From: a virus | Length of the DNA stretch: 62,279 nt | Direction: 5' to 3' (one strand) | IMG/VR virus record: IMGVR_UViG_3300048774_000008 | Coordinates: 1-62,279 of that record | Part shown: positions 1 through 62,279 of the stretch, in pieces | How the letters are laid out: each line of letters opens with the position of its first letter | Numbering within the stretch: the first letter of the stretch is position 1 | Translations under genes and position numbers: made by a program | The notes under the pieces: generated by a model | The model's database searches: none | What the model was told of the DNA's origin: nothing | Seen by the model: only the letters and a program-made list of their open reading frames with translations

Positions 1-473
1 ACCTGCGCATTGTCGGACACCTGCGCATTGTCGGACACCTGCGCATTGTCGGACACCTGCGCATTGCCGAACACCTGCGCATTGTCGGACACCTGCGCAT
101 TGTCGGACACCTGCGCATCGCCGGACACCTGCGCATTGCCGGACACCTGCGCATTGCCGAACACCCACGCATCGCCGGACACCTGCGCATTGCCGGACAC
201 CTGCGCATTGCCGGACACCCACACATCGCCGGACACCTGCGCATTGCCGAACACCTGCGCATTGCCGAACACCTGCGCATTGCCGGACACCTGCGCATTG
301 CCGAACACCCACGCATCGCCGGACACCTGCAAATTTTTCTCGGCTTCGATGTAGCCGCCGAGTTTGCCCGGTAGGACACACAGGCCGATTGCGACCAACG
401 CCCGAATGCGGTACAGCTTCCGTCCGTTCCATTCTTTCGTATCGTTTTCTAACAGTTCATATTTTGCGTTCAT
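1..473 (-). CDS. Hexapeptide-repeat protein, N-terminal part (ORF leaves the window at position 1)
   Basis: ATG at 473-471 preceded by AAGGAG. Protein starts MNAKYELLENDTKEWNGRKLYRIRALVAIG..GGYIEAEKNLQVSGDAW, then 18-nt (6-aa) tandem units VSGNAQ/VFGNAQ/VSDNAQ/VSGDAW. No stop before the window edge. Absent from the ORF track because it is truncated. Confidence 0.7.
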   Translation of the reverse strand, partial: MNAKYELLENDTKEWNGRKLYRIRALVAIGLCVLPGKLGGYIEAEKNLQVSGDAWVFGNAQVSGNAQVFGNAQVFGNAQVSGDVWVSGNAQVSGNAQVSGDAWVFGNAQVSGNAQVSGDAQVSDNAQVSDNAQVFGNAQVSDNAQVSDNAQVSDNAQ

Positions 474-609
474 TTATTTTCTCCTTTTTTTTGAGATAAT
501 CGTCGATTGCCCGGCGCACATGCTCTGCCGATGTCAATCCAGTTTGCTTTGCGAGATAGCTCAATCCGCTCCGCATATTTTCCGTCAGGTAAATGTTAGT
601 TTTTTTCAT
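457..609 (-). CDS. Small ribbon-helix-helix (CopG/Arc-like) DNA-binding protein, 50 aa
   Basis: Hand-translated: MKKTNIYLTENMRSGLSYLAKQTGLTSAEHVRRAIDDYLKKKEKINERKI. The beta-strand/helix/helix pattern (IYLTE..L..LAK.TG.S.AE.VR.AID.YL) is typical of RHH proteins. Overlaps the start of the downstream gene. Below the ORF-track size cutoff. Confidence 0.55.
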   Translation of the reverse strand: MKKTNIYLTENMRSGLSYLAKQTGLTSAEHVRRAIDDYLKKKEKINERKI

Positions 610-749
610 GCGCCCATCGTGCGCCTAATTTTGATTATCGTCAAGCACTATTTTTTAATTTCAGTGACGCATACATTCCAAAAATCCGATAGCGCTTAAA
701 TCGCGTTTTGCGCCATTTAAAATTGCCCGTCCGTCCTACCCTAGCCAGA

Positions 750-992
750 TTATGCCGTTTGCGCCGTGGCGGTGCCATTCCTGCGCTCCCAAAGCGGAAT
801 TTTCACCGTCTGACATCCCGTTGCCGCCAATTCGGACTCGGAATACTCGGTTTGATTGCCTCCGCGCTCGGTAGCCTGACCATATCCCGGACCGACGAAT
901 ACCAACGGTTTTAGGTAATGCGGCAAAAAATACGCAAATCCGAGCTTGAATGCTTTTTGCGATACGGTTGAATTTGATTCATCATCTGCCAT
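750..992 (-). CDS. Hypothetical protein
   Basis: 80-aa ORF. ATG preceded by AAGGAG and abutting the stop of the upstream gene (993). Confidence 0.55.
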   Translation of the reverse strand: MADDESNSTVSQKAFKLGFAYFLPHYLKPLVFVGPGYGQATERGGNQTEYSESELAATGCQTVKIPLWERRNGTATAQTA

Positions 993-1238
993 TTATTTTT
1001 CTCCTTGAGTTTTAATGCGTTCTTGCCAAATGTGCATCCGTTCAAAATTGTTTGCCAGCGTCGGCGAATATCCGTTGCGGAAAGCCTGCGCCAAATTCTG
1101 CCACCATGCCCACCATGCCGGTGTCTCGCGTGCTGCTTGTTTTATTTCGGCAACATCGGCATCCGTCCAGTTGTAAATTATCCGAAGCTCGCGCATGTCG
1201 GCGGTCAGTTGTTCAAGGTTTTGACTTTGGTTTTGCAT
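993..1238 (-). CDS. Hypothetical protein (Trp-rich, 81 aa)
   Basis: ORF in the operon orientation, tightly packed with the next gene. Confidence 0.55.
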   Translation of the reverse strand: MQNQSQNLEQLTADMRELRIIYNWTDADVAEIKQAARETPAWWAWWQNLAQAFRNGYSPTLANNFERMHIWQERIKTQGEK

Positions 1239-1335
1239 CTTGCTTTTCCTGGCGGGTTTTGTTCTTTCTCTTCTCTTCTGAGATGCAAGTAAGCTGCTAG
1301 CACGCTTGGACAGGGTATGAGTTGCAACTAAGCTG

Positions 1336-1641
1336 CTAGCGCAACGCTTTCAACTTGCTAGCATTAACTTTTTCTATCAAAAACCCAGAATCTATAAGGA
1401 TTTGAATATCAATGTTTTCACATGAAAGTTTCTTTTCGAGATATTTCGGGTCATTTGGAACCTCTCCATTATTTTGACTTGCATACAGCCAAAGCAACAT
1501 TAAATGAGCTTTAGCAGCATCTGGAAGAACCCCAAATCGGTAATCATCAAGAATTGCTCGGTGCATCTTTATCCACGGCGGATTGCGCTTTGAGTAATGC
1601 TGAAATTCACTCCAATTTTTAACGAATAAGAAGTCCATCAC
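1336..1641 (-). CDS. Conserved phage hypothetical protein
   Basis: 101-aa ORF whose start overlaps the primase stop. The NWSEFQHY..PPWIKMHRAILDD motif resembles recurring replication-module phage proteins. Confidence 0.5.
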   Translation of the reverse strand: MMDFLFVKNWSEFQHYSKRNPPWIKMHRAILDDYRFGVLPDAAKAHLMLLWLYASQNNGEVPNDPKYLEKKLSCENIDIQILIDSGFLIEKVNASKLKALR

Positions 1642-2603
1642 GCAATCCTTTTATGTGGCACAAAACGCGCCGCTTTTCGCAAATTCCGTGCAATCTCGTT
1701 CGCCACCATTTTGCGTAATTCTGCATCACGTACTTTTTCGCGCTTCGGTGCCGATTCATTGACAGCAACCGCAAGCACGGTAAGCTCTGTCAACTGGTCC
1801 GCAAAATCGCTGCCTTGAATGCCATCCGGCCATGCGATACCACACCCGATTTGCGCCGCAGCTAATTCGCCGTGTTCAATGCCTGGATTCTTGCCGATTT
1901 TGTCGAATGTCTTGTAATCGTTATCTGCTGCAATCAGCGCCAGGCCGTGAATATCAAGCCGCTTTGCGACTTCGACCATATTTCCACAATCGAACGTCAC
2001 TATTACGCGGCAATCAGGTACACACTGATAAACCGCTAGGCCAGTCGCCAAGCCCTCACACAGTGCCGTCATGGTGAATCTGGCCGACTGAATGATGTAG
2101 GAGCCACCCTTGACGCTTGCACCGCTCCAGAATCGTTTTACGCCATCTGGCGCGATTCGTTGCACGCTCATGATGTTGGAGCCGATCATCACTGGTACAA
2201 CGAGCCAGCCATCGGCATCGACACGCAAATTAGCGCACCCGACCATCGAAAGCATTTTCCCGGCCAGATAGGGGTGACTAAATCGAACCGGCTTGCATGA
2301 GTACCAGAATTTACGCGCCGCTTGCGTGGCTTGAATCAGGTTGCGCCGTGCTTCGTTTTGCTTAGCCTTTATTTGCGCTTGCGAGATAATCGGCGCCGGC
2401 GCGTCTGATCCTATTTTCCATGTTGCCGTCTCGGACATGGTGCTGTGATTTTGGTAAACGCCAGCGCGACCATCTGGAAAAAGTTTATAGCTGCCATTTA
2501 ATTTACGTGGATGATCAACCGTCTTGCAGCGATGCCATGCTCCGTCTGCGACGATATCCTTCGGCAATAACCCAGCGGCTTCTAGTGTTTGGCGGAAATC
2601 CAT
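1638..2603 (-). CDS. Toprim-domain DNA primase (phage/plasmid TraC/P4-like)
   Basis: Toprim signature LCEGLATG ... IAADNDY (conserved E and DxD). Sits immediately downstream of the helicase, with overlapping stop/start. Confidence 0.75.
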   Translation of the reverse strand: MDFRQTLEAAGLLPKDIVADGAWHRCKTVDHPRKLNGSYKLFPDGRAGVYQNHSTMSETATWKIGSDAPAPIISQAQIKAKQNEARRNLIQATQAARKFWYSCKPVRFSHPYLAGKMLSMVGCANLRVDADGWLVVPVMIGSNIMSVQRIAPDGVKRFWSGASVKGGSYIIQSARFTMTALCEGLATGLAVYQCVPDCRVIVTFDCGNMVEVAKRLDIHGLALIAADNDYKTFDKIGKNPGIEHGELAAAQIGCGIAWPDGIQGSDFADQLTELTVLAVAVNESAPKREKVRDAELRKMVANEIARNLRKAARFVPHKRIA

Positions 2604-4078
2604 TATGCGCGCCTCGCTTTTGCAAAGGCGATATTTCCTTGTTTGATTTTTCCGACTATTTCGCGAGTAGGAGCAACAGGGATTGTTTTTTCAAATTTTG
2701 CGACCGGAAATTTTCCGACGATCCGCATGTAATATCCCAATGCCTTGCGCCGCGCCGCGTCCAAATCATCGCCAGCAACCGACCTGGCATACCCGCAAAT
2801 TTGAGGCCATATCCGGCTTTCGACTGAAACATAATCGCCATTGTGCAAAAGCTCTTTTAGGGTTCCTGCCTCGTGCTGAATGCCGCTTGGTTTTTCTGGT
2901 TTATAGCCGCAGGAAGGGCAGATAAATGATTCGTGGATATGGTGACATTTTGGACATTTGACGGCTTTTTTTTCTTTCGGATCAGGTTTCTTTTTGTCTT
3001 TCTTTTTGCCATCATCAAGCTCGGATACGCCATACTCAAAAAAATCGGATACTTCATCCCAAAATCTTAGGCAATTTCCTGAATGGTCAAGAATTGTTGC
3101 CATCTCTTTTCCAGTTCCGATAGAGGTACGCAACACGCGCCCGATCATCTGGATATGCACATGCAAAGCCTTACGCAACGGGCGCGCCAGTATCAACACT
3201 TCAATGTCCGCAACATCGAACCCGCGCGTCAGGCTCTCGATGCTAATCAGCCCACGAATATAAGAATCTGGTTTACGGAACTCGGAAACAGTATCAGCCT
3301 TCTCATCGTCTGATTCGCGGTAAGTGTAAAGGGAAGTGACAATTCCAGCCGCCGCGAATTGCCGTTGTAATTCCGTTGCATGTGCGACATTGACTGCAAA
3401 GGCGATAAACTTTTTTTCGTTCCCATGCAACGTGTACTCTTTGACGCAATCGCCAACAATCGGCAATACTTTGCTAATCGTCTCCTGTTCATCGTACTCG
3501 CCAGCAGTAATTTTAACGCCGGTCATATCCGGCTCACTGGGCGCGAACACTTTAAACGGAACCAGCAATTTTTCCTGTATTAGTTGATTCGTCGTTGCTG
3601 CATTGATGACGATATCGAAGTATTTTCCAAGCGATTTTGTTAGCGGTGTTGCGGACAAGCCAACCGTGTAACAATCCCGCTTTGATATCCGATCAGTAAG
3701 CGCCTTCGGCAATACGTGCGCTTCGTCCGCCATAATCAGATTTACCTCCGGCCACTCGCGCCGGTGCAACGTCTGGATACTGCAAAGCTGGATATTTTCC
3801 CAAGGTTTCGAGCGCCAGTGATTCGATTGCATGACGCCGAATGGCAAATCGTATCTATCAAATCGCTCTCCGGTTTGCTCGATCAGCGAAAGTCGGTCAC
3901 AAATAAAAGCGCCGCGCTTCTTATTTTCAACAGTTTTATGGAGCATGGCAGTCGCAAGCTCTGTCTTGCCGAATCCGCATGGAGCTTGAAGCATCACGTT
4001 TTTATAGCCATCACGGAATGCTTGCTGCACTTTTTCAATCGCCGCTAGTTGAAGCGGTCTAAGGTCAAGATTAGCCAT
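2603..4078 (-). CDS. SF2 DEAD/DEAH-box DNA helicase with C-terminal zinc ribbon
   Basis: Walker A APCGFGKT, motif II MADEAH, motif III SATP, C-terminal CPKCHH..CPSCGY. Confidence 0.85.
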   Translation of the reverse strand: MANLDLRPLQLAAIEKVQQAFRDGYKNVMLQAPCGFGKTELATAMLHKTVENKKRGAFICDRLSLIEQTGERFDRYDLPFGVMQSNHWRSKPWENIQLCSIQTLHRREWPEVNLIMADEAHVLPKALTDRISKRDCYTVGLSATPLTKSLGKYFDIVINAATTNQLIQEKLLVPFKVFAPSEPDMTGVKITAGEYDEQETISKVLPIVGDCVKEYTLHGNEKKFIAFAVNVAHATELQRQFAAAGIVTSLYTYRESDDEKADTVSEFRKPDSYIRGLISIESLTRGFDVADIEVLILARPLRKALHVHIQMIGRVLRTSIGTGKEMATILDHSGNCLRFWDEVSDFFEYGVSELDDGKKKDKKKPDPKEKKAVKCPKCHHIHESFICPSCGYKPEKPSGIQHEAGTLKELLHNGDYVSVESRIWPQICGYARSVAGDDLDAARRKALGYYMRIVGKFPVAKFEKTIPVAPTREIVGKIKQGNIAFAKARRA

Positions 4079-4081
4079 GAT

Positions 4082-4900
4082 TTATGCCGCTTTTTTCAAG
4101 GCCGATAAAATGTCTTGATCTCTTTCGACGTTCAACGCCTTGCGAATTTTCGCAAGCGTATTTACATTCCTTTTCCCTATATCAAGCGCATCTCTTAATT
4201 CGTTTTTTGTCGCATCGTGCAATCCGTTGATGCGGTCGATGTAGGTATTCAACCGCGCAATTTCTGCGTTTTTGTCGTCCAGTTCGTACCGGTCGATGCG
4301 CTTATTTAGTACGGCAATTTCAGATAGTGAATCTTCGTATAATTGTACAAAATCAGCATCGCCAAATGCCGCTACTTCCTCTTCGGTAATTTCGCGCTCA
4401 GGTGATGCTTTCGGATTAGAATAAAGTGACTTCGGCGGCGGAGTTGTTTTGCCTTTGGCTTTATCGGGCTTTGCAATGGCCTTGGCTACAGATACTTTTC
4501 CAGCAGTAACTTGATCAAATACATCATCCGGCAATGCCGCTAATTTTTGCGCGCGCGCCGAAGTTTTTTTATCTATTCCGATATTTGCAAGTGTTGTAGC
4601 GACCACTGGTACTGATTTGGTACCAGTGGTTTTGTATTGCTCCCCACCCTTTGCTTTTGGCATTGCCGCAAGCAATTCGCCTAATTTTCGCTCTGCTTGC
4701 AACTGCAACGCCTTGGCGCGCTGGATGATATCGTGTTGCCCTTTGTATTCAACATTGGCGAATGCAACCGCTGCCGCCATCATTGCCATTACCGATTTAA
4801 TCTCTTCCGGCGATTCTGCCAGCGCAAGCAGTTGCTCTGCTTTATCAAGCGTTGAAGGGAGATATTGCGAATCTGCGGATACTTTTGAAATGGCATTCAT
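4082..4900 (-). CDS. Hypothetical protein, possible DNA-binding/coiled-coil protein
   Basis: 272-aa ORF with ATGA-type overlap to its neighbours. The central GGEQYKTTGT..TLANIGIDKKTSARAQKLAALP segment is HTH-like. Confidence 0.4.
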   Translation of the reverse strand: MNAISKVSADSQYLPSTLDKAEQLLALAESPEEIKSVMAMMAAAVAFANVEYKGQHDIIQRAKALQLQAERKLGELLAAMPKAKGGEQYKTTGTKSVPVVATTLANIGIDKKTSARAQKLAALPDDVFDQVTAGKVSVAKAIAKPDKAKGKTTPPPKSLYSNPKASPEREITEEEVAAFGDADFVQLYEDSLSEIAVLNKRIDRYELDDKNAEIARLNTYIDRINGLHDATKNELRDALDIGKRNVNTLAKIRKALNVERDQDILSALKKAA

Positions 4901-5271
4901 GCAAGTTCCTCCATTGCGATTTCAGATATAAATTCTGCCAATTTCCCGGTGTGGTGAAACCATTCCCCATTCTTTCTAACCCGATATTTTGAAAATTTAC
5001 GGTGCAATTCAAATTCTTTTGTTTGTCCGCCGAGAATATGCGCAAGCAATGATATTGGATATGGGCATCCAAATAGTGGGACCGCTGGCTTTTTTGATTC
5101 GTGAATTAGAGAATCTTTTATTGTATTAACGGAATAGTCCATGAATCCGGGATAACTTACGTTGCGTATCAAATACGCCATAACAACCCCGCTTTTTGCA
5201 CCTGGATTAGAATGCCCGCACCATGAATCAGACAGTAATTCTAACTCGCCCATTGGTAGTAAATTGTTCAT
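4897..5271 (-). CDS. T5orf172 / GIY-YIG-like domain protein
   Basis: The C-terminal motif ELHRKFSKYRVRKNGEWFH matches the T5orf172 hallmark (lE..lH..f...r..EWF). The N-terminal part is divergent. Confidence 0.45.
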   Translation of the reverse strand: MNNLLPMGELELLSDSWCGHSNPGAKSGVVMAYLIRNVSYPGFMDYSVNTIKDSLIHESKKPAVPLFGCPYPISLLAHILGGQTKEFELHRKFSKYRVRKNGEWFHHTGKLAEFISEIAMEELA

Positions 5272-5459
5272 GCCGACCTCAATTTCAGAATTTTGAATAG
5301 CCGCGCAGTGGTCGCGGAGCTGATAATGTCATGGCAATAAAGAAACATTACCGACCTCTTGATAAGCGTCCTAACGCACAGACTTGCCCTGCCAGACTTG
5401 ACATCATGGGGATAATCGGCGGTATTTTTGCCGTTGGAATTGGAGGTAAATGGCTTCAT
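5268..5459 (-). CDS. Possible small basic protein (63 aa)
   Basis: ATGA overlap with the downstream gene start, but only a weak SD and odd composition. Confidence 0.25.
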   Translation of the reverse strand: MKPFTSNSNGKNTADYPHDVKSGRASLCVRTLIKRSVMFLYCHDIISSATTARLFKILKLRSA

Positions 5460-5470
5460 GCTAACCCTTT

Positions 5471-5567
5471 ATCCAGCACAATAAACGAGGTGACAGCCGC
5501 CAGGGAGGTCGATTCGGAGAATCTAAATTGGCGTCCAGACTGAACTGGCTCGAAGATTGTGCTGGAT
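5471..5567. other. Compound stem-loop element in an ORF-poor early intergenic region
   Basis: A 12-bp perfect inverted repeat, ATCCAGCACAAT (5471-5482) / ATTGTGCTGGAT (5556-5567), encloses nested stems CGCCA..TGGCG, GATTC-GGA-GAATC and CCAG-ACTGAA-CTGG. Confidence 0.4.
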
Positions 5568-5724
5568 GAAAGGCTCATTGAACGGCTCCCTGTACTGCTT
5601 TATTTGGTCTGTCACAACCGTGAATTTATTGTTTTCTATTCTACAATAACTTTCATCGCTTTTCGTTAATTATTTTCCGCTGCACCGCAACATTTCCTAC
5701 CGCATGCGGTACTTTGCCTAAATT

Positions 5725-6381
5725 TTAATCAATCTGTGGATTGTTGCTGCAAGGAAAACATGTAATTGCTTTTAACCGTTTTAACTCCGCAACCGCCCAT
5801 TTTTTCAACTCGATCAAATCCGCCTTGGAATATTGCTTTTCAGGCTGTGGGCCGTTTATCCGGTCAAACTCTGCCTGCCCGATTTTGGCAATCAGCCGGG
5901 GCGTGTAATCGCCGATATTTCCCGACTTCCAGTTATTGCAAATTGAACAAGATTTGTGTATGTTGGCTAGATCGAAGCGCAAAGCAGGGTTTGATCCGAC
6001 CGACTTGTAATGGCTTGCGTGCCATTGCCCGGACCATGTAGCAGGCTTGTCGCACGATATGCAACCGTCCTCCTTGTCACGCCACCTGACCAGCGAGTTA
6101 ATCGCCGTCTGGGCCTCCCTAGCGTAATCTGACCGGCTTTTCAGAGCATCCTTGCGCTTCGCAGTATCGGCCCTGTCCAGTTTAGCGGCGGCGCGTTCCT
6201 TGCGCTCCCTGTCGCGTTTTGCTACCTCGGCAGCGCATTCTGGCTTGCAGGCTTTATGCGCCATGCTCCGCTTTTCAAATGGCTTACGGCATATTTTGCA
6301 CTTCGATAATTTCGGCTTGCGCACCTTTGCCGTTAGCGCGCTAGGCTTGCGGGATAGCGGAGTTTTGCGGGTGAGCGTCAT
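5725..6381 (-). CDS. ninG: NinG/Rap-family recombination endonuclease
   Basis: Basic N-terminus with CKIC..C..EC, then CISC...H.SHY....NPALRFDL.NIH..C..CN, typical of lambda NinG. Confidence 0.8.
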   Translation of the reverse strand: MTLTRKTPLSRKPSALTAKVRKPKLSKCKICRKPFEKRSMAHKACKPECAAEVAKRDRERKERAAAKLDRADTAKRKDALKSRSDYAREAQTAINSLVRWRDKEDGCISCDKPATWSGQWHASHYKSVGSNPALRFDLANIHKSCSICNNWKSGNIGDYTPRLIAKIGQAEFDRINGPQPEKQYSKADLIELKKWAVAELKRLKAITCFPCSNNPQID

Positions 6382-7178
6382 TTGAATGGCCTATAAACTG
6401 ACGCAATATACCGACTAAGCGGCAACGGGATTTTTGCAATCATGGCGCTGGCGGCTTTGCGGGCGTTTGATTTTGAACCATGCCGCGCCGCACCGTCTTG
6501 AAACCATGCGTAACCTTTGCCGTTTTCTCGTGGCCCGCATATTCCTGGTTGTTTCGTGCCGTTTTCAGCTGCATTCGTCCAGTGTCCTGTAGGTCGGTGC
6601 GGTACGCCTTTGATACTTGATTCCTCAACGCTCGCCGTCTGAAATGATTTGCCGCTGCCATCGAATCGAAAGCCGGGAACCTTGAATGTTTTTGCGATCG
6701 GCATCAACGCCGGCACATCTCCCCACAAATGAAATGAACCATAGTTCCAGCGTGACCGCCCAACCCATTCCTGTGCGCCGCGCACGTTCTCAACGATCAA
6801 CGGGATAAAATGTCCTGCCGCTTCGATAGCTTCGCGCTGGATGCGAAAACAGGCATCGAACAATGCAGTTAATCGCTTCGGGTCATCCTCGCCGGCAAGC
6901 AACTTGCGGCGCTTCTCTTTTGCGAGTGACCACGGCATAGCCATGTAGGAGTATTCTTGACATGGCGGACTCGCGACTATCAGCGCAGCGTCTTTGAATT
7001 GCTTGCCATGAAGCGTTAAAATATCCTGAATCACAAGTTGACCGGGATATTTTTCATCACCATATTGGTGTTGCTCAATGTCGAAACCGACGACATAGTA
7101 ACCTTCGGCAATCAAGCCCTCAGTCCAGCCACCCAAGCCGCAGCACAAATCGATAGCCAATGGTTTTATATCGTCCAT
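6378..7178 (-). CDS. DNA (cytosine-5) methyltransferase
   Basis: Motif I DLCCGLGGW, motif IV PPCQEYS, motif VI ENV. I prefer ATG 7178 (purine-rich SD upstream) over the TTG at 7232 used by the ORF track. Confidence 0.8.
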   Translation of the reverse strand: MDDIKPLAIDLCCGLGGWTEGLIAEGYYVVGFDIEQHQYGDEKYPGQLVIQDILTLHGKQFKDAALIVASPPCQEYSYMAMPWSLAKEKRRKLLAGEDDPKRLTALFDACFRIQREAIEAAGHFIPLIVENVRGAQEWVGRSRWNYGSFHLWGDVPALMPIAKTFKVPGFRFDGSGKSFQTASVEESSIKGVPHRPTGHWTNAAENGTKQPGICGPRENGKGYAWFQDGAARHGSKSNARKAASAMIAKIPLPLSRYIASVYRPFK

Positions 7179-7291
7179 ACGACTATTCCACCCCCTCGAA
7201 GTCCAGAATTTCCATGCCCAATTTTTCGGCAATATGCGCCATCATCCCGTCACCTTCTCAACCGTTAGCCCGTCCGGGGATAGCGTCGGGG

Positions 7292-7699
7292 TCATTTTTT
7301 CCTCCATGCAAACGATAACGGGCATTCCATCAAAAACAAATGCCTCATATTTGCGACGTTGACGATATCTCGGTCAGCAGGAAAAACTTCAACGGCATCA
7401 ATTGCGCCGTACCCGCACTCACGCTTCAATTGCTGCAATTCATCCCATGTTATATTTTCTTTCCATCGGACGGAATCGGTATCAAGTGATGATCGGCATA
7501 TTGATAGCCTACGATAACCGTCTTGATGTTCGGCTGCGTATTCCTGCACAAGAAAATGCCTCGATCGCCACACATTAGTAAGGCCTTGAGGCAGCTTTTC
7601 AGGCCACTCACGGCGCGGAACTTCAGCGAGAATTGACGGAAGTTTTATGTTATCACGCGCAAGCTGGCGGCGCTGATCTCTAGATGTTGCGATCGTCAT
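7292..7699 (-). CDS. Hypothetical phage protein
   Basis: 135-aa ORF overlapping the upstream gene stop. Confidence 0.55.
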   Translation of the reverse strand: MTIATSRDQRRQLARDNIKLPSILAEVPRREWPEKLPQGLTNVWRSRHFLVQEYAAEHQDGYRRLSICRSSLDTDSVRWKENITWDELQQLKRECGYGAIDAVEVFPADRDIVNVANMRHLFLMECPLSFAWRKK

Positions 7700-7896
7700 T
7701 TTGCATCTCCCAACGTACGAATCGCGGCAGCAGCAGCATCAACTCCGTCATGCGCAAACGATTCCTGCCGTCCGCCTGGATACATCATCATACGATTACA
7801 TTCGGCTGCTGCGTCCGCAATCCCAGCTTTGTAGCCAGCGGTGAATGATCGGCGCAAGTGGTTTATTTCAGATGGCGTTAGTTTGTTTGGTTTCAT
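7696..7896 (-). CDS. Hypothetical protein (66 aa)
   Basis: ORF in the operon, with ATGA-type coupling to the next gene. Confidence 0.5.
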   Translation of the reverse strand: MKPNKLTPSEINHLRRSFTAGYKAGIADAAAECNRMMMYPGGRQESFAHDGVDAAAAAIRTLGDAK

Positions 7897-7924
7897 TCTA
7901 CCTCCGGTGTAAATTATTGAATCA

Positions 7925-8248
7925 TCATGGATTTAAAAAGGCCAATTTATCGCGGGATTTTTGCGCTTTTTTTAAAGCCATCGCAAGCCGTTCTGGCGGT
8001 TGCCTTTTCCATGCATCACATGCGAGTCTGACTGCTTCTTGTTTATTTGTTATTCCTGCGTACGGAAGTATTCCAAATCCAAGTTCTTTATCGGATACCT
8101 GATACTCGCGTGGACCATAACTAGTATATCCCGGCCTCTTATCATGGACAACAAACTTTCTTCCATCAAAAGTGAATTCATCTCCTTCCGAAAGTAAGAG
8201 TCCATCTGGGTATGCTGCGTAAAATTTTGTTGGTGTGAGTTTCATCAA
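7925..8248 (-). CDS. Hypothetical protein (107 aa)
   Basis: ORF in the operon orientation. Confidence 0.5.
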   Translation of the reverse strand: MMKLTPTKFYAAYPDGLLLSEGDEFTFDGRKFVVHDKRPGYTSYGPREYQVSDKELGFGILPYAGITNKQEAVRLACDAWKRQPPERLAMALKKAQKSRDKLAFLNP

Positions 8249-8297
8249 AACCTCTCATATTGTTTCGTGGATTCAGTCCAGCGCACCGGCTTAGGTT

Positions 8298-8867
8298 TCA
8301 ACGTAGCCAGCCTGGCGCCGTATCGCGTGGGTTCGCATGAAACATAACTCCCATATTTGCGCCGTCGGCCTCAATCGCAGTTAGGTACAGAGCAAAGCCG
8401 TGAATCGTCAGTTCGGTAGTGCTACCGACCAGCACGCGCTCGCCGCCTGGCGTGATATCCCACTTTCGGTAGGACTCGGATTTGCACAATAATTCATCAT
8501 ACACTTCCGGCAGATATTGCCTTTTAAAATGTTCGTGCCATACCTCCGCACTGTAACCCCGACCAACGACGTATGCCTGCTCTGCAATATCCTTTAATGG
8601 CCCACTCCACATAAGCGCATTTTGATCTAGCTTGCGTGCCTTGACCTGTTCCCTCACAACTAACTCAATCGGCTTGTTAGGGTCTATCGGAATCGAGTTG
8701 AGCATGGCTATTGCACGATCAACGATATCTCGTGTGCGCAACGCAATTGTGCGCGTCGGATATTTTTCACGTTTTGCTAATGTATTCATCGCAATCAACT
8801 CCAAAAGATCTTTGTTTCGATATGAGTTTCCTTGCCCGCCTAGCCTGTAGATTACTATTTCACTCAT
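8298..8867 (-). CDS. ninB: NinB/Orf-family recombination mediator
   Basis: AIAMLNSIPIDPNKPIELVVREQVKARKLDQNALMWSGPLKDIAEQ parallels lambda NinB (ILPDPTKPIVVTIQERNRSLDQNRKLW). Start moved to the ATG at 8867, which has an ATGA overlap and GGAGG upstream. Confidence 0.7.
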   Translation of the reverse strand: MSEIVIYRLGGQGNSYRNKDLLELIAMNTLAKREKYPTRTIALRTRDIVDRAIAMLNSIPIDPNKPIELVVREQVKARKLDQNALMWSGPLKDIAEQAYVVGRGYSAEVWHEHFKRQYLPEVYDELLCKSESYRKWDITPGGERVLVGSTTELTIHGFALYLTAIEADGANMGVMFHANPRDTAPGWLR

Positions 8868-9019
8868 GCCCGCCTCCGGCATATCAAACAAAGCGTGTCA
8901 CCATCGGAAAATTGCCCGATGCTTTTCTGCTTATTACAGCCTGCGCATTTACGCTGCGACATGTGTAAAATAAGCATTGTATTTGTCACCTCGCGGTAGC
9001 GGATGTTTGGAGGAATCAT
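8864..9019 (-). CDS. Small zinc-ribbon protein (51 aa)
   Basis: CAGCN..17 aa..CLIC motif. The start at 9019 forms an ATGA overlap with the upstream stop. Confidence 0.45.
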   Translation of the reverse strand: MIPPNIRYREVTNTMLILHMSQRKCAGCNKQKSIGQFSDGDTLCLICRRRA

Positions 9020-9540
9020 GCTGCCACTCTCAAGCAATGAACCATTCCCCACGCCAGCGGATTAGCGCATACATGGCCGATAAAATCAGATGGTTGCGCT
9101 GACCTAAACTCTCGCCGAATCGGCAACGGGTCTTTTTCGCTCGGGTTCCATGCCGATCTACGCTGCGCGATTCCACCCTGATTGACGCTGAACAATCTGC
9201 TTCCGCTGTCGCTTTCAGTAAAAATAATCTCGCCAGAGTCGATTAAGATCGCGAGTAATTTATAGGTTTTCTGGAAGCTTCTGCCGATTCTCCTCGCAAC
9301 AGCTAAAGTGTCAAAATGCTGGTTATAGGCCATGAATTCACGTATATCATCCAGGTGCGCTGCGTCTCGATTCTTGATCTGCTTCGCTTTTGATTGATAC
9401 ACTCCGGCGCAGATATTAACTATCGCCGTGGTGCTTATTTTCCACTTCCGTGCAGTCCCGCGAATCGTTGCGCCAGCGTTTATTTCAGAAATAACCGAAG
9501 CTTGTTCAGCATCGGAAAGTTTGTTTATTTTGCCCCTCAT
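9016..9540 (-). CDS. HTH DNA-binding protein (possible replication-initiation or regulatory protein)
   Basis: N-terminal HTH (ATIRGTARKWKISTTAIVNI) and a C-terminal winged-helix-like segment. Start set to the ATG at 9540, which is ATGA-coupled to the small upstream ORF. Confidence 0.45.
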   Translation of the reverse strand: MRGKINKLSDAEQASVISEINAGATIRGTARKWKISTTAIVNICAGVYQSKAKQIKNRDAAHLDDIREFMAYNQHFDTLAVARRIGRSFQKTYKLLAILIDSGEIIFTESDSGSRLFSVNQGGIAQRRSAWNPSEKDPLPIRREFRSAQPSDFIGHVCANPLAWGMVHCLRVAA

Positions 9541-9710
9541 TTCACGCTTCTTGCGCACAATTCAGAATCGGTATTGATAGACATAGCTAGTCTAATCAAC
9601 GGTGCTGCCATGTCAAGGCATTCCTGCTGCACGCGGTCAAGATCATTTGATCGGATAGCCTCACGGAGTTCATCAAATTCCTCCTGGAACAAATCATTTT
9701 GCACCTTCAC
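9537..9710 (-). CDS. Small acidic helical protein (57 aa, GTG start)
   Basis: Hand-translated: VKVQNDLFQEEFDELREAIRSNDLDRVQQECLDMAAPLIRLAMSINTDSELCARSVK. Overlaps the Cro-like stop and the next start. Below the ORF-track cutoff. Confidence 0.4.
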   Translation of the reverse strand: MKVQNDLFQEEFDELREAIRSNDLDRVQQECLDMAAPLIRLAMSINTDSELCARSVK

Positions 9711-9907
9711 TTAGCACCCCTCTTCGGCTTGTCAGCCTTCAGTGCATTATTTGAAATAGCCTGAATAGCCAATTGCGCATGCCTCGGAATAGCGATTCCC
9801 TTTTTTGCGTTAGCACGCCATTTCGCTATACATGACGGAGATCGCTCAAGTGCGACGGCGATTTGCGCGTCATCCCCGTATTTAGCTTCCAACTGTTTGA
9901 ATTTCAT
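9707..9907 (-). CDS. Cro/YdaS-like transcriptional regulator (66 aa)
   Basis: First gene of the leftward operon. MKFKQLEAKYGDDAQIAVALERSPSCIAKWRAN..IPRHAQLAIQAIS resembles the Cro/YdaS HTH. The ATG at 9907 has GGAGGTG upstream. The longer N-terminus in the ORF track is AT-rich promoter sequence. Confidence 0.55.
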   Translation of the reverse strand: MKFKQLEAKYGDDAQIAVALERSPSCIAKWRANAKKGIAIPRHAQLAIQAISNNALKADKPKRGAK

Positions 9908-9930
9908 TTTTACACCTCCAATTTCAAAAA

Positions 9931-9959
9931 ATTTTATCAGCAAACAATAATTTATGCAA
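9931..9959 (-). promoter_or_regulatory. Sigma70-type promoter for the leftward early operon
   Basis: Minus strand: TTGCAT, 17 nt, TAAAAT, about 25 nt upstream of the Cro-like start. Confidence 0.5.
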
Positions 9960-9992
9960 ATTAAATTTATAGTAAAGTTTATAAAAATAATG

Positions 9993-10022
9993 CTTGACAC
10001 GATAAAACTGAGTATGTTTTAA
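9993..10022 (+). promoter_or_regulatory. Sigma70-type promoter for the rightward early operon
   Basis: TTGACA (9993-9998), 18 nt, TTTAAT (10017-10022), about 40 nt upstream of the first plus-strand gene. Confidence 0.5.
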
Positions 10023-10061
10023 TAGCCCATCGAATCACAAACAAGCAAAACTCGAAAGGAA

Positions 10062-10385
10062 ATGAAAATGAAAAAAGTTATTCGCCAAGGTGATGTATCC
10101 CTAATTCAGGTATCGGCAATTCCATCCAATGCCGTCGAAATCAAAACAGAACAAAACCGAGTTGTATTAGCATACGGAGAAGTTACCGGCCATGCCCATG
10201 CGATCTACGAAGATATCGACCAAGTGCGCGTCTGGGCTGACGGCAAGGTGAAATATCTCGAAGTCATGGCGACTGTAATGCTGAGACACGAAGAGCATAC
10301 CCATGCGCTGCTGCCGCCCGGAATTTATAAGTTGCCGGTGCAGGTTGAATACCACCCGGCTGAGTTAAGAATTACAAGAGACTAA
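10062..10385 (+). CDS. Conserved phage hypothetical protein
   Basis: The RQGDV.L..V..IP......VLAYGEVTGHAH.....L.HEEH....LPPG.Y....QVEY motif recurs in phage proteins of unknown function. The alternative start at 10068 has better SD spacing. Confidence 0.6.
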   Translation: MKMKKVIRQGDVSLIQVSAIPSNAVEIKTEQNRVVLAYGEVTGHAHAIYEDIDQVRVWADGKVKYLEVMATVMLRHEEHTHALLPPGIYKLPVQVEYHPAELRITRD

Positions 10386-10389
10386 AATC

Positions 10390-12102
10390 ATGAAAAAAAT
10401 AACTTCAATTTCACCGGAGCAGGTCGGTAAATTTGCAGAATGGTCTAAAAAGTGGATTGAAATTGGACTATCCACAGAGCCTGCTGATTTTGATCTTGCG
10501 ACTGACGCTGCACTGCGTGCCTACAAACTCTGCAATCTGAACAAACCGATGATTATCCTGCGCATGGGATCGCCTTATGGCACAACGGTTGGCGGAGCTT
10601 ACGCATGGTTAATGTTGAAAGAACTTGAGAACCAAGTGGGGAACCAAGTGTGGAACCAAATGGGAAGCCAAGTGGGAAGCCAAGTGGAGAACCAAGTGGG
10701 GAACCAAGTGTGGAACCAAATGGGAAGCCAAGTGGGAAGCCAAGTGGGAAGCCAAGTGGAGAGCCAAGTGTGGAACCAAGTGTGGAGCCAAGTGTGGAAC
10801 CAAATGGGAAGCCAAGTGTGGAACCAAGTGGGAAGCCAAGTGTGGAACCAAGTGGGAAGCCAAGTGGAGAACCAAGTGGGGAACCAAGTGGGAAGCCAAG
10901 TGGGAAGCCAAGTGCGGAACCAAGTGCGGAACCAAGTGTGGAACCAAGTGGGGAGCCAAGTGCGGAGCCAAGTGTGGAACCAAGTGTGGAGCCAAGTGGA
11001 GAGCCAAGTGCGGAGCCAAGTGGGAAGCCAAGTGGGGATCCAAGTGGAGAACCAAGTGGGAAGCCAAGTGCGGAGCCAAGTGTGGAACCAAGTGGGAAGC
11101 CAAGTGGGGAACCAAGTGTGGAACCAAGTGTGGAGCCAAGTGGAGAGCCAAGTGCGGAGCCAAGTGGAGAGCCAAGTGTGGAGCCAAATGGGAAGCCAAG
11201 TGTGGAGCCAAGTGGGAAGCCAAGTGGGAAGCCAAGTGGAGAACCAAGTGGGAAGCCAAGTGTGGAACCAAGTGTGGAACCAAGTGGGGAGCCAAGTGCG
11301 GAACCAAGTGTGGAACCAAGTGTGGAGCCAAGTGGAGAGCCAAGTGCGGAGCCAAGTGGAGAGCCAAGTGGAGAGCCAGGCAAAGGCAGGTTTGAGTAAT
11401 TATCGCGGAGGCTCTATTTGGAATGCCGGATGGTGTGCTTATGTTTCATTTTTTCGCGACCAAATGCAATGGGAAGATTCATTACTTGAAAATTTCACGA
11501 TAGATGAAGACCTCGCAAAATCATGCGGGTGGGTATGGTGGCATGAAAATGTGCTGGCGATTAGTGACCGTCCAGAAATTTTAAATCGCGACGACGAAGG
11601 AAGATTGCACTGTGAAAATGGTCCGAGCATAGCCTATCGCGACGGCTGGTCTTTATATCATTTTCACGGTGTAACGGTTCCGCAATTAGTTATCGAATCA
11701 CCCGATCAGATAACCATTCAGATGATTGAATCAGAATCTAACGCAGAGGTCCGGCGCGTTATGATGGAACGGTATGGCTATGATCGGTACATTTTGGATT
11801 GCGATTCGGAGCTTGTGGATTCATGCCGACTAGACCACCCGATCATTGGGTTGCGTGATGCAAAATTGCGCGTTAAAAAAGTTTCGGACGATGAGCCGAT
11901 TGTTTATATCGACCTGCTCAATTCAACTCCTGAACCTGATGGCAGCGTAAAACGGTATTTGATGCGCGTTGATCCAAATGCTTACGGCGGAGATGCATCG
12001 ATGGTGTGCCAAGCAGCAGCGGCAAGCACCTGGCGCGAGTCGATTGACGGAGAACTTGTTTACAAAGATTGGCGTGATTATGCGCCCGTGTTTGAATCGT
12101 AA
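10390..12102 (+). CDS. Repeat protein: 79-aa N-domain, 62 tandem xxQV tetrapeptides, conserved C-terminal domain (DUF6745-like)
   Basis: 570-aa ORF. The C-terminal part ([13 protein letters not shown]...[22 protein letters not shown]......[20 protein letters not shown]) looks like a conserved uncharacterised domain. Confidence 0.7.
10627..11370 (+). repeat. 62 tandem 12-nt units ([G/W/E/R][N/S]Q[V/M] coding)
   Basis: Counted from the translated protein and the coordinates (744 nt / 12). Two forward and two reverse frames stay open, which produces four artefactual overlapping ORFs in the track. Confidence 0.95.
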
Positions 12103-12278
12103 TTACCCATCGGCCCAGGCATGGGAAAAGAAGCGCCTTGGTATTCACGGTGACAAGGCAAATGGCGGCATTGAACGGGAGTCCATATTGAGTCCGAAGT
12201 TCCTTAGCTGCTAACCACTTCGGCGGGTGCCGGTGGAAATCCGGTGCGAATTTAACGCAGCACAACATAGGAGCAGTC

Positions 12279-12620
12279 ATGACAATACGATTATTTACCG
12301 ACGTAATCCGCGATTTGCGATTTGGCGAAACGCTGGATGAAATCAGCACGGAGTTTAACAAGCTCGTTACCGCAGTTGAAAATACAGGCAAAGCTGGATC
12401 ATTGACTTTCACTGTCAAGATCAAACCATCGGCAGCGGGAGCAATTGAGGTCATTGACGAAATCAAGACCAAGCTGCCGCAACTCGCCAAAGGAACTTCG
12501 CTATTTTTTGCCACACCTGAAGGCAATCTGGTGCGCAACAATCCACGGCAGGATGAATTGCCTGGCCTGAAGGAAGTACCGAAAAATGAAAAACCGCTGA
12601 AAGAGGCTAAACATGGCTAA
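12279..12620 (+). CDS. Hypothetical phage protein (113 aa)
   Basis: ORF with AGGAG upstream. Overlaps the next gene. Confidence 0.6.
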   Translation: MTIRLFTDVIRDLRFGETLDEISTEFNKLVTAVENTGKAGSLTFTVKIKPSAAGAIEVIDEIKTKLPQLAKGTSLFFATPEGNLVRNNPRQDELPGLKEVPKNEKPLKEAKHG

Positions 12621-13425
12621 TTCTGAAAATCAGGCATTGATCGACTTCGCCGCCGGTCTAGGCTCTGTCGTATCGCATGCGACGGAAGGCGCTGGGCCAT
12701 TCATCGTATTGCCTGCCGGGTACGTTGCGCACGATCTTGAAAAATCGCTGTTGCAACCGATCCGCAAGCGCGGCAACGTCACGATGAACGATGCAGTCAG
12801 TTTCGTTGAATATTTCAATCTTCATCAAGCGGAAAGCCAAATCTACGGGCAAGTTGATCCACCTAAATTCGTGGCTGTTTTGAACGATAACCGCAAGGAT
12901 GGGCCGGGCTGGGGAGATCATCGCGTAACCTATTCATGCCCACTGTCGAAAGAATGGAAGGTCTGGAAGGGTTTTGCCGGTACGCCGCGTGACCAGATTG
13001 CATTTTCCGAGTTCATGGAAACGAACACGCCGGATATCGTTAGCTCCGCACCGGATGAGCCAAGCGGCGCAACCATGCTGGAAGTGGCGACAAGTTTCAA
13101 GGCGCAAAAGAAAGTCAATTTTGCCAGCGGTCAGCGCCTCGATAACGGCCAAGTTGACTTTATATTTCAAGAGGAAATCCAAGGCAGCGCCGGAGCCAAG
13201 GGCAGCATCAAAGTACCAGAACGGTTCTACATCGGCATTCCAGTATTTGAAGGCGGCGCACCCTATCGGATTGAATGCAAATTGCGCTACCGGCTCAAAG
13301 ACGGCTCCCTGACGATGTGGTTTGACATGGTGCGCGACCATAAAGTTTTGGAAGCTGCATTCATGGATATCTGGCAGGAAATCGAAGTTGGGACAGCGGC
13401 AAATATCTGGCGCGGTATGCCTTAA
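12613..13425 (+). CDS. DUF2303/YfdQ-like protein
   Basis: The pattern ..YGQVDPPKFVAVLND....GPGWGDHRVTY....SKEWKVW......Q..FSEFMETN..DI resembles the YfdQ family. Confidence 0.5.
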   Translation: MANSENQALIDFAAGLGSVVSHATEGAGPFIVLPAGYVAHDLEKSLLQPIRKRGNVTMNDAVSFVEYFNLHQAESQIYGQVDPPKFVAVLNDNRKDGPGWGDHRVTYSCPLSKEWKVWKGFAGTPRDQIAFSEFMETNTPDIVSSAPDEPSGATMLEVATSFKAQKKVNFASGQRLDNGQVDFIFQEEIQGSAGAKGSIKVPERFYIGIPVFEGGAPYRIECKLRYRLKDGSLTMWFDMVRDHKVLEAAFMDIWQEIEVGTAANIWRGMP

Positions 13426-13530
13426 TAGCAAGATTTGAAAACGTGGTTAACCCGATAGCAACCACTCAGCACCCTGTCGGCGACTGATCGGCGTAAGCGA
13501 TCAATGAATTCAACCGATGGAGTATTCCGA

Positions 13531-13617
13531 ATGATATACGCACTAATAATTTGGTTTTTCGTATCCGTGCTTGTCGGGATATTGGCCGGCAAGTTTATTA
13601 AATTTGGAATGGAGTGA
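13531..13617 (+). CDS. Small hydrophobic membrane peptide (28 aa)
   Basis: MIYALIIWFFVSVLVGILAGKFIKFGME, with GGAG upstream. Ends 3 nt before the next ATG. Confidence 0.35.
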   Translation: MIYALIIWFFVSVLVGILAGKFIKFGME

Positions 13618-13620
13618 GTT

Positions 13621-14160
13621 ATGCTAAACATAAATGAAGAAGACTTGAAAAAGGCCATTGTCGCCCAAGCCGCAGACACGATTTTGAATCAAGATGATGA
13701 TCTTTCCGGATTGATCGCAAAGGAAGTCAAAATTCGGCTTAATAAGATTTTTACTGATCGGGCGGAGGCGCAAATCGAAGCCGCCATCGATGATGCAGTC
13801 AAGATGAGTTTTGACCGCGAATATCAGCGTATCACGGCATGGGGTGAAGCTTCCGGCCCAGCAACGACCATTCGCGCAGAACTGGAAAAAACGACAAATG
13901 GTTATTGGAGCTTGAGAGTAAATCCTAAGACTGGCGCTCATACGACAAGCACCGACTCAGTGACGCGTGCTGAATATGTTATGACCCAGATTTGCGCCGT
14001 AGACTTTTCCGAGAGAATGAGACAATCCGCACAAAATATTACCGGCGCGTTGAAAGATGGCCTTCGGAATCAAATGGCCTATCAAATGGATCAATTGCTT
14101 GAAGGCCTGTTCCGCATAAAAAGCCTGCAAGATCAAGGTAAAGTGGAAAAACCGTACTGA
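13621..14160 (+). CDS. Hypothetical protein (179 aa)
   Basis: ORF followed by the hairpin CCGCAC-8 nt-GTGCGG. Confidence 0.6.
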   Translation: MLNINEEDLKKAIVAQAADTILNQDDDLSGLIAKEVKIRLNKIFTDRAEAQIEAAIDDAVKMSFDREYQRITAWGEASGPATTIRAELEKTTNGYWSLRVNPKTGAHTTSTDSVTRAEYVMTQICAVDFSERMRQSAQNITGALKDGLRNQMAYQMDQLLEGLFRIKSLQDQGKVEKPY

Positions 14161-14216
14161 AATATGCAACACGCGCCGCACCGCGATAAGTGCGGATGAA
14201 TTTAACGGGAGGAAAT

Positions 14217-14339
14217 ATGCAAACGAAAATCAACAACTGGATGCACGCCAAGCCAGCCATATCTTCCGGCCTGCTGATACTCGCTATCGGCGCTTTAGGT
14301 GCGCTTGGCGAGGCGCTAGCGGCTTTGGCGATATCATGA
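14217..14339 (+). CDS. Small membrane peptide (40 aa)
   Basis: MQTKINNWMHAKPAISSGLLILAIGALGALGEALAALAIS, with GGGAGG upstream and an ATGA overlap with the next gene. Confidence 0.4.
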   Translation: MQTKINNWMHAKPAISSGLLILAIGALGALGEALAALAIS

Positions 14340-14656
14340 GCGTGTATCCAATACGCGATGATTGCAGATTTGCCGGAGGTGAAACCATGAAAAGGTTATA
14401 TACAAGCGCAGAGGTATACGCGGTTCTATTCGCCAAGCACAAAGATGAATTAATCCCAGTTGGATCATTTAGCGATCCAGACGGAACATTTCAAGGCGGA
14501 CCAGGAACATGCGGCCGAATGGAAACGGAATACGGGTTAAAAGATGCTGATTATCCATTGATCGGGATTGCAACGACATGGGCCATAGTCAACGGTAAAG
14601 CAGCTGAAAAGTGCCATTGCCAATACTGGCTTTGCGTCGTCGAAAGAGATGATTAA
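14336..14656 (+). CDS. Hypothetical protein (106 aa)
   Basis: ORF coupled to the upstream peptide. Confidence 0.55.
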   Translation: MSVYPIRDDCRFAGGETMKRLYTSAEVYAVLFAKHKDELIPVGSFSDPDGTFQGGPGTCGRMETEYGLKDADYPLIGIATTWAIVNGKAAEKCHCQYWLCVVERDD

Positions 14657-14858
14657 CATGATCCGCACCCTATACGCAATACTATCCGTCGCAATTATCT
14701 GCGGCACATACGCAATAGTCCAGACGGTCAACGAGCGCGATATTGCCGACATGAAAGCCGTCAAGCCGGTGCCACGGTTACACGATGCGGAGTGGTCTAA
14801 GCTGTACGCTGATGCCAATCGGATCATGCCTCCACGGTATCAGGTGCCGGTGAAATAA
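14649..14858 (+). CDS. Small membrane protein (69 aa)
   Basis: N-terminal TM segment LYAILSVAIICGTYAIV. Confidence 0.5.
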   Translation: MINMIRTLYAILSVAIICGTYAIVQTVNERDIADMKAVKPVPRLHDAEWSKLYADANRIMPPRYQVPVK

Positions 14859-14919
14859 ATGTTGCGCGTCTGTGCGGCGAATAGTTTTGAGTTTATTGAA
14901 GTAACTAATGGAGGTTCAA

Positions 14920-15171
14920 ATGGAAAGAGAATTTCCAACCGATAAATGCTACTCCTGCGGGATTTTATTCGGCGCATTGAGAACACCTGGTTATCCACAT
15001 TATTGCGAAAAATGCAAAGTAGAACGTGCTGCGAAAATTAAAGAATTTCACCGTATGCCGAAAATCTCATGTGAAATTTGCGGACGTAAGGTTTGGCAAC
15101 ACGGCGGCGGAATGGAAAACCATTTGCGCATGGTCCACGAAATAATTGTTGCAAAGTCTAAAAAGGTCTGA
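14920..15171 (+). CDS. Zinc-finger protein (83 aa)
   Basis: CYSCG..18 aa..CEKC and CEICG...H..H motifs. The ATG at 14920 has GGAGG 8 nt upstream. Confidence 0.55.
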   Translation: MEREFPTDKCYSCGILFGALRTPGYPHYCEKCKVERAAKIKEFHRMPKISCEICGRKVWQHGGGMENHLRMVHEIIVAKSKKV

Positions 15172-15210
15172 TATGATTTGCGAATCAATGCTTGGCGGCA
15201 TGAAATATGA

Positions 15211-15288
15211 AGCCCTTTTGGTTTTCACGTTCCAGGGAAGAAATTCCCCCGCCGCCAAGCGGAGCGTGAGAAACCCAAAGGGCTTTTT
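15211..15288 (+). terminator. Long branched hairpin followed by a T-run (operon-internal terminator/attenuator)
   Basis: AGCCCTTT (15211-15218) pairs with AAAGGGCT (15277-15284), followed by TTTTT. Inner stems are GGTTTTCACG/CGTGAGAAACC, GGGAA/TTCCC and CCGC/GCGG. Confidence 0.5.
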
Positions 15289-15695
15289 GCGTTCCATGAT
15301 CCGCAATCAGTTTATCGGGCTATTGATGCAGAGGGCAGCGCGTAGGAAGTCGGGCGTAAGATTTGAACCGAGTAAGCATGTACCGGACATTTCCGATGTA
15401 GGGCGCGCTAGGGCTGCATCTCGACGTTGTGAGCTTGTAGGGATAGGCGACACATAAGATGCAAGTCGCAGGCCGCGTGCAATTAAATGCTGTGCTGGAT
15501 TGGTTTCCAAGGCGAAAGCCGCATACGGTTCAATTGCTCTCTTTGGGCTGGCAGAAAGCGGAAAGTGGAATCCGTGTAAGCAAAGAGATATTCGAGTAGC
15601 GATCCATAGCCGCTTGACCTGTTCACGATCCTTACCGACCGACGAGCATGTGAGAAATCGCCTAAATTTCCTACGGGATTTTGTAGGCGTGTTTT
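15289..15695 (+). ncRNA. Candidate structured non-coding RNA or long regulatory leader
   Basis: About 400 nt with no credible ORF on either strand. Ends in alternative hairpins (CGCCTA or CCTAC pairing with GTAGGCG, 15659-15689) followed by TGTTTT. The strand is inferred from the flanking operon. Confidence 0.3.
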
Positions 15696-15734
15696 ACCCT
15701 GTTGATGAAGCCTACCTCGTTCGGAGCATACATT

Positions 15735-15968
15735 ATGAACAGAATCGCCGATAACAAACGCCTGACATCTGAGCAAGCCGCAGCAACATGGCTAGGTGAA
15801 GTACGGGCTAAAACACGCATAGCGCCAGATCAGCAAACGCAAGACCGCTGGGATGCTATCGCTAACGGAACATTGGCGCAGGAGTACCGCGATGCGATTA
15901 AACCGGCGGCGGGATCGTTTCGGCTGACTGGATTTGATGAACTGTTTGGATTTGATGAACTGTTTTAA
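15735..15968 (+). CDS. Hypothetical protein (77 aa)
   Basis: ATG 15735 with GGAG upstream. C-terminal tandem GFDELFGFDELF. Confidence 0.5.
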   Translation: MNRIADNKRLTSEQAAATWLGEVRAKTRIAPDQQTQDRWDAIANGTLAQEYRDAIKPAAGSFRLTGFDELFGFDELF

Positions 15969-16030
15969 TTTTGAATAGGTAAGCGGCCACCTGTAACGGT
16001 CGCAAATTTAACGCGAAGGATGTTCCTATC

Positions 16031-16630
16031 ATGGGAATCTACAAGAAGCTTCAAGACGCACGAATCAGATTGCAAAACACTAAGCTGGAAAAAACAGGTC
16101 ATAACAAGTTCGCCAATTATTACTATTTTGAAATCGGCGATTTTCTTCCTACCGTTCAAAATATTTTCCATGAAATTGGTCTATGTGGCGTTGTTTCATT
16201 CTCCCTCGATATGGCGACATTGCGAATTGTCGATGTGGACGATGGCCAGGAGATTGTCATCACTTCGCCGCTTTCGTCGGCTGAATTGAAAGGCACTCAC
16301 CCTATCCAGAACGTCGGCGCTTGTGAATTGTACTCGCGCCGGTATCTATGGATAGCCGCAATGGAGATCGTCGAGCATGACGCGCTTGATAGTCAGCCAC
16401 TGGAAGCGCCGATCAAGCCGACCGCCAAAGACGCGCCAAAGAAGCAGGAAGCCGCAGGATTATCCGATAGTGATATAAACGACGTTGGCACTGCCATGCG
16501 CGAATGCGACGACATGGCCGCGCTGAAGGCTATCTTTGGGCCTGCGTACAAAAAGGCGAGCAAAGCGCAACAAGACGATCTGAAACAACAATACGATTCC
16601 ATGAAGACAAAGATAGGTGGTGCGAAATGA
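16031..16630 (+). CDS. erf: ERF-family single-strand annealing recombinase
   Basis: IYKKLQDARIRLQNTKLEKTGHNKFANYYYFEIGDFLP is typical of the ERF superfamily. Followed by SSB. Confidence 0.75.
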   Translation: MGIYKKLQDARIRLQNTKLEKTGHNKFANYYYFEIGDFLPTVQNIFHEIGLCGVVSFSLDMATLRIVDVDDGQEIVITSPLSSAELKGTHPIQNVGACELYSRRYLWIAAMEIVEHDALDSQPLEAPIKPTAKDAPKKQEAAGLSDSDINDVGTAMRECDDMAALKAIFGPAYKKASKAQQDDLKQQYDSMKTKIGGAK

Positions 16631-17064
16631 CTAACAAGATTACCGCAACCGGCCGCATTGCCGCTGACGCTGAAGTGCGATACACGCCCAGCGGTGATGC
16701 TATCGCTAATTTCCGTGTCGCATCAGATGTTGGATTCGGAGATAAGAAAACAACAAACTGGTTTGCCTGTTCGATATTCGGCAAGCGTGGCGAATCACTG
16801 TCACCTAATTTAACCAAGGGAACACAGGTAACGATATTTGGGCAACTTACTTTGCGCGAATGGACGAACAAGGAAAACGTGAAGCAGATAAGTCCTGATA
16901 TTCGTGTTGACGAAATCGAACTGCAAGGCGGCAAGAAAGACTCGAACGGACATGGCGACAATGCACCGCCGCCGCGCGAACCGAAGCCGCAACGTCCAGC
17001 GCCAAGTAGCCAGCAGACTGGCAGCGGTTTTGATGATGATGATTCCGATCAAATTCCGTTTTAG
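16627..17064 (+). CDS. ssb: Single-stranded DNA-binding protein
   Basis: OB-fold N-terminus (GRIAADAEVRYTPSGDAIANFRVA..), Pro/Gln-rich linker and acidic tail DDDDSDQIPF. Start at ATG 16627 (ATGA overlap with erf). Confidence 0.9.
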   Translation: MTNKITATGRIAADAEVRYTPSGDAIANFRVASDVGFGDKKTTNWFACSIFGKRGESLSPNLTKGTQVTIFGQLTLREWTNKENVKQISPDIRVDEIELQGGKKDSNGHGDNAPPPREPKPQRPAPSSQQTGSGFDDDDSDQIPF

Positions 17065-17123
17065 TAATTTTGATAACTATTTTAATTTAACCAAAGGCGC
17101 GGGGTTCGCCCCGCTGAATAATC

Positions 17124-17624
17124 ATGACTAGTATTTCACTATTTCAAGCCGCTGACCAACTCGCTCCATTGCTCGACACAATCGACGATGATGGCTGTAT
17201 CCCGCCAGAACTCGAAGCCGCATTAGCGCAATTTGAAGGCAAAGGGCTTGCGGTTACGGCATACATCCTGAATTGCGAAAAAATGGCCCAGATGATCCAT
17301 GACGCTGCCGAAGCTATGGATGCGCGCGCCAAGCCGCTGGAGGCCCGTGTAGAGCGTTTGCGCACCTACCTTGCCGACAATATGAAGCGCACCGGAATCA
17401 CGGAGATTACCTGTCCTGAATTTACGGCAAAGCTGGCTATCGGGCGCGATACTTCCGTTTCGATTGAAAACGAGGCACAGATTCCAGTTGCGTATCTTCG
17501 TGTACCGGAGCCTAAACCTCCTGTAGCTGCACCGGATAAAAAACTTATTGCCAAGGCGCTGAAGGATGGCATTGACGTACCTGGCGCAGTTTTGGTGAAA
17601 AAAGACCGTCTTACAATCGGATAG
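17124..17624 (+). CDS. Gp157-like protein
   Basis: Size, position after ERF/SSB, and the N-terminal LFQAADQLAPLLDTIDDDG.IPPELEAAL pattern resemble the siphovirus Gp157 family. Confidence 0.5.
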   Translation: MTSISLFQAADQLAPLLDTIDDDGCIPPELEAALAQFEGKGLAVTAYILNCEKMAQMIHDAAEAMDARAKPLEARVERLRTYLADNMKRTGITEITCPEFTAKLAIGRDTSVSIENEAQIPVAYLRVPEPKPPVAAPDKKLIAKALKDGIDVPGAVLVKKDRLTIG

Positions 17625-17632
17625 GATAAATC

Positions 17633-17842
17633 ATGGAAAAGCGCCACATATCCAAATGTCCGCTTGGTACGCGGTTTAAATATACCGAAGATGGCGACAC
17701 CTACGTTCTTCTAGATCGCTATGATTGCGGACTTGTGGCGAAGTGGGAAGGCGTGGATGCAAACGTCGTCATGCAGGGCATTTACAGCCTTGATGACTCA
17801 ACAGATGCAAACGAACGGCTTGAAGTATTTATTGTCGAATAA
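17633..17842 (+). CDS. Hypothetical protein (69 aa)
   Basis: ORF with SD. Confidence 0.5.
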   Translation: MEKRHISKCPLGTRFKYTEDGDTYVLLDRYDCGLVAKWEGVDANVVMQGIYSLDDSTDANERLEVFIVE

Positions 17843-17855
17843 CGGAGATTACATA

Positions 17856-19316
17856 ATGGAAACCACACTAAAGCCGTCAACCGAATTAACCATCGCAGGC
17901 CGAGCCGCTGTGGCACTCGGAAGCAGCGCGCACGAGCTTGAATTGCGAGAATTGGTGCAATCGTCATGCCGGATAGTTGAGATAAAAAATCCAGCGGCTC
18001 ATGATGAATGTCACTCTGCGTATATGGCAATCACACGGGCAATGACAACTATCGACAAGGCCGGCACAGATGCGCGATCGGATGCAAACAAGTTCCGCGA
18101 TGCTGTAATCGCCGAGGTAAAAAGATTATTCGCCATTGCCGAACCTGAAAAGCAGCGATTGCTGGCATTGCGTGACGCATGGCGTGCAAAGCTGGAAGCG
18201 GAGAAAGTCGAAAAAATCCGCGTGGAGCGTGAGCGCACGGATACCATCAAATCCGCAATAGCCGCTATCAATAACGAAGTAGCGCTAGTTATCGGAAAGT
18301 CGGCCGAATTTATCAGCCAGCGCCTGGCCCGTGTTGACGAATTGATCCTAAGCGCCGATTTTTACGCTGAATTTCACGGTGAGGCGGTAACGACGCAAGC
18401 GGAAGTCTGCATGAAGCTTGTCACTATGCGCGATGAAGCAATGGCGCGTGAAGCTGCTGAATTGAAGGCCAAGCAGGAACGTGAAGCGGAGGCCGAACGC
18501 CTGCGTCAACAAGCTATCGAGAATAACCGAATTCGCGATGAGTTGATCGCGCAAGCCAAGGCGCAACAGGAAGCCGCCGCAAGGCTGGCTATCGCGCAAA
18601 AAGCCGAGGCTGATAGGATGCAAGCTATCGAAGATGAGCGTCGGCGCATTAACGATCTTGAAATTGAGCGCCAACAAGCGGCGGTCCGTGCGGAATATGC
18701 CGAAATTGAAAAGAAAATGGTAATTGAGCGTGCGGCGATTGCCGAAGCGCAAAAGCGGATCGACGCTCACAATGCGGAGATTGCCGAAGCAGAACTTGCG
18801 GAATACAATCGGATTCAACAGGAAGACATGCGGACCGCTCAAGAGCAAGCGAAGACCGCCAAGCGCATCGAACAAGACCGCCAGAATGCCGAGGAAGACG
18901 CGCGGCACCAGCGCGAATACGAACAACAGTTGACGCGGGATGAACCTGCGCCAGTCGTCGAGGTTTTGGCAAATGGTCAGCAACAACTTGATGCAAATAC
19001 AGTGCTGTCAGTCGATGTAAATTCAGGCGCGATTACCAGCAAACTGATTGCAAAATCTGCGGAGGTATTCACAGAACAATCGTTTATGCTGGAACGGTTA
19101 TGGGTTTATGCTTCACCTAGCGGCGCTCACGTGACGTTTAAAGAGCGTCCAACAGTCTTTTATCCAACCGCCGTCGAATACATCCGTGCCGACCGCCTAA
19201 CAAAGCTGGAAGCGTTGCGCAAAGCAGTCGCCGACTACCTGATCGACAACAAAGATTTAATGCTGCCGTATTCCGGTCCTATGCGGGATGCGCTGGCTGA
19301 TTTGGAGAAATCATGA
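17856..19316 (+). CDS. Large coiled-coil protein (486 aa)
   Basis: ATG 17856 preceded by GGAG. The central region of about 200 aa is E/A/R/K-rich heptad-like sequence. The upstream extension in the ORF track overlaps the previous gene. Confidence 0.65.
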   Translation: METTLKPSTELTIAGRAAVALGSSAHELELRELVQSSCRIVEIKNPAAHDECHSAYMAITRAMTTIDKAGTDARSDANKFRDAVIAEVKRLFAIAEPEKQRLLALRDAWRAKLEAEKVEKIRVERERTDTIKSAIAAINNEVALVIGKSAEFISQRLARVDELILSADFYAEFHGEAVTTQAEVCMKLVTMRDEAMAREAAELKAKQEREAEAERLRQQAIENNRIRDELIAQAKAQQEAAARLAIAQKAEADRMQAIEDERRRINDLEIERQQAAVRAEYAEIEKKMVIERAAIAEAQKRIDAHNAEIAEAELAEYNRIQQEDMRTAQEQAKTAKRIEQDRQNAEEDARHQREYEQQLTRDEPAPVVEVLANGQQQLDANTVLSVDVNSGAITSKLIAKSAEVFTEQSFMLERLWVYASPSGAHVTFKERPTVFYPTAVEYIRADRLTKLEALRKAVADYLIDNKDLMLPYSGPMRDALADLEKS

Positions 19317-19540
19317 AGCTTACCGGATGGTATTCAGGCGACCAGAAGCCTGTGAATGAGGGCGTTTATAAGCGCTTTTATTGTGGGTTCTTTGGGTTTT
19401 GTAAATTCAATAATGGGAAATGGTATGTTTATTACGATACTGTTGAACTAGCTGCCACTGCGGAAACTATATCGAAATATCAATGCCTCTCATGGCGCGG
19501 CCTAGCCGAAGAGCCGAAGAAAGGTAAGGCGACAAAATGA
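19313..19540 (+). CDS. Hypothetical protein (75 aa)
   Basis: ATGA-coupled ORF. Confidence 0.55.
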   Translation: MKLTGWYSGDQKPVNEGVYKRFYCGFFGFCKFNNGKWYVYYDTVELAATAETISKYQCLSWRGLAEEPKKGKATK

Positions 19541-19938
19541 CTATCTGGAACCATAAAGACGAATGGCGATTTTCTGGTCGGGATTTTTCGGTAGTTGTTT
19601 CTCGCCATGAAGTTGCGCCGGATAAAATTTCAAACACTGGTATTCATCGCTGGTGCGTGTATGCGTACCTCTATCCTAAGCACCCGCATTTCAAGAACGT
19701 TGAGGGTTCTAGCATTTACCAAAATGCCACGGAAGTAATGCCGCTTCATGGTGGATGTTCTCTGATTCGGTTCCATAAGGAAGCTGCGGCTGAGATTAAC
19801 TCAATCCAAGTCGGTTGCGATTATAACCATCTACACGATGACCGTTTTTGCGACTACGAGACAAAAGAAGAAGCTGCTGAAGTATTCAGGGATGCAGATG
19901 AACTAATTACATGGCTGACTGAAAGGGAGGCAAAATGA
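19537..19938 (+). CDS. Hypothetical protein (133 aa)
   Basis: ATGA-coupled ORF. Confidence 0.55.
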   Translation: MTIWNHKDEWRFSGRDFSVVVSRHEVAPDKISNTGIHRWCVYAYLYPKHPHFKNVEGSSIYQNATEVMPLHGGCSLIRFHKEAAAEINSIQVGCDYNHLHDDRFCDYETKEEAAEVFRDADELITWLTEREAK

Positions 19939-20222
19939 ACTATCAAGACCGCGAGGATTTTGAGGCGCTATATTTGACAAAAGACAAATCTGTTTATTTG
20001 GGCAGAAGTACCGCTGACGGTGTTTTGGAATCGATGTACTATCAGCGATCTGTGCAGCGTGCATGGGAATTATGCAAAGAATCGTTATCCCACGAACGCG
20101 CCAAGCAAGCTGCTAAAGATGCGGAGATCGCGGCGGTGTTTGCTGAATGGGCTAAAACGTATCACGAAAACGGGAAGCCTTCAGCATTCGACAAACTCCG
20201 CGCTATCCTTGAAAGGAAATAA
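19935..20222 (+). CDS. Hypothetical protein (95 aa)
   Basis: ATGA-coupled ORF. Confidence 0.55.
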   Translation: MNYQDREDFEALYLTKDKSVYLGRSTADGVLESMYYQRSVQRAWELCKESLSHERAKQAAKDAEIAAVFAEWAKTYHENGKPSAFDKLRAILERK

Positions 20223-20223
20223 C

Positions 20224-20760
20224 ATGATCCACTACCCACAAGAAAACATCATCGTTCGCTTCGGCGAACTCGAATTGAGCGCCAATGCCGAAGTGCTGAT
20301 GCTCACCTACCTGCAATCGCTTGCGCGCAGGCCTTTCGCTGAATTGACTCAGTCGAAAACTATAACCCCTCCCCGCATCGCTGCTAACTGGCCCGAGCAA
20401 GGCGGGACCTACGCCGGCATCATGCGCGGCGAGGTCGGCAAGCCGGACTATTACCTGATCCACGCACCGAAAGAACGCGAGATCGCCGGCGCAACTTTCG
20501 ATGTGGCCACCGAAACAGCCATGCTTCCGCTCAACGACTTCAAAGACTGGTCACTACCCAATCGGCTCGAATCGCGCCTGCTGGCTATAAATTCGCCGGA
20601 TAGCTTCGATAAGGACGGGCGGTACTGGACGTCTACGCAGTTCGCGGGCTACCCCGACTGTGCCTGGATTCAGGACTTTTCCGATGGTGACCAGGGCGAC
20701 GACCAAAAGTCGGGTGAGTATTGCGCTCGGCCCGTCCGCAGAATATTGATTATTGAATAA
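20224..20760 (+). CDS. DUF1566 (Lcl C-terminal-like) domain protein, paralog 1
   Basis: Motif DWSLPNRLESRLL...YWTSTQ.....AW. ATG 20224 after AAAGGAAA. Confidence 0.5.
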   Translation: MIHYPQENIIVRFGELELSANAEVLMLTYLQSLARRPFAELTQSKTITPPRIAANWPEQGGTYAGIMRGEVGKPDYYLIHAPKEREIAGATFDVATETAMLPLNDFKDWSLPNRLESRLLAINSPDSFDKDGRYWTSTQFAGYPDCAWIQDFSDGDQGDDQKSGEYCARPVRRILIIE

Positions 20761-20814
20761 TTTAATAATTTTCCGGGCGTAGCCCTGATCGTTTTATTTT
20801 TTTTGGAGATTATC

Positions 20815-21249
20815 ATGCCTGAAACACTTGCACCATCCCCTCTCGTCAATCTTAACCTGCCGCCGCTCGCTACATTCTGCCCGGAATATGGCGGATTTTA
20901 TGCCGGAATAATACGCGGCGAAAATGGTGAGCCAAGTTATCACCTGTTTCACGCGCCAGCGCTTCAGGAGATCGCCGCCACAAATTGGCAGAACGCCGTC
21001 GAGAAAGCTTCTGCGTCACTCAATGGCTTTTCGGACTGGTCATTACCGAATCGACGGGAATCGCGCCTGCTGGCTATAAATTCGGCCGACAGCTTCGAAG
21101 AAGATAAAGATTACTGGACATCTACGCAGCTCGCGGGCTACCCCGACTGTGCCTGGATTCATGGCTTTTCCGATGGTAGCCAGCTCCTCAACCGCAAGTC
21201 GGATAAGTACCGCGCTCGGCCCGTCCGCAGAATATTGATTATTGAATAA
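20815..21249 (+). CDS. DUF1566 (Lcl C-terminal-like) domain protein, paralog 2
   Basis: Same motifs as paralog 1, and the last 37 nt are identical to paralog 1. ATG 20815 has GGAG upstream. Confidence 0.5.
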   Translation: MPETLAPSPLVNLNLPPLATFCPEYGGFYAGIIRGENGEPSYHLFHAPALQEIAATNWQNAVEKASASLNGFSDWSLPNRRESRLLAINSADSFEEDKDYWTSTQLAGYPDCAWIHGFSDGSQLLNRKSDKYRARPVRRILIIE

Positions 21250-21305
21250 TTCTTGAGAGGAAATAACATGACACCTGATCTGGAAAACCGCGCTACGCAA
21301 TTTTT

Positions 21306-21376
21306 AACGATGGAACTGCCTGGGAAACCACGTATTATCTCTGCAAGGTGAAAACCCTGCGGAAGCTCAGTATAAA
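21306..21376 (+). repeat. 71-bp perfect direct repeat, left copy (flanks the recombinase gene)
   Basis: AACGATGGAACTGCCTGGGAAACCACGTATTATCTCTGCAAGGTGAAAACCCTGCGGAAGCTCAGTATAAA, identical to 22535-22605. Confidence 0.95.
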
Positions 21377-21429
21377 CGAGAGCGCCTAACCCTCCGTGAA
21401 CTGTGACTTGAAATAAGGAGTATGAAACC

Positions 21430-22467
21430 ATGACAACGCACAATGCCAATAATGAACGAATTAAGCGCCGGTACTTTTCATATTTGAAAGAAGCGAAGCG
21501 CCAAGATGATTCGACAGTGGACGCGGTAGCAGGCGCAATTGCTCGATTCGAGGCCGGCTCAAAATACCGGGACTTCAAGACTTTTCATCACGAGCAGGCC
21601 ATTTCTTTCAAGAAACATCTTGCCGAACAGACGAGCAAAAAGACCGGCGACAAGTTAAGCAAGGCGACTTTGCACGCGACGCTGGCGCACGTCAAAAGGT
21701 TCTTTCAATGGCTTGCAAGGGAACCGGGATACAAGTCGCGCATTCAATATTCCGACGCCGAATATTTCAATTTGTCCGGCAACGATACGCGAATTGCGAC
21801 GGCAAGGCGGGGGCAGGTCGGCCCCACATTAGAACAGGTCAAGCATGTAATCGCCAAGATGCCGGCACAAAGCGAAATTGAGCGCCGGAACCGTGCCCTT
21901 GTTGCATTTACAATTCTGACCGGCGCACGGGATAGCGCCATAGCGTCAATGAAGATGAAGCATGTCGATCCGGTCGCTGGCAGCGTCTATCAAGATGCCC
22001 GCGACGTGCGGACAAAATTCGGCAAAACCTTTACGACCTTTTTCTTTCCGGTCGGGGATGACATTCGCCAAATCGTTGCGGAGTGGGTGGCATATCTGCG
22101 CAATGAAAAACTGTGGGGCACCGATGACCCACTCTTTCCGGCAACGCAAATGGGATTAGGCCCGACCCGCCAGTTTGAAGTAATCGGCCTGAAGCGGGAG
22201 CACTGGAGCAACGCCACTCCGATACGAACGATATTTCGGGATTGCTTTGAAAGTGCCGGCCTGCCGTATTTCAACCCGCATAGCTTCAGAAATACGCTTG
22301 TCCGGCTTGGTCAAGAAACCTGCCAAACCCCGGAACACTTTAAGGCATGGAGCCAAAACCTCGGGCATGAAGGCGTTTTGACAACATTTCTTAGCTATGG
22401 CGCGGTGGCTGACTTGCGCCAGGGCGAGATCATGCACGGCCTGGCGACGCCAAAACCGGCCATGTAG
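21430..22467 (+). CDS. int: Tyrosine recombinase / phage integrase family protein
   Basis: Catalytic-domain landmarks: TGARDSA (Arg), HSFRNT (His-x-x-Arg), LGHEGV (His), LSYG (Tyr). N-terminal SAM-like core-binding region. Confidence 0.8.
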   Translation: MTTHNANNERIKRRYFSYLKEAKRQDDSTVDAVAGAIARFEAGSKYRDFKTFHHEQAISFKKHLAEQTSKKTGDKLSKATLHATLAHVKRFFQWLAREPGYKSRIQYSDAEYFNLSGNDTRIATARRGQVGPTLEQVKHVIAKMPAQSEIERRNRALVAFTILTGARDSAIASMKMKHVDPVAGSVYQDARDVRTKFGKTFTTFFFPVGDDIRQIVAEWVAYLRNEKLWGTDDPLFPATQMGLGPTRQFEVIGLKREHWSNATPIRTIFRDCFESAGLPYFNPHSFRNTLVRLGQETCQTPEHFKAWSQNLGHEGVLTTFLSYGAVADLRQGEIMHGLATPKPAM

Positions 22468-22534
22468 TCGAACATTAGCGAACTTGCCAAGGCGATAGCG
22501 CGGGAAATGCGCGATGCCGGGGCGGGAACACTTA

Positions 22535-22605
22535 AACGATGGAACTGCCTGGGAAACCACGTATTATCTCTGCAAGGTGAAAACCCTGCGGAAGCTCAGT
22601 ATAAA
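22535..22605 (+). repeat. 71-bp perfect direct repeat, right copy
   Basis: Identical to 21306-21376, with a 1229-bp offset. Confidence 0.95.
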
Positions 22606-22643
22606 GCCATGCTTGCAGCCGCACCGAAAAAGGAGAAGCCAGA

Positions 22644-22994
22644 ATGAGACAGAATTACGAAATGACGGAAGATGATTTGGATAAACTTTTGATTGCCTGT
22701 CAGCCCGTTCCAATGATAGCGCTTCAATGCGGTGCGCCAAGAAGTAAATATGAAAACGTAAATGCTGCTTGGGTTGAATTAGGTAAAAGAATGCACTTTG
22801 ACCCTGCGACGGTCCTGCCAACCGGAAAGGGTTATAGATTCTTTTCGGCTGTCCCGATAGAGCCTAACCTACAAATGGACGGGGATTCCTGGTGTGCCAC
22901 TTGGCCAGATTTTGATAGCTTGCAAGTGTCCCCCGCCGGATTCGGCGATACCCAAGAGGAAGCGGTCGCCAATTTATTGAAGGATACAGAATGA
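22644..22994 (+). CDS. Hypothetical protein (116 aa)
   Basis: ORF with AAGGAG upstream. Confidence 0.6.
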   Translation: MRQNYEMTEDDLDKLLIACQPVPMIALQCGAPRSKYENVNAAWVELGKRMHFDPATVLPTGKGYRFFSAVPIEPNLQMDGDSWCATWPDFDSLQVSPAGFGDTQEEAVANLLKDTE

Positions 22995-23629
22995 GCAAAC
23001 TAATCGAAGAGACTGAAGAGTTGCCGAGACTTACTCCCCTTGGCAAAAACTGGATGGAGGAAGACTCTGAAGGCTATTACCTGAACCGTGAATACGTTCT
23101 CGAAATCATCAAGCGCCACGAAGCGCAAGATAAGACTGACGCTCTTTGTGATCTATCCTACGCTGCTGGAGCTAAAGCTGGGTGGAATTGCGCCGCATCC
23201 GGCGATGCGATCGGCATGGAAAAAATCATGGAGCGATCACCCGAAGCGGTAAAAGAACTGCGCCGCATAAATACCACCTTGCCGCCGCTAGACGTGCAAG
23301 ACGCGCAGATTGCGCTTGATGCCGCCAGGTATCGTAAATTCAAACGCCTGCACGAACAACCAGACGCACCTTTGCACGGAGAATGTGCTGCTGAAATCAA
23401 CCGGCTTCAGGAGCAGGTCAGAGTGCTGCGTGAGGCGCTATTAAATGTCGCTGAATCGGATATTCCAGAACCATGCTGGTGTGGTCCGCGTTATAAAAAA
23501 GAATTTCCAAATGTTCCGCATGCGGCCTATTGCGTGAATGCGACAAAGGCACTTTCCGTAACGCCGGATCACGTTGTCGATGGCGTTCAGCATGATGATT
23601 ATCCAGTCGATGGATGGAGTGAGAAATGA
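22991..23629 (+). CDS. Hypothetical protein (212 aa)
   Basis: ATGA-coupled ORF. Confidence 0.6.
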   Translation: MSKLIEETEELPRLTPLGKNWMEEDSEGYYLNREYVLEIIKRHEAQDKTDALCDLSYAAGAKAGWNCAASGDAIGMEKIMERSPEAVKELRRINTTLPPLDVQDAQIALDAARYRKFKRLHEQPDAPLHGECAAEINRLQEQVRVLREALLNVAESDIPEPCWCGPRYKKEFPNVPHAAYCVNATKALSVTPDHVVDGVQHDDYPVDGWSEK

Positions 23630-23925
23630 CAGAGCGCGAAATGTACGAAGCGTGGTTAGGCGTAAAGCCGTCAGGTCACGCGCAAGATGTATTTGGGTGG
23701 GAGTGCTGGAGGGCGCGCGCTGCAACGCCATGTACGGGCGATGTACGGGCTGATGTACGGGCCGCTGAATCGTGGGCAAAAGCCACAATGAAAATACGCG
23801 CATTGACCACGGCGCTTCAAAACTGCGTAAGCCACATGGAAACCGTCGCAATGGAATGTGGTGAGGACGATACGCCAAAAAACTTTGCTTTAGCAATATC
23901 AAGAGCGCATGAGGTGCTAAAATGA
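23626..23925 (+). CDS. Hypothetical protein (99 aa)
   Basis: ATGA-coupled ORF. Confidence 0.55.
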   Translation: MTEREMYEAWLGVKPSGHAQDVFGWECWRARAATPCTGDVRADVRAAESWAKATMKIRALTTALQNCVSHMETVAMECGEDDTPKNFALAISRAHEVLK

Positions 23926-24116
23926 CAGAGTAAGAAATAGCCATCCGACTTCGCGCTGTGCTAATTGGCGCTCAAGCAGTTCTTGATAGGCTTAGTGGGA
24001 CTGATGCTGGCATGAACGGGGTATATGCAAAGGCGGCTAGCGGAGTTATGATTAGGATTGACGGTATAAGAAAAGATATCGAGGATACACTTTCGGCAAC
24101 TAAGCTAGCAGATTAA
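23922..24116 (+). pseudogene. Last plus-strand ORF, interrupted by an in-frame TAA at codon 4
   Basis: ATG 23922 forms an ATGA overlap with the previous stop. Reads MTE-TAA-EIAIRLRAVLIGAQAVLDRLSGTDAGMNGVYAKAASGVMIRIDGIRKDIEDTLSATKLAD. Confidence 0.35.
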
Positions 24117-24239
24117 CTTATGCTTTATGTTCCGTCTTAACTAAATATAATTTCACTCGCGGCGGCTTCAACATGCTGCCCCACATTTCAGCCCAAGCGT
24201 AGATCGGGGCGTACATCATTAGATAGATCGAGATAGGAT

Positions 24240-24929
24240 TCACGTTACCCCCAATGGAAACATTTTCAAATAGCCTGGGTAGACCGCATCGCTCATGTGG
24301 TACGCGCCCGGATTGATGTCTTCAAAACCCCCCGGCGCATATTTCAAATTAGTGCGCGGGTATGTCGAAACCCACGGGAACGGAGGGAGCGCAACAACCG
24401 GATCGATACCGTTTTCAGTTGAAATTATCAGGTTGATGACGCCGTTCTTTACTTGACGCTGCGCCCAATCGGAATATTTTTGCCATCCGAACAGGGCCGC
24501 TTCAAACATGCTTAACGAGGTTTTGATTCCATCTAGCGCAAACAGCGAAGCCAGCGCATCTGCAAGGCTCCCAGCGCGCGAATGGCCTTCGATCCATATA
24601 TCCATGCCAGCGGCGATTGCTGCAAGCGCCTTGGGCTTGACGACTGCGTAAATTGCGAGTGCCGCAGAATAGAACTCGCCATGCACGCCACCCCATACTG
24701 GATGATCTATTGGCACAAATTCAAAATTGTCACGCCATCCTTCCCAATCAAAAGTTCCTTCAGGAGTAATGGTGAAAAAATCACCGACCGTCTTTAGGCC
24801 GACAACGTCATCTCCGATGGTCAGAATTTCATCGAAGATAGCTGCACGGCCAGCGTCGTCATAGATAGCGATTAGCGCCAAATACGCTGCATATTGCCTT
24901 GTGATCGGCGGGAGGTTGATTGCGCTCAC
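24240..24929 (-). CDS. Class-3 lipase-like alpha/beta hydrolase
   Basis: Nucleophile elbow IEGHSRAGSLA (GHSxG), upstream VHGEF, downstream DPVVALPP and a late His. Last gene of the late operon. Confidence 0.55.
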   Translation of the reverse strand: MSAINLPPITRQYAAYLALIAIYDDAGRAAIFDEILTIGDDVVGLKTVGDFFTITPEGTFDWEGWRDNFEFVPIDHPVWGGVHGEFYSAALAIYAVVKPKALAAIAAGMDIWIEGHSRAGSLADALASLFALDGIKTSLSMFEAALFGWQKYSDWAQRQVKNGVINLIISTENGIDPVVALPPFPWVSTYPRTNLKYAPGGFEDINPGAYHMSDAVYPGYLKMFPLGVT

Positions 24930-25513
24930 TTAGGCACCACTGGCGCAGATAGCAGTGATTGCGCTGGCGCGATTACCGGCGCTGCCTTTGGCGTTACCTT
25001 AACTGGCGCAACAATCGCGGGTTTAGGCAGGGGTATCGACACCCCTGGTATCGGCTTGACCGCAGCCTTGACTGCCGGCGCCGGCGTCACCACAGGTTTA
25101 GCCGATATCTGCGATTGAATCGCTTGCAGCGTCTGGGTAATCGTCTGCAATGCTTGCGTGGTCGGATCGGGCGCACTTGCTGTATTCGCCGGTTGTTGGA
25201 CAAGATTTACCGAATTAGGCGTTGTCAGTGTCACACTGCCATTGCTTGTCTGTACCCGCGCCATGTTATTGACTGGACAAGCATCCATTACCGGCGTGAG
25301 AGCATCAGGACGGCGCTGCAAGGCACCCACCTTCACGTCGCAAGCCGAATCAACCCAAAGCGCCAAGGCGTCGTCATCCGACCGTTGCAGGTTCGCTTTC
25401 GCGCCTTTGTAATCCTGCTCGATGATATTGTCTTTAGCTGCCATCCATGCATTGATCGAGCCGCAACCGGATAGTGAAAGCGCCAAAAGCACATAAATTA
25501 GTGTGTTTTTCAT
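24926..25513 (-). CDS. Lipoprotein with a Pro/Ala/Val-rich C-terminal half (possible o-spanin-like or surface lipoprotein)
   Basis: Lipobox LALSLSGC at residues 10-17. Confidence 0.5.
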   Translation of the reverse strand: MKNTLIYVLLALSLSGCGSINAWMAAKDNIIEQDYKGAKANLQRSDDDALALWVDSACDVKVGALQRRPDALTPVMDACPVNNMARVQTSNGSVTLTTPNSVNLVQQPANTASAPDPTTQALQTITQTLQAIQSQISAKPVVTPAPAVKAAVKPIPGVSIPLPKPAIVAPVKVTPKAAPVIAPAQSLLSAPVVPK

Positions 25514-25761
25514 GGTTGACTTTCGATAGTGGTCGGTAATGTCATTGCAGCGGCGATTTTCGGCTCATCGACCGCAATCCATGCGTTGATGAAATTGACG
25601 ATAAAATGGCTCGCGCTGGTCAATATCGCGCCGGTAAATAACACCACTTCAGGCGGCATAGCCAGGCCAAGCTTTGAATTTGCAACCCATTGGACGGCGG
25701 CGCATACGCCAGTCATACTGACGGTCGCGGCCAAAGTGTTGACGCTACTTGAATTTTGCAT
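25510..25761 (-). CDS. Small membrane protein (83 aa), lysis-cassette associated
   Basis: Two hydrophobic segments. ATGA-coupled to the lipoprotein gene. Confidence 0.45.
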   Translation of the reverse strand: MQNSSSVNTLAATVSMTGVCAAVQWVANSKLGLAMPPEVVLFTGAILTSASHFIVNFINAWIAVDEPKIAAAMTLPTTIESQP

Positions 25762-25870
25762 GATTAACCTTTCACTTTAATTGTCATGCGGCAAGGCGTT
25801 GCAATTTTCACGGTCTTTTGCTTCGGTCGCATTACCCGCAGCGCCCATATAAACCGCAACGCCCAGCGCA

Positions 25871-26179
25871 TTACGAAACCGTCACCGTAACGATATTCGG
25901 CGTGGCGATGCTTACAGGAGGCTCGACGTTGAACTGGCTCGATGCGCCAACCGCGCCGAACGGTACGGAATTCGGATCGAGCAACTGGGCATTAACGATG
26001 TATCCATTACCGACCGGCACATTGTCAAAATTCACGGTGAGAACTCCTGGCGCGATTGTTTGCGCAGGAATGGCCGCAGCGCCATCAGGTACAACGAGCG
26101 TTACAAGAGTTCCACTGGTTGCGCTGCCGGCCCGATAATCTACGTCGGATGTGGTGAAATTTACAGTTACTGTTGACAT
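25871..26179 (-). CDS. Small beta-rich (Ig-like?) protein
   Basis: MSTVTVNFTTSDVDYR.. The start at 26179 has AAAGGAA upstream. The longer form in the track overlaps the endolysin gene. Confidence 0.45.
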   Translation of the reverse strand: MSTVTVNFTTSDVDYRAGSATSGTLVTLVVPDGAAAIPAQTIAPGVLTVNFDNVPVGNGYIVNAQLLDPNSVPFGAVGASSQFNVEPPVSIATPNIVTVTVS

Positions 26180-26189
26180 GGTGATTCCT

Positions 26190-26648
26190 TTAGGTTGATG
26201 GGTTGTCATACTGGGTTAAATTGTGCGAGTGAATGATCGAGCAGATCGTGGCGGCATAGTTCGGATCTGTCGCATAACCAGCCGCTGCCACGGCCTCGGC
26301 GAATGCATCGCTGTCCGTGGTGCTGAAGCAGGATGCGTAACGCGGATTGCTGACAAGGAAGTTTCCATGATCGATGATCGAAGATGCGTAATCGGGGTAT
26401 GCCCGGAACTTGCCTTGAATCAACTCCCGCACACCGTCGATTGTTTCGTGCGTCCATTCCTCAACGGTCGGCCCTGTCCATGACGGATCAGCTTTGATGC
26501 CGAACAGGTTATTACCTGGTGGTATGACCTTCAGCCAACCAGTCTCAAGAGCACATTGAGCGATCGTGAAACCAGCCGGAATGCTGCTCCCGGCTTGAGA
26601 TGCTAAAGCGCCTGGAAGAATTGCTGCGATAACGTCTTGGGGATTCAT
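26190..26648 (-). CDS. Endolysin, N-acetylglucosaminidase (FlgJ/mannosyl-glycoprotein endo-beta-GlcNAcase family)
   Basis: AQCALETGWLK......NNLFGIKAD motif. Confidence 0.8.
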   Translation of the reverse strand: MNPQDVIAAILPGALASQAGSSIPAGFTIAQCALETGWLKVIPPGNNLFGIKADPSWTGPTVEEWTHETIDGVRELIQGKFRAYPDYASSIIDHGNFLVSNPRYASCFSTTDSDAFAEAVAAAGYATDPNYAATICSIIHSHNLTQYDNPST

Positions 26649-26860
26649 TTCTCACTCCCATTCTTAATATCGTCTTTGCGAGTACGGTGATTTATGCGCC
26701 GATTAAGCAAAGATTTGACCGTTCGTGATTCATAAATCCTGATCACGATCCACACGACTGCAAGCAAGGAAGACACATGCGGGAGGATGTCAAAAAATGC
26801 GCCAAATGCAGTTCCTACTGCACTGAAATCAATAAGATGCTTGAAGTCAGAATCCATCAA
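26645..26860 (-). CDS. Holin candidate (71 aa)
   Basis: Two hydrophobic segments plus a highly charged C-terminus. Immediately upstream of, and overlapping, the endolysin gene. Confidence 0.55.
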   Translation of the reverse strand: MMDSDFKHLIDFSAVGTAFGAFFDILPHVSSLLAVVWIVIRIYESRTVKSLLNRRINHRTRKDDIKNGSEK

Positions 26861-27213
26861 AGTTCCTTTAAAGGACGGTTTTTAATTTTCAATGCCCAAT
26901 TTCCGGCATCGCCTAAAACTTCAGTATTGAAGGATTTGAAATTTCCCAGATGACCGAAAAGAAGGTGGCAATTCACGCCGTCTTTAACTGCCTCGCACAG
27001 CGTTGCCAGATTTGTCGGATCAAGCTCAAGTGCCGGATGAAGATGGAATGGTTTGATGTGGTGAACTTCAAGCTTCACATTGCCGCCGCACACCTCACAT
27101 ACTGGATGCTGCACCAGATGAATCCTGCGAACGGTCGGCCACTTCCCAGATCGGGCAACTCCAAGCGGGTGCTTCCCCTTGGCCGCGTCAATCAGATGTT
27201 TGATAATCGGCAT
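26857..27213 (-). CDS. HNH endonuclease
   Basis: CEVCGG....EVHHIKP......DP.NL..LC......CH. Confidence 0.75.
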   Translation of the reverse strand: MPIIKHLIDAAKGKHPLGVARSGKWPTVRRIHLVQHPVCEVCGGNVKLEVHHIKPFHLHPALELDPTNLATLCEAVKDGVNCHLLFGHLGNFKSFNTEVLGDAGNWALKIKNRPLKEL

Positions 27214-27232
27214 GTTCTCTTTCTATGGACGT

Positions 27233-27255
27233 AAAAAAAGCCGCACTTGGCGGCT
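27233..27255 (-). terminator. Rho-independent terminator
   Basis: Minus strand: AGCCGC-CAAGT-GCGGCT followed by TTTTTT, between the fibre module and the HNH/lysis cassette. Confidence 0.7.
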
Positions 27256-27308
27256 TATGCGGTTTTAAAAGTATTGCGGTTTATTCGCCGCGCCAATCGA
27301 ATTTCCCT

Positions 27309-27824
27309 TTAATACTCAATCGCCGCCGCAGCGATAAATAAAGCATCAACCTGTGCGCCAGTCCACCCAAGCGCAGAAGCAATAGCAGCAATCGTAGGAC
27401 TTGGCCGCGCAAAAGTTGTTGCCTTGGCCCAAGCAATCTGAGCAGTTACTGGAGCTGCTGCAATGACCGCTTCAACTGCTGACATATATCCTGCATTGGT
27501 GATAGCTATCTGCGCTTGTGCCGCAGTTACCACTTGAGGGATAAAGCCAATAGGAGCATTCCACTGCTGCGTCAGAACTCCGCTGATAAATATCGGTTGA
27601 GCTTCCACTGGCGCGTACTGGCAAGTTGGTGTATAGGTTGGCGGTGTCGTGGCCGCTGGCTCCACGAGTGTGTAACCTCCGACTGCTGCGGCTGTAGATG
27701 GGAACAGAGAAACCATATCCGTACCCGCAGGATAATTGGTATTGTTATTATCGAAAACGAAATCCGACCACCCATAGGGATATTTAATTAGCGTATTGCC
27801 GTTTTGTATTTTTGCGCATGACAT
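27309..27824 (-). CDS. Hypothetical protein, possible fibre-assembly/accessory protein
   Basis: 171-aa ORF after the fibre-like genes, with an Ala-rich C-terminal half. Confidence 0.4.
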   Translation of the reverse strand: MSCAKIQNGNTLIKYPYGWSDFVFDNNNTNYPAGTDMVSLFPSTAAAVGGYTLVEPAATTPPTYTPTCQYAPVEAQPIFISGVLTQQWNAPIGFIPQVVTAAQAQIAITNAGYMSAVEAVIAAAPVTAQIAWAKATTFARPSPTIAAIASALGWTGAQVDALFIAAAAIEY

Positions 27825-27833
27825 GATTATCCT

Positions 27834-28877
27834 TTAATTTCCCGAGACGCCAGACCAAGTCTGACTTGACGGCAGCGTTGATGCGACCCAAGTGCTACCG
27901 CCGTTTGATGAGTGAGCAGCGGCTGTTGTTCCATTAGAAACTGCTGCACAATTAAGACCAGAACAGGATACGCCAGACCAAGTCTGACTTGACGGCAGCG
28001 TTGATGCGACCCAAGTGCTACCGCCGTTTGATGAGTAAGCAGCTGCTGTTGTTCCATTAGAAACTGCTGCACAATTAAGACCAGAACAGGATACGCCAGA
28101 CCAAGTCTGACTTGACGGCAGCGTTGATGCGACCCAAGTGCTACCGCCGTTTGATGAGTGAGCAGCGGCTGTTCCCGGGAATCCTGATATACCTGAAACT
28201 GCTGCACAATTCAGACCAGAACATGAGACACCAGTCCAAAAGCCACTTGTCGGTAACGTTGATGCGACCCAGGTGCTGCCGCCGTTTGATGAGTAAGCAG
28301 CGGCTGTTGTTCCATTAGAAACTGCTGCACAATTAAGACCAGAACAGGATACGCCAGTCCAAGCATAACTTGTCGGCAGCGTTGATGCGACCCAGGTGCT
28401 ACCGCCGTTTGATGAGTAAGCAGCGGCTGTTGTCGTCGCGTATGCGCCTGCAACTGCTGCACAATTCAGACCAGAACATGAGACACCAGTCCAAGCATGA
28501 CTTGTCGGCAGCGTTGATGCGACCCAGGTGCTACCGCCGTTTGATGAGTGAGCAGCGGCTGTTGTTCCCGGTGATGATGAGCTTGTTACAACCGCTGCAC
28601 AATTCAACCCAGAACAGGATACGCCAGACCAAATCTGACTTGTCGGCAGCGTTGATGCGACCCAGGTGCTACCGCCGTTTGATGAGTAAGCAGCTGCTGT
28701 TGTTCCATTAGCAACTGCTGCAAAACAATTTCCAGAAATTGCACATATGTATGTTTGCCCAAATTGTCCAAACCCCTGCGCCGATAGTGCGCCTCTCGTA
28801 GAAAGCAGTTGCGCTTCAACAAATGGAGTCCAGATCAGAGCTGATATGAGCAGCCAAATTTGAATTAGTTTTTTCAT
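27834..28877 (-). CDS. Secreted seven-bladed BNR/Asp-box-like beta-propeller protein
   Basis: Signal peptide MKKLIQIWLLISALIWTPFVEAQ. Seven repeats of about 40 aa, TAAAYSSNGGSTWVASTLP..W.GVSCSGLNCAAV, containing the Asp-box-like SxxGGxTW. Confidence 0.65.
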   Translation of the reverse strand: MKKLIQIWLLISALIWTPFVEAQLLSTRGALSAQGFGQFGQTYICAISGNCFAAVANGTTAAAYSSNGGSTWVASTLPTSQIWSGVSCSGLNCAAVVTSSSSPGTTAAAHSSNGGSTWVASTLPTSHAWTGVSCSGLNCAAVAGAYATTTAAAYSSNGGSTWVASTLPTSYAWTGVSCSGLNCAAVSNGTTAAAYSSNGGSTWVASTLPTSGFWTGVSCSGLNCAAVSGISGFPGTAAAHSSNGGSTWVASTLPSSQTWSGVSCSGLNCAAVSNGTTAAAYSSNGGSTWVASTLPSSQTWSGVSCSGLNCAAVSNGTTAAAHSSNGGSTWVASTLPSSQTWSGVSGN

Positions 28878-28878
28878 T

Positions 28879-31548
28879 TTATTTATATTGCGTCAAGGCG
28901 CAAAGAATATTATAAGTTGCCGATGCTGTTTTTTGAATGGTGCAAGTGTAGACATCAATGCTAGATGCATCCCCTGCTGTTGGCGCTGCACCGCCCATCC
29001 ACTTTGGGGTCACACTCGATCCATCAACTGTGAAGGCGTTAGCATAATAAGCGGTCGAACCTTGCGTTGTTTCCATTACTACGGTGACTGCATCTCCTGT
29101 CGCCATTGCAGTATTCATAGAAGTCCCGGAAGACCATGCCCAATTGATTGTCCAGTTATTTGCCGCATTCGTTGTATAGTATTGAATTGCCCCTGAAGCA
29201 GCGTAAAAGTTCTGCGTAGCAGAGGGGGCCGCAGCAATAATGTCAACCGCTTCAGCGCCATTCGTAATCTTTATAGCTTCTTGCGATGAACTTCCTGCTG
29301 CCGTCGCCCCCGCAGATAAACTTGCCGCTGCTGTAGCATTGCCGACAGTGGCCCCCGCTGCCGTGCCCGTAAGATTCGTTATCGTGCCGCTGAAAGGTGT
29401 GCCAAGCACGCCATTTAATTGCACTGCACCTACTATACGAGAGTCGTTACCCTGTGCTGCCGTGTTGGATGTAGAGCCGTAAGTTACCGAGATTGCACCA
29501 GTTGAATTAGTGATAGTTGTGCCATCCGGTTTAACACCGCCAAGCACGGATGAAGTAGCTGCGGAGAGTGAGTAAGCCGCAATAAATGCGCTTGTGCCGA
29601 ACGTGCCGCCTGCTGCTGATGTTAGCGATGATCCGGTAACTCCAGATGCCAGTGTGGTTCCTGTTAGTGCACCAGCGGGGGCGCTTGCTGCTGCTATCGC
29701 TGTATTGCATGATAACCCGCTATTCGTTATGTACGCTAGCGCGCTGCCAGCCGTTGAGCACGATGGAACTGCCGTTGCTGTTGGCGATGTCGCTATGCTT
29801 GTCGGATTAGCTAATATTGTATTAGCTGTCTGTGTAGCCATGTCTCCAAGTGTTACCAGGCCGGTCGCGGTGAATGATCCGGTGATCGTCGGATTCGCGC
29901 TAGGAGCCGCTCCGGTGACTTGTGTTACCGTGTAGTCGCCGGACTGCGCTGTTACTACACCAGTTCGCCCGAATGCACTCGTTACGCCGCCACTTGCAGC
30001 GGAAATAACACCAAGGCCGCTGATCGTTATTGTCGTGTTGTCAGGTGCCACCACTCCAAGATTTCCTGCCGTGGCTTTGGGAACGGTAATTGCGCCGCCA
30101 GAAACAGTGATAATCGTGCCGTCCGGTTTAACACCGCCGAGCGTGGATGTTGTCGCTGCCGGCAAGGTGTACGTACTGCTCGATGCGATGTTATACGGGC
30201 TGCCTGAAGTGCCAGAGCCAGTGACCGTAACGTTGCTTCCAGCTGCAATAAGCCCGTTGATTGTGGATACCGTGGCCGCGGATCCGGATGCATTTCCAGT
30301 TAAATTTCCAGTTACGGAACCTGTTACATTTCCGGTTACGCTTCCGGTTACGCTTCCGATAAGATTACCCGAGAATGTCGGCGCTGTAGCGGTTCCTGTG
30401 AACGTCGGAGAAGCGAGTGGGGCCGCTCCAGTAACCTGCCCTACGCTGTAGTCGCCCGTCTGCGCCGTTACCGCGCCTGTGCGTCCGAATACGCTGGATA
30501 CTACGCCTGATACTATATTGCCGATGTTGCCGACTATTTTATTAAAGGCCGTCAGAACGCTATCCGTCGCGCTGACAGTGCCAGCAGATGCCGAGAAGCC
30601 TGTCAAAGCCTTGCCTGTGACCGTGGAGGCAGCGATAGCTGTTGCGCCCTGCGTACCTGTCACATCGCCGGATAACGACCCCGTGAAGCTGCCTGCGCTG
30701 CTTGTCGTCGCTTGGTTCAACGTCGGGACGATAGAACTTGCAATCAATCCGCTGCTATTCGTCTCGACTACTGTGCTGTTACCAGTTGTTCCGACAGGCA
30801 GCGTCGCGCCCCATGAGGTGCCTGATACAATGACAGGAACGCCTGAACCGGAGGGGAGGTTACCGGCGCCGCAAGCTACTCCGGCATCCACGGTGTTGCC
30901 GTTCGCATCGAACTTTACGCAATCGTTCGTCGTTGTTGCTCCTGCCGATAGCTGAACCTTAGTGCCATTGCCCTGCGCTGCCGTGACGCCAGTTCCGCCG
31001 TAGGCCACTCCAAGCGGCCCGGAATATGTGCATGTGATCGTACCGTTTGCCGTAAGTGGCGATCCAGTGCAACTAAAATTTGACGGCATTGACAAGCCGA
31101 CGCTGGTGAGGCCACTACTTCCTGAATTGGCCTGACACCCTATTACTCCACTATTGTTATATAGGTTATAACCAGTCGGGCATGTTCCGCTTATGGACGT
31201 TATTCCAGATGCGATATTCGATGCAGTTCCGCTAACGGATGACCATGTATTTGTCGATGCATTATAAGTCGCAGTCGTTACCCATCCTGACCCACTCCAC
31301 CAATTTAAAAGGTACGGATTAGATGAAGTATTTAGCCAATATTGCCCCTCCAATGGAGACGCCGGCGCAGTTGATCCCTTAAATTGAGACAGAATATTAT
31401 CAATATCATTTGCGGCATTCTGGAAATTACCCCGTATTGGCGCAGATGTTAATGCCGATCCATTTGCTGGAATTGTCGCATCGATTGTTGACCCGGAGCC
31501 AAATGCATGGGAACTGACAAGCAAGAGTATTGATAATATTTTTTTCAT
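28879..31548 (-). CDS. Large fibre-like protein with N-terminal signal peptide
   Basis: MKKILSILLLVSSHAFGSGS, a tail-fibre-like N-region (PIRGNFQNAANDIDNIL), GSVTGNVTGSVTGNLTGN repeats and two LGGVKPDGT.IT motifs. Confidence 0.55.
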   Translation of the reverse strand: MKKILSILLLVSSHAFGSGSTIDATIPANGSALTSAPIRGNFQNAANDIDNILSQFKGSTAPASPLEGQYWLNTSSNPYLLNWWSGSGWVTTATYNASTNTWSSVSGTASNIASGITSISGTCPTGYNLYNNSGVIGCQANSGSSGLTSVGLSMPSNFSCTGSPLTANGTITCTYSGPLGVAYGGTGVTAAQGNGTKVQLSAGATTTNDCVKFDANGNTVDAGVACGAGNLPSGSGVPVIVSGTSWGATLPVGTTGNSTVVETNSSGLIASSIVPTLNQATTSSAGSFTGSLSGDVTGTQGATAIAASTVTGKALTGFSASAGTVSATDSVLTAFNKIVGNIGNIVSGVVSSVFGRTGAVTAQTGDYSVGQVTGAAPLASPTFTGTATAPTFSGNLIGSVTGSVTGNVTGSVTGNLTGNASGSAATVSTINGLIAAGSNVTVTGSGTSGSPYNIASSSTYTLPAATTSTLGGVKPDGTIITVSGGAITVPKATAGNLGVVAPDNTTITISGLGVISAASGGVTSAFGRTGVVTAQSGDYTVTQVTGAAPSANPTITGSFTATGLVTLGDMATQTANTILANPTSIATSPTATAVPSCSTAGSALAYITNSGLSCNTAIAAASAPAGALTGTTLASGVTGSSLTSAAGGTFGTSAFIAAYSLSAATSSVLGGVKPDGTTITNSTGAISVTYGSTSNTAAQGNDSRIVGAVQLNGVLGTPFSGTITNLTGTAAGATVGNATAAASLSAGATAAGSSSQEAIKITNGAEAVDIIAAAPSATQNFYAASGAIQYYTTNAANNWTINWAWSSGTSMNTAMATGDAVTVVMETTQGSTAYYANAFTVDGSSVTPKWMGGAAPTAGDASSIDVYTCTIQKTASATYNILCALTQYK

Positions 31549-31556
31549 TGCAATCC

Positions 31557-32222
31557 TTAAAACGAATATCGCACAGTCATCGCGGGAGCGTAGCCAATCG
31601 CGCTAGAGTAAATTGGTCTATAATAATTACCGGAAATTCCTTCAGTGATGTTGGGATTTGTGGATTTTGTAGGCAGTAACTTCAGAACGACTGCCCAGCT
31701 ATCCGAGAAATTGTATCCGACATCAGCGCCGACCCCAACCGTATCTTTAACTTGATGATCTATATGTGAAACAACTGGCCCGGTGCCGATCTGCCAGTTA
31801 TACCAATTAAAATTGGTGTTTTCATAATTTGGACGATAGACTATTAACCCGCCCTCGGTGAACCACTTGCCGAATGTTTTGCGAGCCATGAGAAATTCGT
31901 ATGGCAGTGTTCCCTGCCCTTGCATGTGACTAATTTGACCGCAGTTTGTTTTGCAGTTGTCAACATCGTGAATCATCGCATCTGAAGTAGCCCGTCCTCC
32001 GTAGCCGAATCCGCCGCCGATCTTCCAGCTTTCCGCAATTTCACCGTAAATCCCTATTGATCCAGTGAACGAAGCTGTCCGCAATGTATATGGCATATCA
32101 CGCTGATACCAATTTCCAATGGGGGCTGGAATAAGATAAATTCCACCCAAGTCAACTTCGATTTCTGCGAACGCAAAGCAGTAGATACTCGACAAAATGA
32201 TGCCAATGATTATATTTTTCAT
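31557..32222 (-). CDS. Small outer-membrane beta-barrel protein (Lom/Ail/OmpX-like position and size)
   Basis: Signal peptide MKNIIIGIILSSIYCFAFAE, alternating amphipathic strands, and a C-terminal RYSF with terminal Phe. Confidence 0.55.
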   Translation of the reverse strand: MKNIIIGIILSSIYCFAFAEIEVDLGGIYLIPAPIGNWYQRDMPYTLRTASFTGSIGIYGEIAESWKIGGGFGYGGRATSDAMIHDVDNCKTNCGQISHMQGQGTLPYEFLMARKTFGKWFTEGGLIVYRPNYENTNFNWYNWQIGTGPVVSHIDHQVKDTVGVGADVGYNFSDSWAVVLKLLPTKSTNPNITEGISGNYYRPIYSSAIGYAPAMTVRYSF

Positions 32223-35200
32223 TATCGAACTCGTCTGGCTCTGATGAAGCCATTGACTGTTTCAGTGCTAATAGTGAAGGCACTGTTAACAACACAAAAT
32301 ACAGTAGAACTGGAAGAGGATAGTATCCGCACTGTAGGGGAAGATATCATGTTATTAGCCCCCGCCACAGGTGGAACTAGGATTTGCGTTAGCGTGCCAA
32401 GACTAGAAAAGGTTGCCGACGTAGTTCCGATCCCAACATACATTTGGGTCATTTGAGTTGTAGTATTCGGTATAAAATTAGCCGTGCACTGCACATCCCA
32501 ATCACCAGCGGTTAAAATTTCTGAGACTGCATTAGAGATAGTCCCACTAGTTAGCGATGTTCCGGTATACGTTGCAGATACATATTCACCATCACTTCCG
32601 CCCTGTGCATTATTGCCCAGCGTGGTGCCGACAATCCCCGCAGTTGTCGATGGTGTAATCGTGCCGCTTGCCGTGATTGTTGTAGCAGTTATAGCCCCGC
32701 TCCCACCAGAATAGCAATTCGCTCCCGCAGTGTAAATAACATTACCGCTTGCGTCTTCGCATAGCGATCCTGAGATCGTACCGGATGTTGTCAGATATGG
32801 AAAGGTTACAGTCCCTTTAGTTGAAAGATCACCAGAGTCATCAAGACTAAGAATTGCAGAACTTCTGGCATTATTTTGAATTTGAAACACGCCTCCGACA
32901 GTCGCTAAAAATTTAGATGGCGTTGTTGATCCATTTCCATTCATCTGGATTTCTACGCCATAGATTCCAGTATCCGAAAGATTTAAAGTTTGCGTCGATC
33001 CGGATGTTGTCAGTGACGCCCCCGGTGCAGAACTCCCTGTAGATGTTGTTAATGTGCCTTTTACGGTTAAATCTCCAACATCATCTAGTCTTAAAATTGC
33101 CGAAGTCAGCGCGTCATTATCAATTTCAAAGCCGCCACTTCTAACTGCAAGTGTTTTAGTCGGTGTTGTAGAACCGTTCCCAGTTAGCAGGATAGCAGCA
33201 CCGCTAGTTGTATCCGTAACAGATAAAGTTCTTGTTGCATTCATTGAAGTTAGAATTTCCGCTGACGATGTTCCTCCAGATGCCACCGTAAGCGTTCCTG
33301 TCGCGGTCGGACTTGCGGCCGGTAAATAATCCGAATTTGCGACTGCTGCGCTTTCCGTTGTGCCATTGCCTTTAATAATTCCGGTTACGCCTGTGGAAAC
33401 CGTGATTACTGGCGTCGTCGTTGGGTTTGCTACCGTGCCGGCAAAACCATTCGCAGTCGCCACCGAGACCGTATTCACCGTTCCAGACCCGCTTAATGGC
33501 GCGCATCCTACTACGCCGGAATTGTTATACAAGCCATAGCCAGATGTGCAAGTTCCCCTGACGACATTTCCAACCGTTACTGGAACGTTAGTCAATAATG
33601 ATCCATCAACTGCTGGAATTTTCGCACTGCTATTAAGTTCGAGCAGGTTGCTTGCAGACGTTCCGATAGGAACACCAGCACCAAGCAAAGTACCTGTTGT
33701 GTTATTCCAAGTTGGCACCACGCCGCTGACCGTTGTTGATGGGCCATTCACTCCACCGGCAGAATTTACGCATGTCACACCAGATGATGTGAACACACAA
33801 TTATTCCCAGCCGTTCCAGGAGGGTCAGTGAAAACTTCAGATGTGTTTATAGTTCCAGTGTTGGCAAGGAACGCATTTGCGCCAGCAGCCCAGTTGCCTC
33901 TTGTAGCTGCATTGACGAAGGTCAAAATTGGGGCTTGTGACCCACCGGTAGAAATAATTCCTGCAGCTTGCGAGGAAGTTCCAGTCGTAGGCGCGGGGTT
34001 TCCACCAATATTTACATTAGTGTACCTAAAGCCATTCGCCCCTGCATTTGCTGCAACCGCTAGAACTCCATATGATACAGTGTCCAAATCAACATTTACA
34101 AACTGCCCGTACCCACATGTTGGATTTTGCGTTGTATCGCCACTATCCAATGCAGCGTGTCCGACGTAACGACCAAAAACACTGAGGTTCGTGACATTTA
34201 AACTATCTGTTCTATAACTGGCAATGGCCCGGCCTCCATTCATTACCCAAGCATCAATCGCTTGGGGCCATGTTTTACCGGCGACAATATCCCACCCTAC
34301 CGTCATTATGGCATTGCTAATCTCGACAAAATCTTCAGAGTGGTCAACCTTTATATCTGTATAGAAATCACTTAACTGAACGTCAGAAATACGAATCCGC
34401 CCAGATTCGATGTCGATTCCTTGGTATCCATTGATGATAGTGATTCGATAGATGCCTTCATTCGCATACGGCCCTGACATTGTTAAAGTGAATGGGTAAG
34501 CTATTGGGGTGGACGCGGAATAAGAAACCTGATTCGGATAATAAAACATCAAGTCTTGCACCTTCGCTCCCTCGCCTGCAAGCGTAATGAAGCTGGCAGA
34601 GGTATTCGTGACTAAGAATGTCGGTGCGACGATAGTGCTTGCCGGATTATAGAAAACGTCGAAAGGGCCAGTCGATACGCCGGATAGCGTCAATCCGTCT
34701 GGGATGGTAAAAGTTCCAGTCGTATAGACTGCTCCGACGGGAACTGTAACCTTTCGTATCCCAACGCTTGAGGCCCAAGTGATCGCCGCTTGAATCGCCG
34801 CTGTGTCATCTGTTGAACCATCAACCGCCGCGCCGAATTGTTTTATTCCGATTGAATCTATTGGATGTTGCAAGTACCACCTGCCACCATCGCTGGCAAC
34901 AATGATCGTACCGCCATTGTCCACGCTAGTAGTGTCGGTGGCGTTGTACCAGTATTGTCCGCCACCTCCGTCATTGGCCGCATGGTAGCCAGTTGCCTCG
35001 ACTTGTTGATATGCGGTATGCAATACAGCCCGCAATGCAGAGATCGATGAAACTGCTGTAGATGTTCCAGATCCGGAATGCGAATCGACATAAGTCTGCA
35101 CTGCAGAAAATGATGTATCCAATAAGTTTAATGGCTGATCTCCTGCGTTCAATGCTCCGAAATCAGTAACCCCAGGTATTGTCGAAAATGATAATGTCGA

Positions 35201-35245
35201 TATGCACGCGATAATAAAACCAATAAGTATTTTTTTCATTTTCAT
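32222..35245 (-). CDS. 1007-aa pectate-lyase-fold (right-handed beta-helix) tailspike-like protein with N-terminal signal peptide
   Basis: MKMKKILIGFIIACISTLSFS. GIKQFGAAVDGSTDDTAAIQAAITWA matches the Pectate_lyase_3 N-terminal motif. The C-terminal part is fibre-like. Confidence 0.55.
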   Translation of the reverse strand: MKMKKILIGFIIACISTLSFSTIPGVTDFGALNAGDQPLNLLDTSFSAVQTYVDSHSGSGTSTAVSSISALRAVLHTAYQQVEATGYHAANDGGGGQYWYNATDTTSVDNGGTIIVASDGGRWYLQHPIDSIGIKQFGAAVDGSTDDTAAIQAAITWASSVGIRKVTVPVGAVYTTGTFTIPDGLTLSGVSTGPFDVFYNPASTIVAPTFLVTNTSASFITLAGEGAKVQDLMFYYPNQVSYSASTPIAYPFTLTMSGPYANEGIYRITIINGYQGIDIESGRIRISDVQLSDFYTDIKVDHSEDFVEISNAIMTVGWDIVAGKTWPQAIDAWVMNGGRAIASYRTDSLNVTNLSVFGRYVGHAALDSGDTTQNPTCGYGQFVNVDLDTVSYGVLAVAANAGANGFRYTNVNIGGNPAPTTGTSSQAAGIISTGGSQAPILTFVNAATRGNWAAGANAFLANTGTINTSEVFTDPPGTAGNNCVFTSSGVTCVNSAGGVNGPSTTVSGVVPTWNNTTGTLLGAGVPIGTSASNLLELNSSAKIPAVDGSLLTNVPVTVGNVVRGTCTSGYGLYNNSGVVGCAPLSGSGTVNTVSVATANGFAGTVANPTTTPVITVSTGVTGIIKGNGTTESAAVANSDYLPAASPTATGTLTVASGGTSSAEILTSMNATRTLSVTDTTSGAAILLTGNGSTTPTKTLAVRSGGFEIDNDALTSAILRLDDVGDLTVKGTLTTSTGSSAPGASLTTSGSTQTLNLSDTGIYGVEIQMNGNGSTTPSKFLATVGGVFQIQNNARSSAILSLDDSGDLSTKGTVTFPYLTTSGTISGSLCEDASGNVIYTAGANCYSGGSGAITATTITASGTITPSTTAGIVGTTLGNNAQGGSDGEYVSATYTGTSLTSGTISNAVSEILTAGDWDVQCTANFIPNTTTQMTQMYVGIGTTSATFSSLGTLTQILVPPVAGANNMISSPTVRILSSSSSTVFCVVNSAFTISTETVNGFIRARRVR

Positions 35246-36033
35246 TTTCCGATTGCCATCCAGTATTGCGGGATTCCGCCAGTTTCTTGCGTAAGCGAAA
35301 ATTGGGAAGTTGAAAGAACCGTTCCTAGAGCTGTATTCGTTGGCGTTGTTGTTGAAGACGCCGATGTGGTTATTGAAAATAAATTATTCGGGAATGGAAT
35401 AGGGAAACTATATGTGTAACTCGTATTAGCAGCAGAGGGGGTTTCCACTCCCCATTGAATAATCAATCCACTTGGGAATAGTTGGTATCCATTGACGCCA
35501 AGACTTGGTGTTCCTGATGCAAAAGATGTTGTCGCCAATTGACTTGTTGATGTGCCATTTGGCGCAGTCGGGGCCGTTGGAGTACCTAGTAAATTTGGTG
35601 AGGTTTGCAATGCGGCCACAGTTCCTGATCCTGTGGTAGAAAAAGATGTATCCCACGTTGTCCCGGTAGATTTTGCTATTCCGACGGGAGGATATCCAAT
35701 CAGTACCGTTGAATCTTGCACCATCGCTTCCGCTTGGCCGGCAGTCCATAAATTCTGAATCGCATCGTAGACATTGCATGCCTGCGCTGTGGTTCCCTCC
35801 TGCGCACGGATGACGGTTAAAATATCTCCCGTCACATTCGTACACCACATGATCTCGCGCGGCTCATTTGTAGTCGCATTGAATGTCGTCACCACAAAAT
35901 ATTGACTACCAGTGGGATTTGGAAAAACAGACCCAGTACCAGCTGCTACTTGAATCGTTGTCTGCGTCGTATTGACGGCAACAGCAATAGTGGAGGCGGC
36001 GTTATTTTCCGCGATGAATGGCCCTAGTGACAT
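35242..36033 (-). CDS. Tail fibre protein
   Basis: N-terminal ...EPREIMWCTNVTGDILTVIRAQEGTTA motif common in fibre/baseplate-attached proteins. Position after the baseplate genes. Confidence 0.6.
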   Translation of the reverse strand: MSLGPFIAENNAASTIAVAVNTTQTTIQVAAGTGSVFPNPTGSQYFVVTTFNATTNEPREIMWCTNVTGDILTVIRAQEGTTAQACNVYDAIQNLWTAGQAEAMVQDSTVLIGYPPVGIAKSTGTTWDTSFSTTGSGTVAALQTSPNLLGTPTAPTAPNGTSTSQLATTSFASGTPSLGVNGYQLFPSGLIIQWGVETPSAANTSYTYSFPIPFPNNLFSITTSASSTTTPTNTALGTVLSTSQFSLTQETGGIPQYWMAIGK

Positions 36034-36034
36034 T

Positions 36035-36628
36035 TTATGACCCGTCTATTGTTACGATATATTCATACATGAAAGGAAGCTCCACAGCGCCGGATTCGAT
36101 TGCTTCGCGCAATAATGACGCTATGGAGATATTAAAATATGCCTCGTTATATTGCGTTGTATTGTATTGATAGGTATTGAACGCCCCGCCGGATGTCCCG
36201 CTGGAATTCGTTAAAATATTAATGTGACAAACATTGGGAGAACTGAAAGTTACGCTAATGTTGTAAGTTTGATTAACGCCTTGATCGGTTCCATTTGAAC
36301 CGGTCAGCCAGCGTTGAATTCTTCGCTTCAGCCATCTGACATTAAATACTTTCCCATCTCCTTTATAAAATGCCCAGGTGATGCATCTCTGAAATACATC
36401 GTCAGTCGTTAAAACGCCACCAAGGATAGGGCGATATTGCCCATATAAACCGTTCGCAATCCAGTCCAGCAATGATCCTGATTGCTCCGTGTAAATTGGT
36501 AGATTTGCGTTAAAAAACCATGAGACATAATATTGAGTCATGGAGTTTGCCTGATCAAACCAGCAAGTTATATTGTCGTCGTCAGCGTATTCTCGATACG
36601 CATACGATGGAATTGTCTGATTAAGCAT
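36035..36628 (-). CDS. Baseplate/tail protein (gpI-like position)
   Basis: 197-aa ORF directly after the J-like gene. Confidence 0.45.
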   Translation of the reverse strand: MLNQTIPSYAYREYADDDNITCWFDQANSMTQYYVSWFFNANLPIYTEQSGSLLDWIANGLYGQYRPILGGVLTTDDVFQRCITWAFYKGDGKVFNVRWLKRRIQRWLTGSNGTDQGVNQTYNISVTFSSPNVCHINILTNSSGTSGGAFNTYQYNTTQYNEAYFNISIASLLREAIESGAVELPFMYEYIVTIDGS

Positions 36629-36630
36629 GA

Positions 36631-38049
36631 CTACGCATTCACCACGTTAATATTTGCATTCGATATCGTGAACGATGATTCCGGATCTGCGTAGATCAAA
36701 TTACCAGACGGCACGGATAAAATCCCATCGACGTAAATCTGGAATGCAAGCAATGAAATGCTGGATTCTGGAATTGATGTTGGCAATACAGAAGTGAAAG
36801 CATCCGATATTTGCAGGATATTCATCGGCTGACCGACTGCAATCGAATTTATATACGAAGCTATTGAAGGTTGGGCCAATCCGGCAATCGTTGCATTAGC
36901 CACATAATTAGGAGAAATAGATTGCCATGTAACCGTCATTGTTACTGTCTGCTGCGGAGGCAAGACATAGGTAATTTGGTATGTATCAGGAAAATCGATT
37001 ATCGAGACAATCTCATTTCGCGGATTTGGCGATATTGTTCCGCCCGATATATACGGGCTATACGACGATGTGTTGACATTAGTTTCAAATGTCGTCGGAC
37101 TCAAAACTGTAATGGTTAATGAGACTCCATTCAATGCCGTCATTCCAACAATATTTGTCAGTTTAATGACCGCTCCAGTAGATAGTCCATGCGCGTAATT
37201 CGTTGCCACAATCCCATTCGTTGCCTGCGTGATACCATACACCGACAACTGTGATCCGATCAATCGACTTATATCCAATCCACTGGAGAATATAGAATAA
37301 GCAACTTGATATGGATCGCCGCCGCCGCAAATAACCTCCCAAAATGCGCCTTGCTGGACAATTGAGACTAGATTTTTCTGTACTCCAGAAACTTCATACA
37401 GCAATGTTTTTAAATTCGATGCAGAGCCGCCACAAGGCGCATTCCCGGCCAACAAAACGCGCGATCTATAGCTTTCCTGTGTCTCGCCAGTTACAACTCC
37501 TGGAATACCTGCCGAAGGGTTTGATACAGTCACCGAATATGCCAATGGAACAGAAGTAACTAATTGCGTGACGGATGCAGGAGGAACCGGCCACGATCCA
37601 ACTTGATTTGAAACAACATATAGTGGGAGCGATGATCCGCTTGTTCCGATTATTCCACCGCCATCGTTCGGTATGACATATTGATTTGTGCCATCTGATA
37701 CAACGAAGCCGGCCGAAATGACAAATCCCGGAGTGCCGCTAAATACGACATAAACGCTTGTATTGGTGGCTTGATTTATCGGAACTCCGTAGACATTTCC
37801 AAGTTGCGTCAAAAGTGGCTCATTTGCGCCGTATGGTGTTAGTGAGTTGATCGCAGCAACGCGCGCTTGGTCACACAATGAAACTGCCCCGATAATTGTA
37901 CTGGATACATCCTCAATAATTCCGCCAGGAAGAATCGTGTACCCTGGATTTACAGCGGCGACATTGTTAAATAATTGAGATGATAATGATCCAATGGATT
38001 GCGGAACTGCTCCTGCGGCAGAAATTACAACTGGAAAATTATATGTCAT
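36631..38049 (-). CDS. Baseplate J-like protein
   Basis: Size (472 aa) and position between the W-like and I-like genes. Confidence 0.5.
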   Translation of the reverse strand: MTYNFPVVISAAGAVPQSIGSLSSQLFNNVAAVNPGYTILPGGIIEDVSSTIIGAVSLCDQARVAAINSLTPYGANEPLLTQLGNVYGVPINQATNTSVYVVFSGTPGFVISAGFVVSDGTNQYVIPNDGGGIIGTSGSSLPLYVVSNQVGSWPVPPASVTQLVTSVPLAYSVTVSNPSAGIPGVVTGETQESYRSRVLLAGNAPCGGSASNLKTLLYEVSGVQKNLVSIVQQGAFWEVICGGGDPYQVAYSIFSSGLDISRLIGSQLSVYGITQATNGIVATNYAHGLSTGAVIKLTNIVGMTALNGVSLTITVLSPTTFETNVNTSSYSPYISGGTISPNPRNEIVSIIDFPDTYQITYVLPPQQTVTMTVTWQSISPNYVANATIAGLAQPSIASYINSIAVGQPMNILQISDAFTSVLPTSIPESSISLLAFQIYVDGILSVPSGNLIYADPESSFTISNANINVVNA

Positions 38050-38396
38050 GTCGCTATCTGCGTTGAAATTTTTGCGCCTTGATTCGTAATTATATTTACA
38101 TCATAAATCGGCGATGGATAAATCTGCGTTCTGGTAATCGAAAGAGATGAAAAATAAGGCGCGAAATATTGTTGAACCATTGCTACATAGTAGTCCGGGA
38201 GAATCTGCGTAACGATTGACCGCTGCGCCGGTATTCCATTGTTTGCGTAAATTGGAGATTCTCCGAGATTCAATTTAAGATTCTGGATTAGTGTGGTAAG
38301 CCATACCGCATCGTTCAGGCCATTTGAATCTGTCGTTACTTCAACCCATGTCTTTACGCCATATTCATCTGTTACCCTGCCCCAAGTCCTAAGCAT
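38046..38396 (-). CDS. Baseplate wedge protein (gpW/gp25-like position)
   Basis: 116-aa ORF overlapping the J-like start. Confidence 0.4.
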   Translation of the reverse strand: MLRTWGRVTDEYGVKTWVEVTTDSNGLNDAVWLTTLIQNLKLNLGESPIYANNGIPAQRSIVTQILPDYYVAMVQQYFAPYFSSLSITRTQIYPSPIYDVNIITNQGAKISTQIAT

Positions 38397-38446
38397 GCTA
38401 GATTACCCCCGTTGTTAGTCTTGATCCAGCCTGCACCCCGCCATGC

Positions 38447-39025
38447 TCATGCAAGATAGGGGGAACCATTGATAATCAAAATACCATTGATATTCACGAT
38501 CGCTCCGCCTAAATGCAAATTGCCAGTTGCCGTCATGCTTATTTCAGGAGCTGTCATCGCAATTCCACTTGGCGATAGAGTGACATTTGAATTATTTCCG
38601 CCATCCCTAAAACGTACCCCATTCGGACCATACAGACAGACAGAATCAGGATCATCTGGCGCCCCCCACCCTTTATTTCCAATCGGCAGGAAAACAAGTG
38701 CGGTTAAGTTTGCCGGTTGCGATAAATCAGCAATACCACCGCCAATTCCAGACACTCCGGCCAGCCTCGCATCTGCCGGAACCGTCACACCTTTGCAGCC
38801 CATCTGAATCGGAAGTCGAATATATTCAGTTCCATAAACAGGAATTGTCACATTGGGTAACGTGATATTCGAGTTAATCTCAAATGCCACCGTAACGATC
38901 GATCCAAAAACAGCGACTACGCTGCATGGCAATGCTTTGCCTGCACGCTGGAATGCATCATTTATCTTGTTCTGCGTAAAGCGCGTGAGTGTTTGCGCTA
39001 ACGGCGTTTTTTGCGAAGCGGTCAT
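38447..39025 (-). CDS. Baseplate spike/assembly protein V-like
   Basis: 192 aa. N-terminal OB-like segment (LPCSVVAVFGSIVTVAFE) and C-terminal beta-helix-like part. Confidence 0.45.
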   Translation of the reverse strand: MTASQKTPLAQTLTRFTQNKINDAFQRAGKALPCSVVAVFGSIVTVAFEINSNITLPNVTIPVYGTEYIRLPIQMGCKGVTVPADARLAGVSGIGGGIADLSQPANLTALVFLPIGNKGWGAPDDPDSVCLYGPNGVRFRDGGNNSNVTLSPSGIAMTAPEISMTATGNLHLGGAIVNINGILIINGSPYLA

Positions 39026-40023
39026 GTTAGTGTCCGCACTGCATCGACTACAGTTACCCAGCTATTCGCATCGGATTGCCGGAAATTTCCCACATGACGA
39101 ATGGCGATAATCTGAAATTTCCCTTGGAAAATAGAGGCTTGCTTATAGCCGCTTTTTGTCGATGTTATGCTCGATATCGTTGGCGCGTTTTTCGGAGGTA
39201 TCGGCATGGTCACGTAATATCCTCCCGCTAAATTAGACCGCATCACAGTTCTGAATTGAACTGTATCGACCTGTATCCATGTCGGCTGACCAATCAAATC
39301 TTGCAGTAATATTGCTATCGGAGTATTGGGAACTGTGCCGTCATAAACGGATACAGAATTCCCCTTTATCGATATATTCACTCCGAGATAATTCGCATCG
39401 CCCTTTAAAATGTGCTTGCTGATCTCGCGCACATAAGCGCCGAATTGCTGCAAATTTCCAGCGAAGCCAGGCTCATCTTGATTCAATACTAGATTTTTGC
39501 TGATGCTTATATCGCACATCAATGCCGGGAATGCTGTAGCAAATGTATTTTCAATCATCGCCGATAATTGCATTCCAGCCGGCCATGTCCAACTTATATT
39601 TTTTGGATTATCTGCCGTTCCGGAGGCGGTATTAACGACGAATTCAATCGATCTTTCAACCCCTACCGCGTTGCCAAATGCCTGCCTGATATCGCCCTTT
39701 AAAACCAATCCGTATTGCGATGGATCTGCAAGTGGCAGTCCTTTTGCCATGCCTGCATATACTTCAATTGTGTTTGTCGCTACCCCTGTATTGGTAGGAT
39801 TAAGATCGAATGATTGCCCGATAGTCTCAAGAGATACGCCCCAAATCCTGATGATCGCTCCACTGTCTGTTATTGCGTTCAGGTTATAAAGCGGAACATC
39901 TAATTCAATATTTAACGCGCCAAGCATCGTATTTCCGCTTGCATCAAAACTTGAATATGTTGTTACGTTCCCGCTGGCTATATTCGTTATCAGGATTGTG
40001 TACGCCCTCATCCTGTCACCCAT
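39022..40023 (-). CDS. Baseplate hub protein (gpD/gp44-like position)
   Basis: 333-aa ORF between the tape-measure-proximal genes and the spike gene. Confidence 0.45.
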   Translation of the reverse strand: MGDRMRAYTILITNIASGNVTTYSSFDASGNTMLGALNIELDVPLYNLNAITDSGAIIRIWGVSLETIGQSFDLNPTNTGVATNTIEVYAGMAKGLPLADPSQYGLVLKGDIRQAFGNAVGVERSIEFVVNTASGTADNPKNISWTWPAGMQLSAMIENTFATAFPALMCDISISKNLVLNQDEPGFAGNLQQFGAYVREISKHILKGDANYLGVNISIKGNSVSVYDGTVPNTPIAILLQDLIGQPTWIQVDTVQFRTVMRSNLAGGYYVTMPIPPKNAPTISSITSTKSGYKQASIFQGKFQIIAIRHVGNFRQSDANSWVTVVDAVRTLT

Positions 40024-40667
40024 GTGACATTCTGGCTAGAATTATTCTGCCATTGAACTGGTCCTAGCGAATTATTTACCCATGTAACGACATTCGTCGG
40101 TGTTGCGCTAGCCTGATTCGATATCGCTGATTCGCCAGATGAATTTACCGCCGTCACTACCGCGTAATATGTTTCTCCATTCGTCAATCCGGCGAGAGAG
40201 TATGAATTACCAGTTATGTTGACTATCTGCGTTCCGTTCTCACCTTGCCCTGCCGTCAATGCCCAGTACAAATTAAACGATGTCGCAAGGTTGCTATTTG
40301 TCCACGTGAAATTGATTGCTGAATTACCGGCAGCAGCAGTCAATACAACCGGATTCGGTATGGCCTCCAGCGTTGCATTTGGAGAGCCAACCATCGGAAC
40401 CGATAATATTAAAATTTGCGATGTATTATAGATATTTATATAGTATCGCTCATCAAAAAGATTCCATGTCAATATGACGATGTATTGCACGCCGTCAAGT
40501 GTTGCCTGAAACTGCTGATTCGATGTTAAGGACGATGTGAATGGAACATAAATAGTCTGATTGACGCCAATCGGATCAATAATTTCAAACTGATTATTTT
40601 CGATTCTCCATACTAACTGAGTAGTGAAATATCCATTTGTCAGCGAAATGTTGTATGCCGAACTCAT
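40008..40667 (-). CDS. Tail protein with fibronectin type III domain
   Basis: FN3-like segment PNPVVLTAAAGNSAINFTWTNS...FNLYW......Y.LAGLTNGETYYAVVTAVNSSGES. Confidence 0.55.
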   Translation of the reverse strand: MSSAYNISLTNGYFTTQLVWRIENNQFEIIDPIGVNQTIYVPFTSSLTSNQQFQATLDGVQYIVILTWNLFDERYYINIYNTSQILILSVPMVGSPNATLEAIPNPVVLTAAAGNSAINFTWTNSNLATSFNLYWALTAGQGENGTQIVNITGNSYSLAGLTNGETYYAVVTAVNSSGESAISNQASATPTNVVTWVNNSLGPVQWQNNSSQNVTWVTG

Positions 40668-41413
40668 GCCGTCTGCCCGATCTGTGCATTCACGCTAGTT
40701 GTCGATGCGGCGATTAAACTATTCGAGGATGTGATCGGGCTGATAATAGGGCCTGATAGCGTATTTCCATTTGTCGCGGTTGACCCGCTTGACCAGGCCG
40801 GCGTAATTCCTGGGACTGTTCCGGGAGGTAATTGATTCGCCATAATTGAAAGCAACGAATTATAAGTCGTCTGCTGTTGCGATAAAGCCAGCAAAGGCTG
40901 CACAAAATCAAATTGCCAATGAATTCCCGTTAATTTATTTTCTCCGCTCGTAATATCCCGTACGCCAAGCAGGATGCAATTCGGATAAATCTGCGATGGA
41001 GTCGCCACCACGTAATACCCGCCAAGTGAGGTATGCTGTGCAAATGCCTGCTGTAGGGCCGTAAGGACGTTCAAATGTGCGGCGATATCCCCGCTATTGC
41101 GTGGCGGACAAATCATTTCCAAAGAGATCGTTAGCGGCTGCGCGATGATCGCATTTGCCGCCACCGTCTGATTTGCAAATGGATACTGGCCGATCTGATT
41201 GTTGACAAGAGTGCTTCCCGGAATAACTTTGAACCTAGCAAAATACTCGTCTAGATCAATATCGGCAGCTCCTTGCAAAAGCCCTTGATTGTAATCAGCC
41301 GATTGCGTGATCGCAATAATGGGAAGCATTTTCCCTGTTATGGTTTCAGCTATGCCATTGCAAAATATAATCGGACTTATTTCAAATCCGAGTTGATATT
41401 CTAAACGGCTCAT
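40664..41413 (-). CDS. Tail/baseplate-associated protein
   Basis: 249-aa ORF immediately after the tape measure gene. Confidence 0.45.
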   Translation of the reverse strand: MSRLEYQLGFEISPIIFCNGIAETITGKMLPIIAITQSADYNQGLLQGAADIDLDEYFARFKVIPGSTLVNNQIGQYPFANQTVAANAIIAQPLTISLEMICPPRNSGDIAAHLNVLTALQQAFAQHTSLGGYYVVATPSQIYPNCILLGVRDITSGENKLTGIHWQFDFVQPLLALSQQQTTYNSLLSIMANQLPPGTVPGITPAWSSGSTATNGNTLSGPIISPITSSNSLIAASTTSVNAQIGQTA

Positions 41414-42876
41414 TGCGGGTTCATGCCATTGACTGTGCGGAACATGTCGCCACCGGTATTATTGTAGATATTCACGGCAATTGGAGGCAGGGTCTTGGCG
41501 ACATAATTTCGAGTTTCCGCTGGCATACGGCCTTTGTCGAAATTTCCAGGACCTTCGTTATATGCAGCCAGTGCTTTCGACATATCGCCATGATACTTTT
41601 TAAGCAAGTCTCGTATATATTTTGCCGCCGCAGTAGCAGACTTCATTTCATCGAATACATCATTTCCTTGCAGTCCATACTGCGATGCCGTAGGGTCCAT
41701 GAATTGAAATGGGCCTTTTGCTCCTTTAGAGCTGATCGAATTCAACTTACCGCGAGATTCTGTATGCTCTATCGATGAAAGCGTTCCTTTTGGCAATCCG
41801 AATTGTGATTCAATCGCAGACAATTTATTGCTGGATGCTGATTTTATTAAACCAGATGATTCTTGTTTTGTTTTTGGTCCTAGAAACTTTTTAACGGCGA
41901 TGGCGCCTAAAATTAAATCAGTTTCAACCTTCTTAATTATCGGATTCGATATTTTTGCCAATACCGGTATTACTTTCGCCAAACCATCGATCAATACTGT
42001 CTCGATTTGTACTTTTGCTACCGATAATGAATCGGAAATATCTTGCCATTTCCGTTGCGTATCATCTGACAATTGCAATTCTTTTGCGCGAGCAGAATTA
42101 TTTTTTTCAAGTCCATCTAGCTCTTCTTTGCTAAACATTGATAGACGCTGAAGTTCATCGTAACTAAGAATATCGAGTGCGCCACGCGCTTCCAATATCT
42201 GCCGATTACCTTTTGTGTCCAAAAATAACTGTCGCATACTTTTCAATAACGGCGGCAAAACTTGTGATGCATTTTTATCTGTTGAATATTGGCTTGATGC
42301 CATTCCGGCTAATCCAAATTTATATGCCTGAGTCGCATCATGCTGCATGACATTGATACGGCCAAGCAATGAATCAACGTCAATTATGCGTCCATAACTA
42401 ATCTTTTCGGCCTCATGCTCACCGGTAGATATACCAAGTCCTTGCGCGCTCCTGCGACCCTCTCCTGCGGTTACGGCAAGCCTATCGAATAGCAATGCAG
42501 TTCCTGCCAGTCCGCCGGCAAACAAACCGCCAAGCCCAGCCCATTTTGCCAATCCTAATGTAGTTTCTTTTATCGACTTGGCAATCTTGATTGTGCTGCT
42601 TTCAACGCCACCCATAGCCTTGCCTGATCCTAATGCCTGCTTGCGTAAAGCATCTTGACGTTTCACGGCGGAACTAAGATTTTCATCTGTCCGCTTCGCT
42701 GCATCGTCAATTTTCTTAAATGGATTAGATGATGCAGCTATTTCCTTATTCATCTTTGCCCATGTTGCGGGCATTTGTCCTAGCGCAGTTTCATATTTTT
42801 TGAAGAGATCGGTAAAGGCTTTGAATGCCTCATCTTTGACATCGACCTCAAGTATGCTCTTGACTGCCATTTTCAA
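41410..42876 (-). CDS. Tape measure protein with C-terminal lytic transglycosylase (SLT) domain
   Basis: Helical N-part with a Gly-rich membrane-like segment. The SLT motif is HTESRG...SSKGAKGPFQFM....YG......AAAKY......AAYNEGPGN. Confidence 0.75.
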   Translation of the reverse strand: MKMAVKSILEVDVKDEAFKAFTDLFKKYETALGQMPATWAKMNKEIAASSNPFKKIDDAAKRTDENLSSAVKRQDALRKQALGSGKAMGGVESSTIKIAKSIKETTLGLAKWAGLGGLFAGGLAGTALLFDRLAVTAGEGRRSAQGLGISTGEHEAEKISYGRIIDVDSLLGRINVMQHDATQAYKFGLAGMASSQYSTDKNASQVLPPLLKSMRQLFLDTKGNRQILEARGALDILSYDELQRLSMFSKEELDGLEKNNSARAKELQLSDDTQRKWQDISDSLSVAKVQIETVLIDGLAKVIPVLAKISNPIIKKVETDLILGAIAVKKFLGPKTKQESSGLIKSASSNKLSAIESQFGLPKGTLSSIEHTESRGKLNSISSKGAKGPFQFMDPTASQYGLQGNDVFDEMKSATAAAKYIRDLLKKYHGDMSKALAAYNEGPGNFDKGRMPAETRNYVAKTLPPIAVNIYNNTGGDMFRTVNGMNPQ

Positions 42877-42879
42877 TCC

Positions 42880-43625
42880 TTAAAATTTCAAATTTCTAAT
42901 GGCCTGCGTTAGCGCGCGATGACGAAATTCATACGATGTGTCATATGGAAAATCACGATCAAACCCAGCGAATACTTTTCCGAATCCCTCGTTTGCAATC
43001 CAGTCTAACCCGGTACTGACGACTGTTTCACCATCTGCGATGAAGTTTCTAGCGCTGTCGATTTCGGCAAGGAATTGCAAAATTCCGAACAGTTCAATAA
43101 GGTAACTTGCGTATCCCAAGCCTTCCCCATCGCCGTCAGCAGTGGCGCGATCTCGTGCTTCTTGTGAATGTGCGAGACGCACGTAAAAAAAACGATGTAT
43201 CCTTCCGCCTCCTCTACATCCGATTCGTCAATATGACCTTGTTTAATGGCTTCCAATACAGGAATTGACTGCCATCCTTGCGCCGTTGGAATGACGATAT
43301 TAGATAGACGCCTGATCTCTTCCATCAAGCCATTTTTAACGCCGAACTGGCCGCCCCATGTCGTACCGGAACCCTTCCAGTCTACAGGATGATCAATAGG
43401 ATCATTTTCCTTGGCGATAGATTCAAGCGTCAATGCAGCAACACTTGGGCCAGTGCCTTGACTTATGCCCTCGGCATACATGGTATTCAGCGTTTTCGCC
43501 AGTACCATAAAATACTGCTTGAATGTCTCGCGCAGAATTGGACGACTATGCAGATACAGCGTGCCAACGTCCGAAATTATCGGAACCACCAAGTTCAAGG
43601 ATTTGGAGATTTTCATTATAACCAA
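42880..43625 (-). CDS. Tail assembly chaperone, -1 frameshift product (GT-like)
   Basis: The -1 frame is open from the T8 run (43192-43185) to the stop at 42880. Junction reads ..EAEGYIVFF/YVRLAHSQEARD.. Confidence 0.6.
43005..43625 (-). CDS. Tail assembly chaperone (G-like, zero-frame product)
   Basis: Located between the tube and tape measure genes. Contains the slippery run. Confidence 0.65.
   Translation of the reverse strand: MVIMKISKSLNLVVPIISDVGTLYLHSRPILRETFKQYFMVLAKTLNTMYAEGISQGTGPSVAALTLESIAKENDPIDHPVDWKGSGTTWGGQFGVKNGLMEEIRRLSNIVIPTAQGWQSIPVLEAIKQGHIDESDVEEAEGYIVFFTCVSHIHKKHEIAPLLTAMGKAWDTQVTLLNCSEFCNSLPKSTALETSSQMVKQSSVPG
43185..43192 (-). other. Slippery sequence for programmed -1 frameshift
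   Basis: Minus strand: G TTT TTT TAC (T8 run) in the zero frame of the chaperone gene. Confidence 0.6.
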
Positions 43626-44053
43626 AGTGAATTATTGATTTGGTAGTACCCGCCCAATACCAAAGTAAAGTCAGCTTTGGTGCCGTTCAATAGCAATTCT
43701 TCGACGTTCTTGATTGACCCGTTAGAAATTGTCAGCGATGGGAACACCGATGAATCGGTATAGAGCGTGTATCCGCCAACCACCGATGAGTTTTGCAGGA
43801 ATTGCAGCCAAGTTGCCGACAATGACTGACTTTTCAAAATATGCAGCCGAACACTGACTTTGATATACGGCTCCGGGGATAAAACAATTCCAGATGCAGT
43901 TTCGATCTCATTTGTCGCTTGACCCTCAAATGCAATCGAACTTTGATCTTTATCGAGAAACGATGGAGTTATGTTGAGTTGCGGATTATCGGGAAAATTG
44001 ATGCCGTTGAGCAGCCGATTTAATACGCCTTGCGGGATTTGCGGATTTGACAT
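43616..44053 (-). CDS. Tail tube protein
   Basis: 145-aa ORF between the sheath and chaperone genes. Confidence 0.55.
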   Translation of the reverse strand: MSNPQIPQGVLNRLLNGINFPDNPQLNITPSFLDKDQSSIAFEGQATNEIETASGIVLSPEPYIKVSVRLHILKSQSLSATWLQFLQNSSVVGGYTLYTDSSVFPSLTISNGSIKNVEELLLNGTKADFTLVLGGYYQINNSLWL

Positions 44054-44065
44054 GATGTGTTATCC

Positions 44066-45439
44066 CTAAACTTGATTTGAAACACTGATATTGAACATGA
44101 TCGTCGCAAACCCGCGCGCCGGCGTATAGGCGCATACCAGTCCGCCGTAATTTCCGATTGAATATGTTGATGGATTCAATGCAACCCATGAAGCAAAAGG
44201 AACGGCATTGACCAATACTCCTAGCGGCGCAGTTCCGCTTTGAATCAGTGCGGTGAATGCGGATGCGGTCAATTGATAGACGGTTACAGGGCCAAGAGCA
44301 AGACCATATGATACGCCCTGATTAACTGTTTTGGTCGCTACGCCCTCAAGCGAATTAATACCTTGCTGATTGTAATAAAGCGGCGCAAGCGGATTATTTG
44401 ATCCGTTTATTACGGCGGCAGATACACTTTGATTTAAATTGATTTGCATCCAGTCAATCGAATACCAATAATTTAATGGATTGCCATCGCACTGTGTTCC
44501 TAGTGAAATCAAAGCATTGCTTATCCCGCCTTCGGCCCCAGTTCCGATCCAATCGAGATTAGCCGCCGTCCATGTTGTTTGCTGCGTTGTAGTTGCTGGA
44601 TATGGTGTTACGCCATATACAAACGCATATTGAAGTGGAGTGACTGGATTTGCCGAGCTTGGACTATATTTCAGTTGATTCCAAAAACGTGCCGCCATTG
44701 AAAATTCAGTTTCTGGAATTCCCGGCGCTTCGATCAACATGCCAACTGCCTTTTGCAATGCTGTAAAGCTCGTATAAGTTCCAGTCGTTGCCGTCACGCA
44801 AAAATATTGCTTTGCCGTTGTCGAATTATATTGCAAGCAAAGTGATACGAATGTGCTTTGAGCATCCCATCCTCGCGGGATAAGATAAGCATAATACTCA
44901 AGCGGGTTAGCGCTAAGCAAAGATGCGAATTCAGCAATATTTGCTACTATGGTTCCATGCCCAACTTCAAGCACATACACGCCAAGGCTAGATCCTTGCG
45001 CAAAGAACGTGGTCGCCATTGCCAGCAATTCACTAACGTCAGCATCGGTCGCTACAGCGGTTCCAGTGGCTGGCGTGGTAAGCGTCGATGCTTGGGCGTA
45101 GGTGAATGATTCCGCGTCCGTCACAGTCGCATTGTAGGTGCCGTTATATCCGACATAACCAGTACCGACGAACCCGGCTATCGTTACAGAATCACCAGTA
45201 GAAAACCCATGCGCAGTTGCAGTCGTAACCGTAACAACACCAGCGGCCCACGTGGTCGATCCCGCTACAATTGAAATTGCGCCGGCCAGATATGACGTTA
45301 AATCGGATAATTGCGTAAGCAAAATATCCGATCCAGCCACTAAACTTGTTCCCCCGCAAGATACGAGAGTGCCGGTTTTTTGCAGCTTATTCGGCGTCGA
45401 TCCTACTTGCTGGGTAACATTTACAGTTACGATAGGCAT
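44066..45439 (-). CDS. Contractile tail sheath protein
   Basis: 457 aa. The order sheath-tube-chaperone(PRF)-TMP is typical of myoviruses. Confidence 0.6.
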   Translation of the reverse strand: MPIVTVNVTQQVGSTPNKLQKTGTLVSCGGTSLVAGSDILLTQLSDLTSYLAGAISIVAGSTTWAAGVVTVTTATAHGFSTGDSVTIAGFVGTGYVGYNGTYNATVTDAESFTYAQASTLTTPATGTAVATDADVSELLAMATTFFAQGSSLGVYVLEVGHGTIVANIAEFASLLSANPLEYYAYLIPRGWDAQSTFVSLCLQYNSTTAKQYFCVTATTGTYTSFTALQKAVGMLIEAPGIPETEFSMAARFWNQLKYSPSSANPVTPLQYAFVYGVTPYPATTTQQTTWTAANLDWIGTGAEGGISNALISLGTQCDGNPLNYWYSIDWMQINLNQSVSAAVINGSNNPLAPLYYNQQGINSLEGVATKTVNQGVSYGLALGPVTVYQLTASAFTALIQSGTAPLGVLVNAVPFASWVALNPSTYSIGNYGGLVCAYTPARGFATIMFNISVSNQV

Positions 45440-45451
45440 GAGATATTCCTC

Positions 45452-45808
45452 TTAGGTATAAGATACCGATATGACTTGCGCCGCACCAGGTGTAATCGTG
45501 ATGCCGACTGCGCAAGGCCAATCCAACGAGATCACGCCGACTGCGGCTGGAATTGCAGCAATCAGGTTAGCTGCTGCTGCTGCTCCGGTAGTAATACAGT
45601 CATTGGCAGTGCCTGCCGCGCCGGCAGTAGTGACGGAAATTTTTACAAGTCGTCCGGGCGTAGCTTTTACCACTGTGGCGGCGGTGATATTCAGAACTGA
45701 TTTTGCTCCGGTCGCCGTGAACAAATCACCTGTTGCATCGACATTAAGCGGCACTAAATTATTGGAAGGATTCTTTGCGAATACTTCGCCAACTGGAATT
45801 TGAGGCAT
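45452..45808 (-). CDS. Small Ala/Thr/Gly-rich virion-module protein (paralog of 57370-57699)
   Basis: 118 aa. Shares the pattern T..IK...G.L..I.V.TAGA.G...D....AAA.L.A.....V....D......G... with the 109-aa ORF. Confidence 0.5.
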   Translation of the reverse strand: MPQIPVGEVFAKNPSNNLVPLNVDATGDLFTATGAKSVLNITAATVVKATPGRLVKISVTTAGAAGTANDCITTGAAAAANLIAAIPAAVGVISLDWPCAVGITITPGAAQVISVSYT

Positions 45809-45856
45809 ATTGATTCCTTAAATAAAAATCCGCACAATGCGGATAGGTTGATAAAT

Positions 45857-46858
45857 TTAAACTGGCTGATCGAAATCTATTCCTGGCTGATCCCAATCAA
45901 TATTCCCCTCATCCCATGAATGAGCGGTAAGAATGAATTGCGGAATGCACTGTAAAATATATTGTCTTGACAGGTCTTTTATTGCCGACTGGTTATAACT
46001 TATTTCATATTCGATTATTTTCTTTTGTGCAATAACGCCTACTTCAGTTTGAACTCTTTTTGCATCGCGCATAACGGGGGAGTTCATCATCCCGATCAAT
46101 CCTGTATTTATAGAAAATTGATTGACGTAATCCTGAAAATCCAATGCGTCTGAATTTCTCACGCCGTATAGCGTAATCCGCACCCTATCCTTGCATAGCT
46201 GAAAATGTGATGCTTCAATGCCTATCGTCGGCGCTGCTGCCAATCCATCTGTATCCCCATCGCCAATATGCACAGACGCATAAGGAGGTTCCGCATCCTG
46301 CGGAATCAAAAATGACGGATAAATCTGAAATGTCGGCGCATCCAATCCAAATACTGAAGATTCCGGAAGAGTTAACCAAATAGGCAGGCTATTCGATACA
46401 ACCTGATCATCCAAATCAAGATCGTCTATATTGTCGATAATCTGTTCGGCCAATGCTGGATAAACAGCATCCCCTGAATAATGATAAAGATCGGCGCGCT
46501 TGTAAAAATTGTCCTGATTCGAGAATGCAAACTTTATATTTCCAACCTCGGCGATATACATCAAATTCGGAGCAACTTTGTTGAAATTCTCAATCGGCTG
46601 CTCAGCGGTAAAAGTCACGCGATTTATGCCGATTGTTTCATCTTCCCGCTGCTCCAATCGCTTTGCGATGTGCAATGATCCGATTGCTTCAATTGCTATT
46701 CCGGTATTAAGCCAGAATATCCAACCATCTGCCGGCAGGACTTGCCGTACATATTCGATAAATGTAACCGTCTGATTTTGTGATAAGACGTTGATGCCTT
46801 GCGCAAGGCCAGCAGCTAATTCTCCGTCTGCGTACTCACTTTCAAATACGCTGCTCAT
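45857..46858 (-). CDS. Hypothetical structural-module protein (333 aa)
   Basis: ORF in the head-tail joining region. Confidence 0.55.
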   Translation of the reverse strand: MSSVFESEYADGELAAGLAQGINVLSQNQTVTFIEYVRQVLPADGWIFWLNTGIAIEAIGSLHIAKRLEQREDETIGINRVTFTAEQPIENFNKVAPNLMYIAEVGNIKFAFSNQDNFYKRADLYHYSGDAVYPALAEQIIDNIDDLDLDDQVVSNSLPIWLTLPESSVFGLDAPTFQIYPSFLIPQDAEPPYASVHIGDGDTDGLAAAPTIGIEASHFQLCKDRVRITLYGVRNSDALDFQDYVNQFSINTGLIGMMNSPVMRDAKRVQTEVGVIAQKKIIEYEISYNQSAIKDLSRQYILQCIPQFILTAHSWDEGNIDWDQPGIDFDQPV

Positions 46859-47337
46859 TCAATCCACGCGGTCATTGATTTTTGATAATCTCCGGTATCA
46901 ATAAACGAAGGACGCCGTGGCCCTTTATTTAATTTAAACCGTTTGCTAACGCCATCTAATGCGGCCTGAGTGGGAACTCCGTCAGCGCCTGTCTGCGTAA
47001 TTTCCTCTTTATCCAAATACTGAAATTTGAATAACTGCTCGATTGAATTTGTCGCATCGCCGAATGCGTTATTGCTTGCTGGAGCGCCTTGCATCATGCT
47101 TTCAATCGCCCCGGCCAATGAATTTTCAAGCATTCCAGCAATCTCACGTTGATGGAGATCATAAAATCCTTCCATCACATGATATTTATCTTCCAGCCAT
47201 CCAGCCACATCACCAGTCGTTTGCTGGCCAGTCGCAATTTTTACAGGCTTATTTTTCCTACCTTTTTTGGGAATCGGTACTTTATTGTTTTCTGTGCGCT
47301 GATACGATATATCGTACACGCCAAACACTAATTTCAC
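46855..47337 (-). CDS. Hypothetical structural-module protein (160 aa)
   Basis: ATGA-coupled ORF. Confidence 0.55.
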   Translation of the reverse strand: MKLVFGVYDISYQRTENNKVPIPKKGRKNKPVKIATGQQTTGDVAGWLEDKYHVMEGFYDLHQREIAGMLENSLAGAIESMMQGAPASNNAFGDATNSIEQLFKFQYLDKEEITQTGADGVPTQAALDGVSKRFKLNKGPRRPSFIDTGDYQKSMTAWIE

Positions 47338-48032
47338 GATAAACCCCAGATCGTTCCATATTGACCGGCTATCTGCAAATAACGCCGACCGAAAGGGGTT
47401 TTAAGTTGTTGCAAATTAGCCAGTGTCAATCCCTTCAATTGCTCGGGAACATTCAATGATTCAGATGTCGCAACATCTTCACTCGATTCTATTGTGCCGC
47501 CGACAAATGAATTTATCCCAAACTGCTTGCGAGCCACGGAAAAGAATATTTCCGATGCCTTCCCACCTCCAACATAAGCCCCTGGATTGCTCGTAATAGG
47601 ATAGGTAAATGTGTTTGCTCCAGTTACCGCGATTTGAACCGGTTGCGGGCTTCCTGCTGGGCCTGCTTGACTGTTATATGTCTGCGGATTGATTCCGGAC
47701 ATCATAATCATGTCGCCCGTTGCAAAACTGAAATCTGCCGCAGTGGTAACAGTTGCAACGCCAGAAGACCATGTAATTCCGCTAATCATTACATTTTGAT
47801 CATTGGCGAAATTGATTAAATTGTCGCCGGCTAGGTTATATACAGCCAAGTCATACAAACTCGGCCCTTCGTATGTTTGCGATGGTACGCATACTTTTTT
47901 GATTGCCGGATTAACGATGTCCTGCGCTATTGCAAGCGCCATAGGAATAACGGGAGAATCAATAGGCAATGCGCTCACCGGTATCTGCATTTGATACATT
48001 ATGAAGTCCAGAAAACCGGCGAGCGTAACCAT
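47334..48032 (-). CDS. Hypothetical structural-module protein (232 aa)
   Basis: ATGA-coupled ORF. Confidence 0.55.
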   Translation of the reverse strand: MVTLAGFLDFIMYQMQIPVSALPIDSPVIPMALAIAQDIVNPAIKKVCVPSQTYEGPSLYDLAVYNLAGDNLINFANDQNVMISGITWSSGVATVTTAADFSFATGDMIMMSGINPQTYNSQAGPAGSPQPVQIAVTGANTFTYPITSNPGAYVGGGKASEIFFSVARKQFGINSFVGGTIESSEDVATSESLNVPEQLKGLTLANLQQLKTPFGRRYLQIAGQYGTIWGLS

Positions 48033-48034
48033 GC

Positions 48035-48541
48035 CTATCCTTCCTTGCGTGGACGGCCACGACTGCGCGATGCTGGATTTTCAACGGTGATTGTTTCGTT
48101 GACTTGCGTATCGACGCCTTTTTGTGCCTGTTCAACAATGCCGACTTCAAAGTTCTGAAGCGTTGCGTCTGAATTTTGCGCCGATCTATTCAGAATATCG
48201 TCCATCGCAAGTGTGGCGATTTTTCGATGCTCCTGCGAGGCGTGCGCCATTACCTCATCATTATGATCGAATGTCGTTTGCAGGCGATCCAACGTAATCG
48301 GCTTATCGTACTGATAGCATAGGCCGACAAATTCCTTGCTGCGATCGATCTCGCTAACTGGAATTAAGCCATAAATCTTATGCTGGTCTACAATATATTC
48401 GTGATCTTGACGAGTGCCTTTCTCGAATACGGATTCCTGTCCACCATGACGAATAACGGTAGTGAAATACTTCTTATTTTCACCAACCCAATAATTAAAC
48501 TCGAATGTTTGCTTCGAGCAATTTCCAATATATAAAGCCAT
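48035..48541 (-). CDS. Hypothetical structural-module protein (168 aa)
   Basis: ORF downstream of the capsid gene with a basic C-terminus. Confidence 0.55.
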   Translation of the reverse strand: MALYIGNCSKQTFEFNYWVGENKKYFTTVIRHGGQESVFEKGTRQDHEYIVDQHKIYGLIPVSEIDRSKEFVGLCYQYDKPITLDRLQTTFDHNDEVMAHASQEHRKIATLAMDDILNRSAQNSDATLQNFEVGIVEQAQKGVDTQVNETITVENPASRSRGRPRKEG

Positions 48542-48663
48542 TTGATTCCCTTTTCAAAATCCCTGAAAGGAGGGCGAGAAAACGAGCAGGGAAACTCGCT
48601 TATCAGCCGCGCTGGCCTATTCTCGCCGCAAGTGTTACAACAACGTGAAGATTAACGTGAAGA

Positions 48664-49683
48664 TTAGAAGCTGGCACTGATTACCGTCAGAACTTCAGGA
48701 CGGACAGACCAGCCCGGAGTAGTGCGCAACTCAGATACCACGTCAACAGCACCGGCAGGTAATGGCGCAACAATTTCACGGGGAGCGGCCATATCCATAT
48801 ACATCAAGTTGCACGCATCGAGACCTGGAGTCAGTTTTGCGAACTCATTGGTATTGATGCCTTCCATCGACGGCTTCTTGATTTCTGGAATGGTGATGAT
48901 AATGACATCTGTACCGCCTACTCCCTTCCCGATCAGTGTATCGTCGGCTCCCCATGTGATATCGTCATCGTTCCATCCCAGCACATCATCGACAAGACCG
49001 CGCGTCGATTTAGATCCAGCGCCTTCGCGTTGAAATTGCGTCAGTTGCACAATGCCCTGATAGCTTATTTGCGCAAGAATACGCTGCGTAGTCAACACGG
49101 AGATTTTCGCCGACATACCGATTTGCATCGTGCGAACCTTGATTGCGCTGATTTGCTGCAACAAGAAAAAGGCAAGCTGGCCGTTATCGTATGTGCTGAT
49201 GGTCGTATTGCCGTTCGAGTCGGCCGGCAAGCTTGTTGCTGTTGCGCCATTGGTATTCAACAGGCCTTCGCCGCCGATAGGATTAAATCCGTAAAGCAAT
49301 CCATTCCGTAGTTGCTGGAAAATGCCTTGACGCATTGCCAAGCGCTGACCTTCGACAATCGATGCCCCGGTACGCCCGAAAGCAGCAGTATCGTGATGAT
49401 CATATTCAGCGCGGGTGCGGATCAGATACGTCGGTGTGCTGATTTCATTGTATGTGATCGTGCAGGACGGCAGACTGTTGTACGCGGCCTGCCCGACCGA
49501 TACCTCGGAGCGGACATCGTAGCGCTTGATGTAGACAGCCAAATCTTCAGCGCCCAATCGCACTTGCGGTTTGCCATCGTATAAAGTTTCGAATGCGCCG
49601 GAAGCCTGCTGATATTGCAGCAGGATTTCTGGAACAACGTAGTTCGGGTGAACACGTAATACAGTGGGCATAACGTTAGCCAT
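48664..49683 (-). CDS. Major capsid protein (DUF2184-like, HK97-fold family)
   Basis: 339 aa. Position after the scaffold gene. The N-terminal pattern ..LQYQQASGAFE.L....P.V.L...DL.VYIK is reminiscent of DUF2184 capsid proteins. Confidence 0.65.
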   Translation of the reverse strand: MANVMPTVLRVHPNYVVPEILLQYQQASGAFETLYDGKPQVRLGAEDLAVYIKRYDVRSEVSVGQAAYNSLPSCTITYNEISTPTYLIRTRAEYDHHDTAAFGRTGASIVEGQRLAMRQGIFQQLRNGLLYGFNPIGGEGLLNTNGATATSLPADSNGNTTISTYDNGQLAFFLLQQISAIKVRTMQIGMSAKISVLTTQRILAQISYQGIVQLTQFQREGAGSKSTRGLVDDVLGWNDDDITWGADDTLIGKGVGGTDVIIITIPEIKKPSMEGINTNEFAKLTPGLDACNLMYMDMAAPREIVAPLPAGAVDVVSELRTTPGWSVRPEVLTVISASF

Positions 49684-49693
49684 GATTTTTCCT

Positions 49694-50581
49694 TTAGATT
49701 AAAATGATGGCCGCCGAACCGGTGCCGTTATAACCAACCGCGCCCGTAACGGCGTTGTAAGTCACGATTTTTGAATTGCCGATGTTGAAGTTTATGACAC
49801 GCACGTTCAATGCGCCAGTGCCGGCATTCAATACCAAAGTACCAGTCAGTGCGCCAGTTGCGATTGCGGCGGATGCTGCTGCCACTTGGAATGAGAAGTG
49901 CTGATTATCGATAAATGACGTTACGACCTGATCGCCATTGACCAATGCAGCGCCGGTACCTGTTACGCCGCCGATATTGATGTTATCGCCAACCGCGCCG
50001 ACCAAAGTAGCGACTGCAGCCACAACGGCAAAGGTGTAAAGGCCAGTGCTGGCTGAATAACTGGATGTGATCGATGTCAGCGAATAGGTTGCCGTCGATG
50101 CATCGTAGGGCTGCAAGCATTGATTGTTGATATCCCACGATACCGGTTGAGTGACGATATTTCCGCCAAGAGATGCGAGCGAATTATCCATTGCAACCGC
50201 AATGCGTGCGCCAGAGCCGAGACGAAAGAATGGGATGCCCATTCCAAGACCAGCAGACGGCGCTGGAGATTGCGGAGTGATAATCCAGTTGTATGCCTGA
50301 TTGAATACCGAAAACCCGGTAATATTCGCATTGCTGGTCGCGCGCCCGATAGTGCCGCCGGTTGTGCCGTCAGTCGTCGAGCCTGGAATGTACTCGCTAA
50401 TTGCTACGCCTCCCCACATTGGGTATGTTTCGATCGATGCTAATGTGCCGCCAGCCAATGAATTGCGAATTGCCGGATCATCGAGCATGGTTCCTTGGAC
50501 GTAGCCTTCCGACTGAACTGAAAAGCTGCCTGCCGCATTGCTGGTCGCAAACGGGTAAAACGGTGGATTTTGAAATGCCAT
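49694..50581 (-). CDS. Head-associated structural protein (possible decoration/second capsid protein)
   Basis: 295 aa, Gly/Ala/Thr-rich, between the scaffold and capsid genes. Confidence 0.4.
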   Translation of the reverse strand: MAFQNPPFYPFATSNAAGSFSVQSEGYVQGTMLDDPAIRNSLAGGTLASIETYPMWGGVAISEYIPGSTTDGTTGGTIGRATSNANITGFSVFNQAYNWIITPQSPAPSAGLGMGIPFFRLGSGARIAVAMDNSLASLGGNIVTQPVSWDINNQCLQPYDASTATYSLTSITSSYSASTGLYTFAVVAAVATLVGAVGDNINIGGVTGTGAALVNGDQVVTSFIDNQHFSFQVAAASAAIATGALTGTLVLNAGTGALNVRVINFNIGNSKIVTYNAVTGAVGYNGTGSAAIILI

Positions 50582-50598
50582 GATTAGCTCCTGTTAGG

Positions 50599-52464
50599 TT
50601 AGGATTTTTTCTGAACAATACGGCCTTGCAACCGTGGCGTCTTATAGTGCTGCATCCATGCATCTGGATCACCGTAGAACTCACTGACCTCATGGCCGCC
50701 GCGCTGACGTTTTGCAACTTCGCGCAATGTTCCAGCAGCAAGACCAACTGGATGTATCGCCGCATCGGATGCATCGGCATATATTTTTGCTTCAGCGATA
50801 TCGAATACCGGAGCAGGAAGGGAAGCGAGATTGATGCCCTTCCATTGGCTGGAGTGATCGCTCATCTTGCCAGCCAGGCGGACGCGATAAGCCATCAGGG
50901 TTTCGCCATTTAACCGACGCGGGGCTGAATCACCATGCGCCGAATAAACACTGTCGGCGCGCGCTTGTGCATCGGCGATTTTCGCGTAATCTGCATCAGA
51001 TACGTTCTGACCGGCGATGTTGGCCTCCAGGTCAGCGATGCGCTTACGTGTTTCCTCTGCATCGGCGCGAGTCTTTTCTTCCTTTTCCTTCTCTTCGGAA
51101 TCGGCCTTGGCCTTTGCTTCAGCGGACCTATTTTCCACTTCTTCGGAATCGGCTTTCTTTTTATCAGCCGCCGTCAAAGTCGGCGCCGGCATATCCTTTT
51201 CGATAGCATCCATGCGCTTGGTCAGTCCACCGATTGAATCCATTAATGCATCCCAACGTTTTGTTTCTGCATCGGCTTTGACCTTTGCCTCCTCGGCATC
51301 AGCCTTTACTTTCGCCTCGGACAGTTCTTTTTCCTGCGCTTCAGCATCAGCTTTAGCTTTAGCCTTGAGTTCTGCTTCGTTCATAATTTCCTCTTGAAGT
51401 TGATTAGTTGACACGCCAGATGGCGGACCACCTTTATCCCACACGCCCGCAATGCAAATAGCAATGTGGTCGAGTAGGCTTGGCTTGCCCTCGATTAGGA
51501 GGACTGTACCATCATCCAGCGTGACAGTGCTGTTTGCTGCTGGATCCTTAAATACAACAGTCGGAGATGTCGATAGCTGATATTTCGCCATGATCTCCGC
51601 TGCCGTAGCATCGTACACTTTTGCAATCCCCCATACTTCGTTTCCTTGAAGATATGGCAGGAAAATAGAACCGATTGTGCGGTCCGTAAATTCTTCGCTG
51701 GTTAGTGATGCGCCTTTGGGATGTTCGGATATGACCTGAAGCCCATTGCATCGCGCCAGAAATTCATCGTTGAGACAATTTTCTGGATTGCGGAAAACAA
51801 ACTCTTTGTGTTCCGATCGGTACGAAACACCGGTTCCAGTAATCCGAATGGCGAATAATGAAACATTCATGTACCGCTGTGGACTAGAGATATATCCATT
51901 CGACATTGCGCGAGCTATATCCAGCTCGTTCATTTTTCGTATATCAATCATGTCCAATGCTGCACTATCCAGAATCAACTTCACTCCTGGATGTAATGGC
52001 TCTGGATATTTTCCGGATTCAAACCATCCTGCCTCGGTATGCTCATCAGACAAAACCGGTTCAAACTCCTGCGCACTCTTGCCAAATGTCGTAAAGTTAA
52101 TATCGCCATTTGCCGTATATGCGATGTTCTGGATGTTGCCTGGTACTTGGTATCCGGTCTCTTCCAATGTCTCGCGTAGGGCCGTTTGCTCTGTGCCCTC
52201 GCCCATTTCCGCATGGCCGCCAGGGAAGCACCAATGACCAGGATAATCGCCGCCGTCGCCACGCTTCAGTAATAACACCTTGCCATTCGACATTAGGGCG
52301 ATGCCGGCGGCGTCTTTGGGAGTGGGCATATCTGAATCAGCGCGGCTCTTCCCTGCATTCTTGTAAGCGATAGCCTCTGCTTGTTTCGGCTCATGCCCGG
52401 CTTTGATTAGCTCTGCTATGTTCACAGAAATTACGGCTTGCGACGTTCCGGCTTCGAGTGGCAT
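50599..52464 (-). CDS. NUDIX hydrolase fused to a DUF2213-like prohead scaffold/protease protein
   Basis: Nudix box GGHAEMGEGTEQTALRETLEETGY at residues ~82-105. The middle part is DUF2213-like (..GLQVISEHPKG...FLPYLQGNEVWGIAKVYD). The C-terminal K/A/E/D coiled coil is typical of scaffolds. Confidence 0.65.
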   Translation of the reverse strand: MPLEAGTSQAVISVNIAELIKAGHEPKQAEAIAYKNAGKSRADSDMPTPKDAAGIALMSNGKVLLLKRGDGGDYPGHWCFPGGHAEMGEGTEQTALRETLEETGYQVPGNIQNIAYTANGDINFTTFGKSAQEFEPVLSDEHTEAGWFESGKYPEPLHPGVKLILDSAALDMIDIRKMNELDIARAMSNGYISSPQRYMNVSLFAIRITGTGVSYRSEHKEFVFRNPENCLNDEFLARCNGLQVISEHPKGASLTSEEFTDRTIGSIFLPYLQGNEVWGIAKVYDATAAEIMAKYQLSTSPTVVFKDPAANSTVTLDDGTVLLIEGKPSLLDHIAICIAGVWDKGGPPSGVSTNQLQEEIMNEAELKAKAKADAEAQEKELSEAKVKADAEEAKVKADAETKRWDALMDSIGGLTKRMDAIEKDMPAPTLTAADKKKADSEEVENRSAEAKAKADSEEKEKEEKTRADAEETRKRIADLEANIAGQNVSDADYAKIADAQARADSVYSAHGDSAPRRLNGETLMAYRVRLAGKMSDHSSQWKGINLASLPAPVFDIAEAKIYADASDAAIHPVGLAAGTLREVAKRQRGGHEVSEFYGDPDAWMQHYKTPRLQGRIVQKKS

Positions 52465-52522
52465 TTATTTTTGTCCAATAAAAAAGCCGCTCGAAAGTGG
52501 CTTGATGTACGGTTTTGTTAGG

Positions 52523-53332
52523 TTAATTTATTCTTGTTTCTGCCAGCGCGTTTGCGCCTTTGACCGTCAGCATGTCGGATGGTAAATTCCGCAGCGCGTA
52601 TATGAACCTGATTGAACACCGACAAAATATTTCTTCTCCTGGTGCCGTCATTTCATCGGTATAGCCTGCGCCTTTGTTCATCAACCCCTTATCAATTGCC
52701 CAATTCCCGCGAATTGCGTAATATTTCCCATCGCGTTCCTTATGTTTGACCCGAGCGTTATACCCGCTTTGCCGAAAATGAGAATGCCATTCTCCAGCTA
52801 TCGCCCCGCCATCAACCGCGATAATTTCATTTAATGATGAAACTAATTTGTGACTTTGATCAATGAGCGTTCGGCGCACTTCATACGGTTGCGCTGAAAA
52901 CGATTTCTTTATATTAGCTTTAACCGCCATCATATCGACTGCGCGACTTCCGCCGACAGGTATCGATGATGCCCACCCGCTAAACCGCTGCGCAGTCTGC
53001 ATAATCATCTGATCACGGTTCAATTTGATAAGTTGTGCGCTTGCCATAATTCGGCGATCCAATTCGCTGCGCAATCTTGGCGATAACCGTTCGACCGTGA
53101 ATCGCGCCATCCCTTTGTGATACCGCAGGATCCCGCCGCGCACAATCATTTTCGTGTATATGCCGGTGAGAAACTTACTCAATTCGAATTGCAGCGCGTG
53201 TTCTGGAATCAGTGAATCATGAGCGGCCTGCTTTATTGATTCTATCCATTTATCCACGCGCTGCTGACTATCGAAACCATGTGATGCGATATCCTTGACG
53301 GCGGCAGTTAAAGTTTCATGGAAATTTTCCAC
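52523..53332 (-). CDS. Head morphogenesis protein (Mu F / SPP1 gp7-like)
   Basis: Position after the portal gene. C-terminal ...PGEEIFCRCS motif. Confidence 0.6.
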   Translation of the reverse strand: MENFHETLTAAVKDIASHGFDSQQRVDKWIESIKQAAHDSLIPEHALQFELSKFLTGIYTKMIVRGGILRYHKGMARFTVERLSPRLRSELDRRIMASAQLIKLNRDQMIMQTAQRFSGWASSIPVGGSRAVDMMAVKANIKKSFSAQPYEVRRTLIDQSHKLVSSLNEIIAVDGGAIAGEWHSHFRQSGYNARVKHKERDGKYYAIRGNWAIDKGLMNKGAGYTDEMTAPGEEIFCRCSIRFIYALRNLPSDMLTVKGANALAETRIN

Positions 53333-53335
53333 AAT

Positions 53336-54775
53336 CTACCGTAGTCTCCGAGCCGTCGCCCGAACTGAATCAGCAAATGGTCGCGGCTCTGCCGGTTCCT
53401 GCATCGGTTCTGGTGGAACGTAATCGCGCAACGAATCAAAATCCAATACTAGCGGGTGATTAAACAAACTTTCGCGCTCACTGATATTGGATTCAAACCA
53501 CTGATATAAATTGATCTTGTTATCCGGATCAAGTTGTGGAAGTAATACTTGAACAATCGCGATAGCCGCCTTGAGCTTGACATCATCTTGCCTGGATTTC
53601 TCGCTTTCCGGCTCTTCGATTAGATTCGGCCATGATGCCTTAAACGCATTCTTCCAATCGTAAAATGCTTGTGTATATCCGATATCCTTGAAGGCCGGGA
53701 ATTCATTTTGCACGGTCTTGTAAAACTCCTGATTCCAAGCTCTATGCATAACGATAGGATCAAAAAAATCGTACAACGGCTGCATTTCAATCCGAATGCC
53801 ATTGATATATCGGACAATATCCTTTGCATCCTCCGTGCCTTCACCAAAACCCTCAGCGAAGCTTTCTGAATTCAGCAATTTGGCCGGCATTTTCGATGCT
53901 GCGGCAATGTTTTCCAGAATATTCTTTCTTGCTACCTTCATCGCTGTATCGGTATTCTGCATGTTGAGAGTTTCAATATCCTCATCAACACCGATGCCGA
54001 TCACATTCGTTGTTTTTGCCTCTTTCAGCAAATTCCGTTTTATTCCCTGGAATATCTGCATTGTACGGTCAACTACAGATCCGGATTGCTTCATTTTAGC
54101 GACCAGCACACCCGCTTTTTTCGTCACAAGATCATCCGTGATCATCGATTGAACGAACGATTTCAGTGGATACAATGCGCGCTGATAGACCGACCGACCT
54201 ACAAATCCAAATGCTGAATTTGTATATGCAATATAAATCGGATTCTCGTTCATTATCGTGCATGAACGGGTCCGATGATATTGTTGACCCGCTACTGTGA
54301 TCGATTCTTGTTTCTGAAAATCTGGGGAATTTGGGTCTTGATTCAGCACCAGACTGCCGGCAGTATTCAGCGGGTCAAGATCGTTGAAGTAGATCTTTAG
54401 ATCGGCCAAATCTTTTGGGGCAATCGGTTTATCTGTCGGAACTCCCACCGCGCCGTAAATGATTGATGCCACGCCGTAAATACGGCTCATTACCTTTATA
54501 TTGCCGATATGCTTATCGACCTGTAGATCATTCCACTCGCGCCAGAATGCATCGATAATCATCTTTTCCGGCGATCCTGGCACGGTAATTTCGCGGCGCT
54601 GACTCATTGCCATCGATACAGGCAATTCTGCCATTTTTGCACCAAGCGGATGAAATAAATATATCTGCTTTGCGGCCTGATAGCTCATTTCATCGCCAGG
54701 CCGCATATCATCTGCCATTAATAACTCAGACAGGGCGTTTCCCACGCATGAGCCATTTAATGATATTTCAGACAT
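53336..54775 (-). CDS. Portal protein (DUF1073-like)
   Basis: 479 aa, immediately downstream of TerL. Confidence 0.7.
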   Translation of the reverse strand: MSEISLNGSCVGNALSELLMADDMRPGDEMSYQAAKQIYLFHPLGAKMAELPVSMAMSQRREITVPGSPEKMIIDAFWREWNDLQVDKHIGNIKVMSRIYGVASIIYGAVGVPTDKPIAPKDLADLKIYFNDLDPLNTAGSLVLNQDPNSPDFQKQESITVAGQQYHRTRSCTIMNENPIYIAYTNSAFGFVGRSVYQRALYPLKSFVQSMITDDLVTKKAGVLVAKMKQSGSVVDRTMQIFQGIKRNLLKEAKTTNVIGIGVDEDIETLNMQNTDTAMKVARKNILENIAAASKMPAKLLNSESFAEGFGEGTEDAKDIVRYINGIRIEMQPLYDFFDPIVMHRAWNQEFYKTVQNEFPAFKDIGYTQAFYDWKNAFKASWPNLIEEPESEKSRQDDVKLKAAIAIVQVLLPQLDPDNKINLYQWFESNISERESLFNHPLVLDFDSLRDYVPPEPMQEPAEPRPFADSVRATARRLR

Positions 54776-54777
54776 TT

Positions 54778-56058
54778 TTAGAATCCATCAGGGCCATTTA
54801 ATCCAATAATTATGGAATACGTAAAACAGTCACTTAAATCGTCAGCGCGCTTTGCCGCGTCCTTGTCGCCAATTCGATAACCAGTAACTTGCGAAAGCAT
54901 ATGATTCCTGCTATGCCCTTTAAATTCCACCGTTTTTTCAAATGCCGGTTGACTGATTTTTACCTCACCACGATAAACGGGACCAGAAGCTCCGATCGCC
55001 CTTCCATCTTTACCGATTGCGGTGATATCGCCCTCTATCGCACGCGCCGGCCATCCCATGCGCAAAGAATGTTGATTGAGCGTGATTCCACTGCCCTTAT
55101 CCTCGATCCATGCGCCAGCAGAACCGAGTCGCGCCTTAGTCAATTTGGCGAAATACTCCAATTGAGTGAACACATTCGGCAACCATGTAATCAATAAATC
55201 AGAATTGATCTGAACAATATCCCAATCCAAAATAACCAATTTGTGCCCGTGATATTTGGAGATTGCACAGTAAATTACTGCCGTACCATCATTACCGGAT
55301 CCGTCTTTCATTGCAGAATCAATAACCGCAAACACATAATCACAACCAATTGGAATCTGTACGCCTTGCCCATTGATTGTTAAACTATCAATAGAGAAAA
55401 ACGCTACTCCAGACCAATCAACGAATTTTGCTAAATATTCTTGTTGGAAAACTAACGGGTGATTATTTAGTCGCTCTTTTTCCAATTCATCAGCAGGCAC
55501 ATACGGATTGCTGCTAGTCGGAGCATAAAATTCCGCGAATCCCAACTCTTTGTTATTGCAACAATTCCAGAAAAAATTTTCAGGATCCTCACCATTTGGC
55601 GTGCTGAATACCCATGCGATCCCGCGCGTCGTCAATAATGTCGGTTTAATGGATTTATTCCATATATCCAGCATTTGACCGTTTTTTGTAAATGCAGCCT
55701 CATCAATCAGGACGACATCATATTCACGTCCTCGGCCAGCCAGTGGGTTATCATCAAGTACCCAAAAATCTAATTTTGATTTTGTTTTGGGCCTCATCCT
55801 TCCGCGCGTACTGTTTATTGTCCCCTTGACTGGCTCAAGTATGTCGCGCAATTCATCGAATGGTTCCGCAAGTTGATCAGATCTTGGCGTGAATACCCCG
55901 ACATTTTCGCCGCGGGATGCAAAATTCGCTGCAATGGAAACCAATAATTTCGTTTTCCCCCATCGGCGACCACATCGTACTACATTAAGTCTTGTGCGAT
56001 TTGCAATTATTTCATCCTGACCAATATGCAAAACCGGCAATTCTAATGATGCCTTCAT
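54778..56058 (-). CDS. terL: Terminase large subunit
   Basis: Walker A CGRRWGKT, Walker B VVLIDEAAF, C-terminal nuclease-like acidic motifs. Confidence 0.85.
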   Translation of the reverse strand: MKASLELPVLHIGQDEIIANRTRLNVVRCGRRWGKTKLLVSIAANFASRGENVGVFTPRSDQLAEPFDELRDILEPVKGTINSTRGRMRPKTKSKLDFWVLDDNPLAGRGREYDVVLIDEAAFTKNGQMLDIWNKSIKPTLLTTRGIAWVFSTPNGEDPENFFWNCCNNKELGFAEFYAPTSSNPYVPADELEKERLNNHPLVFQQEYLAKFVDWSGVAFFSIDSLTINGQGVQIPIGCDYVFAVIDSAMKDGSGNDGTAVIYCAISKYHGHKLVILDWDIVQINSDLLITWLPNVFTQLEYFAKLTKARLGSAGAWIEDKGSGITLNQHSLRMGWPARAIEGDITAIGKDGRAIGASGPVYRGEVKISQPAFEKTVEFKGHSRNHMLSQVTGYRIGDKDAAKRADDLSDCFTYSIIIGLNGPDGF

Positions 56059-56618
56059 TTCCCAATCACAGTGCCGTTGATTGTTATTTCCAATTTCTGA
56101 GGCTCATTATTATCTGAATCTGCCGAAATATTCCATCCTTGCATATCGCTAATCTGTTTTATGGCCTGCAACGGCGAGTGTGTTTTTATTTTTAATCCGT
56201 CTTTTCCGGTAGACAATTCAGATATTGCAGCGATCTTTATTTGATCCTGCTCGACAGAATCTTTGATTGACCAAAGAGATTGTTTTATCAACCTACCGCC
56301 AATATCAACTTCATATGATCCGAATTCGACTAAATCCGATAACGATGTACGGGCAAGCGCCGAAAGACGCTCTAATGCCTCCTCCCGCTTCAATATCGTG
56401 TCTTTAACCGCTATGGAACGCATTAAATCGATATAAGCTTTCACGCTAGGGTTAGCTAGGATTTCAGTTACCCCAGCTCGGATTGCGCTTTCCGAGTTCG
56501 CCTTTCCTTTCGATGCTCTATAAGCATTGGCGGCATTCATGCCCTTTAATGTATTTGTTGCAATTTCTTTTTGCAACGGCGTCAATGCGCTAAATAATTT
56601 TTCCTCTTCGTTTTGCAT
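56055..56618 (-). CDS. terS: Terminase small subunit (Terminase_2/P27-like)
   Basis: LTPLQKEIATNTLKGMNAANAYRASKGK...SAIRAGVTEILANPSVKAYI. Overlaps the terL start. Confidence 0.75.
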   Translation of the reverse strand: MQNEEEKLFSALTPLQKEIATNTLKGMNAANAYRASKGKANSESAIRAGVTEILANPSVKAYIDLMRSIAVKDTILKREEALERLSALARTSLSDLVEFGSYEVDIGGRLIKQSLWSIKDSVEQDQIKIAAISELSTGKDGLKIKTHSPLQAIKQISDMQGWNISADSDNNEPQKLEITINGTVIGK

Positions 56619-56765
56619 TGTTTATGTATCCTGTATTTATTTTAACTATCGAACTCCTGAGATATTTTTGGGAATTATATACATAACTACCTCGGTTAAA
56701 TTTAATTGAAAAACATCTCAAAATGTACTTGACTCCCTCAAATCAGCACTTTCGATCTATTTAAG

Positions 56766-57356
56766 ATGTTCCCCGATCAAGAATCGGCGCGGCTCTATCT
56801 CGAAAAACGCCTTTGGCCTAACGGTTGCCGCTGTCCAGTATGCGGCATTGGCGACCGCGTGACGGCGCGCAAAAATGGTTTCTACCGCTGCAACCAATGT
56901 AGAGAGGATTTCACCGTTCGCACTGGAACGATTTTTGAACGTTCGCACGTTCCTCTACATAAATGGCTTTACGCGATGTACCTGGTCACCACGGCACGTA
57001 AGGGCATTTCATCATTACAACTGAGCAAGGAAATAGACGTTACGCAAAAATCTGCATGGTTCATGCTACAGCGTATTCGTGAAGCCTGTGGCACTGATCC
57101 AACGATTTTAAGTGGAGTTGTCGAAGTCGATGAAACCTACATCGGCGGCAAAGAATCCAGCAAGCACGAATCGAAAAAGCTAAAGGCTGGCCGTGGCGCT
57201 GTCGGCAAGACCGCCGTCATGGGCATGCGTGAGCGCGGCGGTAGAGTCAATGCCGTTGATCTGATTGCAGATAAGATACTGGCATTTAAACCAAAACCAA
57301 AGAGCGCCCCGGCCAAAAAACGTGCGAAAGCGCGTAAGAAACTGGCTAGGGAATGA
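56766..57356 (+). pseudogene. IS1595-family transposase remnant (N-terminal zinc ribbon + HTH, DDE domain truncated)
   Basis: CPVCG....Y.C..C...FTVRTGTIFE.S.VPL.KW..A....T.....ISS.QL......T.KSAWFM..RIR......L.G.VEVDETYIGG is the IS1595 N-region. The ORF ends about 45 aa into the catalytic domain with an unrelated Lys/Ala-rich tail. Confidence 0.65.
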
Positions 57357-57369
57357 TAGTTTTAAGCTA

Positions 57370-57699
57370 TTACAAATAAGCAACTGTGACATTAGCCGCC
57401 GTACCGCCCGATGTCACAACGCACAATCCAGTCTGTAGTGCAATGCCATAATCAAGCGATACCTGTGCTGCTGTCGATACCGTCGCCAATAGTGCGCCTG
57501 CCGCCGTCAGCCCATCGTAAATAGACGCGCTTGATCCTGCGCCAGCAGTATTGATAGTGATGCGCCCAAACGTGCCGGCACCGGATTTAATCAACGTTGT
57601 CGTAGCGGTATTTATATTTGAGGCACTTAATCCAGTCTGATAAACGGGTATTGCTGCGCCAGGATTGCATTGCGTACTCGGAGGATTTGAATTTGACAT
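57370..57699 (-). CDS. Small Ala/Thr/Gly-rich protein (paralog of 45452-45808)
   Basis: 109-aa ORF, isolated from the structural module. Confidence 0.5.
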   Translation of the reverse strand: MSNSNPPSTQCNPGAAIPVYQTGLSASNINTATTTLIKSGAGTFGRITINTAGAGSSASIYDGLTAAGALLATVSTAAQVSLDYGIALQTGLCVVTSGGTAANVTVAYL

Positions 57700-57711
57700 T
57701 TTTACCCAGAA

Positions 57712-57744
57712 TAAAAAGTCCGGTGCCGGTTATTCACGCACCGG
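57712..57744 (-). terminator. Rho-independent terminator
   Basis: Minus strand: CCGGTGC-11 nt-GCACCGG then ACTTTTTAT, directly upstream of the 109-aa gene. Confidence 0.6.
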
Positions 57745-57787
57745 CTGAAATCCACCGGTTTTACACGATGGAGGAGATTTAAATCGA

Positions 57788-57844
57788 AATTAGAGGAAAA
57801 ACTCTAATTAAATACTTGCGTTGCGCGTTACGATGCCCCATACT
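57788..57844 (+). promoter_or_regulatory. Promoter with upstream inverted-repeat operator for the small-gene operon
   Basis: IR AATTAGAG-6 nt-CTCTAATT (57788-57809). TTGCGT (57816-57821), 17 nt, CATACT (57839-57844). Confidence 0.4.
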
Positions 57845-57882
57845 GAATTCATCAGCAGTACAAACCCAACCGGAGAATGAAA

Positions 57883-58098
57883 ATGAGCACAAATCAAACA
57901 GCAGCATTTAATGCAGGCGTAGAATTTGCAAAATACCTGAACGATAGTCCTAATGCACGTCAAAACTGGAGTCAACTCTCCCGCGCCGACGGGATCCCAG
58001 AGGGAGATTACGCCGAACTAACTCGCGAATTTGGAGAATGCAATTCCGACATGGAGAATCAATTCCGTGCTGGATTCAATAAAACATTATGCAAATAA
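57883..58098 (+). CDS. Small protein, paralog A (71 aa)
   Basis: MSTNQTAAFNAGVEFAKYLNDSPNARQNW..; GGAGA 7 nt upstream of the ATG at 57883. Confidence 0.6.
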   Translation: MSTNQTAAFNAGVEFAKYLNDSPNARQNWSQLSRADGIPEGDYAELTREFGECNSDMENQFRAGFNKTLCK

Positions 58099-58154
58099 AT
58101 AGTTGATCCACCCGACGCCGAATTCACAATTTTTTAAATCAACCGGAGAATAAA

Positions 58155-58409
58155 ATGAAAACTTTCACAAAACGCTATAGTTTAACAATCAATGGTTGCT
58201 CGAATTCATTTGGCTGTGCCGAAATAATAGCCAAACGATTGTGCGCGTGGACTGGCATCTCGTACACCGAGGCACTGGCAAAAGGCAATGCTGACTTCTC
58301 TCGCAAACTCGCGAGAAATGCGATGATGTACGTTCTCGATTTGTATAAAAAACAAAATGATGATCTGCAAATTGAAATTGTGCAGAGTGGTTATATTCCT
58401 AATAAATAA
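58155..58409 (+). CDS. Small protein (84 aa)
   Basis: ORF with the same upstream module, ACAATTTTTTAAATCAACCGGAGAAT. Confidence 0.55.
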   Translation: MKTFTKRYSLTINGCSNSFGCAEIIAKRLCAWTGISYTEALAKGNADFSRKLARNAMMYVLDLYKKQNDDLQIEIVQSGYIPNK

Positions 58410-58455
58410 ACCACCTGGCATGGATACAATTTTTTAAATCAACCGGAGAATGAAA

Positions 58456-58677
58456 ATGAACACGAACACAAATCAAACAGCAGCATTTAATGCAGGCGTA
58501 GAATTTGCAAAATTCCTGAACGATAACCCTAATGAACGTCAAAACTGGGGTCAACTCTCCCGCGAGGACGGAATCCCAGAGGGGGATTACGCCGAACTAA
58601 CTCGCGAATTTGGAGAATGCAATTCCGACATGGAGAATCAATTCCGTGCTGGATTCAATAAAACATTATGCAAATAA
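58456..58677 (+). CDS. Small protein, paralog B (73 aa)
   Basis: About 90 percent identical to paralog A. The last ~110 nt are identical. Confidence 0.6.
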   Translation: MNTNTNQTAAFNAGVEFAKFLNDNPNERQNWGQLSREDGIPEGDYAELTREFGECNSDMENQFRAGFNKTLCK

Positions 58678-58789
58678 ATAGGGAATTATATATTTAATTC
58701 CCTGTGCAAAATAAATCAAAAAACACTTGCAATTGCGCCCATCGGCACAACGCCAACCGCGCCTCGGGATCAGGGGCTGGAGAAATAAA

Positions 58790-59131
58790 ATGCTTACTCA
58801 AGATCAGCGCGATACCTTCAGACTGGCTCTCGCATCGTTCAATGACTATACGGTCAAAAGTGTTGGGGAACTCGATATCGATAACATGTTGTCGGATGAC
58901 CAGATTGTCGAAACACGTGACACGCTAGAAAACTTTTTCAAAGCTCATGGCCGTAAGTTAAATCGACGGACTGGCGAACGGCCAGAAGTGCCATTTGAAC
59001 AGGAAGCCACTTTGCTCGGCGTAATTTACAAATGGGACGACGTTCAAGCGCGCAAGGGCGCACGCCGTGGGACCCTTTATGTGATGGACTTTGGCACTGT
59101 TCGCGCCGTATTTTTCGACGGCGAGGCATGA
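58790..59131 (+). CDS. Small protein (113 aa)
   Basis: ATG 58790 preceded by GGAGAAA. Confidence 0.55.
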   Translation: MLTQDQRDTFRLALASFNDYTVKSVGELDIDNMLSDDQIVETRDTLENFFKAHGRKLNRRTGERPEVPFEQEATLLGVIYKWDDVQARKGARRGTLYVMDFGTVRAVFFDGEA

Positions 59132-59213
59132 GCAACCACCCCGACGGATGCACCCGGCATTTTGGGAGCTTTTTTGCATCAAAATACCGGCCTTCGGGCC
59201 ACAGGAGAAAATC

Positions 59214-59408
59214 ATGTCTCAAACCGCAACCGGCGCATACATCGCCCAAATCATCGATCTAATCGACAAAATCAATACCCTGAAAGCTGCCGCCGAGGAT
59301 CATTTCAACACGCATCCTGACTCAATCAACTGGGGACACGTCGGCACTTTGACCAAAATCAATTCAGATCTGTGCGTTATTATGCAATTTGCAGGGGTAA
59401 AAGTATGA
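59214..59408 (+). CDS. Small protein (64 aa)
   Basis: ATG 59214 preceded by AGGAGAAA. Confidence 0.5.
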   Translation: MSQTATGAYIAQIIDLIDKINTLKAAAEDHFNTHPDSINWGHVGTLTKINSDLCVIMQFAGVKV

Positions 59409-59563
59409 CTGCCAAATCAGGTAAGCAGCGCGCCCAAGAATTGCGTAATCGCCGCATCGACGCTGGCCTGGTCAGGCTCGATATTTACGCGCCACGCAGT
59501 CTGCACGCTGCCATCCGCCAATATGCTAAATCTTTAATTTCCCTACAGAAAGTCGAAAAATGA
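59405..59563 (+). CDS. Small basic protein (52 aa), possible RHH-type regulator
   Basis: MTAKSGKQRAQELRNRRIDAGLVRLDIYAPRSLHAAIRQYAKSL, with a strand-helix-helix-like pattern. ATGA-coupled on both sides. Confidence 0.4.
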   Translation: MTAKSGKQRAQELRNRRIDAGLVRLDIYAPRSLHAAIRQYAKSLISLQKVEK

Positions 59564-59703
59564 ACCTGCCATCATCGATTAAACTGTCTCAAACCCTCCG
59601 GCGCCAGATGGGCGATTTTAACTATGTCCGGTATTGCCGCAATCTCGGCGTTGATTTTGAGACCGTCTACACGCTCATGTTCGGCAGGATACCGCGCATT
59701 TAA
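59560..59703 (+). CDS. Small protein (47 aa)
   Basis: MNLPSSIKLSQTLRRQMGDFNYVRYCRNLGVDFETVYTLMFGRIPRI. Its last 20 nt belong to the repeated leader-like element of the CRISPR region. Below the ORF-track cutoff. Confidence 0.35.
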   Translation: MNLPSSIKLSQTLRRQMGDFNYVRYCRNLGVDFETVYTLMFGRIPRI

Positions 59704-59716
59704 AAGCATGCTTTTT

Positions 59717-59849
59717 CGTGGGGAACACAGGCTCAAACTCAACCGATGGGCGGCCCATCCGGTTCATCCCCACGCTCGTGGGGAACACGCCTGGTGCTAC
59801 GCTCTGCACCGACGAACACGCGGTTCATCCCCACGCTCGTGGGGAACAC
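59717..59849 (-). CRISPR. Mini-CRISPR array B: 2 full type I-E-like repeats, 2 spacers, truncated terminal repeat
   Basis: Minus sense: GTGTTCCCCACGAGCGTGGGGATGAACCG at 59849-59821 and 59788-59760. Spacers are 59820-59789 (32 nt) and 59759-59729 (31 nt). The terminal copy keeps only GTGTTCCCCACG (59728-59717). Confidence 0.75.
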
Positions 59850-59887
59850 CTGGTGCAGGATACCGCGCATTTAAAAGCATGCTTTTT

Positions 59888-59959
59888 CGTGGGGAACACA
59901 GGCTCAAACTCAACCGATGGGCGGCCCATCCGGTTCATCCCCACGCTCGTGGGGAACAC
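59888..59959 (-). CRISPR. Mini-CRISPR array A: 1 full type I-E-like repeat, 1 spacer, truncated terminal repeat
   Basis: Repeat 59959-59931. Spacer 59930-59900 is identical to the distal spacer of array B. Truncated repeat 59899-59888. Confidence 0.75.
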
Positions 59960-60169
59960 CTGGTGCAGGATACCGCGCATTTAAAAGCATGCTTTTATAA
60001 ATTCGATGGCTAATCCGCTAACAGTGATTCGTGTTGCTCACCTTCACGCGGCGGCATACTCTATGGTGCCACATCCATGTGGCATTGCGGTTTATCAATC
60101 CTACGATGGGCTATCCGCAGATTTTTCGAGTACGGCTGTCCAGCCATCGAAATCTGTGGTGCATAATGC

Positions 60170-60192
60170 AAAAAGCCCCGTTCTCGCGGGGC
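60170..60192 (-). terminator. Rho-independent terminator
   Basis: Minus strand: GCCCCG-CGAGAA-CGGGGC followed by TTTTTG. Confidence 0.75.
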
Positions 60193-60494
60193 ATCCTTTG
60201 TCTACTGTTTGCCCATCGTGGGCGCTCTGGCGGTATTGGTTCCGAGTACAGCGTCTCGGGGAGTTTGTCTTGCAACATAGCAGCTCGGCCGGCTTTGTAA
60301 TCCGGCTTCATACGCCTGTTAGTTATCCTGCTCTGTATCATGGTCGGCTACGGTCCGGTCGCTCCTGCGCCAATTTTGCCGGTACTACCATATTTTCGAG
60401 CGAACGAAGCTATCAAGCTTCGGGGCTTCAGGTAAGCCGCTGCCCTGCTTTCGCTCAAATTACCTACAAGAACATCACTACAGATCAAGCAGGT
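60170..60494 (-). ncRNA. Candidate ~325-nt structured RNA (late-promoter leader transcript, function unknown)
   Basis: Bounded by a near-consensus promoter and an intrinsic terminator. No credible minus-strand ORF. Many local stems, e.g. GAGCGAA..TTCGCTC enclosing CGAAGC-TTGATA-GCTTCG, GCCGG-9 nt-CCGGC, CCGAG-8 nt-CTCGG, GCCC-ACGAT-GGGC. Confidence 0.45.
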
Positions 60495-60500
60495 TATGCC

Positions 60501-60529
60501 ATGCTACATGGACAATTTAGGCGTGTCAA
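60501..60529 (-). promoter_or_regulatory. Strong sigma70-type promoter (candidate late promoter, PR-prime analogue)
   Basis: Minus strand: TTGACA (60529-60524), 17 nt, TAGCAT (60506-60501), about 120 nt downstream of the Q-like stop. Confidence 0.6.
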
Positions 60530-60540
60530 TACATTTGTCG

Positions 60541-60655
60541 TTGACATCCTCCCCGCCCTAAAGGACGGGGATTCCTACAGCTAGCAGCGCATGTCCGCGC
60601 TATCCATCCTCCCCCTGAACGGGGAGGATTTTCGCGCAAAGCCCTGTTAAAAATC
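60541..60655 (+). repeat. 115-bp perfect direct repeat, copy 1 (three hairpins, the last a plus-strand intrinsic terminator)
   Basis: Identical to 61242-61356. Hairpins are TCCCCG..CGGGGA, AGCGC..GCGCT, and ATCCTCCCC-CTGAAC-GGGGAGGAT followed by TTTT. Confidence 0.95.
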
Positions 60656-61228
60656 CATATCATTTGATAGTTTTTTCATGGAAACATCTGCGCACCGTGC
60701 CGCCATCGCGTTTAGCACCTCAATCATGTCTAAAACGTAATCGCGCACTTCTTTTCTGCACAGTATCGGCTTCGTGCCGGTGCCGCGGCAGGCGGGGCAT
60801 GGTTCATCAGAGAGTATTGGCGTTCCAGCTAATGCTAGGTGCGTTACGCCGGTCGCTAGGTTCATCTTTCCGGTGCAAATAGGACATTTATCGTTTAGCC
60901 AGTGCTTTAGAGAGAGATCGGCGATTTTTCCGGTATCCGTTTCTTTAGGCCATTTTCGACCCGCAGACTTGAATAATACGATTCCCGTCCATTTTACAAG
61001 CAACGGATTGTAACTGGTCGCGTCGTTTGCGTATTTCACGCGAAATAACAAATTACCGATCCCCGCGCCTTCCGCAAATGTTGGGATGATGGGCTTATCG
61101 TTAATCCAGCCGGATGCGCCGCTGCCAATGGCTACTGCTGCCAATGGCTCGGTATTGTGGTGAAATTCATCATCGCGCAATTCTGTCGCCTGCACCGATC
61201 TTGCATACCGATCAACTATTCCCATCAC
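60647..61228 (-). CDS. Lambda-Q-like antiterminator candidate (zinc-finger protein)
   Basis: CPICTGK...22 aa...CPACRGTG parallels the CRDCHGTG...CGRCKGVG pair of lambda Q. Similar size (193 aa). Position between the nin-type genes and the late promoter/late genes. Confidence 0.4.
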   Translation of the reverse strand: MMGIVDRYARSVQATELRDDEFHHNTEPLAAVAIGSGASGWINDKPIIPTFAEGAGIGNLLFRVKYANDATSYNPLLVKWTGIVLFKSAGRKWPKETDTGKIADLSLKHWLNDKCPICTGKMNLATGVTHLALAGTPILSDEPCPACRGTGTKPILCRKEVRDYVLDMIEVLNAMAARCADVSMKKLSNDMDF

Positions 61229-61241
61229 CCCCCCCTTTTTT

Positions 61242-61356
61242 TTGACATCCTCCCCGCCCTAAAGGACGGGGATTCCTACAGCTAGCAGCGCATGTCCGCG
61301 CTATCCATCCTCCCCCTGAACGGGGAGGATTTTCGCGCAAAGCCCTGTTAAAAATC
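61242..61356 (+). repeat. 115-bp perfect direct repeat, copy 2
   Basis: Identical to 60541-60655. Preceded by a C8T8 homopolymer junction (61229-61244). Confidence 0.95.
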
Positions 61357-61374
61357 GATCATGCTTGCGCTTGC

Positions 61375-61794
61375 TCACGGCATCCCCACCACATAGCCAG
61401 CCACGCATTCCACATCGTTTATGCTCGACAGGTTCGGCAAATTGACCGCCGGTGCCATGTGCATGAATTTCGGCTCGTGCTTTGATGAAACCACCTTCGC
61501 CGCCGCATACGCCTGCTTATAGCGCAATTTCGCATTATTCTCATGCGGTGCATCACATGCTGTCAACTCTTCGGATGCATCCAGCAATTCCTTCAGCGCG
61601 GCACGTTCCATTGCTGTGGTGCAATCACAATTTCGAGTGTCAGTCATCGGCGGGCGGTTTTCGTCGATTACTTGCATTGCAATGGCGGCGATAGCTGCTT
61701 TAATTGCTTGCGCAGCATCTTCCATTTTCGGCAGTTCGCCAGTGCCGTTGAGGATGCTTTCGAGTACGGCTATGTGTTTTGTTGCGTCGTTCAT
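61375..61794 (-). CDS. Hypothetical protein (139 aa)
   Basis: ATG 61794 with GAGGA 8 nt upstream, one nt after the stop of the repeat gene. Confidence 0.55.
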   Translation of the reverse strand: MNDATKHIAVLESILNGTGELPKMEDAAQAIKAAIAAIAMQVIDENRPPMTDTRNCDCTTAMERAALKELLDASEELTACDAPHENNAKLRYKQAYAAAKVVSSKHEPKFMHMAPAVNLPNLSSINDVECVAGYVVGMP

Positions 61795-61795
61795 T

Positions 61796-62279
61796 TCAAT
61801 CCTCAATCAGTTCTGGCATATCAAACCAGTGCGCAATCAGGTTGCAGATTCCAAGGTACGATTTTCCGATCTTGGAATCTGCGCCGTGCTTCTCATTGAC
61901 GGCAGCGCGGAATTTAATGAGGTCGCCCTGAAAGCATCCTCGCTTCAGTTCTAGTCCGTCTTTTGTCCGATAAACAGTCAGCGTGCCGTTTTTGCTGCCG
62001 ACTCCTGAATAGATCTGAATGTCGGCACGTTTTTGCACCTGCGCATTGCCGGACACCCACACATCGCCGGACACCCACACATCGCCGGACACCTGCGCAT
62101 TGCCGAACACCTGCGCATTGCCGAACACCTGCGCATTGCCGGACACCTGCGCATTGTCGGACACCTGCGCATTGCCGAACACCCACACATCGCCGGACAC
62201 CTGCGCATTGCCGAACACCTGCGCATTGCCGAACACCTGCGCATTGCCGGACACCTGCGCATTGTCGGACACCTGCGCA
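61796..62279 (-). CDS. Hexapeptide-repeat protein, C-terminal part (ORF enters from the window end)
   Basis: The frame is open to the last base of the window. Repeats VSGNAQ/VFGNAQ/VSGDVW, then a globular tail ..RADIQIYSGVGSKNGTLTVYRTKDGLELKRGCFQGDLIKFRAAVNEKHG.. The GTG start in the ORF track is probably internal. Confidence 0.7.
   Translation of the reverse strand, partial: AQVSDNAQVSGNAQVFGNAQVFGNAQVSGDVWVFGNAQVSDNAQVSGNAQVFGNAQVFGNAQVSGDVWVSGDVWVSGNAQVQKRADIQIYSGVGSKNGTLTVYRTKDGLELKRGCFQGDLIKFRAAVNEKHGADSKIGKSYLGICNLIAHWFDMPELIED

Follow-up and report, generated by a model that had tools for sequence, protein, structure and literature searches.

The closest described counterpart of the locus analysed here is the acrIC7-acrIC6-aca10 operon of Pseudomonas citronellolis (Leon 2021, PMC7913775; Lee 2022, PMC9410881; PDB 7XI5), in which small acidic genes stand upstream of the gene for the regulator Aca10 and the promoter reads TTGCAA-N16-TATTCT. 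In the acr-aca1 operons of Mu-like Pseudomonas phages such as JBD30, the HTH protein Aca1 is encoded at the end with the cargo upstream, and an anti-CRISPR-associated regulator of the RHH type, Aca14, has been described as well (preprint 10.64898/2026.07.27.740549). Characterised Aca operators overlap their promoter, and Aca-type regulators also control cargo other than Acrs.

Here we compare these systems with a cluster of seven small genes in a phage sequence of 62,279 nt (IMG/VR record IMGVR_UViG_3300048774_000008), the whole of which is referred to as the window. A preliminary description had put the cluster forward as a single candidate anti-CRISPR or anti-defence operon with its own promoter, a possible operator upstream of it and an Aca-like DNA-binding regulator at its end. 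Reading the window alongside closely related contigs, we lean towards a different organization, in which the cluster would be an acr-aca-type accessory island made of two layers, with its genes antisense to the late transcript that depends on Q and with an anti-defence function that we infer from its regulators.

Results

A plus-strand gene cluster converges on mini-CRISPR arrays

The window belongs to a lambdoid temperate phage. All seven plus-strand ORFs previously listed were confirmed in position and size, namely ORF1 (57883–58098; 71 aa, acidic, pI 4.7), ORF2 (58155–58409; 84 aa, basic), ORF3 (58456–58677; 73 aa), ORF4 (58790–59131; 113 aa, acidic), ORF5 (59214–59408; 64 aa, PHROG 14596, function unknown), ORF6 (59405–59563; 52 aa, pI 11.0), and ORF7 (59560–59703; 47 aa, pI 10.0). 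A GGAG-type ribosome-binding site precedes each of ORF1 to ORF6; ORF7 has none, and its start overlaps the ORF6 stop codon (ATGA). ORF1 and ORF3 are paralogs with 94% nucleotide identity. Homologs of ORF1 form two clusters only and are lineage-restricted, and ORF2 has just two real homologs among 1.84 billion representative proteins; a 529-aa ORF2 'homolog' (P0059) was discarded as low-complexity junk. Comparison of coding sequences with distant homologs gave an uncorrected pN/pS of 0.12–0.36 for ORF4 (five homologs), which by this measure is under purifying selection, and of 0.32 for ORF1 (against L139, its sole distant homolog). The corresponding values for ORF5, ORF6, and ORF1 versus ORF3 are based on few differences, and ORF7 showed zero differences.

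In agreement with the preliminary description, the cluster lies between the late-regulator region and the terminase genes. The former is marked by a weak Q-like gene on the minus strand (60647–61228; PHROG 6060, E=0.002), with a promoter-like site (60529–60501) and a terminator-like site (60192–60175) downstream of it; of the latter, TerS was assigned by position and TerL is 51% identical to a Yersinia phage TerL. Because of this position between the minus-strand Q-like gene and the terminase genes, the plus-strand cluster is antisense to the late direction, as had been stated. Its convergence on type I-E mini-arrays was likewise confirmed. These two mini-CRISPR arrays (59716–59964, minus strand) hold three full and two truncated copies of the type I-E repeat GTGTTCCCCACGAGCGTGGGGATGAACCG, with spacer A present twice and spacer B once. 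The 3' end of ORF7 does extend into the repeated leader-like element, its last 20 nt (59684–59703) falling within the first of three copies of a 32-nt element (59684–59715, 59855–59886, and 59965–59996). No protospacer for spacer A or B was found in IMG/VR or in the window, and IMG/VR scans for the CRISPR repeat and the leader-like element were without matches. There was no near-identical DNA among GenBank phages and no credible Rfam match in the 57.3–62.3 kb region.

Sibling contigs carry an Aca10 homolog and an Aca10-type operator

Eight sibling contigs, most of them about 1 kb long, were compared with the window. Siblings that are 94–100% identical to it over the shared sequence carry, between ORF4 and ORF5, an extra gene for a 70-aa HTH protein, which matches Aca10 (PDB 7XI5) with E=2.6e-17 and 32 of 55 residues identical (58%). 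Conserved in it are Q22, Q37, and R44, which bind DNA in Aca10, and E52, which lies at the dimer interface (residues as in PMC9410881). This aca10 gene is intact in L126, L128, and L131; in L130 and L132 it has a variant N-terminus without a clear start codon. ORF4 and aca10 share an ATGA, in which the stop codon of the one overlaps the start of the other, both in the siblings and in the remnant of aca10 that we found in the window.

Upstream of ORF4, the siblings have a promoter, P2, of the form TT(G/A)CAA-16-TATACT, close to that of the P. citronellolis operon. It contains an Aca10-type palindrome which, as in P. citronellolis, lies between the two promoter boxes and extends into -10. In L128 this palindrome (ATACGCCCATTGGGCGCAA) shares 15 of 19 positions with the minimal 19-bp site published for Aca10 (ATACGCTCATTGAGCGTAT), a match for which the chance expectation in that contig is 0.012; the L130 operator differs from the L128 site at one position. 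An even closer match (18/19) was observed in Ralstonia phage Hyacinthe, in the promoter of a small-gene operon ending in an Aca10-like gene. In L130 and L132 the cargo has been swapped, such that an 83-aa acidic protein (pI 4.4) is encoded upstream of the same aca10. The siblings thus share with P. citronellolis a terminal HTH regulator, its operator and small acidic genes upstream. Differences are that the host is not Pseudomonas, the repeat type in the window being common in Betaproteobacteria, that the unit is bounded by IS1595-type inverted repeats, and that in the window aca10, the -10 box and half of the operator have been deleted.

The ORF4-aca10 unit is an IS1595-type cassette that has decayed in the window

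IS1595-family insertion sequences with passenger genes are reportedly called 'transporter IS', a term said to go back to Siguier and colleagues in 2009. The ORF4-aca10 unit has the form of a 0.7-kb cassette with IS1595-type terminal inverted repeats (TIRs), placed between ORF3 and ORF5. In the siblings the TIRs are 22 bp long and the target duplication matches at 7 of 8 positions; in the window the left TIR (GGGAATTATATATTTAATTCCC, 58680–58703), itself palindromic, is the only surviving end. L129 keeps the empty site, where ORF3 runs straight into ORF5–7. An unrelated phage (L001) harbours a complete 1509-bp IS1595 element with an ORF4 homolog, matching TIR tips, a full-length 306-aa IS1595-like transposase, and a perfect 8-bp target duplication (TTTTCTTG). 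TIRs, an 8-bp target duplication, a DDE_Tnp_IS1595 transposase with a zinc ribbon, and, in L001, a passenger gene inside the ends are features in common with the transporter IS, whereas the sibling cassette is MITE-like, has no transposase and carries acr-aca-type cargo, and the copies in the window are decayed.

Because no transposase is encoded inside it, the cassette would be non-autonomous. A transposase gene (56766–57356) 1.3 kb away is truncated; it shows partial matches to Pfam PF12760 and PF12762 and is 71% identical at the nucleotide level to the transposase gene of L001. It belongs to a decayed IS1595-family copy on the plus strand (56670–57356), made up of a degenerate left TIR (starting GGGAATTATATACATAAC, 56670–56692) and this internally deleted gene; no right end was recognised. 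A literature search found no paper linking IS1595 elements to anti-CRISPR cargo.

Alignment with the siblings also revealed how the unit was damaged in the window. Between 58739 and 58740, 20 nt have been lost that held the right operator half and the -10 box TATACT; what is left of P2 on the plus strand (58727–58745) is the -35 box TTGCAA and, of the operator, the left half TTGCGCC. No other Aca10-type operator is present in the window within 4 mismatches of the published site. The aca10 gene, an eighth gene of the cluster, persists as a plus-strand pseudogene remnant (59128–59185) with an internal, frameshifting deletion of 145 nt between 59141 and 59142, and no intact copy exists in the window. 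A further 51-nt deletion between 59185 and 59186 has taken the aca10 3' end, the right TIR, and the target duplication. ORF4 and its ribosome-binding site are undamaged. Because the aca gene and the operator have been destroyed, the locus in the window may be inactive. All three deletions recur in an independent contig, L125, which shows 100% identity to positions 58652–59713 of the window. A terminator-like hairpin on the plus strand (59153–59166) was set aside, since the sibling alignment identifies it as former aca10 coding sequence. Taken together, sibling alignment and TIRs show that the cluster is composite, with at least two layers, and did not originate as a single seven-gene operon.

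Aca-like proteins recur beside ORF4 and its homologs

A search of 5.8 billion proteins with ORF4 as query defined a family of 56 metagenomic clusters, and tblastn returned no homologs in phages or plasmids. The predicted fold of ORF4 is confident (pLDDT 94.5), and its comparison with solved structures (Foldseek, PDB) gave a best E-value of 1.2, TM-scores of at most 0.34 and no toxin match; Foldseek against BFVD gave no informative match. None of the ORFs matched a known Acr or anti-defence family in Pfam, PHROGs, NCBIfam, or PADLOC (the AcrIC6 and AcrIC7 sequences lay outside this comparison), nor did PDB sequence and profile searches yield a real solved-structure match for any of them. The family and fold comparison that had been proposed earlier leaves all ORFs without a known Acr match by sequence in these collections, and ORF4 without one by fold as well. 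Matches of the ORF4-family profile to 'Pizza' beta-propeller proteins were rejected as an artefact of summed short motifs, and assignments as a methyladenine glycosylase or methyltransferase as weak and sub-threshold.

Several ORF4 homologs have a regulator-like neighbour. In L133 the homolog follows a palindrome-bearing promoter and is itself followed by an HTH protein weakly matching Aca10; a second promoter there has the same palindrome. In L136–138 it is overlapped by an Aca1-like HTH gene (PDB 7VJN, E=7e-6), an arrangement like that of the acr-aca1 operons, although it is found in these contigs rather than in the window and the match to Aca1 is modest. In L140 and L141 the overlapping gene encodes a small basic protein that appears RHH-like by eye and had no RHH match in searches. 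Other homologs lack a regulator and stand alone (L134, L135) or beside a transposase (L001). No conserved RNA structure was detected among the 5' UTRs of the ORF4 homologs. Judged by this company of Aca proteins, ORF4 is the best anti-CRISPR or anti-defence candidate of the cluster.

Alternatively, the ORFs could be ordinary morons, early regulators, or transposon passengers without a counter-defence role, with Aca10 acting merely as the repressor of a strong promoter. In favour of this are the gene neighbourhoods: lytic phages have their ORF5 homologs among genes for early functions and replication, ORF4 homologs occur at prophage edges next to integrases, a classic moron position, and the ORF1 homolog of another phage is divergent from TerS. 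The lack of a match to known anti-defence families would fit as well. We nevertheless consider this reading rather unlikely, because the proteins with which ORF4 is repeatedly paired have Aca10 and Aca1 as their best solved-structure matches, the operator conserves the Aca10 site that was defined by experiment, the cargo is acidic, and Acr proteins have been discovered by just such a signature, in which the cargo changes while the aca gene downstream of it stays.

A promoter and, upstream of it, an inverted repeat precede ORF1

The promoter and inverted repeat reported upstream of ORF1 both exist. The repeat (AATTAGAG-N6-CTCTAATT, 57788–57809) is a perfect 8-bp candidate operator without a second close match in the window, where the chance expectation is 0.23 at up to 3 mismatches. 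P1 (TTGCGT-17-CATACT, 57816–57844, plus strand) is a weaker homolog of the sibling P2 promoter; both have ACTTGC at the -35 box and ATACTGAATTCATC at and after the -10 box. Only 7 of 12 positions of P1 fit the sigma-70 consensus, and the promoter scan missed it. The Aca10 palindrome is absent from it, and the inverted repeat ends 6 nt upstream of the -35 box and does not reach the -10 box, so that it is not placed over the promoter. P1 probably drove ORF5–7 ancestrally, because in L129 ORF3 leads directly into these genes.

The 52-aa ORF6 product had been described as RHH-like. The protein is strongly basic; no family match was obtained at E≤1, Foldseek of its model found nothing, and a single-sequence AF2 monomer (pLDDT 78) shows two helices and no strand, although a dimeric RHH may escape a monomer model made without an alignment. 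IMG/VR scans for ORF5 and ORF6 were without matches. ORF6 and ORF7 are both very basic and probably bind nucleic acid. ORF6 had seemed by eye to be like the small proteins encoded last in L140 and L146, but BLASTP did not confirm this. By eye, ORF7 looks HTH-like.

These features bear on the model of the preliminary description, in which one P1-driven acr operon is autoregulated by ORF6, as an RHH protein, or by ORF7, acting as an Aca through the inverted repeat. Such a model gains from the perfection of the repeat, its uniqueness in the window, and its place adjoining P1, from the two very basic proteins at the end of the cluster, from the continuity of ORF3 with ORF5–7 in L129, and from P1 being the sole promoter remaining after the P2 deletion. 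It also has a precedent, as RHH-type Aca proteins exist: by description, the locus resembles that of Aca14, where a small-gene operon likewise closes with a small basic protein and has an inverted repeat near the promoter. Unlike Aca14, however, ORF6 has no detectable RHH signature, and in our reading the roughly 24 residues after its putative strand are short for two helices. The repeat lies upstream of -35 rather than over -10, whereas characterised Aca operators overlap the promoter, and the cluster is demonstrably composite. A single autoregulated operon is hence unlikely.

Discussion

That ORF4 and the HTH or RHH protein downstream of it are a reverse-order toxin-antitoxin pair of the HigBA or MqsRA type, borne on a transposon and stabilising it or the prophage, is improbable. 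A protein of about 110 aa does precede a small DNA-binding protein whose start codon overlaps its stop codon, the partners do interchange between HTH proteins and an RHH-like one, and MqsA and HigA have HTH domains to which the Aca10-like protein is weakly similar, below the threshold. On the other side, the ORF4 model matches no RelE, ParE, HigB, or MqsR structure in Foldseek, ORF4 is intact without a partner in the window, L125, L134, L135, and L001, such that co-occurrence is not obligate, and the partners, at 62–77 aa, have little beyond the DNA-binding domain with which to neutralise a toxin and match Aca10 and Aca1 best.

We therefore return to the two-layered acr-aca-type island. Its first layer would be an older, P1-driven operon for small proteins restricted to this lineage, namely the acidic ORF1 and ORF3, the basic ORF2, and ORF5, with ORF6 and ORF7 at its end. 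The second would be the non-autonomous, IS1595-derived cassette inserted between ORF3 and ORF5. Where it is intact, in siblings, the cassette has a strong promoter, its spacer and -10 box covered by the Aca10-type palindrome, before ORF4 or the 83-aa acidic protein and then aca10, which overlaps the ORF4 stop codon; it would thereby be complete as an Aca10-regulated unit. Upon DNA entry, the promoter would fire and the cargo protein would neutralise a host defence; Aca10 would accumulate later and shut the promoter off. In the window the unit is a fossil, and transcription that reads through from P1 is the one way in which ORF4 can still be expressed.

In this scheme we infer the anti-defence activity itself, what it is directed against and when the genes are expressed; guilt by association with Aca proteins is the sole functional argument. 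The proposed acr-aca architecture is realised in the siblings, which have the Aca10 homolog and its operator, while in the window the aca gene is a remnant; any anti-CRISPR activity is putative. One consideration against the acr-aca reading is that inhibition of type I-E would seem to be a disadvantage to a phage that itself carries host-type I-E mini-arrays.

The distribution of cassette and arrays may speak to this point. The mini-array segment is missing from L128, L130, and L131, in which the cassette is intact, whereas sequences that do have arrays, the window and L129, show a decayed cassette or none; L126, with arrays and an intact aca10 together, is a partial exception. This pattern would point to a trade-off between inhibiting and exploiting the host CRISPR-Cas system. 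The trade-off is part of a wider, tentative proposal, which we ourselves regard as doubtful, that the acr-aca unit serves as cargo of a non-autonomous IS1595-family element and hops between phages as a self-regulated anti-defence cassette.

If ORF4 is an inhibitor, it would represent a new anti-CRISPR or anti-defence family, comprising 56 clusters from metagenomes only and having a fold without a solved-structure match. The range of the Aca10 module, with nearly the same operator, would then go well past Pseudomonas and take in phages whose hosts are of the Betaproteobacteria type. As a rare population snapshot, the sibling contigs show the cassette inserted, exchanged, without its regulator and promoter, or gone, and its TIR-bounded form suggests a route by which acr-aca units could be transferred between unrelated phages. 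Finally, the adjoining phage-borne mini-arrays make the choice between inhibiting and hijacking CRISPR-Cas directly testable.

Seven small genes and their upstream promoter

All seven plus-strand ORFs of the preliminary description (ORF1–ORF7; 71, 84, 73, 113, 64, 52, and 47 aa) are present at 57883–59703. Six have a good GGAG-type ribosome binding site, whereas ORF7 instead overlaps the ORF6 stop codon. Uncorrected pN/pS was 0.12–0.36 when ORF4 was compared with five distant homologs and ORF1 with the only distant homolog it has. Pfam, NCBIfam, and PADLOC gave no match to any of the seven proteins, nor did any solved structure by sequence, and a PHROG match was found for ORF5 only (PHROG 14596, function unknown), the homologs of which lie among early/replication genes of lytic Pamexvirus, Xiamenvirus, and Janthinobacterium phages. 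Searching 1.84 billion representative proteins revealed two real homologs of ORF2. ORF1 and ORF3 are paralogs (94% nucleotide identity) with two homolog clusters, one of which is represented divergent from a TerS in a different phage, preceded by a TTGCAT-16-TATACT promoter. ORF6 (pI 11.0) and ORF7 (pI 10.0) probably bind nucleic acid, but the RHH fold proposed for ORF6 could not be confirmed.

An initiation context, CCAACCGGAGAA(T/A)..., recurs 5′ of ORF1, ORF2, ORF3, and the ORF4 homolog of an unrelated high-GC phage contig (L001), and a post-stop linker, TAAATAAACCACCTGGCAT, follows both ORF2 in the window and ORF3 in contig L129 (recurring initiation-context/linker sites: window 57860–57882, 58099–58155, and 58410–58455; L001:5985–6000). 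Together, these suggest cassette shuffling at conserved junctions.

Upstream of ORF1, the inverted repeat at 57788–57809 is perfect and is the sole close match within the window. The promoter described behind it (P1, TTGCGT-17-CATACT, 57816–57844) is likewise present, but only 7 of its 12 positions fit the consensus.

Related contigs carry an Aca10 homolog and an Aca10-type operator

Eight short contigs from the lineage of the window phage (siblings) were recovered through exact-protein look-ups; they are 94–100% identical to the window over shared sequence. In L126, L128, and L131, an eighth gene (aca10, 70 aa) lies between ORF4 and ORF5 and starts on the ORF4 stop codon (ATGA). Its product is a Pfam HTH_31 protein and matches PDB 7XI5 (E=2.6e-17, 32/55 residues identical), the structure of Aca10, which represses the acrIC7-acrIC6-aca10 operon (PMC9410881; PMC7913775). 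Residues Q22, Q37, and R44 of Aca10, shown to matter in DNA binding (PMC9410881), are all kept in the sibling protein.

The siblings also carry a promoter upstream of ORF4 (P2, TT(G/A)CAA-16-TATACT), whose spacer and −10 box hold ATACGCCCATTGGGCGCAA. This sequence agrees at 15/19 positions with the minimal site published for Aca10, ATACGCTCATTGAGCGTAT, with 0.012 such matches expected by chance in that contig, and occupies the same position as the operator within the published Aca10-controlled promoter (TTGCAA-N16-TATTCT; PMC9410881). P1 and P2 are alike at the −35 box and at the −10 box plus its downstream sequence; the Aca10 palindrome is absent from P1. In Ralstonia phage Hyacinthe, an 18/19 match to the Aca10 site lies inside a TTGACA/TATTAT promoter heading a four-gene small-protein operon, the last gene of which is Aca10-like. 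The Aca10 module thus occurs outside Pseudomonas as well.

The ORF4-aca10 unit is an IS1595-derived cassette

In the siblings, the ORF4-aca10 cassette ends in 22-bp inverted repeats, GGGAATTATATATTTAA(T/C)TCCC, and is flanked by AATAAATA and AAAAAATA, while sibling L129 has the uninterrupted site GCGAATAAATAAACCACC and its ORF3 leads straight into ORF5. In L001, a 1509-bp element has repeat tips identical to those of the cassette over 12 nt and shows a perfect 8-bp duplication (TTTTCTTG); inside it, a homolog of ORF4 (56% identity) precedes an IS1595-family transposase of full length. The inverted repeats, the empty site, and the L001 element thus identify the cassette as a transposase-less, cargo-carrying IS1595 derivative. 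A decayed copy of the L001-type element is located at 56670–57356 in the window. Alternative cargo, an 83-aa acidic protein (pI 4.4), is found upstream of the same aca10 in siblings L130 and L132.

Alignment of the window with the siblings defined three deletions. The first (20 nt, between 58739 and 58740) took out the −10 box of P2 along with the right half of the operator, leaving a remnant at 58727–58745; the second (145 nt, between 59141 and 59142) lies within aca10 and frameshifts it, and the third (51 nt, between 59185 and 59186) cost this gene its 3′ end together with flanking sequence. The same configuration is seen in L125, an independent contig with 100% identity to the window over this stretch. 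ORF4 and its ribosome binding site are intact. With P2 dead, ORF4 is transcribable only from P1, which is why the block looks like one seven-gene operon. Stanley and colleagues reportedly found in 2019 that loss of Aca1 is deleterious unless the acr promoter is also weakened; by analogy, losing both repressor and promoter would fit this behavior.

Mini-arrays vary among related contigs

The type I-E mini-arrays (59716–59964, minus strand) comprise three full and two truncated copies of the repeat GTGTTCCCCACGAGCGTGGGGATGAACCG, along with two copies of spacer A and one of spacer B. Arrays of Betaproteobacteria, and of some Gammaproteobacteria, commonly contain this repeat; no protospacers of spacers A and B were found in IMG/VR or the window. 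The mini-arrays are an insertion polymorphism: L128, L130, and L131 lack the 249-nt array segment, carry a single 32-nt element, and have an intact promoter and aca10, whereas the window combines arrays with a decayed cassette. In L126, arrays occur together with an intact aca10, but the contig does not cover the promoter. The cassette-free L129 carries a different array at 715–930 (three full repeats, other spacers), adjoined by a partial gene, PLD-like by eye, that contains a GSAN motif. Array presence versus cassette integrity forms a suggestive pattern in a small, not phylogenetically independent sample.

The ORF7 3′ end had been described as part of a repeated leader-like element. Its last 20 nt (59684–59703) do lie inside the 32-nt element, present three times, but this element is not a dedicated leader: since the array-free contigs carry one copy, it is a duplicated flank, namely the ORF7 3′ end.

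Predicted late transcription opposes the gene block

The window phage is lambdoid and temperate (~62 kb), with Erf, Gam, and integrase on the plus strand and a P22 Cro-like gene, NinB, NinG, primase, and helicase on the minus strand. An 18-nt tandem repeat encoding a GNAQV(F/S) hexapeptide-repeat protein (PHROG 7964) is common to both ends (1–120 and 62080–62279), so the window is probably a circular assembly broken inside this gene.

A Q-like zinc-finger gene (60647–61228, minus strand; weak match to PHROG 6060, E=0.002) is followed on the same strand by a promoter-like site (60529–60501, 10/12 consensus positions) and a strong terminator-like hairpin (60192–60175). TerS (56055–56618, assigned from position), TerL (51% identity to a Yersinia phage TerL), and, further along, the structural genes are also on the minus strand. 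From these positions, the late transcript must run leftward from ~60.5 kb to the terminase genes, and must therefore traverse the mini-arrays and be antisense to the ORF1–7 region. The ~530 nt at 60006–60540, between the promoter-like site and the mini-arrays and enclosing the hairpin, contain a sole, implausible ORF, are 99.5% conserved in siblings, and gave no Rfam match; they could be a pR′/tR′-style late leader RNA.

Two 99%-identical copies of a hairpin-rich 118-nt element (60541–60658 and 61242–61359) flank the Q-like gene. In L128 (2108–3602), an IS200/IS605 element (TnpA and TnpB) interrupts one copy at the equivalent of ~60601, where L130 lacks ~100 nt. The two copies are possibly palindromic elements related to IS605. 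An int-alpA RNA motif (RF02996, 48561–48627, minus strand; 46.3 bits, exceeding the Rfam gathering threshold) occupies a 122-nt gap between two structural-region ORFs. Just upstream of a 109-aa minus-strand gene, the hairpin CCGGTGC...GCACCGG followed by TTTTTATT (57708–57746, minus strand) looks by eye like a terminator that would act on antisense transcripts exiting the cluster. A weak Rfam match to Betaproteobacteria toxic sRNA, well under the threshold (E=0.14), overlaps this hairpin.

ORF4 homologs adjoin several kinds of regulator

ORF4 is the strongest effector candidate of the block. Its family comprises 56 unnamed, entirely metagenomic clusters, and an AF2 model from the family alignment (pLDDT 94.5) matched nothing in the PDB by Foldseek (best E=1.2) and, in BFVD, only one uncharacterized phage protein. 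The homolog is followed by an HTH protein with a weak Aca10 match in L133, by an Aca1-like HTH protein in L136–138 (PDB 7VJN, E=7e-6), by a small basic protein in L140 and L141 that is RHH-like by eye and gave no RHH match, by different small proteins in L146 and L147, where the locus is at the edge of a prophage, and by no regulator in L134. A single cargo gene next to several kinds of aca is the pattern through which Acr proteins were found. Such pairs might also be read as toxin-antitoxin modules, which we disfavor because the predicted ORF4 fold matched no known toxin and ORF4 survives without a partner. RHH-type Aca proteins exist, and Aca proteins can control neighboring operons (preprint 10.64898/2026.07.27.740549).

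L133 has two palindrome-bearing promoters, the second of which (TTGCAT-AACGCCCATTTGGGCG-TATATT, same palindrome) drives unknown 77-aa and 139-aa proteins, with an Aca2_YdiL-domain gene ~5 kb downstream (regions 5800–6631 and 10146–10339). A larger anti-defence island may be present on this contig.

The acr-aca architecture proposed for the block is partly supported by the Aca10 homolog and Aca10-type operator of the siblings, but both are broken in the window copy. Judged from sequence, the ORF1–7 block is a putative acr-aca-type anti-defence island, with a predicted Aca10-regulated, IS1595-borne cassette that is partly decayed in the window genome.

Follow-up and report, generated by a model that had tools for sequence, protein, structure and literature searches.

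The 62,279-nt stretch of viral DNA analysed here, hereafter the window (IMG/VR record IMGVR_UViG_3300048774_000008), encodes phage proteins such as portal, terminase, capsid, tail fibre, endolysin, NinB/NinG, ERF and SSB. At positions 59684-59996 it also holds a short repeat element, which consists of three perfect 29-nt repeats, two truncated 13-nt copies, a spacer S1 present twice, a second spacer S2 and a 105-bp duplication. The 29-mer CGGTTCATCCCCACGCTCGTGGGGAACAC has three exact plus-strand copies starting at 59760, 59821 and 59931 (chance expectation 0), just as counted in the preliminary description of this DNA, and no additional copy with three or fewer mismatches occurs in the window. 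The 12-mer GTGTTCCCCACG is found five times, always on the minus strand and within the element (expected 0.17).

Read along the plus strand, the element starts with native phage sequence, a 32-bp segment X (GCAGGATACCGCGCATTTAAAAGCATGCTTTT, 59684-59715) that comprises the end of a small gene, ORF47, and a palindrome. It is followed on the minus strand by a truncated terminal repeat reduced to its first 13 nt (GTGTTCCCCACGA, 59716-59728), the first copy of S1 (31 nt, 59729-59759), an intact repeat R (59760-59788), the canonical 32-nt spacer S2 (59789-59820) and a second intact R (59821-59849), so that S2 is flanked by two intact repeats. A CTGGT junction and a second copy of X (59850-59886) lead into another truncated repeat (59887-59899), the second S1 (31 nt, 59900-59930) and the third intact R (59931-59959), all on the minus strand. 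CTGGT and a third copy of X (59960-59996) close the element, and native phage sequence resumes with ATAAATTCG. The truncated repeat at 59716-59728 is cut in its loop, with no leftover repeat similarity beyond the cut; both truncated copies had been put at 12 nt, one short of their real length. The duplication (59684-59788 = 59855-59959) is perfect and accounts for the two S1 copies, in agreement with the earlier coordinates, and the palindrome AAAAGCATGCTTTT recurs only where it had been reported, at 59702, 59873 and 59983.

Successive full repeats are spaced by 61 and 110 nt and enclose just two distinct spacers. The approximately 61-nt period and approximately 32-nt unique spacers typical of type I-E arrays are present: the 61-nt period described earlier holds for R-S2-R with its 32-nt spacer, but the R-S1-truncated repeat unit has a period of 60 nt and a spacer of 31 nt. 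With its parts in the order truncated terminal repeat, S1, R, S2, R, the element is a trailer-end fragment of a genuine type I-E array. What had been taken for two arrays is rather one cassette and a tandem duplicate of it without S2-R.

Where does this repeat come from? The minus-strand form of the 29-mer has exact matches (29/29) in 13 stretches from 11 MAG contigs (L001-L013), among them Methylobacter, Sulfuricella, Burkholderiales and Cellvibrionaceae. The larger matches are arrays of 33-53 repeats with a 61-nt period and 32-nt spacers, as in the phage, and their terminal repeat at the trailer end is likewise degenerate or truncated. They adjoin genes for Cas1 and a type I-E Cas2 (PF09707), and in one MAG (L009) a full cas3-cse1-cse2-cas7-cas5-cas6e-cas1-cas2 operon stands beside the same repeat. 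The preliminary description had read type I-E hallmarks from the repeat, had placed its functional sense on the minus strand and had proposed a search for bacteria with the same repeat next to I-E cas genes; the MAG arrays bear out all three. The repeat shows the type I-E layout of GTGTTCCCC, stem-loop and ATGAACCG as well as identity to repeats beside I-E cas genes, and on these matches it is a genuine type I-E CRISPR repeat. It folds into a 7-bp stem with a tetraloop (-12.9 kcal/mol). The stem is self-complementary and hence reappears in the reverse complement (-12.8 kcal/mol), where the loop and flanks alone differ. Rfam returned no CRISPR-DR family at threshold, which is uninformative since this repeat family is not modelled there; repeat identity was therefore judged by exact-match searches. 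Loop variants of the family recur among viral contigs, either as solitary repeats or in mini-arrays with one spacer, and the same I-E family appears in the SRU tables supplementing the Racr study (PMC10651486).

The likeness to the MAG arrays has limits. These possess a conserved leader (GCTCTTTAACAA ... GGTAGA ...), 33-53 repeats and either cas1-cas2 or full operons, none of which the phage copy has, and not one of their 244 spacers is present in the phage array. As had been stated for the 62 kb, no Cas protein is encoded among the 90 ORFs of the window, on which PADLOC, Pfam and tblastx with the host cas loci agree. PADLOC gave weak Cas3-helicase matches only (E about 1e-4), which we attribute to a generic SF2 helicase at 2603-4078; no Cas family is found among the 25 of 29 Pfam families listed; and tblastx matched the array alone, apart from a marginal non-array match (E 3.5e-4) at 47580-47723. 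The array is thus without adjacent cas genes. Homologues of acr or aca genes were not found in Pfam, PHROGs or PDB sequences among the neighbouring genes, and none of these three sources gives an informative match for the small ORFs there (64, 52, 47, 73/75, 84 and 134 aa).

The sequence between the repeats and the phage genome deserves attention, as its 37 nt had been considered leader-like. This segment, called L, is made up of the 5-nt CTGGT junction and a 32-bp copy of phage positions 59684-59715, that is, the last codons and stop of ORF47 (59560-59703, plus strand, 47 aa, no homologue found outside this phage lineage) plus the palindrome. The MAG leaders share the motifs GCTCTTTAACAA and GGTAGA/GGTGGA, and neither occurs within 59500-60500; a leader of the usual kind, AT-rich with a promoter and IHF or anchoring motifs, is not present at the phage array. 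Duplicated phage coding and palindrome sequence with neither a host-leader motif nor a promoter-like site does not make a leader, and from its composition L is a recombination junction instead. In relatives with an empty site X runs straight into ATAAATTCG, and a 21-mer of X is absent from IMG/VR and the JGI contig collection searched.

The cassette ends abruptly on either side, its junctions having microhomology of 0-2 nt. The seven repeat-proximal nucleotides of L, CTGGTGC, are identical to nt 3-9 of S2 (chance roughly 3e-4), which fits a junction within a second S2 copy. The inserts of 139 and 78 bp between 32-bp duplications are unlike the approximately 33 bp between approximately 28-bp duplications expected from off-target integration by Cas1-Cas2, and we set this origin aside. 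Varble et al. (2019, Nat Microbiol) reportedly described phage-CRISPR recombination through spacer/protospacer homology, in work on staphylococcal type III loci and transduction. A footprint of this type may be discerned here: of the 32 nt abutting the leader-most repeat in the window, 27 nt are phage sequence that is preceded by an AAG PAM in the phage, and the 32-nt counterpart in the related contig L015 is a full phage-matching spacer. Unlike in that case, the 7-nt S2 identity at the junction favours microhomology or template switching. A host-array spacer beginning with CATGCTTTTAAATGCGCGGTATCCTGC, should it exist, would favour spacer-protospacer recombination.

Eight short contigs from relatives span the insertion site, seven of them informative. 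Between flanks that are 98-99.8% identical, three have an empty site (L014, L018 and L023), L018 bearing in addition a deletion inside ORF47, and L019 is empty with a 17-bp tandem duplication. L016, from an independent sample, carries the same duplicated cassette as the window, and L015 has a different spacer set (spA, spB and spC) at the same position. An array is present in three of the seven informative alleles. Since the alleles are variously empty, duplicated or array-bearing, the array is a polymorphic cassette, and on this pattern its capture from a host array, at a hot spot of recombination, is probable. The truncated-repeat/phage junction is identical in L015 and the window, and the array-bearing junction is common to two SNP haplotypes. 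All six intact repeats across the window and L015 alleles are perfect. We do not count this as evidence of selection, for with flanks differing by only about 0-2% zero repeat changes would be expected anyway.

The L015 allele itself calls for caution. No repeat precedes spC, and unrelated DNA of 58% GC follows, a tail in which neither a protein homologue nor a Pfam domain nor an IMG/VR match was found; a putative degenerate repeat within it (16/29) was put down to chance. Chimeric assembly, or a hybrid of phage and host array, may account for L015, in which case spC may be a host spacer.

L015 also illuminates the history of S1. It carries S1', a normal 32-nt spacer and the ancestral form from which the 31-nt S1 is derived, so the earlier warning that the near-palindromic S1 may not be a conventional spacer was apt: the palindrome arose later. 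The repeat-proximal end of S1 and the final 5 nt of the repeat together form a hairpin, and with the change from S1' to S1 the folding energy drops from -12.2 to -18.3 kcal/mol and the handle becomes paired. Both tandem copies retain the unit of R and hairpin S1. The seed of S1 varies with the allele.

The search for S1 and S2 protospacers in phage, plasmid and host sequences that the preliminary description had suggested gave no target in INPHARED, PLSDB, IMG/VR, the JGI metagenome collection, the 13 host loci, the phage or the fragments of its relatives; the IMG/VR and JGI metagenome searches covered the S1/S1' and S2 patterns. For S1, S1', S2, spA and spB alike, matches in INPHARED and PLSDB are at chance level, and no credible match occurs in the host loci, the window or the relatives. 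The exception is spC of L015. It matches 29 of 32 nt of a protospacer at 27434-27465 of the window (plus strand), preceded by an AAG PAM at 27431-27433 and lying inside a tail-fibre-region gene on the minus strand (27309-27824); seed position 1 is among the three mismatches. It follows from this match that some type I-E system bearing the repeat has met this phage family. In the reverse direction, neither the 244 spacers of the 13 MAG loci nor 65 from IMG/VR loci with repeats of this family match the window or the relatives beyond chance.

How might such an array be expressed? The nearest upstream genes (57877-59703) are all on the plus strand, and ORF47 ends inside X; read as crRNA, the array is antisense to this adjacent operon. 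It also sits about 180 nt downstream of a strong terminator: a GC-rich hairpin at 60175-60192, which resembles a terminator on either strand and is accompanied by TTTTTG on the minus one, separates the array from minus-strand promoter-like sites at 60529 and 60416. The minus strand between 59997 and 60175 contains no sigma-70-like site with at least 9 of 12 matches, the best having 8. Several viral SRUs of this repeat family directly follow an ORF of the same sense. From these signals minus-strand transcription of the array is doubtful.

The element belongs to a known class, that of virus-borne mini-arrays and solitary repeat units (PMC11656645, PMC10651486, PMC6858448), as had been proposed: it is virus-borne and Cas-less, has two spacers where one or two are usual, and its repeat is identical to that of cellular arrays, here those of the MAGs. 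Such elements have been catalogued in large numbers and some are proven anti-CRISPR or inter-virus weapons, so the existence of this array is not surprising. With SPV1 and SPV2 (PMC6858448) it shares the lack of cas genes, one or two spacers, repeats identical to cellular ones and an intergenic position; close relatives bear different spacers at the same position, and one allele includes a spacer against its own virus family. For spacers that match related viruses and spare the carrier, as in this class, the only candidate is spC (29/32 to this phage, AAG PAM) of the possibly chimeric L015; S1 and S2 have no match in the collections searched. Unlike SPV1/2, it has flanking 32-bp direct copies of phage sequence, a tandem duplication, one spacer remodelled as a hairpin, near-identical genomes without the array, and no target found for the window spacers. 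The SPV1/2 arrays moreover carry a promoter-bearing leader, which this element does without. In this it resembles the mini-arrays of phages, which have been reported as leaderless; Faure et al. (2019) are said to have surveyed them.

The Racr/SRU elements (PMC10651486) offer a second comparison. As here, a phage carries a host-type repeat and no cas genes, and the unit of R, S1 and truncated repeat amounts effectively to one Cas6e hairpin with a non-guide RNA. By the SRUFinder rule, full repeats within 100 bp make an array and not an SRU; with three full repeats 61 and 110 nt apart, a second one falls within 100 bp of the first and the element counts as an array. Racr units are expressed from a nearby promoter as small RNAs that Cas6 binds and cuts; within 250 bp on the crRNA-sense side of this array no promoter was found (8/12 matches only), with the minus-strand terminator 60192-60175 lying upstream; they often neighbour acr or aca genes, and no neighbouring acr gene was recognised here.

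In our opinion the best explanation, to which we assign a probability of roughly 0.4, is that the phage has captured an optional cassette that supplies decoy or competitor RNA for host Cas6e and Cascade, plus one possible guide. A fragment of a host array would most likely have been copied or recombined into the phage at a recombination-prone palindrome just past a small phage gene, the junctions being illegitimate and 32 bp being duplicated locally. Tandem duplication of the cassette via the 32-bp copies would have followed, with one copy losing S2-R. As the phage has no cas genes, any activity must depend on Cas proteins supplied by a host that has this repeat. Transcripts of the minus strand might arise by terminator read-through or from an unrecognised promoter, and host Cas6e would cut them at the three intact hairpins (GTGGGG^ATGAACCG). 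The predicted products are one canonical 61-nt S2 crRNA and two copies of a defective S1 species, whose 5' handle and seed would be locked in the S1 hairpin and whose 3' Cas6e hairpin is missing. Produced as the phage genome replicates, such RNAs would rival the crRNAs of the host for access to Cas6e and Cascade, either Racr-like or in the manner of the competition by non-targeting crRNAs shown experimentally for type I-F; hypothetically, S2 may also aim Cascade-Cas3 at a competitor. Solitary repeats and even non-targeting crRNAs do inhibit interference by competition, and two I-E Racrs are active (PMC10651486). Speaking against the decoy are the missing leader motif and promoter-like site, the antisense orientation, the failure to find acr/aca homologues among the neighbours or a target of S1 or S2, and the presence of the array in only three of seven informative alleles.

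Nearly as likely is that the element is an inert recombination scar: a piece of host array that was copied into the phage genome during infection, through template switching or an illegitimate recombination event at a fragile palindrome, and persists as a neutral, often-lost passenger without a functional RNA. The site behaves as a hot spot, given the empty alleles, the 17-bp duplication and the ORF47 deletion in near-identical genomes, and the abrupt, microhomology-poor junctions and the identity of CTGGTGC with part of S2 are what such an event would leave. A passenger would also need neither leader nor promoter, could lie behind a terminator and against the neighbouring operon, and might have its terminal repeat truncated and S1 mutated. 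Against mere scarring, the same duplicated allele was found in an independent sample, two SNP haplotypes have the array junction in common, all six intact repeats in two alleles are perfect, and phage-borne repeats of this class were active when tested (PMC10651486).

Considerably less probable, to our mind, is that the mini-array arms host Cascade-Cas3 with guides (S2, or spA, spB and spC in L015) against co-infecting phages or mobile elements, a mechanism shown for the archaeal SPV1/SPV2 (PMC6858448) and inferred for many phage mini-arrays. R-S2-R would be suited to it, with canonical 29-nt repeats and a 32-nt spacer; the imperfect, PAM-flanked match of spC to a conserved tail-fibre-region gene is as expected for targeting relatives while sparing self; that L015 holds other spacers at this position implies a turnover like that of SPV1/SPV2; and according to a 2024 review most mini-array spacers target related viruses (PMC11656645). 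Yet searches of the window, the fragments of its relatives and INPHARED, PLSDB, IMG/VR and the JGI collection left S2 without a match, spC would perhaps be a host spacer if L015 is a chimera or hybrid, and guides face the same problem of expression as decoys.

Could the plus strand be the active one? A 3' extension of the ORF47 operon transcript would contain three perfect complements of the host repeat and might, as an antisense anti-repeat RNA, pair with pre-crRNA and thereby block or misdirect its processing, or else sponge Cas6e by means of the identical stem, since the upstream genes run in this direction, the ORF47 stop lies inside X, the next plus-strand terminator-like hairpin (60175-60192) comes only after the array, and the reverse complement keeps its stem. 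We hold this to be very unlikely, as our literature search found no precedent, stable hairpins pair slowly, plus-strand read-through lacks support here, and the viral SRUs of the family follow same-sense ORFs, so that the sense strand appears to be used there. That the cassette is expressed solely as the plus-strand tail of the operon, its three anti-repeats disabling the I-E system, is hardly more probable; if true, RNA would act here as an anti-CRISPR by a mechanism that differs from those of Racr and Cracr.

Close to negligible, finally, is a Cracr-type mimic, in which S1 and/or S2 would be partly complementary to a host cas promoter or a CRISPR-guarding toxin and silence immunity via Cascade: the succession of intact repeat, spacer-like segment and degenerate or truncated repeat does recall the crlRNA mini-arrays, and multi-unit viral I-E Cracr arrays with 2-3 spacers have been described (bioRxiv 10.1101/2024.10.29.618823), but the partial match that defines them, be it to CreR/CreA or to the promoter of a cas or toxin gene, was not found, S1, S1' and S2 having no match of at least 9 PAM-proximal nt in the 13 same-repeat loci (MAG loci, few of them including a cse1/cas3 promoter and one spanning cas3 to array), the window spacers are full length (31-32 nt vs 21-24 nt in the described I-E example), and the S1 seed differs between alleles.

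What is new is a population snapshot of a single mini-array locus, in which two array alleles share one junction and differ in their spacers. Near-identical genomes with empty, duplicated and two array-bearing alleles make the birth, turnover and loss of a leaderless mini-array traceable. Should a host array have given rise to this one at the palindromic hot spot, through template switching or through recombination of spacer and protospacer, its junctions would be a natural footprint of this event. The locus also offers a natural pair of array-plus and array-minus phages, with which the benefit of the cassette could be tested on type I-E hosts.

The 29-mer CGGTTCATCCCCACGCTCGTGGGGAACAC is a type I-E CRISPR repeat, as the preliminary description had proposed: exact copies occur in bacterial arrays adjoining I-E cas genes. 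Its minus-strand form, GTGTTCCCCACGAGCGTGGGGATGAACCG, is matched exactly by 13 MAG contig stretches, all bacterial (Methylobacter, Sulfuricella, Burkholderiales/Betaproteobacteria and Cellvibrionaceae); most of them are arrays in which 33–53 repeats recur every 61 nt. Genes for Cas1 and for the I-E-specific Cas2 family PF09707 lie upstream of the array leaders, and the search for bacterial genomes with the same repeat beside cas genes, suggested at the outset, found in L009 a complete operon, cas3-cse1-cse2-cas7-cas5-cas6e-cas1-cas2. No Rfam model detects the 29-nt repeat. Supplementary tables of the Racr study include loop variants of it as type I-E solitary repeat units (SRUs), and IMG/VR viral contigs hold 24 stretches of this repeat family, single repeats and one-spacer mini-arrays included. 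Phage elements of this kind are already known and catalogued.

In the window, the three perfect copies described before start at 59760, 59821 and 59931; no further copy exists there at up to 3 mismatches (chance expectation 0), and all five occurrences of the minus-sense first 12 nt of the repeat, GTGTTCCCCACG, fall within the array region (expected 0.17). Also borne out are the perfect 105-bp duplication (59684–59788 and 59855–59959) and the three palindromes AAAAGCATGCTTTT, which are unique to the array site. The truncated repeats (Rtrunc) exist as well, retaining 13 nt (59716–59728, 59887–59899) and not the 12 first reported. With spacer S1 at 59729–59759 and 59900–59930 and spacer S2 at 59789–59820, the window allele consists of a single cassette, Rtrunc-S1-R-S2-R, where R is the intact repeat, and a tandem copy without S2-R. 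Folded, the repeat forms a 7-bp stem capped by a tetraloop.

The carrier is a tailed-phage genome encoding portal, large and small terminase, major capsid, tail fibres, endolysin, NinB, NinG, ERF and SSB. No close relative was found among deposited phages; the portal is ~50% identical to those of Gammaproteobacteria phages. An identical 18-nt tandem repeat, ACCTGCGCATTGCCGGAC, at both ends (1–330, 18 copies; 62036–62279, 14 copies) indicates that the contig is probably circular or complete, with closure probably running through this repeat, whose copy number may be an assembly estimate. The repeat codes for a GNAQVS-type repeat protein (ORF 61796–62272, minus strand), and the YdcK beta-solenoid repeat is among the window's Pfam matches. 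That the phage lacks Cas proteins stands after PADLOC, Pfam and tblastx comparisons. PADLOC returned only Cas3-helicase matches (E about 1e-4), ascribed to a generic SF2 helicase at 2603–4078; no Cas family is among the Pfam matches listed (first 25 of 29 families); and tblastx with host cas loci matched the array and, outside it, one marginal segment (47580–47723, E 3.5e-4).

Several other elements were observed in this genome. An int-alpA RNA motif (RF02996; 48561–48627, minus strand; 46.3 bits against a gathering score of 35.8) sits between the major capsid gene (48664–49683) and a structural-module ORF (48035–48541), a location unexpected from the motif's name. A 12-nt tandem repeat, CCAAGTGGGGAG, runs for 62 copies (10632–11378) inside ORF 10390–12102, which also has a DUF6745 domain; the stretch is thus protein-coding and highly repetitive. 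Between the terminase genes and the small-gene region lies a 196-aa IS1595-family transposase fragment (56766–57356, plus strand) with a zinc ribbon and the start of a DDE domain.

How did the array come to be in this phage? Searching for exact matches to the proteins of flanking genes brought up relatives: eight short contigs, derived from other samples, span the array site and a ninth, L024, stops upstream, with flanks 98–99.8% identical to the window. In L014, L018 and L023 the site is empty, the 32-bp phage segment X leading directly into ATAAATTCG. L019 is empty too; its palindrome carries a 17-bp tandem duplication, AAAAGCATGCTTTTATA twice at 1160–1200 (window 59702–59999 in its empty-site form), exactly at the insertion point. 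L016 equals the window as far as it extends, L021 breaks at the palindrome, and L015 carries a different array: the same Rtrunc/X junction, a 32-nt version of S1 termed S1' (CAAATTGCCGCCCATCGGTTGAGTTTGAGCCT), then three intact repeats with spacers spA, spB and spC. These differences establish the array as a polymorphic insertion bounded by direct 32-bp copies of phage DNA. In its native copy (59684–59715), X comprises the end of ORF47 (47 aa, 59560–59703), for which no homologue was found outside this phage lineage, and the palindrome. L018 has a deletion inside ORF47, and together with the L019 duplication this makes the palindrome behave as a rearrangement hot spot.

The 37-nt sequence L, earlier taken to be leader-like, is CTGGT plus X (GCAGGATACCGCGCATTTAAAAGCATGCTTTT), which rules out a leader. 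Host leaders have GCTCTTTAACAA and GGTAGA-type motifs in common, with ...AGT or ...GGT at their ends; none of these features occurs near the phage array.

The junctions offer clues to the origin of the array. The 32 nt abutting the leader-most repeat are 27 nt of X plus ACCAG, and the phage copy of those 27 nt is preceded by AAG, the canonical I-E PAM. This is the footprint expected if a phage-derived host spacer had recombined with its protospacer, a geometry with a chance probability of about 0.02; such recombination is reportedly known in staphylococci from work by Varble in 2019. On the other hand, the 7 nt of L nearest the repeat, CTGGTGC, are identical to nt 3–9 of S2 (chance roughly 3e-4), which suggests that an illegitimate or microhomology junction formed within a second copy of S2; this identity and the 17-bp duplication in L019 favour template switching at the palindrome. 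S1 differs from S1' only at its repeat-proximal end, GATGGG in place of CAAATTG, and forms a perfect inverted repeat with downstream GCCCATC. The alteration looks like a templated, quasi-palindrome change, and it stabilises a hairpin that ties up both the seed and the five final repeat nucleotides, which make the crRNA 5' handle (predicted -18.3 versus -12.2 kcal/mol). Templated change and hairpin argue that S1' came first and that S1 has ceased to be an ordinary guide.

L015 has a complete spacer, spC, in front of its leader-most repeat. This spacer matches window 27434–27465 at 29 of 32 positions, with an AAG PAM at 27431–27433; the site belongs to a tail-fibre-region gene and falls in its conserved C-terminal part. 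Together with the DNA that follows it, spC takes up 923–1177 of L015; that DNA is 223 nt long, repeat-free, 58% GC, unrelated to the phage and without a homologue in any collection searched. L015 may be a true recombinant of phage, array and other DNA, or the assembly may be chimeric across the shared 31–33 nt; whichever holds, this phage family has been sampled by an I-E system that uses exactly this repeat. The protospacer gene adjoins ORF 27834–28877, inside which long tandem repeats (27844–28722; periods 123–381 nt, 83–88% matches) were seen.

spC is the sole spacer with a match. The target search recommended for S1 and S2 gave no credible match in collections, host loci, relatives and window. 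A concatenate of six spacers (S1, S1', S2, spA, spB, spC) gave chance-level matches in INPHARED (E of 3 or more) and none in PLSDB; patterns for S2, S1/S1' and spC in IMG/VR, and for S2 in the JGI contig collection, found no credible target. Nor did the 13 host loci match credibly, Cracr-type 9-nt PAM-proximal seeds included, or the window and relatives' fragments match S1/S1', S2, spA or spB. No Acr or Aca similarity was found for the neighbouring small genes in Pfam, PHROGs or PDB sequences.

Whether the array is expressed in the crRNA sense, the minus strand, appears doubtful from its surroundings. No sigma-70-like site of at least 9/12 lies between it and a strong minus-strand terminator (60192–60175), and the nearest promoter-like sites (60529, 60416) are upstream of that terminator. 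The adjacent operon (57877–59703) is on the plus strand, so that its read-through would yield antisense repeats. In other viral contigs, on the contrary, several solitary repeats and mini-arrays of the family directly follow a same-sense ORF stop codon.

The roughly 530 nt from the array to the first miniature element (60006–60540), which include a bidirectional terminator (60175–60192), are 99.5% conserved in relatives even though the window and L014 differ by a frameshifting indel near 60245, suggesting a non-coding, structured region. The miniature elements, 118-nt copies 99% identical to each other (60541–60658, 61242–61359) either side of ORF 60647–61228, look like IS200/IS605 derivatives, with weak Rfam matches to HgcC (RF00062, E 8e-4 and 0.017) and sot0042, which we take to be TnpB-associated RNA families. 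A complete IS605-type unit (TnpB 356 aa, Y1 transposase 122 aa) starts with the same end sequence in L014 (2025–3670), and L018 and L019 have its unoccupied site, ...ACATTTGTCGT|TAAAAATCC. Upstream of the array-bearing operon lie paralogous ORFs of 73 and 75 aa (57877–58098 and 58450–58677, plus strand), about 570 nt apart and without a family match; L014 and L015 align to both copies at 92–96%.

Three uses of such viral elements are established: guides against related viruses (PMC6858448, PMC11656645), decoys trapping Cas6/Cas7, with non-targeting crRNAs competing too and two I-E Racrs demonstrated active (PMC10651486), and crRNA-like RNAs that repress host cas promoters (bioRxiv 10.1101/2024.10.29.618823). 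Our leading reading, with a probability of about 0.42, is that the cassette acts as a competitor or decoy, S2 perhaps serving as a guide as well. It is ranked first on three points: three intact predicted Cas6e hairpins, a unit kept in both tandem copies that consists of R and the hairpin-blocked S1 without a 3' Cas6e hairpin, and one canonical R-S2-R unit. A close rival, itself tentative, is an inert recombination scar, for which speak the absent promoter, the terminator upstream of the array in the crRNA sense, an orientation opposite to the neighbouring operon, the hot-spot behaviour of the site and the minority status of the array-bearing allele. A pure inter-phage guide is unlikely. A role as antisense anti-repeat RNA seems improbable; a Cracr, for which the element gives no evidence, is the most far-fetched. 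What the sequences show is the identity of the repeat, the lack of cas genes, the make-up of the cassette, its polymorphism and its junctions, whereas how the array was captured, and whether it is transcribed, processed or has any effect, is inferred.

Structurally, the element is a virus-borne mini-array, leaderless, Cas-less and of type I-E; it is not an SRU, since its full repeats lie <100 bp from each other. The worth of the locus lies in showing, through naturally occurring alleles that are empty, duplicated or alternative, how a phage mini-array originates and turns over.

Follow-up and report, generated by a model that had tools for sequence, protein, structure and literature searches.

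The window analysed here (positions 1 to 62,279 of IMG/VR virus record IMGVR_UViG_3300048774_000008, 62,279 nt) carries on its minus strand a sigma-70 promoter, a structured leader RNA and an intrinsic terminator, which together constitute a conserved cassette following genes for remote homologues of lambda Q. The arrangement probably serves Q-type processive antitermination in a lambdoid-style Burkholderiales phage, and would feed two CRISPR mini-arrays and the late genes by read-through. An earlier note, made from the sequence alone, had proposed that this region mirrors the lambda Q, PR' and tR' layout, and the order of Q gene, promoter, terminator and late genes is indeed repeated in about 30 related loci.

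The Q-like gene (60647–61228, minus strand) was listed as an open reading frame (ORF) from 61228 to 60647, encoding 193 residues from a GTG codon; the ATG at 61225, giving 192 residues, is the probable start, because a 99%-identical protein (P0001) has 192 residues. The protein is predicted to comprise a helical body and a four-cysteine zinc ribbon, with paired motifs C115-x2-C118-x-G and C144-x2-C147-x-G-x-G. All four cysteines are invariant in 16 of 16 close homologues, most of which are unnamed or hypothetical; across 83 relatives, C118, C144 and C147 are invariant and C115 nearly so. Distant relatives amount to 1166 cluster representatives (profile search, E ≤ 0.001). The predicted structure (pLDDT of 88.8) has helices at residues 57–66, 70–90 and 99–111, a β-ribbon at 115–150 and a long C-terminal helix at 159–191. 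This succession of helices, zinc ribbon and C-terminal helix agrees with the body/arm/body layout described for Qλ (PMC9388147), and the two proteins appear to have in common a helical body with an inserted four-cysteine CxxCxGxG zinc ribbon.

The kinship with lambda Q was assessed with profiles and with the predicted model. Alignment of the 83-sequence family profile with lambda Q, the sequence of which was checked against 7ubm_Q, spans the N-terminal segment and the zinc ribbon and covers Qλ residues 30–157 (hhalign probability of 90.8%, E-value of 1.2e-6, 111 columns). In a Foldseek search with the predicted model, Qλ chains took ranks 1, 2, 3 and 5; the top two, 7ubn_Q and 7ubm_Q, had probabilities of 0.99 and 0.95, but E-values of only 0.016–0.026 and a TM-score of about 0.4, and Q21 structures were absent among the matches. 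PHROG 127, which is the PHROG of lambda Q itself (7.6e-83), was matched by 18 of the 83 relatives (best 9.6e-16). However, the window protein had no match at E ≤ 1 to PF03589 (Qλ), PF06530 (Q21) or PF06323 (Q82), and no Pfam Q family was matched among the 83 relatives at E ≤ 0.01; with the same Pfam library, lambda Q matches PF03589 at 6e-58, whereas the 193-aa protein falls under the threshold of that model. Pfam and NCBIfam scans of the protein returned generic zinc-finger matches only, and a profile search of PDB sequences matched only the zinc fingers of UvrA and DnaJ. We class the 193-aa protein as a remote lambda Q homologue, outside the three Q families of Pfam. The Q-like assignment of the earlier note thus stands as remote homology to Qλ and does not extend to the Pfam Qλ, Q21 and Q82 models; the comparison it had proposed with Q lambda, Q82 and Q21 succeeded for Qλ by hhalign and gave no Pfam match to Q21 or Q82.

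The genomic context of the relatives agrees with this assignment by synteny. Homologues in Burkholderiales (pro)phages close the early region, which holds NinB/NinG and replication genes. They have NinB, NinG, DnaB-like, helicase/primase or Cro genes upstream and terminase or portal genes downstream, and the gene thus holds the Q position; the hosts are Burkholderiales, in contrast to the enterobacteria of the lambda Q cassette. A BLAST search of the region against GenBank phages matched nothing except the right end of a 118-nt repeat described below. Exact patterns of the terminator, the spacer, the promoter, the leader-like unit of the arrays and the left hairpin of a miniature element had 0 matches in IMG/VR, and those of the promoter and the leader-like unit had 0 matches in JGI metagenomes as well; therefore, contig L010 is the sole close relative examined. 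No homologue of the late genes of the relatives was found within the window, and therefore the Q cassette alone is common to both.

Two 106-nt miniature elements of the IS200/IS605 type, which were absent from the earlier note and one of which lies inside the interval it described, flank the Q-like gene. Copy A occupies 61242–61347 (minus strand), with a 118-nt repeat reaching 61359, and copy B occupies 60541–60646 (minus strand), directly after the TTTTTAA that contains the Q stop codon and ending 11 nt before the −35 element of the promoter. The copies of the 118-nt repeat are 99% identical. Homology to L010 begins exactly at the right end of copy A, and copy B is missing in this 99%-identical contig, where TTTTTAA is followed immediately by CGACAAATG; the empty site of the L010-type phage reads TTTAA and then CGACAAATGTATTGAC. 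Sub-threshold Rfam matches to HgcC and sot0042 fell on the 118-nt repeats, and the IS605 reading was taken up for that reason. Copy B is strongly structured (z of −4.35). The elements follow TTTTTAA and terminate in TCAA; their left hairpin is set 19 nt inside the left end and their right hairpin 9 nt inside the right end, a geometry that was compared with that of IS608 (PMC3201880). Subterminal hairpins, a TCAA right end, a fixed target and the empty site of L010 give them the features of palindrome-associated miniature elements of IS200/IS605. The likeness to IS200/IS605 elements and TnpB omega RNAs extends to the 3' approximately 60 nt, which correspond to tnpB 3' ends from three phages; unlike autonomous elements, the window holds no tnpA or tnpB (two phage TnpB proteins used as tblastn and phmmer queries). 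A guide-RNA function is doubtful because the scaffold is kept in the 3' part only.

The putative late, PR'-like promoter is located at 60501–60529 on the minus strand (TTGACA-17-TAGCAT, 10 of 12 consensus positions), as the earlier note had read it, with a probable start near 60494; in 29 loci, the spacing between an equivalent promoter and the leader motif is constant. Promoter-like sites in the region are not enriched (5 found versus 7.0 ± 2.6 in shuffles) and terminator-like sites are modestly enriched (12 versus 6.6 ± 2.3). By themselves, therefore, the motifs prove little; the cassette gains its significance from conservation, as the same three parts are found again behind homologous genes at about 30 other loci. 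No sequence could be identified as a sigma-dependent pause element. The family's best −10-like candidate, GCATAAT, is located at about +30 to +36, a long way from the positions +1 to +15 seen in lambda, 21 and 82, and its copy in the window is degenerate (GGTAAT). Other candidates for a loading signal in the family are a conserved promoter spacer and a +1 ACTGC, none of them located where lambda, 21 or 82 have theirs. GCATAAT was also considered as the true −10 element and rejected, as its −35 partner is not conserved, whereas the upstream promoter is.

The first part of the transcript is a conserved structured leader (60372–60495, minus strand), composed of a 5' hairpin (P0, 60494–60462), an AU-rich junction and a two-helix domain in which P1 encloses P2 (60459–60395). 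A covariance model of the leader finds the window copy at 60470–60382 (79 bits, E-value of 6e-16) and has 38 matches in 453 kb, each of them 55–2750 nt downstream of the Q-like gene and in the same sense. These matches mark a module of sigma-70 promoter, 5' hairpin, two-helix RNA motif and intrinsic terminator. In the alignment, 89% of cells are paired, versus 34–54% when the partners are slid, and 9 of 11 pairs have double changes; the observed values were reached in 0 of 500 shuffles. A covariation analysis of related loci, of the kind that had been suggested earlier, thus reveals compensatory changes in the leader. P0 is present in 29 of 29 sequences and begins at +2 to +5, and the first approximately 125 nt fold with a z of −2.6. 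No Rfam 15 family, whether tmRNA, RNase P, 6S, group I, riboswitch or other, matched the leader in a whole-window scan at gathering score, in agreement with the earlier note, which could match the RNA to no tmRNA, RNase P, 6S or group I features. At E ≤ 10 over 59500–61500, nothing was found within 60193–60495; the sole match touching 60170–60495 is a plus-strand, 16-nt UPD-PK2 (E-value of 2.2, 60155–60170), which meets the last base of the interval. ARAGORN found no tRNA or tmRNA. The leader motif is thus absent from Rfam and represents a newly defined conserved structured RNA tied to Q-like genes. To our knowledge, conserved RNA structure is no part of the known Q mechanism, which weighs against the Q reading, as does the lack of an assignable pause element.

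A structured, covarying RNA with a promoter just ahead of it and terminators behind it, together with the want of an assignable pause element, recalls the put sites of phage HK022, which act through two adjacent hairpins and without a phage protein (PMC9378689). On that precedent the leader itself would be a cis-acting antiterminator and the 193-aa protein an ordinary DNA-binding regulator or activator of the promoter. We consider this improbable: the leader, unlike putRNA, is always accompanied by a Qλ-like protein, and that protein retains the zinc-ribbon arm, which in Qλ contacts RNA polymerase and DNA. Moreover, a conserved terminator right after the RNA would be purposeless if the RNA alone suppressed termination, and a 5' hairpin with a branched domain differs in architecture from the two adjacent hairpins of put.

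Beyond the leader, a lineage-specific spacer (60193–60371, minus strand) is not conserved and unstructured (fold z of −0.42), and BLAST of the relatives gave no match past leader position ~154. The transcript from ~60494 to the terminator measures about 325 nt, as had been estimated. Its treatment as a single RNA does not stand: the fold of the whole RNA (331 nt, 60495–60165) is unconvincing (z of −1.6), and on splitting, structure was confined to the conserved first 124 nt, leaving 188 nt of unconserved spacer. The sole ORFs in the ~325 nt are two minus-strand frames of 46 and 76 aa and a plus-strand frame of 192 aa (60006–60584). If the plus-strand ORF were the real gene, which is long and open, the RNA features would be incidental. 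This is extremely unlikely, and the ORF was rejected: it has no Pfam or PHROG match, its C-terminal end would fall in miniature-element copy B, which is missing from the 99%-identical relative, the length of the region ranges between about 165 and 325 nt in the relatives, and it is the opposite strand that is conserved, as RNA structure.

The tR'-like intrinsic terminator (60170–60192, minus strand) has a GCCCCG-CGAGAA-CGGGGC hairpin followed by T5, as described earlier, and a GGGGCTTTTTGCATT tail common to the relatives, in which homologous terminators follow the motif. Of 30 loci examined with a simple scan, 22 have a terminator no more than about 120 nt past the motif. In six of the remaining eight (L013, L035, L012, L036, L054 and L040), a terminator is visible by eye and fails the T-run rule; in L034 and L031, the first scan match lies further on, past a terminator that likewise fails that rule.

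A terminated transcript of this kind could itself be the product. In Shiga-toxin phages, the terminated PR' transcript is the regulatory small RNA StxS (PMC7547250), and the promoter, leader and terminator here may likewise be mainly a small-RNA gene, constitutive in lysogens and acting in trans, with read-through secondary. The conserved structure with a protective 5' hairpin from +2 to +5 suits such a role, as does the AU-rich stretch directly before the terminator hairpin and U-tail in short-form relatives (L009, L019, L041 and L028). We regard it as possible but on balance doubtful, in that a target or seed region did not emerge, motif and terminator are 188 nt of non-conserved sequence apart in the window, and both the link to the Q-like gene and the constant promoter spacing suggest a role in cis. 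It is, however, compatible with a Q switch. The leader has no sequence relation to StxS, nor does Rfam give a match.

The slot after the terminator contains two type I-E-like CRISPR mini-arrays (59690–59996, minus strand) in crRNA sense, which bears out the earlier claim that they lie directly behind the terminator in functional orientation. Three exact 29-nt repeat copies (GTGTTCCCCACGAGCGTGGGGATGAACCG) are located at 59959, 59849 and 59788, with spacers of 31–32 nt, truncated terminal repeats and a 37-nt leader-like unit present three times. The type I-E assignment was made from sequence features: a 29-nt repeat of the pattern GTGTTCCCC...GGGGAT(A/G)AACCG, spacers of ~32 nt and a 5' leader; we take the repeat to be like that of the E. 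coli I-E system. No Rfam CRISPR-DR model matched the arrays at threshold, and of the two spacers only B has a candidate target, which it matches at 22/25 positions in L024. Other cargo occupies the slot in relatives: tRNA genes, co-oriented with the late transcript, follow the terminator directly in five (L034, L038, L043, L057 and L006), in line with the moron slot that the earlier note had drawn from Stx phages, and in L004 the slot holds a ParE/HTH pair.

How the arrays are transcribed bears on the reading proposed here. No minus-strand consensus promoter (at least 9 of 12) was found between 60387 and 57477 in a scan that detects only near-consensus sigma-70 sites, and the best candidate in the leader-like unit, judged by eye, has about 6 of 12. 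We infer that crRNA synthesis would be late-only and Q-dependent, which is consistent with these results; weak promoters within the arrays may exist, and count against expression by read-through only. The arrays could instead be expressed independently, by a weak promoter of their own situated in the 37-nt leader-like unit or within the preceding 175 nt, and would then owe their position to an accident of insertion. The use of the slot as a general landing site for unrelated cargo (ParE/HTH, tRNAs) and the restriction of the scan to near-consensus promoters favour this reading; the absence of any site of at least 9/12, the poor best candidate and the shared orientation of arrays and late transcript, like that of the tRNA genes in the relatives, make it rather unlikely.

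A second hairpin and T-run, visible in the sequence at 57712–57744 (minus strand) where the earlier note had placed another terminator, ends 12 nt upstream of the start codon of the first late ORF (57699); it was unlisted by the terminator scan because its loop exceeds 8 nt. The late operon begins at 57699 and its first part extends to 54778 (minus strand). It starts with a 109-aa ORF and includes the small (56618–56055; PHROG 51, 1.7e-20) and large (56058–54778; PHROG 2, 9.8e-28) terminase subunits, and minus-strand ORFs continue to about 24 kb; the earlier note had likewise placed the late genes beyond this terminator. The 109-aa ORF and the terminase genes lie behind the hairpin and T-run with too little space for a promoter, which speaks for a need for read-through. 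The start of the operon also contains, on the plus strand, an IS1595-like fragment that interrupts it.

The mechanism that we favour, Q-type antitermination, would proceed as follows. The last gene of the early operon would supply the distant Qλ-family protein. The promoter at 60529–60501 would start a transcript, the first ~125 nt of which are predicted to fold into the 5' hairpin and two-helix domain and which, without the Q-like protein, would stop at the terminator at 60192–60170 to yield the ~325-nt RNA. Once accumulated, the Q-like protein would load onto RNA polymerase promoter-proximally and render it resistant to terminators; both the antitermination activity and the loading site are presumed. 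The polymerase would then pass the terminator and both mini-arrays, producing precursor crRNA for host type I-E Cascade, and continue antisense through a 2-kb plus-strand accessory block and the second terminator (57744–57712) into the terminase and structural genes.

The lambda cassette (Q, PR', 6S RNA and tR'; PMC9388147) has the same order of regulator, promoter, short terminated transcript and late genes, and here too the terminase genes are reachable only by read-through of downstream terminators. It differs in that the phage described here has a conserved structured leader RNA at fixed spacing from the promoter and no recognizable promoter-proximal −10-like pause element. In Shiga-toxin phages (PR', StxS, tR', tRNA genes and stx), cargo in the slot is expressed by Q-dependent read-through (PMC7547250). 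The slot behind the PR' terminator holds cargo there, as it holds tRNA genes in the relatives studied here, and in both cases the terminated leader may be a functional RNA; the cargo in the window is instead a pair of CRISPR mini-arrays with small genes on the opposite strand. Virus-borne mini-arrays and solitary repeat units are presumed to use host Cas proteins against related phages or host immunity (PMC6858448, PMC11656645 and PMC10651486). Like them, the arrays have only one or two spacers, repeats of host type and a truncated terminal repeat, and lack cas genes; they differ in their proposed location inside a defined, antitermination-controlled transcription unit, an arrangement of which we found no description in a review of virus-borne mini-arrays.

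With 1166 cluster representatives at E ≤ 0.001, the reach of the Qλ family extends well beyond enterobacterial phages. In Burkholderiales prophages, the protein profile and the RNA model together would serve to locate the cargo slot and the boundary between early and late genes, and the new RNA motif tied to Q-like genes makes testable the need of some Q proteins for RNA plus DNA signals. We advance only tentatively the wider proposal that the P0–P1–P2 leader is a new phage RNA class of this Q branch, as a loading signal or a StxS-like trans-acting RNA, and that Q antitermination times the release of crRNA. If true, a leader serving as loading signal would set this branch apart from lambda, 21 and 82, the qut sites of which consist of DNA only, and the phage would fire host Cascade at competitors only after commitment to lytic growth. 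The window provides a concrete, testable case for the possible timing of a phage-borne mini-array, a point not addressed in the mini-array literature consulted.

Read along the minus strand, the region opens with a 143-amino-acid ORF (61806–61375), followed by copy A of a 118-nt repeat (61359–61242), which lies upstream of the 193-amino-acid Q-like ORF (61228–60647), and by copy B of the same repeat (60658–60541), which is 99% identical to copy A (repeat family D9). The promoter, TTGACA-17-TAGCAT (60529–60501; consensus score of 10/12), is separated by a stretch of approximately 325 nt from a terminator hairpin, GCCCCG-CGAGAA-CGGGGC with a T5 run (60192–60170), and a gap of 175 nt leads to two CRISPR mini-arrays (59996–59690). 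Beyond the arrays lies a plus-strand block of small ORFs of approximately 2 kb; the minus strand continues with a second terminator, a hairpin and T-run (57744–57712), a 109-amino-acid ORF (the first late ORF), the terminase small subunit (PHROG 51, 1.7e-20), the terminase large subunit (PHROG 2, 9.8e-28) and further ORFs down to approximately 24 kb. The elements from which the earlier note had assembled a lambda-like switch are all present where it had placed them. Compared with shuffled sequences, the region is not strikingly rich in sites resembling promoters or terminators; what such sites mean must be judged against other genomes.

A database search returned 16 homologues of the Q-like protein (33–99% identity) from Burkholderiaceae, Herbaspirillum and Herminiimonas, all unnamed or annotated as 'hypothetical', and 1166 of 1.84 billion cluster representatives were matched by profile search at E ≤ 0.001. 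The cysteines C115, C118, C144 and C147 are all invariant among the 16 close homologues; in 83 diverse members C118, C144 and C147 are invariant and C115 is nearly so (at least 90%). Neither the window protein nor any of these 83 relatives matches a Pfam Q family; in the same library, lambda Q matches PF03589 at 6e-58. Lambda Q (query sequence checked against PDB entry 7ubm_Q) is assigned to PHROG 127 (7.6e-83), which is also matched by 18 of the 83 relatives (best 9.6e-16), and hhalign aligned the family profile with lambda Q at 90.8% probability (E of 1.2e-6) over 111 columns, spanning the N-terminal segment, body helices and zinc ribbon of Qλ (residues 30–157). The AlphaFold model, computed from 83 sequences (pLDDT of 88.8 and pTM of 0.82), comprises three helices followed by a β zinc ribbon and, at the C-terminus, a long helix, a predicted layout that resembles the body, arm, body plan of Qλ (PMC9388147). 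A PDB structure search with this model placed Qλ chains at ranks 1, 2, 3 and 5 (7ubn_Q with prob of 0.99 and 7ubm_Q with prob of 0.95), with E-values of only 0.016–0.026 and TM-scores of approximately 0.4. The proposed likeness to lambda Q is supported as remote homology by the hhalign, PHROG 127 and top structure matches, and we conclude that the protein belongs, remotely, to the Qλ lineage, beyond the curated family boundary and with a putative Q activity.

In homologue-encoding contigs, the Q-like gene comes after NinB, NinG, HNH, DnaB-like, helicase/primase or Cro genes, and before terminase, portal and structural genes. This placement, with early-region genes before and late genes after, corresponds to that of Q in lambdoid phages, and the lambda-like reading holds in this respect. 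No homologue of the relatives' late genes occurs in the window; therefore the Q cassette alone is shared, as expected of a mosaic module.

BLAST of the window leader against these contigs revealed a short conserved core. Further loci were recovered by the core pattern, and nine sequences were aligned, revealing two helices (P1 enclosing P2, the motif) and yielding a covariance model. Searched over 47 sources (453 kb), including 36 loci found independently via the protein, the model gave 38 matches in 32 distinct sequences, all of them 55 to 2750 nt downstream of the Q-like gene and on its strand, and nothing else at E ≤ 1. A divergent copy of the motif was seen by eye in locus L051, at least one locus thus lying beyond the model matches. 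In the model-fitted alignment, 89% of cells pair, compared with 34–54% when partners are slid by 1–3 columns; both sides change in 9 of 11 pairs, and the observed covariation values were reached by none of 500 shuffles. This evidence is strong but not independent, because the alignment leans towards the model. Promoter, leader and terminator form one conserved module, and the proposed cassette recurs downstream of Q-like genes in related loci.

Anchored on the motif, the upstream sequences align nearly without gaps among loci, in the order −35 (TTGCAC, TTGTAA or TTGACA), conserved spacer, −10 and a start at (A)CTGC. The P0 hairpin comes next and always closes just ahead of GCATAA; its arms are very diverse (TGCATGC/GCATGCA, TGCGCGC/GCGCGCA, GCGGAGC/GTGCCGC and ACCTGC/GTAGGT), with a mean z of −2.1 over 29 sequences. 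It is followed by an AU-rich junction (GCATAAYTTG), P1 enclosing P2 (loop YCCUU) and AAAAU. An intrinsic terminator, frequently ending GGCTTTTTGCATT, closes the module; in the short forms the motif ends 18–60 nt before the terminator end, for an estimated transcript of roughly 165–190 nt. Between motif and terminator, loci L034, L043, L047, L006, L053, L057, L036 and L051 have a further, optional conserved hairpin whose loop is CAGAUAG; it was not seen in the window leader. In the window, the initial 124 nt fold into P0 and P1/P2 (z of −2.57); the next 188 nt of the transcript fold with a z of −0.42 and have no homologue by BLAST against the homologue-encoding contigs. What had been described as a 325-nt structured RNA is therefore a conserved, structured leader of approximately 125 nt, for which Rfam holds no family, followed by an unconserved, lineage-specific spacer.

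No locus lacks a terminator behind the leader. In the window, 12 nt separate the second hairpin and T-run from the start of the first late ORF, and a scan of the minus strand from 60387 to 57477 found no consensus promoter. Given two terminators and no promoter, polymerase from the 60529 promoter must cross both, and travel 2.8 kb, before it arrives at the terminase genes. Passage through terminators to late genes is the behaviour of Q-modified polymerase (PMC9388147), and from this layout we infer that the putative activity would be Q-type antitermination rather than plain activation. A sigma-dependent pause element was looked for in the module and not found; among −10-like sequences the best conserved is GCATAAT, at approximately +30 to +36, of which the window has a degenerate form (GGTAAT). 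Candidate binding sites, as DNA or RNA, are the conserved promoter spacer, the +1 ACTGC and the P0 loops, whose conservation is within sublineages.

A 106-nt IS200/IS605-type miniature element, passed over by the reader of the earlier note, has one minus-strand copy on each side of the Q-like gene: copy A at 61242–61347, and copy B at 60541–60646, between stop codon and promoter. The last approximately 60 nt of the 118-nt repeat match the coding strand of tnpB 3′ ends from Bacillus phage Dartukuta, Saccharomonospora phage PIS 136 and Ralstonia phages (88–95% identity). Sub-threshold Rfam matches were to HgcC (E of 0.001 on copy B and 0.024 on copy A) and sot0042 (E of 0.4 on each repeat copy), both of which we take to be families overlapping tnpB 3′ ends. 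L010, a relative with 99% identity across the Q-like gene, lacks copy B and reads ...GATTTTTAA joined directly to CGACAAATGTATTGACA..., which marks copy B as a 106-nt insertion in the window (60646–60541); the end of copy A coincides exactly with the start of homology to L010. Because nearly identical 12 nt, AT[G/C]GATTTTTAA, precede both copies, recombinational duplication and two independent insertions are equally likely. Hairpins lie 19 nt from the left end of the element and 9 nt from the right, and the element terminates in TCAA, matching the geometry of IS608 ends (PMC3201880). Neither tnpA nor tnpB is present in the window. The element is strongly structured (z of −4.35), and copy B would form the 3′ end of the Q-like mRNA. 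The position that a guide would take, directly 3′ of copy B, is occupied by CGACAAATGTATTGAC, which spans the late promoter's −35 and, in L010, comes after TTTAA.

Several other features were noted in the window. The opposite-strand block contains a 230-nt duplication (57873–58102 and 58452–58681, plus strand; 94% identity) with two paralogous ORFs of 73 and 75 amino acids, which late transcription would cross in antisense; the 75-amino-acid ORF, the one of the pair scanned, had no family match. The first late ORF is separated from the terminase small subunit by an opposite-strand insertion (56766–57356, plus strand), a 196-amino-acid ORF with a CxxC...CxxC N-terminus (PHROG 25593 at 4.9e-27) that, by eye, resembles an IS1595-type transposase fragment. 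Among the structural genes, 48561–48627 (minus strand) matches the Rfam int-alpA motif above the gathering score (46.3 bits, E of 2e-6). A long stretch of tandem repeats with a 12-nt period at 10509–11500 (59 overlapping copies reported) lies inside a 570-amino-acid ORF (10390–12102, plus strand). The same 18-nt tandem repeat, whose gene product is a YdcK-type β-solenoid protein (PHROG 7964), runs off both window ends (1–460 and 61928–62279), which suggests a circular genome or an assembly cut inside this gene.

Five relatives carry one to seven same-strand tRNA genes directly behind the leader terminator, as one tRNA-Gly or arrays of 5–7 (L034 4635–4708, L038 4973–5047, L043 2786–2859, L057 6157–6923 and L006 9691–10802). 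One relative has a ParE/HTH pair in this slot, and in others late genes come straight after the terminator. In the window, the two mini-arrays fill the slot, in the place of the relatives' tRNA genes. Their 29-nt repeat reads GTGTTCCCCACGAGCGTGGGGATGAACCG on the minus strand, a type I-E pattern with the crRNA sense on that strand; the spacers are 31–32 nt long, spacer A being present twice and spacer B once, and the terminal repeats are truncated. Spacer B is matched at 22 of 25 bases in L024 (9749–9773), a Burkholderiaceae MAG prophage with its own Q-like homologue, a similarity too low for the site to be named a protospacer. The stretch from the terminator to the first array contains GGATTGATAAACCG (60055–60110, minus strand), which is similar to the 3′-terminal part of a type I-E repeat and may be a decayed repeat; this region was not picked up at ≤12 mismatches over the full repeat.

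Overall, we regard this as the known Q cassette in variant form: its leader is structured, its Q divergent and its cargo CRISPR arrays. In lysogens, crRNA could come from leaky termination or a weak internal promoter. The mini-arrays are, like the tRNA genes of the relatives, RNA genes that need just read-through transcription and processing, and by this analogy late, Q-dependent crRNA synthesis is plausible.
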